Virus record (IMG/VR): IMGVR_UViG_2721755676_000005
Span: 1 to 7,647 of that record
Length of the DNA: 7,647 nucleotides
Source of the DNA: a virus
Taxonomy: Duplodnaviria; Heunggongvirae; Uroviricota; Caudoviricetes
Reading direction: 5' to 3' (one strand)
The position numbers and the translations under genes were made by a program. Numbering within the stretch: the first letter of the stretch is position 1; each line of letters starts with the position of its first letter. This document shows, one piece after another, positions 1-7,647 of the stretch. The notes under the pieces were generated by a model. The model ran no database searches. It was given only the letters and a program-made list of their open reading frames with translations, and had not been told where the DNA came from.

Positions 1-405
1 ATGGATCAGGTCGTTGTTTTTCAAAAGATGTTTGAGCAAGTGAGAAAAGAGCAAAACTTCTCCTGGTTTTATTCAGAATTAAAACATCACCGTATTGCAC
101 ATTACATTTATTATCTGGCTACGGATAACATCAGAATTATTACTCACGATGACACGGTTTTGTTATTAAGAGGAACCAGGAACCTGTTAAAAGTTAGTAC
201 GACCAAGAACCCTGCTAAAATAAAAGAGGCCGCATTGCTTCATATTTGCGGAAAATCTACATTTCGGGAATACTGTTCAACACTAGCAGGCGCGGGCGTT
301 TTCCGGTGGGTTACTGATGTTAATCATAACAAACGCAGTTACTACGCCATTGATAATACGCTTTTATATATTGAAGATGTAGAAAATAATAAACCATTAA
401 TCTAG
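1..405 (+). CDS. ycgX: Small DUF1398-family protein, YcgX-like (134 aa)
   Basis: ATG at 1-3, uninterrupted 134-codon ORF. Length and position (upstream of iraM, near icdC/mcrA) match the ycgX locus of E. coli K-12 as I recall it. Family assignment is from memory and synteny, not a visible motif. Confidence 0.55.
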   Translation: MDQVVVFQKMFEQVRKEQNFSWFYSELKHHRIAHYIYYLATDNIRIITHDDTVLLLRGTRNLLKVSTTKNPAKIKEAALLHICGKSTFREYCSTLAGAGVFRWVTDVNHNKRSYYAIDNTLLYIEDVENNKPLI

Positions 406-612
406 CTAAAGTTGGATGCTTAAGAAATGCTTCATAATTCAGTAAGGCATTAGCATAATGGGAATAAAAGTACAGAGACTATCCCTATGGATGATAAATA
501 CTGTCCTTTTATTGCTACCCATAAATAATCACCATGCCAATACTATCAAATTGATATTTGAAATGTGATCACTTGACTTTCTATACGTTATTTTATAACG
601 GTTAATATATTT

Positions 613-663
613 ATAAAAACAACGGGTGTGCCATACGCCCGTTTCAATACTTAACGCACATGT
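613..663. repeat. Orphan copy of the ~50-bp icd-terminator-like repeat, including an imperfect hairpin (AACGGGTGT-GCCAT-ACGCCCGTT at 621-643)
   Basis: Aligns with 1474-1522 at roughly 80% identity with one indel (ATAAAAACAACGGGYGTG..ATACGCCCGTTKCAATAYT..ACATGT). The stem has one G-U-type mismatch relative to the perfect copy. No coding sequence is attached to it. Confidence 0.5.
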
Positions 664-1100
664 GTTTTGGTTTAGTCATCATCCAGTTATATGTATTTTA
701 GCCAGGAACAGGTTAAACCTTTCCTATATAACTCAAAAATTGAAACCTTATTCTCATGTCATGCTTATATTCATTATTATCGTTATATAAAAAGGCAACC
801 ATAATGTTTAGCAAATTGGCACAAAGTAGCATAAAGGCTATGTTTTAATTACAGGATGTTCAGTCATTTGAATGTATAACATTATAGCTAAACAAATCTA
901 AAACGAAGTGAATAATTTATTGTTTTCACTAAATCTCATTTTGTTTAACATCCATTGAGATTCCTTGCTTTAAATTTTGTTTTATATAAGCAATCGTTTT
1001 AATTAATTTATTTTTTGAAGGGGTAATATACTCATATGCAAAATAAAGAAATGAACATCCAAATGAACTATATTAAATACCGTGGGATAAGACATAACAA

Positions 1101-1424
1101 ATGAAGTGGATAGTAATTGACACGATAATTCAACCTTCATGCGGCATATCTTTTTCAGCCATATGGGGTAATATGAAAATGATCATCTGGTATCAATCTA
1201 CTATATTTCTCCCTCCTGGCAGTATATTTACACCGGTTAAATCTGGAATTATCCTTAAAGATAAAGAATATCCTATTACTATTTATAACATCGCACCATT
1301 CAACAAGAATTTATGGAGTCTACTCAAAAGCAGTCAAGAGTGTCCTCCAGGAGAAAGCAAAATAACAAATAAATGTTTGCATAATAGTTGCATTATAAAA
1401 ATATGCCCATATGGGCTCAAGTAA
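1101..1424 (+). CDS. iraM: Anti-adaptor protein IraM (inhibits RssB-mediated RpoS degradation), 107 aa
   Basis: ATG at 1101, 107-aa ORF. The translation (MKWIVIDT...[13 protein letters not shown]...KICPYGLK) matches my recollection of E. coli IraM almost residue for residue. Low-GC gene in an AT-rich island next to icdC, as in K-12. Confidence 0.75.
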
Positions 1425-1470
1425 AGGGTTTTATATAAATATGCTCGATATGCTATTAATAATACCTACA

Positions 1471-1503
1471 TAAATAAAACAACGGGCGTGTTATACGCCC
1501 GTT
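1471..1503 (-). terminator. Rho-independent terminator of the displaced icd 3' end
   Basis: Perfect 9-bp stem AACGGGCGT / ACGCCCGTT with a 5-nt loop at 1481-1503. On the minus strand it is followed by GTTTTATTTA (1480-1471) and sits 24 nt downstream of the icd-frame stop codon at 1527-1529. Confidence 0.6.
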
Positions 1504-1526
1504 GCAATATTAAACACATGTAGTGA

Positions 1527-1694
1527 TTACATATTCTTGATGATCGCGTCACCAAACTCTGAACATTTCAGCAGTTTAGCACCTTCCATCAGACGTTCGA
1601 AGTCATAGGTTACGGTCTTCGCGTTGATTGCGCCTTCCATACCTTTAACAATCAGGTCAGCCGCTTCAGTCCAACCCATATGGCGTAACATTAG
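1527..1694 (-). pseudogene. icdC: icdC: displaced 3'-terminal fragment (about 55 codons) of the isocitrate dehydrogenase gene, the e14-type attachment remnant
   Basis: Minus-strand translation reads (L)[54 protein letters not shown], which is the Icd C-terminus. An in-frame TAA lies immediately upstream at 1695-1697, so there is no 5' coding body. e14 is known to integrate in the 3' end of icd. Confidence 0.8.
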
Positions 1695-1749
1695 TTAGAT
1701 GACTAAATCGTAACTATTTGACATAGCAACATAATTTTACTAATTTGCA

Positions 1750-1786
1750 TATAACTCATTAGCCCTTAGCATTTCTATAACTCATT
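1750..1786. promoter_or_regulatory. Two perfect 11-bp direct repeats TATAACTCATT (1750-1760 and 1776-1786); candidate integrase arm-type binding sites just inside the prophage junction
   Basis: Exact 11-bp direct repeat, 26 bp start to start, within about 60-90 bp of the icdC/prophage junction. Lambda-family integrases bind direct-repeat arm sites flanking the core. Function is inferred only. Confidence 0.3.
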
Positions 1787-1924
1787 GATTATAAACATGT
1801 GTTTTTGAGTTTTGATAACCATTTTTAGCATAAAAATAGCAGTTAACATTTGCAGAAGTTAAGATCAGAGAAAATTTTTACCCTGTAGGGTATTACGTCT
1901 TAAATGTGACTTTAATAAATAATT

Positions 1925-2758
1925 TTATTTCTGTAATCGGTTTATATTAACGTAAAGCATCTCGATTAGTTCTTTTGCATTTTTACTATAGTGCAATTCT
2001 CTATGGCAATTCGGACAAAGGGCAACACAGTTATCTGTTGTATCAGCACCACCTGAAGACAGGGGAATTACATGATGCACTTCCAAATATGGGTTTCCAT
2101 CATTTAAATAAAACGGAGCATTTTTACCACAGTTTTCACATATACCTTTACTTTGCTGTAAAATCCAAGCTTTTACCATCGGGTCTCGGACATAAACTTT
2201 TTGTAGTCTTTCTACCTCAACTGGTTTCCTGGAGCCCTCGGGTTGACTCAACGTTTTCTTAATTAATTTACTAACCCTCATATTCAGAAGCGATTCATCA
2301 TCTGTAGGCTGTGAAAGCTCTGATAGTTCTCCACGTATTATAGACGCCCAAAAACTGTCACTATAAATACCTGGGACATTTATCAATATTCGTTTCGTTC
2401 TATTGCCGGAAGGAATTTCCTTTCTCCCCGTACGACTAAAATAAGCCTGATAACCACACATCTTCAAGCGTATATCGCGGGGGCTATTACCAATCAAAGT
2501 AAAATATTCACCAGGATGGATTTTTCTTTCATCCAAAGAATGCATATGTTTTCTGACTGATGATGACGCCAGATATACTACGACTTGGGATACACCAGAA
2601 TCAACCAACCGTTCAATGATATAATCAAGAGCGATATTGTAATCTTTGTTTCTGTCACCCGGCCCCCACGACTCAAGGATTAGACCATAAACACCATCCT
2701 CTTCACCTATCGAACACTCAGCTTTCAGTTCAATTCCATTATTATCAAAAACATGCAT
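1925..2758 (-). CDS. mcrA: McrA, HNH-family 5-methylcytosine-specific (type IV) restriction endonuclease, 277 aa
   Basis: ATG at 2756-2758 (minus strand), 277-aa ORF. The C-terminal HNH/zinc-finger motif is visible: CENCGKNAPFYLNDGNPYLEVHHVIPLSSGGADTTDNCVALCPNCHRELH. The translation matches my recollection of E. coli McrA, and the position next to pin and icdC is as in e14. Confidence 0.93.
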   Translation of the reverse strand: MHVFDNNGIELKAECSIGEEDGVYGLILESWGPGDRNKDYNIALDYIIERLVDSGVSQVVVYLASSSVRKHMHSLDERKIHPGEYFTLIGNSPRDIRLKMCGYQAYFSRTGRKEIPSGNRTKRILINVPGIYSDSFWASIIRGELSELSQPTDDESLLNMRVSKLIKKTLSQPEGSRKPVEVERLQKVYVRDPMVKAWILQQSKGICENCGKNAPFYLNDGNPYLEVHHVIPLSSGGADTTDNCVALCPNCHRELHYSKNAKELIEMLYVNINRLQK

Positions 2759-2864
2759 AATATTAATCTTTAATCAATTTTTCACGACAATACTACTTTT
2801 ATTGATAAAATTGCAACAAGTTGCTGTTGTTTTATTCTCTTTTGTACAAAAAGTGTCTTTAACT

Positions 2865-3419
2865 TTATTTATCCCCTGCAGGAAACCTCTTATACAAAGT
2901 TGACACACCAACATCATAGATAATCGCCACCTTCTGGCGAGGAACTCCTGATGCAATTAATCGTCCGGCCTGTTCCCATTGTTCTGGTGTAAGTTTGGGA
3001 CGACGTCCACCAATTCGTCCCTGTGCGCGAGCAGCTTCCAGTCCAGCTTTTGTTCTTTCAACAATCAGTTCACGCTCCATTTCAGCCAGGGCACCCATCA
3101 CATGAAAGAAAAAGCGCCCCATTGGGGTACTGGTATCAATTGAATCCGTCAGACTACGAAAGTTGATGCCTCGTTCGCGCAACTCCTCCACCAGCACGAC
3201 AAGATGCCGCATACTGCGCCCCAGCCGGTCCAGTTTCCAGACCACCAGCGTGTCACCTGCCGATAATGTCCTGAGCAGTTTTTTCAGTCCCGGCCTTTCG
3301 GACTTTGTACCGCTTATCTTGTCTTCAAAAATCAGCTCGCATCCTGCACAGTTCAGCGCATTACGTTGTAGATCTGTGTTCTGGTCATTTGTTGATACGC
3401 GTACATAGCCAATAAGCAT
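2865..3419 (-). CDS. pinE: Serine recombinase DNA invertase, Pin (Hin/Gin/Cin family), 184 aa
   Basis: Translation MLIGYVRVSTNDQNTDLQ...VVWKLDRLGRSMRHL...GINFRSLTDSIDTS.PMGRFFFHVMGALAEMERELIVERT...GGRRPKLT. with a C-terminal HTH. Catalytic Ser is in the RVSTNDQ motif. I take the ATG at 3417-3419 as the start: it is preceded by GGGGGA about 7 nt upstream, whereas the ORF-track start at 3455 adds 12 atypical residues. Confidence 0.92.
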   Translation of the reverse strand: MLIGYVRVSTNDQNTDLQRNALNCAGCELIFEDKISGTKSERPGLKKLLRTLSAGDTLVVWKLDRLGRSMRHLVVLVEELRERGINFRSLTDSIDTSTPMGRFFFHVMGALAEMERELIVERTKAGLEAARAQGRIGGRRPKLTPEQWEQAGRLIASGVPRQKVAIIYDVGVSTLYKRFPAGDK

Positions 3420-3445
3420 GGTAGATCCCCCTGACAAAAGCAGGA

Positions 3446-3967
3446 ATGATGCCATTTGCTCGTTATTTCTGCATTTTCATAAACGTTGGTTTGGGAGAAG
3501 GCTCTGCATTACCTGTTGGTGTGCCTGTTCCATGGCCTTCAGCCACACCGCCAACAGGCTGGCTGAAATGCAACGGTGCGGCATTTTCTGCTGAAGAATA
3601 CCCGGAACTGGCAAAGGCTTATCCAACAAATAAATTACCTGATTTACGCGGTGAGTTTATTCGTGGCTGGGATGACGGGCGCGGTATTGATGCAGGACGT
3701 GTTTTATTGAGCATTCAGACAGGGATGCTGGAAAAACACCGCCATATTGTTGTTGCAAATGATGGTTACGACACAAAAGATGAATGGGAACTGGCTACGA
3801 TTTTCAAAAAGACATACACACAAGGACGGGGACTTGATGCCACAAATACAGGAGGGAGTCTGATCCCATCACCGACACTTCATTCACGAGGGAGTATCGG
3901 TAATACTGGCGGGAATGAAACCCGTCCACGAAATATTGCATTTAATTTTATCGTGAGGGCTGCATAA
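3446..3967 (+). CDS. stfE: Tail-fibre variable C-terminal cassette (StfE-like), currently in the unfused (silent) orientation; true cassette coding begins at the crossover site, 3474
   Basis: Translation ...GLGEGSALPVGVPVPWPSATPPTGWLKCNGAAFSAEEYPELAKAYP...LPDLRGEFIRGW...ETRPRNIAFNFIVRAA shows the conserved hallmarks of Mu S / lambda Stf-type fibre tips (PxPWP motif, C-terminal NIAFN.IVR). The TAATG overlap couples it to the following tfa gene. Confidence 0.75.
   Translation: MMPFARYFCIFINVGLGEGSALPVGVPVPWPSATPPTGWLKCNGAAFSAEEYPELAKAYPTNKLPDLRGEFIRGWDDGRGIDAGRVLLSIQTGMLEKHRHIVVANDGYDTKDEWELATIFKKTYTQGRGLDATNTGGSLIPSPTLHSRGSIGNTGGNETRPRNIAFNFIVRAA
3474..3499. repeat. Pin crossover site, pin-proximal (26 bp): TTTTCATAAACG-TT-GGTTTGGGAGAA
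   Basis: Two 12-bp half-sites around a 2-bp core, matching the hix/gix/cix/pix pattern (TTNTCNNAAACC-NN-GGTTTNNGANAA). The inner half-site is the exact reverse complement of the inner half-site of the 5365-5390 site, and the core dinucleotide is inverted (TT versus AA). Confidence 0.7.
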
Positions 3968-4569
3968 TGGATAACGCCGTATTAAATAGCGAGCTTATTG
4001 CCACGAAGGCGGGGAATATTACCGTCTATAACTATGATGGTAAAACTCGGGAATATATTTCCACTTCAAATGAATATCTTGCCATTGGTGTCGGTATCCC
4101 TGCATATTCCTGTTTAGATGCCCCTGGCACACATAAGGCGGGTTATGCTATCTGCCGTTCGATGGATTTAAACTCATGGGAATATGTGCCAGATCATCGC
4201 GGTGAAATTGTCTATAGCACCGAAACAGGAGAATCGAAAGAAATCACAGCTCCGGGTGATTATCCTGAAAATACAACCACTATCGCCCCGTTAACGCCAT
4301 ACGATGAATGGAATGGTGAGAAATGGGTGACAGATACCGAGGCACAGCACGGCGCAGCAGTAGATGCAGCAGAAGCACAGCGCCAGTCGCTGATTGATAC
4401 TGCAATGGCCTCCATCAGTCTGATTCAACTGAAATTACAGGCCGGACGGAAGCTGACGCAGGCAGAAACAACCCGCCTTAACGCTGTGCTGGATTACATT
4501 GACGCGGTGACGGCAACAGATACCAGCACAGCGCCGGATGTCATCTGGCCTGAATTGCCGGAGGCGTAG
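3967..4569 (+). CDS. tfaE: Tail fibre assembly chaperone (TfaE-like), 200 aa
   Basis: ATG at 3967 overlapping the stop of the upstream fibre cassette. C-terminal ...DTSTAPDVIWPELPEA motif is typical of Tfa/U-type chaperones. Position immediately downstream of a fibre tip. Confidence 0.8.
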   Translation: MDNAVLNSELIATKAGNITVYNYDGKTREYISTSNEYLAIGVGIPAYSCLDAPGTHKAGYAICRSMDLNSWEYVPDHRGEIVYSTETGESKEITAPGDYPENTTTIAPLTPYDEWNGEKWVTDTEAQHGAAVDAAEAQRQSLIDTAMASISLIQLKLQAGRKLTQAETTRLNAVLDYIDAVTATDTSTAPDVIWPELPEA

Positions 4570-4984
4570 GCCATTCAATATCTGGCGCACCGGAAGTATC
4601 GATCAGCTCCAGTGCGTCCAGATAATCCAGCCACAAATTATATTGCGCCAGTTCCTCACCTTTCAGACGACCAATAGCGGCTTTACCAGGCCATTGCTTA
4701 CCGTTCATGTATTCGTTAGCCTGGTTAATTAGTAGCTGTCTTTCTGATTCAGTAATTTCAATAAGCTCTTCATGAGTAGGTGGAGGAATATCTGCCCACG
4801 CAGGTAGTCCATCCTCTCCGGCAATACGGACTTTTCCTTGTGGCGGTTCAGCCATAAACTCACTGACAATATTTTGATTCACCTCCTTAGCATCTGATAA
4901 ATCCCATCCTACTGATTTATATTTATCAATCATATCCACAGGGAAAAAAGCATTATGCCTGGCACTATAAACATATTCGTTCAT
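4541..4984 (-). CDS. tfaP: Tail fibre assembly chaperone (TfaP-like), about 147 aa from the ATG at 4982-4984
   Basis: Minus-strand ORF ending ...DTSGAPDIEWPTPPAIQAR, parallel to the TfaE C-terminus. The ORF-track start at 4993 is a GTG; the ATG three codons in has a good AGGGTG Shine-Dalgarno 6 nt upstream. Lies immediately downstream of the minus-strand fibre gene. Confidence 0.75.
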   Translation of the reverse strand: MNEYVYSARHNAFFPVDMIDKYKSVGWDLSDAKEVNQNIVSEFMAEPPQGKVRIAGEDGLPAWADIPPPTHEELIEITESERQLLINQANEYMNGKQWPGKAAIGRLKGEELAQYNLWLDYLDALELIDTSGAPDIEWPTPPAIQAR

Positions 4985-5004
4985 ATAAATCACCCTGAAT
5001 AAAA

Positions 5005-5661
5005 TTACTCACCAACAGCCCACCAACTGTAATGCATAGATACCGTGTCACTGGTTGATGACGTTCTGTAAGCAGAATTAAAGCCGGTTAACGTAGGGCC
5101 TTCTGCAGTCATCACGAACCCTCGCCCAGCGCCTAAAGGCGCACCGCCATCACCAGAATGGGTAAGAATGGCGCAGTCCGCTTTTTTAGGGAAAGGGATA
5201 GGAAATGTAATCCTCATTGTTTGCGTCGATAATTTCGGCATAGCCTCGCCTCGACCATATTGCAGAATTTTACCGTTGGGTAATTTCATCCATCCATCAC
5301 CACTGGCAAAAGAGGCCATGTCCGGTATCTGATTTTCCCCTGTCCCTACATCCCGTTTTGCCGCTTCTCCCAAACCAAGGTTTTCGAGAGCCGTTTTCAC
5401 CGTGCCATCCGATTTGATATCACCAAACGGATTCTTGCGGCTTAACAGCAGAGCACGAAGCGCGGTAAGCAACTGGTCGTTTCGCCCCTTCTCCAGGCTG
5501 GCACCGGATGCCTCCACCACGCTGCAAAGCTCCTCCTGCAACATATCAAAGTAGTCATCATCGAGATCGGTGGCAGGTGTGCCAGTCTGGGGGTTACCAC
5601 GGGTACCCACCCGCCTGGTGTGCAACCTTCGCCAGGCACCGGGAGGCACCCGGCACCACAA
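5005..5661 (-). CDS. stfP: 5'-truncated side tail fibre gene (StfP-like): short constant-region stub fused in frame across the crossover site to the second variable C-terminus
   Basis: Translation contains ...[35 protein letters not shown] (resembles the end of the constant region of lambda Stf / P2 H fibres) followed by a distinct variable tip. The ORF-track start at 5661 is a TTG with an in-frame stop just upstream, and the first ~35 residues are not fibre-like, so the real N-terminus is missing or uncertain. Confidence 0.65.
5365..5390. repeat. Pin crossover site, pin-distal (26 bp): TTCTCCCAAACC-AA-GGTTTTCGAGAG
   Basis: Inverted partner of the 3474-3499 site, sharing 15 bp of identity (TTGGTTTGGGAGAAG on the complementary strand) through the core and inner half-site. 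It encodes ...ALENLGLGE... in the fibre frame. Confidence 0.7.
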
Positions 5662-5682
5662 CTTTATGCTGTGTGTAGTCTT

Positions 5683-5729
5683 GGCGGTACCAGCTTGTAC
5701 CCTTGCTTCCGGCTGGTACCGCCCTTTTT
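5683..5729 (+). terminator. GC-rich hairpin (12-bp perfect stem GGCGGTACCAGC / GCTGGTACCGCC, 17-nt loop) followed by CTTTTT; candidate plus-strand intrinsic terminator
   Basis: Perfect 12-bp inverted repeat at 5683-5694 and 5712-5723 with a T5 run at 5725-5729. No plus-strand gene is obviously upstream, so the role is unclear (may be a relic, or block read-through into xis). Confidence 0.3.
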
Positions 5730-5818
5730 ACAAAACAGAGAAGAGTATCCCCGGATGACGGGGTCATAACCCGATCCATCCTGATAATTGTGGCCACAGG
5801 TGCTCTTCTCTGTTTTGT
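5730..5818. repeat. Perfect 16-bp inverted repeat pair (ACAAAACAGAGAAGAG at 5730-5745 and CTCTTCTCTGTTTTGT at 5803-5818) flanking a 57-bp spacer that contains a CCCCG/CGGGG mini-hairpin
   Basis: Read directly from the sequence. Lies between the truncated fibre stub and xis. Function unknown. Confidence 0.5.
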
Positions 5819-5891
5819 GGAGAAACTAACCGACCTTGCAGGGTCGATATGCAGAGACTGAACAGTTAGTGAAGTAACAAGGTGATCGCAT

Positions 5892-6137
5892 ATGCTTCAA
5901 ATGTTAACTCTTGAAGAATGGGCCTCTGAAAAATACAGAAGTAATCCTCCAAGTGTGTCCACATTGCGTCGTTATGCTAAGCAGAATTTATTTTGCCCAC
6001 CGGCCATGAAACAAGGTCGGTTATGGCGAGTGCGTGAGGACGCTGAGTTAGTTGGGGAGTTGGTAACACCAGTAATCAAGAAAAATGACTCATTACTTTT
6101 GCAACGGATCTTGAGTGATGGCAGCCAGACCGCGTAA
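5892..6137 (+). CDS. xisE: Excisionase (XisE-like), 81 aa
   Basis: ATG at 5892 with an AAGGTG Shine-Dalgarno 7 nt upstream. Small basic protein immediately upstream of the integrase and overlapping it by about 20 nt, as lambda xis/int do. Sequence agrees with my recollection of e14 XisE. Confidence 0.85.
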   Translation: MLQMLTLEEWASEKYRSNPPSVSTLRRYAKQNLFCPPAMKQGRLWRVREDAELVGELVTPVIKKNDSLLLQRILSDGSQTA

Positions 6138-7245
6138 GAATAATGTTTCAGTACCTAACTTATATCCGCTTTATAGTAGGAAGGTAAATAAAGTCTATTG
6201 GCGGTATAAGCATCCAGTAACAGGGAAATTTCATGCGTTGGGAACTAACGAAGCTGAAGCCATCGCTATTGCCACTGAAGCCAATACACGCCTGGCTGAA
6301 CAAAGAACCCGACAGATTCTGGCTATCAGTGACAGGATCGCAACCTGCAAAGGAAAAGCGATCACAACGTCAACCTGGTTAGATCGCTATCAAGCGATCC
6401 AGGATGATAGGCTCAAAAGTGGTGATATAAGACTCAATACCTATAAGCAAAAAGCCAAACCAGTATCCTTGCTCAGAGAACGAGCAGGAATGAAGTTGAT
6501 CTCATCCGTTGATGTCAGAGATATAGCACAATTGCTTGATGAGTATATTACAGCTGGACAGCCTAGAATGGCCCAAGTCGTAAGGTCTGTATTAATCGAT
6601 GTGTTTAAGGAAGCACAGCATTATGGCGAAGTTCCACCAGGGTATAACCCTGCTCTTGCGACGAAGCAACCCAGAAGGAAAATCACCCGTCAACGCCTCA
6701 GCCTGGAAGAATGGCAAAAAATTTTTGATATCGCAGACTCCACTCATCGTTACATGGGAAATGCCATGCTGTTAGCGCTGGTTACTGGCCAACGTTTGGG
6801 AGATATATCCAAAATGAAATTCAGCGATATCTGGGATGATCATCTGCATATCGAACAGGAAAAAACCGGCAGCAAAATAGCCATTCCTCTTTCTCTTCGT
6901 TTGAATGTAATCAACTGGAGCCTGCGCGATGTTGTAGCTCGCTGCCGTGACTATGTAGATAGTCCATACTTAGTACATTTTTTCAGATCAACTTCACAGG
7001 CAGAACGTGGGGCACAAGTAAAAGCTAATACTCTGACTATGAATTTTAGCAAAGCAAGGGATCTGGCTGAAATTGATTGGGGTGAAGGAACCCCAGCAAC
7101 CTTTCATGAGCAACGTTCATTGTCAGAAAGGCTATACAAAGAACAGGGAATAGATACTCAGAAATTGCTGGGACATAAAACCCAGCAACAAACTGATCGT
7201 TATAACGATCTCCGCGGAAAAAATTGGGTAACTTTAACAATATGA
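6118..7245 (+). CDS. intE: Lambda-family tyrosine integrase (IntE-like), about 375 aa
   Basis: Tyrosine-recombinase catalytic signature is visible: R in ...LVTGQRLGD..., H-x-x-R in FHEQRSLSERLY, then LLGHK and the catalytic Tyr in TDRYND. I take the ATG at 6118 as the start (the ORF-track start at 6115 is GTG). Confidence 0.9.
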   Translation: MAARPRKNNVSVPNLYPLYSRKVNKVYWRYKHPVTGKFHALGTNEAEAIAIATEANTRLAEQRTRQILAISDRIATCKGKAITTSTWLDRYQAIQDDRLKSGDIRLNTYKQKAKPVSLLRERAGMKLISSVDVRDIAQLLDEYITAGQPRMAQVVRSVLIDVFKEAQHYGEVPPGYNPALATKQPRRKITRQRLSLEEWQKIFDIADSTHRYMGNAMLLALVTGQRLGDISKMKFSDIWDDHLHIEQEKTGSKIAIPLSLRLNVINWSLRDVVARCRDYVDSPYLVHFFRSTSQAERGAQVKANTLTMNFSKARDLAEIDWGEGTPATFHEQRSLSERLYKEQGIDTQKLLGHKTQQQTDRYNDLRGKNWVTLTI

Positions 7246-7356
7246 ATATTTACATGTATTAGTCGCGACTTGATCTGACACTGAGCCTTGAAAGGTTGAG
7301 AGTTACCGGTTTTGATATGGGTGTCGAATCCTTATACAAAACACGAGGTAACTCTC

Positions 7357-7647
7357 ATGCTTCATACTACCAATCCCGTTATCAAACACAAAACCGGTTT
7401 GCTCAATCTGGCTGAAGAACTCAGCAACGTATCAAAAGCCTGTAAAATCATGGGCGTTTCGCGTGATACGTTTTATCGTTACCGCGAACTGGTCGATGAA
7501 GGTGGTGTGGATGCGCTGATTAATCGTAGTCGCCGCGCTCCTAACCTTAAGAACCGTACCGATGAGGCAACTGAACAGGCTGTTGTTGATTACGCCGTCG
7601 CTTTCCCGGCACACAGTCAGCACCGGACGCAGCAACGAGCTGCGTAA
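7357..7647 (+). CDS. IS-element transposase, N-terminal HTH region (resembles IS481-like DDE transposases); partial or interrupted at the window edge
   Basis: ATG at 7357 with GAGGT 7 nt upstream (the ORF-track start at 7312 is TTG). Translation ...SKACKIMGVSRDTFYRYRELVDEGGVDALINRSRRAPNLK... is a typical transposase N-terminal HTH followed by the RSRRP motif. Family assignment is from memory only. An in-frame TAA occupies the last three bases of the window. Confidence 0.55.
   Translation: MLHTTNPVIKHKTGLLNLAEELSNVSKACKIMGVSRDTFYRYRELVDEGGVDALINRSRRAPNLKNRTDEATEQAVVDYAVAFPAHSQHRTQQRAA

Follow-up and report, generated by a model that had tools for sequence, protein, structure and literature searches.

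The window analysed here is the whole stretch of 7,647 nucleotides (IMG/VR record IMGVR_UViG_2721755676_000005), and in it an e14-like defective prophage adjoins the E. coli ycgX-iraM-icd' region. Its first 5,049 bases share 99.9% identity with strain USDA-ARS-USMARC-51408, and K-12 has the same gene order over window positions 1-1700, at about 96% identity. The features are listed below, with the strand where one was assigned.

1-405, plus strand: ycgX (DUF1398), from a Pfam DUF1398 match (E 1e-47) and the RefSeq annotation of near-identical genomes; the outer neighbour of the 860-bp unit
458-568, plus strand: ymgL, a small ORF of 36 aa, from RefSeq annotation transferred from L084/L172; its stop lies 45 nt before copy A
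553-614: left flank of copy A, common to all iraM-less single-copy alleles; resembles the attP arm-type repeat region of the e14 family
615-663, minus strand: copy A, a relic icd terminator, with stem 621-629/635-643 and loop 630-634, then a spacer to CACATGT; T627 weakens the stem
664-1100, plus strand: AT-rich iraM upstream region (25-32% G+C), the inner left part of the 860-bp unit
804-848, plus strand: ymgK sORF, inside the iraM upstream region
1101-1424, plus strand: iraM (anti-adaptor of RssB), convergent with icd; 98% identity to annotated IraM
1425-1474: spacer from the iraM stop codon to copy B; its similarity to arm sites is not significant in shuffle tests
1475-1521, minus strand: copy B, the icd intrinsic terminator, with stem 1480-1489/1495-1504, loop 1490-1494 and a U-tract on the minus strand
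1527-1691, minus strand: displaced icd 3' fragment (icdC-like), 54 codons, stop codon at 1527-1529; Pfam Iso_dh, a pseudogene in the annotation
1692-7647: e14-like defective prophage, from Pfam, the L084 annotation and alignment to L084
1925-2758: mcrA, within the e14-like prophage
2865-3455: pin, within the e14-like prophage
between pin and xis: tail-fibre segment of the e14-like prophage
5892-6137: xis, within the e14-like prophage
6115-7245: int, within the e14-like prophage; the start of an IS481-family gene lies beyond it

The small protein YmgL has been detected experimentally (PMC6001520). The 860-bp unit has 25-34% G+C, and the interval between copies A and B holds only ymgK and iraM, with no integrase or excisionase; iraM occupies the place where phage 21 and the O157 prophage have int. 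Copy B faces the icd fragment and iraM alike.

The dominant direct repeat of the whole window pairs 616-658 with 1476-1518 (43 nt ungapped, 84% identical, spacing 860), and the homology extends to 615-663 versus 1475-1521 if one 1-nt and one 2-nt gap are allowed, with CACATGT as the common end. The original prediction, that two direct repeats of about 50 bp flank iraM together with its AT-rich upstream region, is therefore borne out. When the B unit was aligned with the rest of the window by the Smith-Waterman method, the score was 57, compared with 21.3 +/- 2.4 (maximum 34) for dinucleotide shuffles, none of which reached 57 (0/300). The similarity between A and B runs 20 nt past the hairpin, and it ends 5 nt before the position where a stop codon is expected.

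Copy B occupies the stretch from 5 to 50 nt past the stop codon that closes the icd fragment. On the minus strand a consensus scan calls it an intrinsic terminator, with a stem of 11 bp that includes seven G-C pairs, a loop of 5 nt and the tail TTTATTTATG; the folding energy is -26.2 kcal/mol (z -5.4). The phage 21 annotation labels the identical sequence 'terminator'. The identification of this repeat as the terminator just downstream of the displaced icd 3' end, made earlier from the letters alone, agrees with both the minus-strand call and the fold. An orthologous hairpin (AAAACGGG-N-CCCGTT followed by a U-tract) is found about 20 nt after icd in Klebsiella, Dryocola, Pantoea, Arsenophonus, Salmonella and five Citrobacter species. 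In an alignment of 20 terminator copies from 10 genera, 94.3% of cells are paired, 21 cells are double-change cells and four pairs have double changes; the pairing/covariation score was reached by none of 500 shuffles (slid controls, 34-53%). Going by this comparative evidence, copy B is the conserved intrinsic terminator of icd, and it is predicted to terminate icd today. A match of copy B to the Rfam family tpke11 is below threshold (26.4 bits versus a gathering score of 43) and was set aside as generic resemblance to a terminator.

Copy A is a decayed counterpart. A single C-to-T change at 627 gives a G.U pair on the plus strand (-17.6 kcal/mol), and on the icd-sense strand it gives a C.A mismatch, with which the copy folds at -11.4 kcal/mol, no better than shuffles (z +0.2). 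The T-tract is retained, and the terminator scan calls copy A on neither strand. The window type, the K-12 type and L129 each break the stem of copy A differently, by uncompensated mismatches, while the stem is perfect in every icd-adjacent copy; only three core stem pairs are broken among the 20 terminator copies, two of them in copy A and the third in Arsenophonus. Four haplotypes (L109, L111, L123 and L132) have a perfect copy A stem, and from this comparison the perfect stem must presumably be the ancestral state of copy A. The change had first been described as a compensating, G-U-type one; the G.U pair is there on the plus strand, but on the icd-sense strand the same change is a mismatch, so what it records is decay and not compensation.

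All A copies differ from every icd-adjacent copy by the same marks, namely loop GCCAT instead of GTTAT, AATACTT instead of AATATTT, and an extra CG before CACATG (copy A of strain G12 has TG in place of the extra CG). Since these A-only marks are found in all A copies, the split between A and B appears to be about as old as the deepest E. coli haplotypes of the locus, which differ by at most 8% in the iraM upstream region. In some alleles the hairpin loop is flipped (GTTAT/ATAAC, ATAAT/ATTAT).

We then looked at how the repeat and iraM are distributed. In 5,426 complete E. coli genomes, an 80-nt copy A probe hits a median of two and a maximum of four places per genome, none of them away from the icd locus, and a scan of IMG/VR for the hairpin pattern gave 49 loci, all 49 of which lie beside the icd 3' end or at the copy-A position. 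The low copy number and the exclusive location at icd rule out a dispersed REP/BIME-like element, which had been named at the outset as something the 613-663 copy might turn out to be. About 72% of the 5,426 genomes carry iraM with both copies; the 664-1100 region is found in a single place in 3,932 of the 5,426 and nowhere else, and the full ycgX-iraM-icd arrangement is found in 3,841 genomes. A probe spanning the junction from the ycgX flank through one terminator into the icd 3' end is matched over its full length in at least 1,037 genomes, and the single-copy iraM-less genomes include the type strain, Nissle 1917, ATCC 25922 and ST131; in O157:H7 the whole ycgX side is absent. The other outcome that would have told against the original prediction, iraM-less genomes with both repeats, was looked for too, and those genomes carry one copy.

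The iraM-less alleles lack exactly 860 bp, keep one repeat copy, and have the same ycgX-side flank. In HH45 and Z1323CEC0015 the ycgX flank is identical to that of the iraM+ window at 612 of 612 positions: HH45 retains a window-type A copy with its private T, joined to icd at CACATGT, and Z1323CEC0015 retains a window-type B copy with its two private changes. HH97 represents another deletion, with an A-type copy joined to icd exactly at CACATGT and a flank haplotype next to the K-12-type clade. RIVM_C037166 and XJ6.1 have the flank haplotype of the iraM+ strain EE72d, and RIVM_C037166 also has the same IS200C insertion as that strain. The deletions in L168 and L174 have their crossover at the left end of the repeat. 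Judged from these flanks and hybrid copies, at least three to four of the iraM-less alleles are independent, recent and precise deletions mediated by the repeats. Because crossovers are found at either end of the repeat, the loss appears to be driven by homology rather than by a site-specific system; site-specific excision at CACATGT, which was considered, is weakened by the deletions that cross over at the left end.

Short direct repeats are known to delete precisely by RecA-dependent or slipped-strand mechanisms, and the iraM deletions resemble such events in the exact loss of 860 bp, in the one hybrid repeat left behind, and in crossovers that fall in different identical stretches. The substrate of 48 bp at about 85% identity is short for RecA; otherwise nothing about it is unusual. 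The large iraM-less group of Nissle/B2 type forms its own clade of flank haplotypes. Four ycgX sites are informative, and at three of them this group has the derived state in common with iraM+ clades, the outgroup state being retained by other iraM+ haplotypes. These few sites hint that the B2-type absence may be an old loss too, nested among iraM+ haplotypes. A comparison of strains with and without iraM had been proposed as the check, on the expectation that strains lacking iraM have a single copy of the repeat. Single copies were indeed found, but they do not discriminate, as several of them are secondary deletions between the repeats; since some are recent repeat-mediated deletions, a single copy in an iraM-less genome is no proof of an empty target site.

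Where IS200C is present, it is a separate and later insertion at the U-tract edge of the hairpin; this element appears to target that edge independently. An IS200/IS605-type element with hairpin ends was considered as the carrier of iraM and rejected, given that iraM-less sites keep one hairpin and that IS200C is separate.

Outgroups were taken from Citrobacter, Salmonella, K. oxytoca, Dryocola and Pantoea (E. albertii, E. fergusonii and the cryptic clades were left out). One Citrobacter sp. has a ycgX orthologue, one terminator and icd, with no iraM there; C. amalonaticus has bluF-bluR, e14-type arms, one terminator and icd, again with no iraM there, and its iraM homologue (50% identity) is located elsewhere. 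The gene content beyond the terminator is different in every species examined. In C. koseri the icd terminator of the species is present three times in direct orientation (E 7e-7 and 3e-6). The stem changes in these copies are compensatory, and the copies bracket two cassettes (a lipid-A acyltransferase and an 85-aa ORF). Its two extra copies have no icd coding sequence. The distance from the repeat end to the stop codon is 5 nt in E. coli and about 11 and 20 nt in C. koseri.

It has been stated that iraM lies on e14 (PMC4045071). In strain 97-3250 and many others iraM is found beside an intact icd with no prophage, and in the MG1655 annotation e14 ends at 1,211,412, before icdC and iraM; for these two reasons iraM lies outside e14, and the published statement (PMC4045071) is not accurate.

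Relatives of iraM are found in prophages. In lambdoid/Stx2 prophages, IraM homologues with 58-72% identity are encoded by morons that sit between Q, the antiterminator gene, and the lysis genes and are read against the direction of late transcription. DUF1398 (ycgX-like) genes are found between the lysis genes and terminase of lambdoid prophages in the same relative orientation. A prophage that integrates in the manner of phage 21, so that int is read towards icd, would be expected to place iraM and ycgX in the orientation that they have relative to icd. The same family of IraM/IraL (PmrD-like, PF11183) morons includes IraL of CFT073 (PMC4045071), and its members are, like iraM, AT-rich, independently transcribed single genes. 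By this homology iraM belongs to the moron family of lambdoid prophages; what sets it apart is its chromosomal location with no phage genes left around it. Nucleotide homology to iraM-bearing phages is confined to the iraM coding sequence, and no donor of the 664-1100 region was found in phages, in plasmids or elsewhere in E. coli (plasmid records matching the whole region are Mb-sized or carry icd, and were taken as chromosomal).

The icd 3' end is a site of phage integration. The attP of phage 21 and e14 brings a replacement icd 3' end and terminator (cited to Hill et al. 1989 and Wang et al. 1997), and identity blocks at icd reach about 250 bp (PMC10111431). Phages and prophages of the phage 21 type have window positions 1474-1693 in common with the chromosome, with arm sites and int adjacent, and the e14-borne module beside the intact icd (L084:30822-31043) shares 92% identity with 1471-1691; counting this module, the closest genome has three terminator copies in one strain. 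Copy B and the icd fragment (1471-1691) make up the 221-bp repeat of the younger, e14-like layer. The left edge of the phage-borne block (1471-1474) is also the left edge of the A/B repeat.

In many genera the icd terminator has arm-like repeats of e14 or phage 21 type beside it. The left flank of A can be aligned, in register, with the arm-type repeats (TTTTGATAA repeats ... CCGTTAGC) of e14-type, Salmonella and C. amalonaticus modules. In shuffle tests of this flank, the similarity was matched in 0/3000 shuffles for L109, 7/3000 for L132 and 12-17/3000 for Nissle, which makes it significant in these three, but in the haplotype of the window itself it is not significant. In iraM-less strains the stretch left of the single copy is the one also found left of copy A. 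By shuffle test the left flank of copy B has no significant similarity to arm sites, and no icd coding remnant was found to the right of copy A by sequence comparison.

The iraM locus resembles a phage 21/e14 module in several respects: the locus, the terminator and the left homology boundary are the same, direct repeats surround foreign DNA, and the resident module is displaced outward, as icdC and copy B are beside e14 here. It differs in that the iraM repeat corresponds to only the terminator-distal 50 bp of the block of about 220 bp, without the icd coding part or the crossover core. Decayed islands at tRNA-type integration hotspots are bounded by direct repeats of the 3' end of the target, and the iraM unit is like such islands and islets in having a low-G+C gene with its own promoter, direct repeats of a 3' end, presence or absence among strains, and tandem layers; the differences are that the target of iraM is the terminator of a protein gene and that the repeat is a truncated part of the identity block.

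The reading that we prefer, with about even confidence, is that element after element integrated at the icd 3' end and the layers then decayed, with the A/B pair as the scar at a boundary. Elements of the phage 21/e14 family would bring their own arm sites, terminator and icd 3' end to icd, and each incoming element would displace the resident module away from icd and renew the terminator beside it. The iraM layer would be an old one, derived from a lambdoid element with an iraM-type moron, and deletions would have trimmed it to the promoter region and iraM, with the icd fragment and the integrase lost and the terminator kept. The e14-like element would be the next and youngest layer, its 221-bp repeat still whole. 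The displaced copy A would then drift, and copies A and B would now serve as a short homology that recurrently deletes iraM, leaving one terminator. We infer, in this proposal, the entry of iraM by integration, the element or enzyme responsible and the trimming deletions. As to origin, the original prediction had offered two options, a site-specific insertion that duplicated its target or successive integrations at the icd 3' end. The results are partly in its favour: they suit an insertion of foreign DNA at this site, and of the two options the successive integrations fit better than a target-site duplication does. The target-site duplication of a transposon or IS (2-14 bp) was rejected, as the repeat is 48 bp and there are no terminal inverted repeats and no transposase in 664-1474. 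Layered integration is weakest in accounting for the edges of the iraM segment: on both sides they fall at edges of the terminator block, where random trimming would not be expected to stop so precisely. Deletional bias together with past selection on the hairpin could give such sharp edges; edges confined to the terminator are predicted directly by a site-specific insertion or by template switching.

A site-specific insertion targeted to the terminator is possible, and we regard it as rather unlikely. Here a small element whose attP block comprised only the icd 3'UTR/terminator would have crossed over in the spacer between stop codon and hairpin, near CACATGT, so that A and B would be attL/attR-like, and its integrase would have been lost later by internal deletion. 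This would explain why the ends of the segment are exactly the ends of the block of about 50 bp with no icd coding sequence duplicated, why the two extra C. koseri copies are alike in this, and why HH45 and HH97 join A to icd exactly at CACATGT. Yet all elements documented or seen at this locus cross over inside icd and duplicate about 220 bp (PMC10111431), and there is no integrase or arm site in 664-1474. The left-end crossovers in L168 and L174 indicate that present-day recombination is driven by homology, and the unequal distance from the repeat end to the stop codon in E. coli and C. koseri likewise speaks against a fixed crossover site.

A broader idea, which we consider doubtful, is that the icd terminator is a recurrent capture site distinct from the crossover core within icd, where single-gene cassettes are stacked, each with a fresh terminator and no icd coding sequence, by something other than phage 21/e14 integration. 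E. coli iraM and the two C. koseri cassettes with their three terminator copies would be instances, and IS200C would be an independent case of targeting at this hairpin. The mechanism could be an unrecognised recombinase with its core in the 3'UTR or template switching driven by the hairpin.

Template switching as the origin of the iraM segment itself seems improbable to us. A replication fork stalled at the terminator hairpin would have switched to prophage DNA carrying iraM and returned at a point upstream of the hairpin, so inserting the segment and doubling the hairpin region with no recombinase involved. At the centre of the duplication is a perfect palindrome of high stability (-26 kcal/mol), the flipped hairpin loops of some alleles indicate intrastrand switching at the hairpin, and the repeat edges lie at no fixed distance from the stop codon across species, all of which would suit such an event. 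Against it, no junction microhomologies can be identified without the donor sequence, the case is purely inferential, and template switches of this kind are far less frequent than the integration of phages at an established hotspot.

Still less probable is that copy A has been retained for a function, as a terminator of ycgX-ymgL or as an insulator of the H-NS/PhoP-controlled iraM promoter. Its position 45 nt after ymgL, the plus-strand fold through the G.U pair (-17.6 kcal/mol) and the perfect stem of its putative ancestor are compatible with such a role, but no plus-strand U-tract follows the hairpin, the scan calls neither strand, the stem defects differ between the window type, the K-12 type and L129, and two of the three broken core pairs among the 20 compared copies belong to copy A. 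A function would also leave the origin of the duplication unexplained. Chance similarity or a dispersed REP/BIME-like palindrome can practically be dismissed: terminator hairpins of the design AAAACGGG...CCCGTT are common, but the score of 57 stands against a shuffle maximum of 34, the similarity continues 20 nt past the hairpin, and the sequence is found at icd only, in at most four places per genome.

The original prediction was thus right in its observation and broadly on course in how it read it. The locus adds a well-documented example of a known structure, together with a correction to the literature, and is no new kind of system. With layered integration as the preferred reading, it is a clean and datable case of hotspot layering in which relic arm sites and terminator, iraM and e14 lie side by side, and where a functional terminator is always renewed beside icd while the displaced copies decay. 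If the terminator-only boundaries did come from a dedicated mechanism, this would be a new way of acquiring single genes. For E. coli itself, IraM controls the stability of RpoS under Mg2+ limitation, and iraM is a discrete 860-bp unit of presence or absence, missing from lineages such as B2/ST131/Nissle; its precise and repeated loss through the terminator copies would explain differences between strains in their RpoS circuitry.

According to a published statement, iraM is carried by prophage e14 (PMC4045071). Our comparison conflicts with this placement, as iraM (1101-1424 in the window) lies outside the boundary of the e14-like element, which extends from 1692 onward, and iraM adjoins an intact icd gene in strains without any prophage there; the loci compared with the window are L172 and L173. 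IraM-family genes are found as prophage morons sited between Q and nanS-p/holin, and some of them (L093-L096) directly adjoin stx2AB; the loci compared are L086-L096 and L161-L163 (the latter at about 14,500-16,440). In an E. coli prophage (L089/L090) and also, past purB, in the chromosome of C. amalonaticus, lpxR follows an iraM-like gene.

The arrangement of iraM between two copies of the icd terminator (copy A, 615-663, and copy B, 1475-1521) has a counterpart in Citrobacter koseri, in which three direct terminator copies with compensatory stem changes among them bound two cassettes downstream of icd, one for a lipid-A acyltransferase and the other an 85-aa ORF; the architecture of these cassettes is the same as that of E. 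coli iraM. The terminator copies and other features are as follows.

C. koseri icd terminator, three direct copies: L155, 2014-2044, 2608-2643 and 4528-4563 (L156 likewise)
IS200C insertions and IS200 tnpA remnant: L176 (strain G12), about 830-1540 and 2400-3110; L175 and L174, about 905-1628; L153, about 5600-6165
Terminator loop ATAAC: L170, 759; L174, 1629; L175, 2499
Terminator loop ATAAT: L084 (the genome nearest to the window), 30829; opposite form ATTAT in L123 copy B
Short arm-type repeats: L008, L009, L010 and L161-L165, about 100 nt past the icd stop codon
20-nt inverted repeat: window 3481-3500 and 5364-5383, 95% complementary, 1,863 nt apart

IS200C is inserted exactly where the icd-terminator hairpin ends on its outer, U-tract side, with the junction ...TTCTGTGCAC|AAAAACAACGGG. 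It adjoins copy A in EE72d (an iraM-positive strain), the sole terminator copy in RIVM_C037166 (iraM-less), and copies A and B alike in strain G12, and in a Citrobacter sp. an IS200 tnpA remnant terminates at the equivalent position beside the icd terminator. These insertions suggest that IS200 elements prefer this hairpin edge as a target. The terminator is a perfect palindrome whose loop is found both ways round, depending on the strain (GTTAT vs ATAAC; ATAAT vs ATTAT), a pattern that looks like flipping of the hairpin through intrastrand switching. A sub-threshold match to the Rfam sRNA family tpke11 on copy B (1452-1522, minus strand; 26.4 bits vs a gathering score of 43, E 0.0075) is probably just a generic terminator-hairpin resemblance.

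Within the e14-like element, the 20-nt inverted repeat adjoins the pin recombinase gene (2865-3455) and encloses the tail-fibre and tail-fibre-assembly ORFs; its two arms are presumably the crossover sites of an invertible tail-fibre segment. A 551-nt stretch of the element (5050-5600) is unaligned to L084, which has 1,989 nt there; outside this stretch, the window matches this closest genome at 99.9% identity.

In distant Enterobacterales (Arsenophonus, Symbiopectobacterium and C. farmeri), short tandem arm-type repeats (integrase-binding-type repeats, with the motifs TTTTGGGGAA, TTTTGATAA or ATTTTACTG) directly adjoin the icd terminator, including at icd loci where the repeats had no visible integrase gene beside them. 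The presence of such repeats in distant genera suggests that relics of icd-targeting phages are very widespread.

Follow-up and report, generated by a model that had tools for sequence, protein, structure and literature searches.

Site-specific DNA invertases of the Gin/Hin/Cin/Pin family synapse inverted 26-bp sites and cut at the central dinucleotide, and the recombinational enhancer of this Din family is bound by Fis and acts in cis from a position in the 5' portion of that gene's invertase-coding sequence. In the Mu G and P1 C systems, as at the locus described below, the 26-bp sites lie inside the fibre coding sequence, and a constant N-terminal part is combined with two alternative tips, each of which has its own chaperone. 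In E. coli K-12, the PinE/P segment of the e14 prophage was described in 1985 (Plasterk & van de Putte, EMBO J 4:237), and e14 was also covered by Mehta et al. (2004, BMC Microbiol 4:4); both are cited here via PMC4272514 and PMC12529663. As far as these two sources are drawn upon here, they state that the P segment resides in a defective prophage even in K-12 and that its inversion has been shown experimentally in K-12 cultures. In the results cited here from a recent study, inversion of the K-12 P segment by PinQ or PinE yields StfE2, which blocks adsorption of phage T2, and the K-12 StfP tip blocks binding of T2 Gp38 (Kirigo et al. 2025, NAR, PMC12529663).

The locus analysed here lies within a stretch of 7,647 nucleotides (the window, the whole of the DNA that was analysed; Table 1). 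We read it as the PinE/P-segment site-specific inversion system of e14, carried by a young remnant that is decaying after a deletion (probability approx. 0.8). The whole element, of approx. 8.5 kb, was placed as an e14 cryptic prophage remnant at icd. The annotation of PK8568, which has the same remnant, and that of MG1655 both show the integration site at the icd 3' end with its duplicated icd fragment (icdC), and the e14 ends are recognisable by intE/xisE on one side and pin-mcrA on the other. Gene order (mcrA, pin, tip, tfa, tfa, tip plus constant part) and chromosomal context match those of K-12 e14, BLAST matches are collinear at 88-97% identity, and the segment in the window has the MG1655 reference orientation. 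However, the segment is 1,917 bp long in the window and 1,853 bp in K-12, the PK8568 annotation has an IS481-family element where K-12 has lit, ymfE, and ymfD, and a 6,241-bp deletion has removed ymfI through ymfQ together with stfP codons 1-21. The original prediction presented the locus as an unexplained orphan system, a description that cannot be retained, as this is the P segment of e14; a Pin switch with in-frame crossover sites that resides in a defective prophage has been known since the 1980s.

Table 1. Features of the e14 remnant in the window (positions are those of the window)
Feature	Position	Strand	Basis or remark
mcrA, type IV restriction endonuclease	1925-2758	-	Pfam HNH and annotation; marks the right end of e14
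pinE (pin), intact 184-aa serine DNA invertase	2865-3419	-	Pfam Resolvase 1.5e-51, HTH_7 1.4e-13
Pin-proximal ORF: 17-codon leader, crossover site, tip B (Collar, StfE position)	3449-3967	+	ORF list; Pfam Collar 1.2e-15
26-bp crossover site next to pin, minus-strand reading TTCTCCCAAACC AA CGTTTATGAAAA	3474-3499		26/26 identical to the K-12 e14 site
tfaE, tail-fibre assembly chaperone paired with tip B	3967-4569	+	Pfam Caudo_TAP 3.2e-32
Second chaperone for tail-fibre assembly, 147 aa, in the TfaP position; partner of tip A	4541-4984	-	Pfam Caudo_TAP 4.6e-29
Tip A (Gp53-like_C), at present fused in frame to the constant stub	5005-5364	-	Pfam Gp53-like_C 5e-13
Distal 26-bp crossover site, TTCTCCCAAACC AA GGTTTTCGAGAG	5365-5390		26/26 identical to the K-12 e14 site
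Stub of the fibre constant part, StfP codons 22 to approx. 95	5391-5605	-	Lacks the start codon and first 21 codons
Deletion junction, approx. 5 nt of microhomology (GGxTA)	5601-5605		BLAST breakpoints and alignment with K-12, EC05, and USDA-51408
Remnant of the ymfH region, now directly upstream of the stub	5606-5870		Three strong hairpins (inverted repeats I3, I6)
xisE and intE	5892-7245	+	Pfam Exc, Arm-DNA-bind_1, Phage_integrase and annotation; mark the left end of e14

Like other Din-family members, Pin is a small serine recombinase; its catalytic domain is N-terminal and its helix-turn-helix C-terminal. It is a close homologue of Mu Gin (structure 3UJ3, matched over residues 1-181 with E=5.5e-95) and retains the catalytic serine motif VRVSTNDQ (Ser9). 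Compared with K-12 pinE, 18 nt and 4 of the 184 amino acids differ (98% protein identity), with a single nucleotide difference in the first 170 nt of the gene. A strict Fis-consensus scan returned two matches whose spacing was not as expected; near-identity to K-12, whose segment inverts in vivo (PMC4272514, PMC12529663), suggests that pin may contain a Fis-dependent enhancer.

The two crossover sites form the arms of inverted repeat I1. They are inverted to each other, match at 21 of 26 positions, and consist of 12-bp half-sites around an identical 2-bp core, AA in both. The 15-nt core TTGGTTTGGGAGAAG common to both sites is present in exactly two copies, on opposite strands, whereas 0.01 matches were expected from shuffling and none of 200 shuffles reached two. 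Between the sites lies a segment of approx. 1.9 kb with two opposed cassettes, each made up of a tip followed by its cognate Tfa, and both tips are in frame with the constant part. Read through the sites, the frames give N-V-G-L-G-E-G (plus strand) and N-L-G-L-G-E-A (minus strand). After in-silico inversion, the stub and tip B form an uninterrupted fusion of 254 aa, and the pin-proximal leader and tip A form one of 136-137 aa. Thus, the complete Pin switch proposed in the original prediction, with an intact invertase, two in-frame crossover sites, and two tip/chaperone cassettes, was found; the (V/L)GLGE readings through both sites were confirmed, the minus-strand tip is indeed the one joined to the constant part at present, pin carries no inactivating change, and the inverted fusion stays in frame. 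It appears that Pin would synapse the two sites, cut at the central AA, and invert the 1.9-kb segment, and that this would exchange the tip and adjacent tfa gene joined to the fixed N-terminal part of the short fibre gene.

The cassettes resemble those of K-12 to very different degrees. The tip B ORF, which encodes 172 aa from its own ATG and is not joined to the constant part in the window orientation, is 61% identical to K-12 StfE; the first approx. 90 aa are nearly identical and the distal part is divergent. Its chaperone is 90.5% identical to K-12 TfaE, and some P2-like and Mu-like prophages encode a protein identical to the TfaE of the window. On the opposite strand, the second chaperone is 41% identical to K-12 TfaP, with conservation only in the C-terminal approx. 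50 aa, and tip A shares 27% identity with the StfP tip of K-12 over 67 aligned residues, although the Pfam family Gp53-like_C is common to both. The names 'StfP-type' and 'StfE-type' given previously to the two tips are thus appropriate as regards position and Pfam family, but not beyond. The plus-strand tip was also said to be silent, which is the classical assumption; it has an ATG-initiated ORF of its own, and in K-12, the equivalent ORF is treated as a gene in the part of the recent study cited here, and it is its inverted form, StfE2, that acts against T2 (PMC12529663). In the PK8568 annotation, the pin-proximal tip B ORF is listed as a CDS.

The locus departs from Mu G and P1 C in the fibre gene. 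In a switch of that type, the constant part has its own start codon and, outside the segment, an upstream late promoter; Mu and P1 have a functional constant part with its promoter and a fully functional virion, whereas here the constant part is deprived of its 5' end and no tail genes are present in the e14 remnant, either in the window or, according to annotation, anywhere in its approx. 8.5 kb. The stub is 93.6% identical to K-12 stfP at the nucleotide level, ends at K-12 position 1207563 (nt 63 of stfP), and is 100% identical to the constant part of an intact fibre gene in a close relative (L013). The truncation amounts to 62 nt, i.e., 21 codons including the ATG, of a gene whose product has 209 aa in K-12 and, in close relatives, 220-256 aa. 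At the junction, stfP codon 21 is joined to the interior of the ymfH region. A single illegitimate deletion of 6.2 kb, reaching from the xis-proximal region through fibre codon 21, has taken out the entire regulatory and late region of e14 together with ymfQ, a baseplate gene, and the start codon of the fibre gene. The same junction is carried by only 2 of the 5,426 complete genomes of E. coli, and scans of metagenomes and of species representatives did not find it. The 5' truncation and the missing virion module had been predicted correctly. The end of the feature at position 5661 needs correction: it is a mechanical boundary of a TTG-initiated ORF, fibre-gene homology extends no further than 5605, and what is translated from 5606-5661 derives from DNA unrelated to the fibre gene.

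The ymfH-region remnant now in front of the stub has a fold z-score of -5.5. Two terminator-like hairpins were found on the minus strand upstream of the stub, and no promoter-like site was found there on that strand; both results come from consensus scans with counts near those of shuffled sequence. The stub is probably silent, judging from its sequence context. Intact relatives carry ymfQ (Mu Gp48-like), Baseplate_J, GP46, Gp45, and sheath and tube genes, and nothing in the remnant corresponds to the baseplate or tail to which a fibre would be attached. It is reasonable to assume that, after the deletion, flipping would have no virion-related output because the stub has no native start, recognisable promoter, or baseplate and is preceded by hairpins. 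The only orientation-dependent products still possible would then be those of the short pin-proximal leader-tip ORFs.

The switch itself appears to have outlived this loss. Among the genomes compared, tip B adjoins pin in 947 and forms a fusion with the constant part in 513, and for tip A the corresponding numbers are 274 and 70. Isolates of the CX strain series differ in segment orientation, apparently at one locus: the CX07 and CX15 genomes are equally long, those of CX04, CX05, and CX21 are similar, and the junction positions fit a single segment. Two relatives (EC05 and L013) carry the same segment as the window, 99.8-99.9% identical and inverted exactly between the two sites, and in L013 the flanks are 99.9-100% identical to the window. 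Both orientations therefore occur for the alleles of the window, in near-identical relatives; within the deletion lineage, however, every verified contig that carries the junction has the window orientation. The recombination machinery is structurally intact and very probably still flips.

If the segment is still inverted, the leader-tip products might matter to the host. Inversion would join the leader to tip A, and the resulting 136-aa protein, similar in design to StfE2, might mask outer-membrane phage receptors, which would make the segment a domesticated, phase-variable anti-phage function. The deletion would be irrelevant to such a role because a leader-tip product can do without both constant part and virion; indeed, with a host-level function published for e14 inversion (PMC12529663, in the part cited here), absence of a virion is not absence of function. 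The precedent of an inversion-made StfE2 that blocks T2 comes from the same e14 P segment, and the leader ORF and a Gp53-like tip are present here as well (PMC12529663, as cited). The ATG-initiated leader MPFARYFCIFINVGLGE spans the crossover site within its ORF and agrees with the K-12 leader at 15 of 17 residues, pin is still intact, both sites have been kept, and the defence gene mcrA has been retained beside pin. Moreover, leader-tip A proteins of 136 aa, identical or near-identical to the predicted one, are annotated in many genomes, and tip A adjoins pin more often than it is fused to the constant part. Nonetheless, this role appears improbable for the locus. The tip that forms StfE2 in K-12 is a different allele, with so little identity to tip A (27%) that the receptor specificity of StfE2 is not transferable, and the published activity was obtained by overproduction from a plasmid, the findings cited from that study not including expression of the leader ORF at its native level (PMC12529663). 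A consensus scan, again with counts near those of shuffled sequence, gave no promoter-like site for the leader ORF, and an AGGA motif lies only 0-3 nt from its ATG, as read from the sequence. Substitutions between the e14 and P2-like leaders are mostly non-synonymous (about 4 to 2), a pattern that fits constraint at the DNA level, on the crossover site and the pin promoter, better than coding constraint, and in sister lineages other deletions have eliminated the switch. It would likewise be surprising if Pin were still active and toggled between two short products, with the leader joined either to the Collar tip or to the Gp53-like tip, that formed together with mcrA a host phase-variable surface or anti-phage module, whose receptor specificity would be unlike that of K-12 StfE2.

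Other explanations look beyond the remnant, to the phages that share its cassettes. P2-like prophages (e.g., Escherichia phage pro483) are 87-93% identical at the nucleotide level across invertase and cassette, two of the compared loci (L007 and L010) encode the identical 200-aa TfaE, and the pin-proximal leader is conserved (MPVAR..CIF.NVGLGE); however, their tips join a long constant part of the P2 H type (435-aa fusion) and they possess a complete P2 tail module. The P2-like phages with such cassettes were pro483 and one from O157:H43 strain T22. Tfa chaperones are, in general, partly interchangeable between phages. The question of whether the fibre tip plus chaperone, or the chaperones alone, are supplied in trans to another prophage or an R-type tailocin, altering its host range, had been raised together with simple decay. 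The presence of identical TfaE and similar cassettes in P2-like phages and Mu-like prophages, and of two further places resembling the constant part in strain SZQ1, would be in keeping with such use. However, mounting a tip requires an N-terminal part matched to the baseplate of the recipient, and the stub lacks its first 21 residues along with its start codon and a recognisable promoter. Both tfa genes lie downstream of tips with no promoter of their own in the consensus scan, in which the matches inside the segment are weak, and in PK8568 the constant part is present only once; therefore, a partner is not a constant feature of the lineage. Use in trans is thus very unlikely, and of the two possibilities raised, decay is favoured by the rare junction, by the near-identical relatives with an intact prophage or with other deletions, two of which destroy the switch, and by the lack in PK8568 of another constant part to accept the tip. 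A functionless remnant might also serve as a passive reservoir, donating tip and chaperone alleles by homologous recombination to incoming P2-like, Mu-like, or e14-like phages. The cassettes are mosaic, as seen in tip B, near-identical to StfE and then divergent, and in the Tfa proteins, conserved only C-terminally, and a single cassette recurs behind constant parts or tail types of three kinds; yet no recombination event involving the remnant was traced, and this is a general property of prophage fibre genes with nothing specific to this locus. We regard this role as a tentative possibility only; it can coexist with decay and does not compete with the best explanation.

That explanation, in which the switch is structurally competent and sits in a young, decaying deletion product, remains the best reading when related lineages are considered. 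Relatives with at least 99.9% identity (flanks 99.9-100%) have either an intact prophage or other independent deletions. The lineage with an exactly matching IntE includes an intact SfV/Mu-like myovirus prophage (L015/L020) and at least four different deletions, two of which destroy the switch: the USDA type lacks the distal site and the stub, and another (L024) lacks most of the segment. No evidence of selection maintaining the orphan switch was found in this analysis. Why a switch persists without a virion has already been asked and partly answered by experiment, in the portions of the literature cited here (PMC4272514, PMC12529663). Within this context, a single closely related e14 lineage with an intact prophage, at least four independent deletion derivatives, and both orientations is a modestly useful natural experiment, and it could be used to test for selection on keeping the switch through the proposed virion-independent function of the StfE2 type. 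The mcrA-pin-segment end is retained in several independent remnants, which could reflect selection or constraint on deletion ends.

The window covers the e14 cryptic prophage locus at the classical icd site, where the prophage is cut down to approximately 8.5 kb. The E. coli chromosomes SZQ1 and PK8568 align to it with one mismatch and one indel, and both differences fall outside 2865-5661. The annotated gene order in PK8568 is ycgX, iraM, a 3' pseudogene copy of icd, mcrA, pinE, a tail fibre protein gene, tfaE, a second tail fibre assembly protein gene, a gene for a gp53-like protein, a frameshifted remnant, xisE, intE, an IS481-family pseudogene, one hypothetical gene, and icd. The e14 element of MG1655 is collinear with the window at 88-97% nucleotide identity, and the two divergent stretches both lie within the invertible segment. 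The inversion system is the already known e14 P segment with PinE, which was reportedly described by Plasterk and van de Putte in 1985 and is said to have been analysed by Mehta et al. in 2004. Because the crossover sites are identical to those of K-12 e14, the idea of a novel orphan inversion system was rejected. Neither the switch nor the puzzle of its presence in a defective prophage is new; the latter was raised by Goldberg et al. 2014 (PMC4272514). The lit, ymfE, and ymfD genes of K-12 are missing from this e14 variant, in which a single hypothetical gene precedes icd.

Features of the window and of its fibre cassettes
Feature	Position	Strand	Description
pin	2865-3419	minus	184 aa; Resolvase and HTH_7 domains (Pfam)
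Pin-proximal ORF	3449-3967	plus	begins with the 17-codon leader
Crossover sites	3474-3499 and 5365-5390		AA core in both
Tip A		minus	Gp53-like_C; 27% identity to K-12 StfP tip
Chaperone of tip A			Caudo_TAP; 41% identity to K-12 TfaP
Tip B			Collar; 61% identity to K-12 StfE, first ~90 aa near-identical
TfaE			Caudo_TAP; 90.5% identity to K-12 TfaE
Perfect 16-nt inverted repeat	5730-5745 / 5803-5818		in 5670-5870, upstream of xisE
12-nt inverted repeat	5683-5694 / 5712-5723		in 5670-5870, upstream of xisE
Third hairpin	5829-5848		in 5670-5870, upstream of xisE
IS481-family transposase	7312-7647		just past intE; runs off window end
~46-nt element	616-663 and 1476-1521		two copies, hairpin-bearing

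The original prediction of a Pin switch with in-frame crossover sites was borne out. Residues 1-181 of the pin product align with Mu Gin (PDB 3UJ3, E=5.5e-95), the catalytic serine motif is present, and four residues differ from K-12 PinE. Each crossover site matches its K-12 counterpart at 26/26 positions, and the 15-nt core common to both sites has exactly two matches in the window, one on each strand (shuffle expectation, 0.01). A strict scan for the Fis consensus of the enhancer gave two hits, but their spacing was not the expected one. (V/L)GLGE is read through both sites, and when the segment 3486-5378 was inverted in silico, the constant part of the fibre gene (the stub) was fused in frame and without interruption to tip B, which lies beside pin, while the leader was joined to tip A in a second ORF. 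The elements placed within 2865-5661 are all present; however, the end at 5661 is only a mechanical ORF boundary, and fibre homology ends at 5605.

Compared with K-12, 6,241 bp (1201322-1207562) are missing from the window. In a multiple alignment, the deletion junction reads GGGTA/CCCAC, with approximately 5 nt of microhomology (search sequence, GGGTTACCACGGGTACCCACCCGCCTGGTG), and stfP codon 21 now abuts sequence from inside the region that is annotated as ymfH in K-12. Lost in the deletion were the genes for the repressor and Cro, those for replication and late functions, jayE, and ymfQ, together with the ribosome-binding site and ATG of the fibre gene. The fibre gene is therefore 5'-truncated, as originally noticed, but only by its first 21 codons, start codon included (MHRIDTKTAQKDKFGAGKNGF). 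The encoded protein is 209 aa long in K-12 and between 220 and 256 aa in close relatives, and a gross truncation was rejected, since just 21 of about 209-256 codons are absent. The junction is rare: it was found in two of 5,426 complete genomes and on roughly 20 draft contigs, and exact-pattern scans of JGI metagenome contigs and GTDB species representatives yielded no match.

The deletion has placed a strongly structured stretch (5670-5870; fold z = -5.5) upstream of the stub. It contains two terminator-like hairpins on the stub's strand, identified as consensus matches only, and a consensus scan of the same strand upstream of the stub revealed no promoter-like match. Because the start codon is also missing, expression of the stub is unlikely. 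The stretch is conserved in EC05 and USDA-51408 as well as in K-12, where it falls within the ORF annotated as ymfH, and an Rfam scan of the window, this stretch included, matched no family. Two independent deletions, those of the window type and of strain EC05, have endpoints no more than about 125 nt away from it. A role as a transcription terminator working in both directions, or in regulation of the xis-int region, is possible.

Inversion of the segment is evident among relatives. Across 5,426 complete genomes, tip B lies next to pin in 947 and is fused to the constant part in 513; for tip A, the corresponding numbers are 274 and 70, i.e., as raw counts of E. coli genomes that ignore sampling and clonal structure, the pin-adjacent position is about four times commoner. 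Within the CX strain series, orientation differs between CX07 and CX15, CX05, CX04, and CX21. This difference appears to sit at one locus: the CX07 and CX15 genomes are equal in length, those of the other three are close to that, and the places where the junctions fall are consistent with a single segment. In EC05 and at locus L013, the alleles are those of the window, and the segment is flipped exactly from one site to the other (segment identity to the window of 99.84% and 99.9%, respectively; L013 flanks, 99.9-100%). In K-12 cultures, inversion has been seen by whole-genome sequencing and PCR (PMC4272514) and by qPCR (PMC12529663).

Within the deletion lineage, i.e., the carriers of the window-type junction, every verified contig has the window's orientation, and an exact look-up of the deletion-specific inverted forms (242 and 237 aa) found neither in the protein collection. 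A 207-aa inverted form, which has the same internal GTG start as the lineage's 171-aa gene call, occurs on seven contigs; the longest is 361,895 bp, and one deletion-lineage contig is 361,995 bp. This form is only suggestive of the inverted orientation within the lineage. In addition, a 130-kb contig of a deletion-lineage isolate (L027; GCA_045908375.1, JBAOFD010000015.1) ends exactly at the edge of the shared crossover core, at window position 3486, which fits mixed orientation in the culture and a second copy of tip B elsewhere in the genome equally well.

The original prediction asked whether the orphaned switch serves another particle in trans or is decaying. Use of the fibre tip and chaperone by another prophage or tailocin is very improbable. 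The check for a matching constant part elsewhere in the genome gave different answers in the two chromosomes: PK8568 has no second copy, whereas SZQ1 has two further places similar to it. SZQ1 was not among the 60 matches listed for ymfQ plus the stfP 5' end, the part missing from the remnant. Given that P2-like phages (e.g., pro483) and Mu-like prophages at other sites encode an identical TfaE protein and carry cassettes with 87-93% nucleotide identity, the tip/chaperone cassette is a widely exchanged module, and it could plausibly end up recombining with such phages. Somewhat less remote, although still unlikely, is a virion-independent anti-phage role that the deletion would leave unaffected. 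Kirigo et al. 2025 (PMC12529663) report that StfE2, in which the StfP tip is joined to the pin-proximal leader, arises when PinQ or PinE inverts the K-12 segment, that overproduced StfE2 stops T2 adsorption, and that inverted segments occur in 33% of 562 genomes. The window keeps the leader ORF on which such a role would depend. However, its tip A allele is very different from the K-12 StfP tip, a scan found no promoter-like site for the leader ORF, the few comparisons that could be made gave no sign that the leader is constrained as coding sequence, and sister lineages have lost the switch.

A recent deletion, with the remaining element now decaying, best accounts for the arrangement in the window. 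TUM1880 has a full-length prophage at icd that ends in the same pin-mcrA module, with an HK97-type head, a Mu/SfV-like contractile tail, and ymfQ directly upstream of the fibre gene. At three further loci (L006, L008, and L015), the pin-segment module adjoins Mu-like baseplate genes, the sole tail genes within reach of these approximately 9.6-kb stretches. Assemblies encoding the window's exact IntE protein include GCA_014105875.1, in which the early region is intact (L020) and Mu-like baseplate genes lie beside the fibre gene (L015), and forms with the window-type deletion, a 'USDA-type' deletion lacking the stub and distal crossover site, a deletion of most of the invertible segment (L024), and a deletion that brought GP46 next to the repressor region (L013/L016). 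These structures are independent of one another, and the lineage with the exact IntE thus offers a natural deletion series in which the e14-like prophage has lost internal sequence in at least four different ways (L002, which is USDA-ARS-USMARC-51408, L009, L017, L023, L024, and L013/L016). In EC05, another remnant, a separate junction lies immediately upstream of the fibre start codon, which is intact. Two of the four deletions in the exact-IntE lineage destroy the switch by loss of a crossover site or most of the segment, and the deletions are recent, as flanks are 99.9-100% identical between structures. Ongoing decay without selection for the switch would be expected to give this pattern. 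The initial observation holds, and its interpretation holds in part: the system is a known one, and decay after a recent deletion is favoured.

Several minor observations concern the relatives and the prophage ends. Only the last 131 codons of the TUM1880 fibre gene (L004) are annotated, and an unannotated gap of approximately 270 nt (19401-19670) lies between it and ymfQ, which suggests that the constant part is frameshifted or disrupted in this otherwise intact e14-like prophage. A P2-like prophage with an identical TfaE (L007, GCA_900479915.1; 3194-7164), whose locus includes a run of masked or unknown bases, has a more complicated invertible region between the fibre gene and invertase, containing three alternative tip fragments (a 123-aa Gp53-like ORF, a 63-aa ORF, and a 172-aa Collar ORF), suggesting a multi-site, shufflon-like arrangement. 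The IS481-family transposase ORF, also present at L001 (16356-17397), is frameshifted in the relatives' annotation, and the indel near 7319 that separates the window from SZQ1 and PK8568 is just upstream of this ORF. At the prophage end, one copy of the approximately 46-nt element (AAAACAACGGG.GTG..ATACGCCCGTT...) immediately follows the icd pseudogene copy. The second is found 860 nt farther outward, in the interval from ycgX to ymgK, and could be a scar left at icd by an older integration or excision event.

Follow-up and report, generated by a model that had tools for sequence, protein, structure and literature searches.

The cryptic prophage e14 of Escherichia coli K-12 lies within icd and carries its pin-mcrA and int-xis modules at opposite ends, an arrangement on which the original prediction for the present locus was built and which holds for the 15.2-kb element, except that lit, ymfE and ymfD lie beyond int. 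SOS-induced, Int-mediated excision of e14 is established (Greener & Hill 1980, Brody 1985 and Hill 1989, cited in PMC13626634). For the K-12 PinQ/StfE2 system, a recombinase-activated inhibition of phage has been reported, with the 125-aa StfE2 blocking adsorption of T2 (Kirigo et al. 2025, NAR; PMC12529663).

The window analysed here, the whole 7,647-nt stretch at positions 1 to 7,647 of the Caudoviricetes record IMGVR_UViG_2721755676_000005, could be identified from its ORF map, and from complete E. coli genomes compared with it, as the chromosomal ycgX–iraM–icdC region of that species, followed by an e14-type element in reversed orientation relative to K-12 (Table 1). The element starts at position 1692 and continues past the window: in SZQ1, whose genome is identical to the window, the IS481-family pseudogene (in the position held by lit in K-12) and a 281-aa ORF are followed by the 3′ end of icd, giving a phage-derived interval of 7,913 bp, compared with 15,204 bp in K-12 e14. 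The att repeats are intact: over 52 bp or more they have the same sequence, and this block stops exactly at each of the element boundaries. The icd 3′ end found at the far boundary matches icdC at 92% identity. Between these boundaries lie mcrA, pinE, an invertible P segment, a promoterless fibre gene, a ymfH remnant, xisE and intE. The icd att duplication, int/xis, pinE with its P segment, and mcrA nearest to icdC are all features of the e14 family, and identify the element as an e14-family prophage integrated in the 3′ end of icd without its central module; the central immunity, replication and morphogenesis genes have no counterpart in the window (in K-12 ymfK, ymfT, ymfL-N, beeE, jayE, ymfQ), so the element is a deletion derivative and no canonical e14. 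The minimal island of the original prediction is accurate with respect to McrA, the inversion switch and intact xis/int, but leaves out the IS481-family pseudogene and the 281-aa ORF that are also present.

Table 1. Features of the window, with positions counted from its first letter.
Feature	Position	Strand	Remarks
ycgX	1-405	+	
iraM	1101-1424	+	
icdC	1527-1691	-	displaced original 3′ end of icd; att junction, mcrA side; annotated partial isocitrate dehydrogenase
mcrA	1925-2758	-	type IV methylcytosine-directed HNH restriction endonuclease
pinE	2865-3419	-	serine DNA invertase
pin-proximal fibre fragment, stfE-type variable cassette, 172 aa	3449-3967	+	annotated tail fiber protein
pin-proximal crossover site (pix) of invertible P segment	3481-3500	.	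inverted repeat with 5364-5383
tfaE, tail-fibre assembly protein	3967-4569	+	90.5% identity with K-12 TfaE; Pfam Caudo_TAP
tfaP-type tail-fibre assembly protein	4541-4984	-	Pfam Caudo_TAP; 43% identity with K-12 TfaP
stfP without codons 1-21	5005-5605	-	K-12 StfP match from residue 22; Pfam Gp53-like_C
stfP part: variable gp53-like domain	5005-5363		
stfP part: pix site	5364-5383		
stfP part: constant region	5384-5605		
deletion junction	5601-5605	.	GGGTA; TA (5604-5605) exact in both parents
ymfH-region remnant (leader upstream of xis)	5606-5861	+	~59 nt gone from 5′ end
long hairpin / inverted repeat within ymfH remnant	5725-5823	+	~25-bp stem
xisE, excisionase	5892-6137	+	Pfam Exc
intE, tyrosine integrase	6118-7245	+	Pfam Arm-DNA-bind_1 and Phage_integrase, near full length
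IS481-family transposase pseudogene, 5′ part	7357-7647	+	Pfam HTH_29/HTH_28; annotated frameshifted

The interval between the fibre gene and xis is very probably the scar of a single illegitimate-recombination deletion in an e14-family (SfV-like myovirus) prophage at icd, a case of ordinary prophage decay. In local BLAST comparison with K-12 e14, minus-strand homology to stfP stops at window position 5605, equivalent to nt 63 of K-12 stfP and within the GC-rich range of 5560-5660 where the end of fibre homology had been placed, and plus-strand homology to ymfH/xisE/intE begins at 5601/5604, ~59 nt inside K-12 ymfH, as is also apparent base by base. The GC content of this stretch is 0.58, and its sequence is that of the native stfP constant region and ymfH; from 5601 onward the ymfH remnant is 100% identical to that of strain USMARC-51408, and 88-93% identical to K-12. 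Base-by-base alignment resolves the breakpoint: the stfP parent reads …CCACGGGTA up to the breakpoint and AAACC beyond it; the ymfH parent reads …TGTGGATA, then CCCACC; and the window reads …CCACGGGTACCCACC across the junction, or equivalently …CCACGGGTA followed directly by CCCACCC…. The crossover falls within a 2-nt TA, inside an imperfect GGGTA/GGATA; TA is all that the two parents have exactly in common there.

In K-12, where the e14 fibre gene does not lie beside xis, 6,241 bp of sequence, holding ymfI to ymfQ, separate the two breakpoints, and positions 7323-13563 of the K-12 locus (L003) have no counterpart in the window. In TUM1880, which carries an apparently complete prophage at icd and is colinear with both junction flanks, the breakpoints lie 29,619 bp apart, the join connecting position 8046 to position 37666 (coordinates of L004); the interval between, 8047-37665, holds immunity, replication, lysis, HK97-type head and contractile-tail genes, none of which occurs in the window. 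The expectation that the whole central module is absent is thus borne out against both references.

With TA alone in common between the breakpoints, and with pix-like and att-like sequences looked for at the junction and not found, the event is best described as illegitimate, microhomology-level recombination, and no Pin or Int event. A site-specific accident, with the deletion made by Pin at a quasi-pix site or by Int at a secondary att site, is very improbable. Invertases of the Pin family use quasi-sites, and deletion endpoints do fall at pix in SC487 and ~63 nt from pix in CFSAN061772; however, 220 bp separate the window junction from the nearest pix site, the one remaining pix-like match falls within intE and has 3 mismatches, and kilobases lie between the junction and the att identity block. 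In the illegitimate-recombination model, a crossover at the 2-nt TA would have placed minus-strand stfP, from codon 22 on, head-to-head with the plus-strand ymfH leader, entered ~59 nt from its beginning. The deleted DNA would have comprised the LexA-like repressor and cro, the genes for replication, lysis, head and tail, and, for the fibre gene, its start codon and operon context; the outcome would be a 7.9-kb non-inducible remnant, whose retained content would reflect ordinary decay with loss of harmful or useless lytic genes, and no designed minimal island. The final junction could also have been reached by successive deletions instead of a single event.

Short inverted repeats and prophage paralogues are known to confuse assemblers, and one contig in the present data set (L017) contains a false join across Ns, such that an assembly artefact, like a natively small satellite-like element, had to be considered; either is scarcely credible for this junction. 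Of 5,426 complete genomes, 3 carry the junction at 100% identity; they come from different projects, with swine, chicken and sludge as isolation sources. The 206-aa fusion ORF protein that spans it has exact matches on 13 contigs from separate NCBI assemblies; among the eight of these contigs listed, the same fusion-xis-int arrangement is found with 99.91-100% identity over the overlap with the window (6.6 kb). Recurrence in independent genomes and assemblies rules out an assembly artefact, and answers the question of whether the junction is unique or common: it is a rare allele. A native small element is contradicted by the genes truncated on both sides of the junction, which continue in close relatives, and a phage satellite (PICI/P4-like) by the element's ORFs, which include no replication/primase, regulatory or packaging-hijack (packaging-redirection) genes beside int.

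Across 21 kb of common locus, 3 SNPs separate the window lineage from its nearest relative, USMARC-51408, which carries a different, overlapping deletion, in which the 3′ end of stfP is joined to cro and ymfK…ymfH are kept. Each of the two lineages holds DNA absent from the other, which argues for two independent, recent deletions from a larger common ancestor, and supports the suggestion, made in the original prediction, that the deletion in the window lineage is recent. No earlier description of reduced e14 variants was found in the literature searched.

The window fibre gene matches K-12 StfP from residue 22 on, and its N-terminus consists of antisense ymfH codons with no ATG. It had been termed a truncated stub, and truncated it is, but only 21 N-terminal codons are missing, from a fibre gene that is itself short in this family when intact (209 aa in K-12, 256 aa in EC05); EC05 retains the intact StfP N-terminus MHRIDTKTAQKDKFGAGKNGF. 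The late operon upstream of the fibre gene has been lost entirely along with the start codon, leaving the gene head-to-head with xis across ymfH remnant sequence; the distance to xis, whose start at 5892 is confirmed by the ORF map, had been estimated at ~230 bp, which is correct from the end of the ORF, but from the junction to the xis ATG it is 286 nt. A crude consensus search of 5000-6200 on either strand identified no sigma-70-like sites, and promoter and terminator scans of 2700-6200 gave nothing above chance, although xis-int or the fusion ORF may have cryptic promoters. Lacking a start, a promoter and a baseplate for attachment, the gene would no longer be expressible as a fibre. The NCBI annotation pipeline PGAP prolongs the stub to a TTG at 5625, creating the 206-aa fusion ORF; the annotated 206-aa ‘gp53-like/hypothetical protein’ arose from the deletion as an artefactual fusion, and the annotated ‘ymfH’ (marked ‘frameshifted; incomplete’) is a truncated non-coding leader. 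A role of ymfH as a real gene was considered and rejected: its K-12 frame is unconserved in seven relatives, and substitutions in the hairpin loop are mostly non-synonymous. The hairpin within the remnant has a 16-nt perfect inverted repeat and a minimum free energy of −48.4 kcal/mol (z = −6.5), with arms invariant in 8 lineages and a variable loop; it is native to e14 and no product of the deletion. No Rfam family matches any part of the window, hairpin included.

At the decapitated fibre locus, the inversion switch is preserved in its recombination sites. The 15-nt pix core TTGGTTTGGGAGAAG occurs exactly at 3486-3500 and 5364-5378 only (2 in the window, 0.19 expected), the two crossover sites lying in inverted orientation around the P segment, and an identical core has been reported for K-12 (PMC12529663). 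The pin-proximal fibre fragment has its first ~12 codons outside the invertible segment, contains a Pfam Collar domain and is 63.5% identical to K-12 StfE. The 5′ region of pinE is intact; Fis-dependent recombinational enhancers of this family usually lie in the 5′ region of the invertase gene. No fixed promoter with a constant N-terminal exon was found outside the segment.

In nature the segment is found both ways round: the tfa alleles and cassettes of the window are inverted in EC05, and one contig that itself bears the deletion junction (L019, GCA_036697535.1) has the flipped joint at its end, running from the stfE variable part through pix into the fibre constant region. At this contig end 192/192 positions match the flipped joint, and the sequence departs from the native joint right after pix, indicating that both P-segment orientations were present in that culture; as judged from this contig, Pin inversion is shown to be still active in the window lineage. 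Contig L017, in which a P2-like invertase, sheath and tube seem to adjoin the P segment, was discarded, its join crossing Ns at a scaffold gap. In silico inversion of the window fuses the pin-proximal start (MPFARYFCIFINVGLGE…) to the gp53-like domain, producing a 136-aa StfE2-like ORF ~99% identical to the natural EC05 allele, with 1-2 residues differing according to where the crossover is placed; 136-aa forms dominate the 90% cluster of this protein in public data. The effector domain of the window is ~31% identical to K-12 StfE2, and at this identity the T2-blocking phenotype is not transferable to the window allele.

The restriction, excision and integration genes are well preserved. McrA is identical to K-12 at 277/277 aa (Pfam HNH); PinE at 180/184 aa (97.8%; Pfam Resolvase and HTH_7); full-length XisE at 79/81 aa (97.5%); and IntE, of equal length, at 351/375 aa (93.6%). 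McrA is the sole defence call made by PADLOC (mREase_IV, E = 6.5e-203), with Pin, the fibre fragments and the neighbouring 281-aa ORF giving no defence-family match. The LexA-like repressor region and the early-left promoter region upstream of xis-int are missing; xis-int is probably outside SOS-responsive upstream control, with excision reduced or deregulated and the SOS-inducible excision of K-12 e14 probably lost or altered here, and the element, whose xis/int coding sequences are intact, is only putatively mobile.

Independent deletions at the same locus provide context for what has been kept. At least six lineages with six different junction sets have lost the core and kept mcrA-pinE and xisE-intE (6/6). 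In TUM1880 (L004) coordinates the window lineage has its junction at the join given above, USMARC-51408 joins 7483 to 35663, EC05 joins 8123 to 37782, and CFSAN061772 joins a point about 63 nt beyond pix to 34529; SC487 has one endpoint at the pix site and the other about 90 bp from xis; and K-12 e14 differs from TUM1880 by two separate internal deletions. Most of the six were found by ranking matches that cover both window ends (within 4.3 kb), a procedure that favours maximal deletions. A small sample collected by int only is more heterogeneous: 22-250 and GF161 carry apparently complete prophages, FT130 is decayed, its pin being truncated and mcrA replaced by a DUF262 gene, and one IS-riddled element has a frameshifted int. 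Genome counts, uninformative as to selective retention, were 329 for the mcrA-pin end, 495 for xis-int and 824 for a 16-kb late module, the ends being counted separately and inflated by K-12 laboratory derivatives, and the late-module figure including prophages at other loci.

These data bear on an adaptive reading, offered as one possibility in the original prediction, in which selection keeps McrA, a Pin-switchable StfE2-like receptor-masking protein and Int/Xis, and lineages converge on a minimal island. At least six independent deletion histories preserving the same end modules, the position of the window, EC05 and SC487 endpoints within a few hundred bp of those modules, the survival of both pix sites with ongoing inversion, the publicly common 136-aa form matching the EC05 allele, and the T2 adsorption block reported for K-12 StfE2 (PMC12529663) are all consistent with it. 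The same pattern is, however, expected in part from the ascertainment bias of the ranking; the int-only sample includes complete prophages, a truncated pin without mcrA and a frameshifted int; the end counts are unequal and inflated by laboratory strains; the variable domain is only ~31% identical to K-12 StfE2, whose effect derives from one study with plasmid over-expression; and the lineage is rare (3/5,426 genomes). Selective retention is accordingly not demonstrated, and convergence under selection is an unlikely account of the locus, with the stronger proposal that the ~8-kb mini-e14 is a convergently selected, still-mobile defence islet, combining McrA restriction, a Pin-toggled receptor-masking StfE2-like protein and Int/Xis for loss or transfer, somewhat less likely again. 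The EC05 and SC487 endpoints, near the fibre start or pix and near xis, could hint at selection or a mechanistic hotspot over random decay, and selection for the retained core is possible; the data as a whole are consistent with a series of stochastic decay steps in which lytic genes are purged.

Under the preferred reading of ordinary decay, the window element taken alone is one lineage's deletion allele of a cryptic prophage familiar from textbooks, and its main use lies in correct annotation. The icd locus more broadly offers a series of decay stages found in nature, whose largest members are complete SfV-like prophages of ~37 kb and whose smallest are 7-10-kb remnants, and the near-clonal pair with different deletions makes it a handy site for measuring the rate and routes of prophage domestication; the series could also probe whether modules of Pin switch and fibre fragment persist for phage defence, as claimed for K-12. 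Internal deletion of a cryptic prophage is an ordinary phenomenon, and the added value of the present case, a modest one, is the icd decay series together with a Pin switch still at work in a decapitated fibre locus.

Compared with known systems, the window shares with PinQ/StfE2 a conserved pin-proximal start (MPFA[R/C]YF.IFINVGLGE), its flipped ORF measuring 136 aa vs 125 aa in K-12, whereas its effector domain is a different allele with ~31% overall identity. As in the Hin/Gin/Cin/Pin switches (Mu G, P1 C, e14 P), a serine invertase adjoins a ~1.9-kb invertible segment, in which inverted crossover sites enclose two alternative fibre C-termini and their chaperones, and both orientations exist in nature; unlike in those systems, the constant part is decapitated, such that the switch no longer chooses between two expressible fibres. 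The ‘short tail fiber’ genes of Shigella phages SfI/SfII/SfIV/SfV are ~93% identical to the window fibre constant region. The intact TUM1880 prophage is colinear with the element at both ends: the mcrA-fibre side is 95.8% identical over 4.1 kb, and the ymfH-xis-int side 90.7% identical. It also has the 29.6 kb that the element lacks, which encode immunity, replication and lysis functions, an HK97-type head and a contractile tail. With K-12 e14 (15.2 kb, in icd) the 7.9-kb element shares the integration site, the icd/icdC duplication, the end modules, the P-segment architecture and the pix core; it differs in lacking ymfI-ymfQ (6.2 kb) and stfP codons 1-21, in carrying different alleles of the stfP/tfaP/stfE variable cassettes, and in having an IS481-family pseudogene and a 281-aa ORF in place of lit-ymfE-ymfD.

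Inversion of the P segment, the Pin-invertible part of the fibre cassette, is recorded within the window lineage itself: contig L019 (GCA_036697535.1), which bears the deletion junction joining stfP to the ymfH remnant, has an end that matches the flipped form of the P-segment joint at 192/192 positions. With junction and flipped joint on one contig, both orientations were present together in the culture sequenced under that accession, and this coexistence shows that Pin-family inversion is active in the lineage. On contig L017 (GCA_005383705.1), the element's P segment is connected, across a run of Ns that marks a scaffold gap (5569-5629), with P2-like prophage genes for an invertase, sheath and tube; this join was rejected as a scaffolding error, probably arising from the ~80% identity of the invertase genes.

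The gp53-like variable domain of the cassette matches tail-fibre genes of P2-like phages at 91-92% DNA identity (pro483, P2 from an O157:H43 strain and Citrobacter phage Omnitron), and 136-aa forms of its protein cluster are also recorded in Klebsiella pneumoniae, together indicating that fibre cassettes are exchanged across unrelated myoviruses and genera.

Upstream of xisE, a long inverted repeat is predicted to fold into a hairpin (stem ~25 bp, MFE -48.4 kcal/mol, z = -6.5), the arms of which are invariant across 8 e14 lineages, with loop and flanks ~13-15% divergent; pairing at the two arm substitutions is retained solely via G-U wobble. No matching family was found in Rfam. The K-12 'ymfH' reading frame lacks conservation, and the hairpin is on this basis probably a structured non-coding leader element.

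Features of the window and of related e14 elements
Feature	Coordinates	Strand	Remarks
Flipped joint	L019 6061-6252		corresponds to window 3481-3565 joined to 5364-5490
gp53-like variable domain	window 5005-5389	-	DNA match to P2-like phage tail-fibre genes
Long hairpin-forming inverted repeat	window 5725-5823	+	within ymfH remnant, ~70 nt upstream of xisE
IS481-family transposase, frameshifted	window 7357-7647 and beyond, L001 15356-16397	+	directly downstream of intE
int-to-attL slot	L001 15356-17309		window lineage: IS481 pseudogene + 281-aa ORF
int-to-attL slot	L003 2868-5589		K-12: lit/ymfE/ymfD
int-to-attL slot	L006 13444-16730		CFSAN061772: nucleotidyltransferase + Cap15-family receptor
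int-to-attL slot	L005 10650-13263		SC487: DUF4326/DUF488/dual-OB genes
int-to-attL slot	L011 21516-23890		323_BP0014: AAA ATPase + HNH gene
int-to-attL slot	L009 21529-25170		FT130: 3.6-kb 'DNA-binding protein'
Deletion endpoint at pix crossover site or within ~63 nt	L005 about 8840-8955		SC487
Deletion endpoint at pix crossover site or within ~63 nt	L006 6986-7048		CFSAN061772

Among e14 relatives, the int-to-attL slot, between intE and icd, carries different cargo in each lineage, and the icdC-proximal slot holds mcrA or, in FT130, a DUF262 gene; the two look like a pair of defence-gene hotspots. The IS481-family pseudogene of the window lineage, which occupies the position of lit in K-12, is older than both the window's deletion and the different, overlapping deletion of the sister strain USMARC-51408, because it is common to the two.

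Unlike the window's deletion, those of the reduced e14 elements of SC487 and CFSAN061772 have an endpoint at or near pix, the crossover site of the P segment, raising the possibility of invertase-associated rearrangement in these two lineages.

Follow-up and report, generated by a model that had tools for sequence, protein, structure and literature searches.

The window analysed here, 7,647 nt of DNA that includes a remnant of prophage e14, raises the question of what the inverted repeats upstream of its excisionase and integrase genes are. An earlier note on this DNA described a 12-bp hairpin with a T5 tail and a perfect 16-bp inverted repeat with a 57-bp spacer, and offered as candidates an operator or recombination site controlling xis-int, a MITE-like or IS-end scar of a deletion, or a structured RNA. 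A repeat search of the window reproduced all of these elements. The hairpin consists of perfect arms at 5683-5694 and 5712-5723 (12 nt, 100% complementary, 17 nt between them) followed by a C and then TTTTT at 5725-5729, and the larger repeat of perfect arms at 5730-5745 and 5803-5818 (16 nt, 100% complementary, 57 nt between them). The 16-bp repeat was the longest perfect inverted repeat with a gap of up to 150 nt in the entire window. The longest repeat in each of 200 dinucleotide-preserving shuffles measured 9-14 bp and 16 bp was reached in 0 of 200, in agreement with the claim that the repeat is improbable by chance. A perfect 12-bp repeat by itself is not rare, as repeats of at least 12 bp were seen in 15 of the 200 shuffles. 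Folding of both strands, a check proposed with the original description, was run on 5601-5860 and gave -118.7 kcal/mol and z = -6.97 for the + strand RNA as compared to z = -4.69 for the - strand. For the narrower interval 5723-5826 the folding z was -6.8 on the + strand and -3.3 on the - strand.

Position of the repeats in the e14 remnant

The gene order of the remnant is mcrA-pinE-stf-tfa-tfa-stfP'|ymfH'-xisE-intE. Alignment to K-12 e14 placed the deletion junction, between the stfP' side and the ymfH-region side, at 5598-5601. Homology to intact K-12 e14 begins at about this point, 80 nt upstream of the hairpin, and with the exception of two identical strains the E. coli matches begin at window positions 5601-5604 (query 42-45). 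The repeats had been described as lying at the deletion junction, but the same arrangement was found in intact K-12 e14 and in over 2000 further E. coli genomes, and the hairpin and inverted repeat lie wholly within the coding sequence annotated as ymfH in K-12. The possibility had also been raised that intact e14 elements carry this arrangement upstream of xis with a known function; the arrangement was indeed found there, and a known function was not. Downstream on the + strand are xisE (5892-6137), the first ORF after the leader in e14, identified as an excisionase by Pfam Exc (E = 6.4e-12) and RefSeq annotation, and intE (6115-7245), a lambda-type integrase identified by Pfam Arm-DNA-bind_1 and Phage_integrase and by RefSeq annotation. 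A promoter scan of 5400-6000 predicted no sigma-70-like promoter, and the inverted repeat is therefore no obvious promoter or operator. The upstream promoter region is deleted in this e14 remnant, and the element may be silent here.

Distribution of the module and readings as DNA element or gene

The module of about 250 nt at 5601-5851 is a portable part of the early-left operon of lambdoid prophages of the e14/SfV/ST64B/mEp460 type. It was found in 2245 of 5426 complete E. coli genomes (~41%), in 61 phage records, the phages including SfV, SfII, SfIV, ST64B, mEp460, cdtI and Stx2c, and in 24 stretches of species-representative genomes from about a dozen enterobacterial genera. At all nine annotated loci (9/9) it lay between a cI-like repressor and the first early-left gene and was co-oriented with xis-int; a Klebsiella phage locus without annotation falls outside this nine-locus count.

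This distribution bears on the DNA-level readings, in which the repeat is a xis-int operator or recombination site, or the scar that a MITE or IS end left at the deletion. A perfect 16-bp inverted repeat adjoining xis-int in a rearranged prophage is what such readings would predict, but the arrangement is unchanged in intact e14, and in most phages the element stands 2.5-3 kb upstream of xis, ahead of unrelated genes of the yfdP/sb37 type and in company with differing integrases and repressors. The spacing of the arms is not fixed, ranging from 57 to 84 nt across the family of the RNA element described below (LH). Substitutions in the arms are compensatory or leave a G·U pair on one strand, which argues for RNA pairing rather than protein-DNA recognition. 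Our covariance model, R1, detected exactly one LH copy at each locus in a search reaching about 7 kb to either side; at the annotated loci its syntenic position never changed, no dispersed copies were seen, and only 35 plasmid records contained the element. In the window itself a search for further copies of the 16-bp repeat, allowing up to three mismatches, returned solely its two arms, and no target-site duplication was visible in the flanks of the window and K-12 e14. Taking the element for a MITE or a junction scar is effectively refuted, and we give almost no credence to a DNA-level element of any of these kinds.

The same DNA carries protein annotations, raising the alternative that it encodes YmfH on the + strand or a phrog_3651-type ORF on the - strand and that the repeats are incidental. 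RefSeq annotates a 103-aa YmfH in K-12, and PHROGs families match ORFs of both strands (phrog_33599 on the +, phrog_3651 on the -). These are, however, ORF calls on both strands of the same DNA. In PK8568, DP051 and O157 the ORF carries a frameshift (PGAP label 'frameshifted' in three genomes), the window differs from K-12 by 1-nt indels, element length modulo 3 is inconstant (0 in 9, 1 in 4 and 2 in 21), 3 of 34 variants have stop codons in all six frames, and substitutions track base pairing. Pfam returned no match for the ymfH ORF. LH is not coding, and a protein product as the explanation of this locus is exceedingly improbable. The original statement that no real gene accounts for the inverted repeat holds, as the overlapping 'ymfH' ORF has no conserved frame. 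Annotations place hypothetical proteins, the K-12 y-gene ymfH among them, on one or the other strand of LH DNA, and recognising the element removes a spurious gene and spurious PHROG families. Small ORFs resembling type I toxins were also considered and were rejected, their translations being unconvincing and the ORFs unconserved.

A conserved RNA junction downstream of a predicted terminator

Comparative analysis showed that 5725-5823 is a conserved RNA of about 100 nt (LH), modelled as a three-way junction with the 16-bp inverted repeat as its closing helix, P1. All of its parts are read on the + strand. The 5' strand of P1 (5725-5749), supported by single-sequence folds, the RNAalifold consensus and pair counts, comprises the 16-nt arm at 5730-5745 with an outward extension by the U-tract at 5725-5729 and an inward extension by UAUC at 5746-5749. 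The 3' strand (5799-5823; fold and pair counts) comprises the arm at 5803-5818, GGUG at 5799-5802, which pairs inward, and GGAGA at 5819-5823, which pairs with the U-tract. In single-sequence folds of the window and of loci L005 and L023, P1 was a continuous 25-bp helix, and GGAGA(A) was almost invariant across the LH family. Helix P2 (5753-5781) was placed by the centroid fold and has an outer stem at 5753-5757/5777-5781 and an inner hairpin at 5759-5762/5770-5773 with the loop GUCAUAA at 5763-5769; it covaries, for example CCGGG/CCCGG, CCGGA/UCCGG and CCAUGC/GCAUGG. The region equivalent to P3 (5782-5798) is degenerate in the e14 variant and was located by alignment columns 64-66/98-100, where all three pairs showed double changes; its length varies from about 14 to 45 nt across the family. 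After LH, and ahead of the ribosome-binding site of the first gene downstream, the fold placed a further small hairpin (5831-5846) with a conserved (U/G)UGCAG loop. In homologues its stems vary (CGACC/GGUCG, GGCGG/CCGCC, CGCC/GGCG, UCCU/AGGA) and the UGCAG loop is kept.

Pair statistics supported the model. RNAalifold predicted P1, P2 and P3 with 10 pairs carrying double substitutions. At the LH pairs 96.9% of alignment cells were paired, as compared to 40-56% when the partners were slid by 1-3 columns, and 63 cells showed double changes against 22.6 in shuffles, with 0 of 500 shuffles reaching the observed number. P1 was 97.1% paired across the family, and the way the arms were collected did not favour pairing, the search having been anchored on the loop. 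The overall pairing together with the compensatory changes in the arms of the inverted repeat bears out the structured RNA among the initial candidates. A tally from the pair tables on the + strand gave about 117 G·U cells versus about 15 A·C cells, and one G·U pair in the commonest E. coli variant would turn into an A·C mismatch if read on the - strand, suggesting that LH acts as a + strand RNA. Rfam returned nothing over 5730-5823 at permissive thresholds (on the window and locally) or at gathering thresholds (12 related loci), and no description of the element was found in literature on ymfH, on xisE with sRNA, on tRNA mimicry or by sequence strings. About 41% of complete E. coli genomes, well-studied phages (SfV, ST64B and Stx2c phages) and cryptic prophages (e14) carry this structured RNA, which matches no Rfam family. 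A boxA/boxB reading was tried for UGCUCUU in the 3' arm, which resembles rrn boxA, and was rejected; the motif is base-paired and reads UGUUCUU in the commonest E. coli variant.

Immediately upstream, 5683-5729 is predicted from the fold and from homologous flanks to be an intrinsic terminator on the + strand (stem 5683-5694/5712-5723, loop 5695-5711, U-tract 5725-5729). The stem has 12 bp, 9 of them G-C, and is followed by C and U5, and the hairpin alone folded at -28.3 kcal/mol (z = -5.7). A terminator scan overlooked it, as the loop limit of the scan was 8 nt and the loop here is 17 nt. Of 95 distinct homologous flanks, 89 had a hairpin abutting a run of at least four T; the stems covary, 33 different 3' stem halves were seen, and between the window and K-12 the loop differs and the stem is retained. 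The idea that this GC-rich hairpin with its T5 tail could shield xis-int from upstream transcription is thus consistent with a predicted intrinsic terminator on the xis-int strand.

The terminator would end a small RNA. The interval 5601-5682 (+ strand) matches, at a sub-threshold score, the body of an STnc100-like prophage sRNA in its 3' part, the 5' part having been removed from the window by the deletion. For STnc100 (RF02076) the window scored 25.7 bits and the intact K-12 copy 29.2 bits, and the gathering score of 47 was not reached; judged by score, the module is therefore a relative and not a member of the family. PasD/STnc100 are prophage sRNAs assigned to RF02076 (Zhu, Shabalina & Storz 2026 preprint). 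Like them the module is prophage-borne, and its 22-nt core, CACCGGGAGGCACCCGGCACCA at 5637-5658 inside the sRNA body, aligned identically with STnc100 and has the terminator after it. The 5' part, UGGUGAAU..., is common to STnc100/PasD and the K-12 copy and is missing from the window copy. Unlike the module, PasD/STnc100 have been reported near Q, lpxR and Fels-1 genes and not in an early-left leader.

A second relative is DicF of the Qin dicBF operon. DicF (RF00039) scored 24.9 bits locally in the window (E = 0.0024) and 28.5 bits in K-12 e14, short of the gathering score of 48, with no match in locus L005; true dicF scores 76.7 bits. In 52148/mEp460-type loci the stretch of about 100 nt that precedes the equivalent hairpin shows clear homology to the sequence ahead of Qin dicF, and the position of the hairpin in the prophage operon is homologous to that of the Qin dicF terminator. 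Both are sRNAs within a repressor-controlled operon of early-left type in a lambdoid prophage, and both have a 3' end made up of a GGCGGUA(U/C)CAG... hairpin and U5, but the 5' seed regions differ and both Rfam scores, for DicF and for STnc100, lie far under the gathering score. Taken together the fold, the flanks and these resemblances suggest that 5683-5729 is a Rho-independent terminator ending a DicF/STnc100-like prophage sRNA, termination itself being predicted. Qin also has a 19-nt inverted repeat, 89% complementary, that runs from just after the dicF terminator to the dicB ribosome-binding site; this hairpin downstream of dicF is not homologous to LH (no covariance-model match). In Qin an RNase III site upstream of dicF makes the 5' end of the 190-nt form of DicF (bioRxiv 10.1101/2023.04.14.536235), and the analogy between DicF processing and the module of the window is positional only.

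Two smaller points concern this part of the module. The terminator-plus-leader cassette is a recurrent mosaic boundary in these phages. An ops/RfaH reading was considered for GGCGGUAC in the 5' arm of the hairpin, which matches 7 of the first 8 nt of the ops consensus, and was rejected, as G8 is absent and T6 is absent in other variants.

Candidate roles of the leader

We favour, with slightly more confidence than doubt, a reading of the locus as two adjacent + strand elements, the terminator of a DicF/STnc100-like sRNA and the LH leader, linked by read-through and RNase III-type processing. The order of the module would then be sRNA terminator, LH, UGCAG-loop hairpin and the ribosome-binding site of the first gene, which is xis in e14. 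After induction, transcription from the repressor-controlled leftward promoter would either stop at the hairpin, yielding the sRNA, or read through, and LH would fold in read-through transcripts only. The 25-bp P1 would likely serve as an RNase III-type processing or stability element that separates the sRNA from the downstream mRNA (xis-int, or yfdP...xis-int in complete phages) and determines the 5' end, half-life and translation of the latter. P1 is long enough for this, with 25 bp as compared to the duplex of about 22 bp that RNase III requires and accommodates (PMC6212723). DNA damage induces ymfH, xisE and intE together in K-12, and this depends on LexA cleavage (PMC11228462); the three genes belong to one iModulon (PMC12132413). 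In e14 as in SfV, the terminator of the repressor gene is followed by a strong promoter-like site, TTGACA-16-CATAAT. An RNase III cleavage table for K-12 under non-inducing conditions had no ymfH or xisE entry, and termination, read-through and cleavage at this locus are proposed from the arrangement of its parts.

Phage lambda offers two parallels. The lambda N leader has an RNase III hairpin, a long duplex in the pL transcript just upstream of the N ribosome-binding site, and LH likewise places a long duplex just upstream of the ribosome-binding site of the first gene. At lambda sib/tI the terminator joins a longer RNase III duplex in read-through transcripts only, and here the U-tract of the terminator would join P1 only after read-through. 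LH differs from both in that it has no sequence homology to them and encloses two conserved inner helices, which an RNase III site could do without. The P2 hairpin and the GGAGAAAC tail are near-invariant from Escherichia to Erwinia and Mixta, and as RNase III needs only duplex, a pure processing role leaves this near-invariance unexplained; in the favoured reading P2 probably recruits a highly conserved host factor. The module offers a concrete RNA candidate for how apparently N-less lambdoid phages might gate the expression of recombination and excision genes that lie beyond an sRNA terminator.

LH could instead be a factor-independent processive antiterminator analogous to put of HK022, the nascent junction binding RNA polymerase and letting it pass pauses and Rho-dependent or intrinsic terminators on the way to distal xis-int in phages without N. 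The location in the leader of a long early-left operon of lambdoid phages fits this, as do the absence of an Arg-rich N-like motif from orf33 (SfV) and ymfJ (e14), the first ORFs after the leftward promoter-like site and the ORFs checked for an N-like protein, and the extreme cross-genus conservation of P2, which would suit a ligand as conserved as RNA polymerase. Within P1 there are two adjacent stem-loops with linkers of 0-1 nt, loosely like the V-shaped two-stem put RNA. The put sites, putL and putR, lie downstream of PL and PR, are about 70 nt long and have two stem-loops (PMC9378689). LH, however, is single-copy; over about 7 kb to either side, model R1 gave a single match at each locus, none rightward, none in the HK022 immunity region and none in Qin. 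It lies inside a 25-bp helix and after terminators rather than just past the promoter, at least two intrinsic terminators of its own operon preceding it in the SfV annotation, where LH could not suppress them. No strong intrinsic terminators are predicted downstream in SfV, and LH has no sequence or model similarity to put. We regard antitermination by LH as unlikely.

A slightly less probable alternative, and so also unlikely, is a role in trans, with LH cut out of the read-through transcript to become a stable small RNA that serves as decoy, sponge or trigger. A 25-bp closing helix with a terminator on one side and a hairpin on the other is typical of processing cassettes. Among the triggers of the retron-Sen2 RcaT toxin scored by genome-wide overexpression (bioRxiv 10.1101/2020.06.22.160242) is a K-12 'ymfH' clone that contains the entire element (L001 2442-2753, with LH at 2621-2724), and the ymfH ORF itself is unlike a real gene. 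The screen result was, however, ascribed to protein and was not dissected, and the constant short spacing of LH to the next start codon favours a role in cis. An RNA in this clone would still offer a testable explanation for the 'ymfH' match in the retron-trigger screen.

A further reading concerns P2. The inner hairpin of P2, the most conserved part of the LH family and the most invariant piece of the element, resembles the anticodon stem-loop of initiator tRNA-fMet (metZ ...TCGGGCTCATAACCCGA... versus the family consensus GACGGGCTCATAACCCAATCC). P2 might be a functional mimic of this stem-loop that engages the 30S P site, recruiting or blocking initiation at the downstream ORF, or a protein that recognises tRNA-fMet, such as a VapC-type anticodon nuclease or MetRS. 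The consensus GACGGGCUCAUAACCCAAUCC and E. coli metZ have 14 contiguous nt in common (CGGGCUCAUAACCC), including three G-C pairs and the loop CUCAUAA, and the stem match is longer in the window and K-12 e14 variants (CGGG...CCCGA). In a scan that was not anchored on the hairpin, GGG/CUCAUAA/CCC was present in 82 of 117 distinct variants and UCAU in the loop of 108 of the 117. Other loops occur, however, among them CUCAUUC (14), CUCAUUA (7), CCCUAAC with a GUG/CAC stem and CCCACCA, and several divergent loops lack the purine at 37, U33 or the CAU triplet. Position 32 is a G in the window copy (CGGG/GUCAUAA/CCCG), and the K-12 loop is UUAAUAA. ARAGORN found 0 tRNA or tmRNA genes and there is no tRNA cloverleaf. 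The loop did not covary with the downstream start region, nor was covariation seen for pairing of the CUCAU loop with the sRNA body, and no precedent was found in the literature. We consider functional mimicry of this kind distinctly improbable.

Marginally more doubtful again is the specific form in which P2 is a working copy of the tRNA-fMet anticodon arm, docking in the 30S P site without initiator tRNA or serving as a decoy for a VapC-type nuclease. What keeps it in consideration is the 14-nt identity between the majority variant and tRNA-fMet, and what weakens it is that divergent family members lack the mimicry. Anticodon-arm mimics are known in the E. coli thrS operator, within an mRNA leader, and in PKI of the dicistrovirus IGR IRES. 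As in these, a leader hairpin copies a tRNA anticodon stem-loop, here 14 nt of tRNA-fMet, but in LH the mimicry is missing in some family members. If true, P-site docking would be a bacterial counterpart of IRES tRNA mimicry, controlling early-left initiation. As a separate observation on the hosts, anticodon nucleases of the VapC type specific for tRNA-fMet occur in Shigella and Salmonella, the hosts of SfV and ST64B.

Structure and conservation of the inverted-repeat RNA

The 12-bp perfect hairpin (stem 5683-5694/5712-5723, loop of 17 nt), with C and then T5 (5725-5729) after it, and the perfect 16-bp inverted repeat (IR; 5730-5745/5803-5818) that begins right after T5 and encloses 57 nt, were both found exactly as described in the earlier note. 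The IR was the longest perfect inverted repeat with a gap of ≤150 in the window, and 0/200 dinucleotide shuffles reached its length (shuffle maximum 14). The note had proposed searching for other copies of the repeat; allowing 3 mismatches, the window held no further copy of the 16-mer and only the two arms were recovered. RNA folding of 5601-5860 compared to shuffles gave z = -6.97 on the + strand and a weaker z = -4.69 on the - strand.

The IR forms helix P1 of LH (5725-5823), as we call this three-way-junction RNA. Distinct LH sequences (124) were gathered using a loop-anchored pattern that left the arms unselected for pairing, and the 16-bp stem was kept through 37 different arm pairs. Double substitutions were seen at four arm positions (A-U to C-G, G-C to C-G, and A-U to G-C at two), with the G-C to C-G change in 15/31 representatives, and some arm G·U pairs would be A·C mismatches if read on the other strand. 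The consensus structure was obtained with RNAalifold from the 31 representatives and comprised a P1 of 23 pairs (the 16 bp, UAUC/GGUG inside and the terminator U-tract/invariant GGAGA outside), a P2 in which an internal loop separates an outer stem from a hairpin of 3-4 bp that carries a 7-nt loop, and a P3 of variable length. Standard pairs filled 96.9% of cells as compared to 40-56% with the partners slid 1-3 columns. Double-change cells numbered 63 versus 22.6 ± 4.5 in column shuffles (0/500 reached 63), and a tally from the pair tables gave about 117 G·U to 15 A·C cells. Sequences folded singly also took on this shape, with P1 continuous over 25 bp and junction linkers of 0-1 nt (z = -6.8 to -8.8); for the window copy, z was -3.3 when the - strand was folded. 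The LH covariance model found one copy per locus, and neither Qin nor the HK022 immunity region gave a match. LH had no Rfam counterpart, whether the window was searched at permissive thresholds or 12 loci at gathering thresholds. The IR element is a widespread, well-supported structured RNA without an Rfam family, presently annotated as hypothetical protein genes, and covariation and folding bear out the structured RNA that the earlier note had listed among its candidates.

A protein-coding LH was rejected. The 'ymfH' ORF is flagged as frameshifted in PK8568, DP051 and O157, the window differs from K-12 by 1-nt indels in this region, LH lengths span all three classes modulo 3, 3/34 LH variants have stops in all six frames and a Pfam search returned no match. 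RefSeq labels window 5594-5861 YmfH or 'frameshifted hypothetical protein', and PHROGs families are assigned to ORFs on both of its strands (phrog_33599, +; phrog_3651, -), a signature of conserved non-coding sequence; these ORF calls are probably annotation artefacts. An overexpression clone of 'ymfH' was reported to trigger the retron-Sen2 RcaT toxin (bioRxiv 10.1101/2020.06.22.160242). As the ORF looks spurious and the clone holds the whole sRNA-terminator-LH RNA (K-12 CDS at 2442-2753 of the e14 locus, equivalent to window ~5601-5860), the trigger could be RNA. DNA-site readings were also rejected. An operator or recombination site for xis-int, or a MITE, as previously suggested, is contradicted by arm spacing that ranges from 57 to 84 nt, by compensatory and one-strand G·U arm changes, by the occurrence of LH independent of integrase or repressor type and by the element being single-copy and syntenic.

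Distribution, synteny and the e14 remnant

The ~250-nt module (5601-5851) was matched in 2245/5426 complete E. coli genomes, at a median of one and up to six places per matching genome, and in 61 phage records, with only 35 plasmid records. Phages with the module include SfV, SfII, SfIV, ST64B, mEp460, cdtI and Stx2c/Stx2a phages, and it is also present in Citrobacter phiNP and a Klebsiella phage. A wider search, for which the pattern was drawn from the loop in the IR element, detected it in Citrobacter, Enterobacter, Kosakonia, Leclercia, Mixta, Erwinia, Buttiauxella, Klebsiella, Pseudescherichia and Pseudocitrobacter genomes and in at least 120 viral contigs. A 171-nt core (5681-5851; hairpin, IR element and small hairpin) was common even to loci with a different upstream 80 nt. 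At all annotated loci examined the module lies downstream of a cI-like repressor gene (LexA/S24-type or XRE-type) and upstream of, and co-oriented with, the first gene of the early-left operon (yfdP/sb37-yfdQ-yfdR...xis-int); e14 is without the yfdP-T block and its module therefore abuts xis. K-12 e14 (1603-1630 of its locus) and SfV (2237-2264) each have a strong, near-consensus promoter-like site, TTGACA-16-CATAAT, directly behind the terminator of the repressor gene, and this is likely the leftward early promoter feeding the module. C4 antisense RNA and isrK RNA, both above Rfam gathering scores, were detected about 2.6 kb from LH on its rightward side in ST64B (325-513), SfV (92-280) and mEp460 (324-512), all on the - strand, indicating that these phages combine several RNA regulators.

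The window reads ycgX...iraM, icdC', mcrA, pinE, the invertible tail-fibre segment, a truncated stfP-like gene, xisE and intE, and is identical in sequence to E. coli PK8568. Compared to K-12 e14, all DNA from stfP to the 'ymfH' region is absent. Alignment placed the resumption of homology with intact e14 at ~5598-5601, so the structured element starts 80 nt inside retained DNA, and K-12 e14 holds the same hairpin and perfect 16-bp arms within the CDS annotated ymfH. The element is neither a product nor a marker of the deletion, and the earlier note's placement of it at the junction is not upheld; the note's structured RNA and terminator hairpin stand, and its junction, MITE and xis-int operator readings fall. 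A truncated tail-fibre ORF (gp53-like C-terminal domain; 5005-5661, - strand) crosses the junction; the antisense strand of the sRNA-like region supplies its first ~20 codons, so this is a fusion ORF produced by the deletion. The TTGACA-16-CATAAT site of e14 and SfV is deleted in the window and no promoter-like site was seen near the element there; in this remnant the element may be a silent relic.

The terminator hairpin and other RNA-like matches

Judged by its sequence, the hairpin at 5683-5723 with its T-run is an intrinsic terminator on the + strand, as the earlier note had supposed. A hairpin abutting a T-run was found in 89/95 distinct homologous flanks, with 33 different stem sequences, and K-12, compared with the window, has kept the stem and has a rewritten loop. 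The 5' arm (5683-5690, GGCGGTAC; GGCGGTAT in DicF) carries 7 of the first 8 nt of the RfaH ops consensus; G8 is absent, T6 is absent in other variants, and the likeness was judged coincidental.

Sub-threshold matches to two Rfam models end at the hairpin: STnc100 (25.7 bits in the window, 29.2 in intact K-12; gathering score 47), with the 22-nt core CACCGGGAGGCACCCGGCACCA aligned identically, and DicF (24.9 and 28.5 bits; gathering score 48). Both gathering thresholds were missed and membership in either family was rejected. At 52148/mEp460-type loci the ~100 nt that precede the hairpin show plain homology to the Qin region upstream of dicF, and the hairpin stands in place of the DicF stem-loop and terminator. 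By this DicF-type position and flank homology, and by the weak Rfam matches, the hairpin is the end of a DicF/STnc100-like prophage sRNA module, related to known prophage sRNA terminators and diverged from them. The deletion has taken away the 5' part of this sRNA body in the window. A 2023 preprint on dicBF regulation (bioRxiv 10.1101/2023.04.14.536235) ascribes two DicF ends to processing, the 5' end of the 190-nt precursor being made by RNase III and that of the 53-nt form by RNase E. The terminator is not a topic of the preprint, which cites Faubladier et al. 1990, a paper whose title gives transcription termination as one route. Qin has a 19-nt, 89% complementary inverted repeat (2445-2463/2574-2592 of its locus) running from just after the dicF terminator to the dicB ribosome-binding site, which is an analogue in position only. 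Inside this repeat the sequence shares homology with the 5' portion of e14 'ymfH' (GTGGTGAATGCGGCT.AGCGCACGCGG) and includes a CACCTGGAGGCACCAGGCAC motif resembling that of the STnc100 core. It appears that sRNA modules are shuffled among prophages.

Elsewhere in the window, psRNA2 matched at 7190-7354 on the - strand (46 bits, E = 7e-9, gathering score 65), sub-threshold yet significant, overlapping the intE 3' end and DNA beyond. A weak tpke11-like match (1452-1522, - strand, 26.4 bits) has at its centre a strong hairpin, ACGGGCGUAUAACACGCCCGU, located a short way downstream of an iraM-like ORF (1101-1424), and is probably just a terminator.

The P2 tip, proposed mechanism and downstream region

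LH is most conserved at the P2 tip (consensus GACGGGCUCAUAACCCAAUCC). There the inner hairpin of the family consensus (window 5757-5776; columns 35-54 of the LH alignment) shares a stretch of 14 identical nt (CGGGCUCAUAACCC) with the anticodon stem-loop of E. coli initiator tRNA-fMet (metZ), which takes in the three G-C pairs and the CUCAUAA loop; in the window copy the sequence is CGGG-GUCAUAA-CCCGA. A further scan used the 3' arm as its anchor and was thereby unbiased for the P2 hairpin; in it the exact tRNA-fMet form was present in 82/117 distinct variants and UCAU in the loop in 108/117; other loops were CUCAUUC, CUCAUUA, CCCUAAC (stem GUG/CAC) and CCCACCA. The tRNA-fMet likeness is thus dominant, not universal. 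ARAGORN called no tRNA, and the P2 loop gave no sign of covariation with the downstream start region.

With the position, strand, structure and conservation of LH and the terminator adjoining P1 established here, we propose that transcripts from the leftward promoter would either stop at the hairpin, yielding the sRNA, or read through. LH would fold only in read-through RNA because the 3' arm is the pairing partner of the U-tract and 5' arm. At 25 bp, P1 would likely act as an RNase III-type processing and stability element, uncoupling the sRNA from the mRNA, and would determine where the 5' end lies and how the downstream genes are expressed, by analogy with the lambda N-leader hairpin or tI/sib. 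RNase III accommodates a duplex of about 22 bp (PMC6212723). DNA damage co-induces ymfH, xisE and intE in K-12 (PMC11228462), and an iModulon table places them in a single iModulon (PMC12132413). The P1 processing role leaves unaccounted for the invariance of P2 and of GGAGAAAC, the nearly invariant sequence after P1, and this invariance argues for a specific, very conserved partner. Three alternatives for it were ranked. The first, a put-like antiterminator that binds RNA polymerase, is disfavoured as LH is single-copy and sits after two terminators; the second is that LH is a trans-acting processed RNA, and the third is true tRNA-fMet mimicry by P2.

Beyond GGAGAAAC lies a small hairpin (5831-5846) whose stems differ among lineages and whose loop keeps (U/G)UGCAG, followed by a Shine-Dalgarno sequence and the start codon of whichever gene comes first; in some variants the Shine-Dalgarno sequence is the 3' half of the small hairpin itself. 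This hairpin, with a stem that covaries between lineages and a UUGCAG loop that recurs on P3 of some LH variants, may serve as a site for protein binding.

Follow-up and report, generated by a model that had tools for sequence, protein, structure and literature searches.

The window considered here, the whole stretch of 7,647 nucleotides that was analysed, aligns over its full length with the chromosomes of Escherichia coli SZQ1 and PK8568, interrupted by one 1-nt gap only (99.97% identity to SZQ1 by local blastn), and is 99.9% identical to that of strain USDA-ARS-USMARC-51408 (locus L001) except in one internal segment. The layout runs from ycgX, ymgL, ymgK, iraM and icdC' into a remnant of prophage e14 (mcrA, pinE, tail-fibre and tail-fibre-assembly genes, xisE and intE), and continues after intE with a frameshifted IS481 transposase gene, a 281-aa hypothetical gene on the opposite strand, functional icd, rluE and nudJ. 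The gene for the 375-aa e14 tyrosine integrase, intE (6118-7245, plus strand), is intact, carries the Pfam domains Arm-DNA-bind_1 and Phage_integrase, and is annotated as WP_000741308.1 in L001-L003. An Rfam scan of the window for non-coding RNA returned no family at gathering score.

The TGA stop codon of intE occupies 7243-7245, and the next plus-strand ORF begins 111 nt past that stop with an ATG at 7357, from which 96 codons lead to a TAA that fills the window's final three bases, 7645-7647. Pfam and NCBIfam profile searches describe this ORF (7357-7647) as a truncated transposase gene that retains the helix-turn-helix (HTH) domain only and ends in a premature stop. The 96-aa product is a winged HTH protein with a complete HTH_29 domain (residues 11-74, E=3.8e-22), and it aligns with the first 85 positions of the NCBIfam model NF033577, 'IS481 family transposase' (E=7e-18); its 65 bits on that model lie below the cutoff, as expected for a quarter of a protein. 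Of 5426 complete E. coli genomes, 3323 contain annotated transposase genes of the IS481 family that match positions 7246-7647 (402 nt) at the nucleotide level. To judge from these matches the ORF at 7357 is not a chance ORF, and the view of an earlier note on this DNA that it is IS-related is upheld, with the IS481 family now named by profile scores and annotated genome matches. The feature is ordinary and already known, being present in the public RefSeq annotation as a frameshifted IS481-family transposase (the PGAP entry in L001-L003 reads 'IS481 family transposase, frameshifted'). The window opens with the ycgX start codon (ATG) and closes with the stop codon of the truncated transposase ORF. 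The coincidence of the TAA with the last window codon is thus probably no coincidence, because the window appears to have been cut at gene-call boundaries.

The insertion sequence and its relatives

The boundaries of the element were located by alignment to an intact 1201-bp copy in strain Z1323CEC0019 (L005 3002-4202), which encodes a 346-aa transposase, WP_024236841.1. The copy studied here is 1202 bp long (L001 12010-13211) and begins with TGT at window position 7255, such that its left 393 nt lie in the window (7255-7647, plus strand) and the other 809 nt lie past it. It is identical to the intact copy at 1192 of 1204 aligned positions, with one gap and 11 substitutions. The earlier note had placed the start of the transposase about 110 bp past the int stop, which holds for the ATG of the ORF and not for the element, whose first base is only 9 nt past that stop. 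The left terminal inverted repeat, TGTATTAGTCGCGACTTGATCTGACA (7255-7280, plus strand), matches the reverse complement of the right end, TGTATTAGCTCAGACCTGATCTGACA, at 21 of 26 positions, and the two form 26-nt imperfect repeats of the TGT...ACA type. A scan of the whole window, with 0 matches expected by chance, found no second IS end elsewhere.

Window positions 7246-7254 are not IS DNA, and the last seven of them (7248-7254) are the left copy of a target-site duplication, ATTTACA, that recurs directly after the right IS end (L001 13212-13218). The duplication is perfect, and was found in 12 of 12 related loci. Three more copies of the element at unrelated loci are likewise flanked by 7-bp duplications (AGTAAAA, TTTAATG and TATAATG), and because of these the AT-rich 7-bp duplication is a property of the IS and not a coincidence. 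A further 1201-bp copy, on plasmid pCEA224S (L025 1502-2702), lies between GGTCATA and CCACGGA, without a target duplication; it is annotated with an internal stop and adjoins IS100 and a YopJ-family acetyltransferase gene. Its flanks suggest a rearrangement after insertion.

IS481-family elements have imperfect TGT...ACA inverted repeats and lengths of about 1-1.3 kb (ISfinder ranges). Their transposase is read from one ORF without the programmed frameshifting of IS3. The element described here resembles them in having, when intact, one transposase ORF whose product has an HTH at the N-terminus and a putative DDE (rve-type) core, as well as in its length of about 1.2 kb, its TGT...ACA imperfect repeats and its short target duplication. 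Profile scores likewise assign it to the IS481 family, with 293.6 bits on NF033577 for the e14-borne copy repaired in silico and 292.6 bits for intact WP_024236841.1, against a cutoff of 224. On the IS3 model, whose cutoff is 160, the repaired copy reached only 77.9 bits and the two copies 78-82 bits; the transposases of IS481 and IS3 are related (PMC10045372). Target duplications in the IS481 family are reported to be 6 bp in most members and about 15 bp in some (PMC10045372), whereas the four independent copies here have 7 bp, and the window copy differs further in being a frameshifted pseudogene. In the intact relative, HTH_29 and rve_3 both exceed their Pfam gathering cutoffs (rve_3 at residues 256-326, 47.0 bits against 26.5), and rve at residues 162-267 (E=4.3e-07, 30.6 bits) falls just below its gathering cutoff of 32.6 bits. 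Candidate DDE residues, chosen by eye from motifs, are D168 or D190, D234 and E274, all of which lie past the window.

The intact E. coli element (Z1323CEC0019, L005 3002-4202 and L024) shares with the window copy the same inverted repeats and 7-bp duplications, but differs in its 346-aa transposase, in the absence of an extra G (see below) and in 11 substitutions, 6 of them amino-acid changing. Z1323CEC0019 has seven places matching the element; the two copies examined there are full length and have independent 7-bp duplications. The presence of seven matching places in one genome implies that the intact form is evidently the active one. Copies covering at least 80% of the IS are held by only 77 of the 5426 complete genomes. 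Most of the other thousands of matches correspond to IS nt 1-473 at about 95.8% identity and are annotated ylbG, a K-12 pseudogene present in most E. coli. ylbG has the same IS origin and also encodes only the HTH part, annotated as a 'helix-turn-helix domain-containing protein'. It differs in being a physical 5' fragment at another chromosomal locus, whereas the e14-borne copy is full length, with both ends and a point frameshift. By these alignments ylbG is an old 5' remnant of the same IS, and it accounts for most of the 3323 matching genomes. It has been stated that 'one truncated ISErsp1 element' is the only IS481-family representative on an E. coli chromosome (PMC13463583). ISErsp1 (listed in ISfinder under the IS481 family) is as a name for the element only a lead; a truncated copy fits the ylbG remnant.

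The extra G and the fate of the transposase gene

The sole gap in the alignment to the intact copy is an inserted G at position 7629 (plus strand), in codon 91, within the context CGGAC[G]CAGC. This base moves the reading frame onto the TAA at 7645-7647, and when it is removed in silico a 346-aa ORF is regained, with six residue changes relative to the active protein (A13T, G87S, R108H, L123P, V180A and M228I). The remainder of the transposase, including its rve/DDE part, lies in the +1 frame, where an ORF starting at 7586 runs to the window end (7586-7647, plus strand) and onward, its ...SNELR matching the intact protein; gene callers report a separate 270-aa rve product for this frame (L008 7469-8281). 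The suggestion of the earlier note that a transposase ending at the last three bases of the window must be frameshifted or continue in another frame has therefore proved right, the inserted G being the cause and the +1 frame the place of the rest. The extra G is common to 12 of 12 loci. A sequencing or assembly error at 7629 was considered and rejected, as the base is outside any homopolymer and is repeated in independent assemblies. The single 1-nt difference between the window and SZQ1 or PK8568 is not at 7629 and lies in a GGG/GG run at 7319-7321, in the 5' UTR or leader of the IS. That run is GGG in the window, L001 and the intact IS, and GG in SZQ1, PK8568, L011 and L013, and the window combines an SZQ1-type internal structure with the GGG run.

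Twelve related loci were inspected: L001-L003, and nine distinct contexts (L008-L016) reached through the exact IntE protein. They come from the USA, China and Pakistan and from metagenome or draft assemblies, and represent at least five internal e14 structures. All 12 share the insertion site, the ATTTACA duplication and the extra G, and among them the IS differs by at most one substitution and the length of one G run. The nine IntE contexts range from small remnants to far more complete prophages with KilA-N, RusA, PerC, Dam and replication genes. The exact IntE allele occurs in 476 blocks of a protein-position index, and nine of the nine places read carry the IS. Among the 5426 complete genomes of E. 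coli, three carry the e14-borne copy, and each of them has only two places matching 7246-7647, one of which is this copy and the other, presumably, the ylbG remnant. The IS and its frameshift are, by this comparison, old and inherited, and would predate the various e14 deletions, because the same IS, duplication and extra G are present in all nine IntE contexts; the five or more internal structures of the carriers point to several independent deletions after IS insertion.

These observations are very probably best explained by a defective IS481-family element that inserted neutrally, later suffered a one-base frameshift and has been inherited dead. The ancestor would have been an element with 26-bp imperfect TGT...ACA repeats and one gene for a 346-aa HTH and DDE transposase. 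A single transposition, by ordinary DDE cut-and-paste or copy-and-paste with a 7-bp staggered target cut, would have placed it in an AT-rich 10-bp spacer, AT-ATTTACA-T, between the convergent stops of intE and the 281-aa e14 cargo gene. A later one-base insertion (G7629, codon 91) would then have introduced a stop after 96 residues, sparing the HTH only and leaving the catalytic domain untranslated in the +1 frame, and the copy would have passed on with its e14 lineage as an immobile pseudogene. The window copy is accordingly a predicted inactive, immobile pseudogene, and we infer that insertion preceded the frameshift and that the 96-aa remnant is without function.

It is conceivable, if quite improbable, that the 96-aa HTH protein has been retained as useful, either by binding IS ends and inhibiting incoming copies or as a regulator, that is, by domestication. 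The HTH_29 domain (residues 11-74) is complete, a similar 5' remnant, ylbG (IS nt 1-473), has been kept in about 3000 E. coli genomes, and the allele is nearly invariant among carriers. Recent common descent explains that invariance equally well, however, and the 96 codons show two nonsynonymous and two synonymous changes relative to the active copy, with no signal of purifying selection; furthermore, the stretch of IS upstream of the ATG contains no promoter-like site. A wider version of the same idea, in which the frameshifted copy is not inert, either because the 96-aa HTH protein binds the inverted repeats of incoming copies and acts as a trans-inhibitor (as ylbG might) or because outward transcription from the IS ends, running into the 3' ends of the two convergent genes, modulates intE or the 281-aa gene by antisense, is likewise quite improbable. 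A scan of the IS for promoters and terminators gave matches at chance frequency. A weak sigma-70-like site at L001 13185-13213 (9 of 12 positions) points outward, antisense to the 281-aa gene, with its -35, CTGTCA, in the right inverted repeat and its -10, TACAAT, spanning the junction of IS and target; such sites are no commoner here than in shuffled sequence.

The two-frame layout could alternatively be functional, with programmed frameshifting as in the IS3 family and the 96-aa HTH protein as an OrfA-like regulator. The relatedness of IS481 to IS3 (reflected in the 78-82 bits on the IS3 model) would agree with this, as would the position of the break right after the HTH, which resembles an OrfA/OrfB boundary. 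The downstream frame is nevertheless +1, while the IS3 family uses -1, and reading of 7586-7647 revealed neither a slippery heptamer nor a prfB-like motif (CUU UGA C with an upstream SD); frameshifting of the IS3-type -1 kind was rejected on these grounds. Moreover, in the relatives that are multi-copy and evidently active a single 346-aa ORF runs without interruption, the two-frame state of the window being a 1-nt insertion that those copies lack, and two matching places per carrier genome give no sign of proliferation. Programmed frameshifting is on balance highly improbable.

The insertion site and the end of the prophage

The duplication is separated by 2 nt from the TGA of intE on its left and by 1 nt from the stop codon of the 281-aa gene on its right. 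Removal in silico of the IS and one copy of the duplication gives TGA-AT-ATTTACA-T-TTA, in which a 10-nt spacer separates the int stop from that of the convergent 281-aa gene. Because the target duplication is present and the flanking genes are intact, we regard this as a simple insertion, one that almost certainly fell into the 10-bp gap between convergent stops, disrupting neither gene and losing no DNA. An IS-free version of the site was sought in three ways. Megablast of an 800-nt reconstructed junction against the 5426 complete E. coli genomes returned only three IS-bearing genomes, each as two half-matches; a 28-mer across the IS-free junction, CAATATGAATATTTACATTTAGTCTATC, had no exact match in genome_contigs or metagenome_contigs; and no empty site appeared among the nine distinct places read through the exact IntE protein.

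To the right of the IS come first the 281-aa gene, next an e14 arm of about 270 nt with 96.5% identity to that of K-12 e14, and then the icd junction. The segment L001 14093-15500 is 96.5% identical to K-12 (L007 16632-18039) and 97.2% identical to strain CFSAN061772 (L006). A 227-nt direct repeat of 91% identity links icdC' (L001 4782-5008) with the 3' end of functional icd (L001 14134-14360). Its window member, at 1465-1691, lies at the opposite end of e14 and is the original chromosomal 3' end of icd, now displaced; it pairs with the icd 3' end that e14 itself carries, and in the alignment window 1471-1691 matches L001 14139-14360. This repeat is the signature of e14 integration in icd, and by these alignments both attachment junctions are present, as are int and xis. 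Extending the sequence downstream, as the earlier note had proposed, thus gave the outcome of a simple insertion as far as e14 sequence and the icd junction past the IS are concerned, but not as far as the transposase is concerned, which is not intact.

The earlier note had stated that in canonical e14 int is followed by lit and other genes before icd, which is right for K-12 (intE, lit, ymfE, ymfD, icd), and had raised the possibility that the IS truncated the int-proximal end of e14, so that attL was lost and the prophage locked in place. The absence here of lit, ymfE and ymfD, which follow intE in K-12, would agree with such an event, as would the start of the IS only 9 nt past the int stop. 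Truncation is nonetheless extremely improbable. Both inverted repeats are present, and the 7-bp duplication is perfect on both sides, which it would not be after a deletion beside the IS; past the IS lie the 281-aa gene, convergent and complete, the e14 arm and a chimeric icd with its 227-nt duplicate; and other e14 variants that do not carry this IS also lack lit, for instance CFSAN061772, which has other cargo. The absence of lit is not due to the IS; the cargo between int and attL differs among e14 variants.

The same note had suggested that the IS mediated an internal deletion of the e14 remnant, which is heavily deleted relative to K-12, but this is scarcely credible, since the breakpoints that separate the window from USMARC-51408 (5049/5050 and 5600/5601) are about 1.65 kb from the IS end at 7255 with xisE and intE intact between them, the window holds no other IS end, the duplication is intact, and the same IS allele sits in differently deleted and in far more complete e14 elements (L010, L012 and L014). 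Given this identical allele across such different elements, the deletions would therefore be later than, and independent of, the IS. Between the breakpoints the window has a 551-nt gp53-like tail-fibre fragment, and USMARC-51408 has a 1989-nt segment (L001 8367-10355) with cro-like and LexA-like repressor genes that are gone from the window.

The e14 remnant and its cargo slot

The remnant shares with K-12 e14 its place in icd, with the icd 3' end duplicated, as well as mcrA, pinE, tail-fibre genes, xisE, intE and the conserved arm beside icd. It differs in that the whole regulatory and morphogenesis block is missing from the window version, and in that the slot between intE and attL, which in K-12 holds lit, ymfE and ymfD, is here occupied by the IS and one orphan gene of 281 codons. 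Over its last 164 nt (window 7082-7245), intE is only 75% identical to the K-12 gene; across all of xis-int, identity to CFSAN061772 is 87.7%, compared with 95-97% for other shared e14 DNA. Because its identity is below that of the other shared e14 DNA, the integrase module is, as far as such comparison goes, mosaic or divergent in the e14 lineage of the window. A 20-nt inverted repeat of 95% complementarity, at 3481-3500 (AAACGTTGGTTTGGGAGAAG) and 5364-5383 (CTTCTCCCAAACCAAGGTTT), brackets the tail-fibre and assembly genes beside pinE, and presumably its two arms serve Pin as crossover sites for inverting the P segment; the one on the right falls within the segment absent from USMARC-51408.

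Comparison of the slot in three elements (window 7245 to L001 14093; L006 14810-18535; L007 13430-16631) found conserved flanks around different contents, with a hypothetical gene, a nucleotidyltransferase gene and a Cap15-family gene in CFSAN061772. No more than a few bases from the int stop, e14 variants cease to be similar (for CFSAN061772, at window 7252). From these alignments the int-attL segment of e14-type elements reads as a variable cargo slot, and the CFSAN061772 pair as CBASS-like.

The 281-aa orphan of the present lineage, WP_000892216.1 (L001 13220-14065, minus strand), lies just past the right end of the window, between the IS and icd. Searches of Pfam, NCBIfam and PADLOC gave no match for this neighbour, and PHROGs gave only an insignificant endolysin match (E=0.0077). 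Inspection of the translation by eye suggests a soluble N-terminal half followed by about four C-terminal hydrophobic stretches, which are probably transmembrane. Only eight distant homologues (34-40% identity) were found among 5.8 billion proteins; all three of those examined belong to P2-like prophages, where they sit on the opposite strand between genes S (tail completion) and V (spike). This S-V position would be an accessory ('moron') slot, and the 281-aa protein is a candidate superinfection-exclusion or abortive-infection protein.

For the e14 remnant itself, which keeps both attachment junctions, int and xis, the IS would be a neutral passenger, and not the cause of prophage decay or immobilisation. 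The insertion has little importance beyond correct annotation. Shared as they are, the insertion and frameshift can conveniently serve to mark one e14 lineage by a single event. Of greater biological interest is what adjoins the IS outside the window, the variable cargo slot between int and attL, with its Lit, its CBASS-like pair and its uncharacterised, probably membrane-bound, protein.
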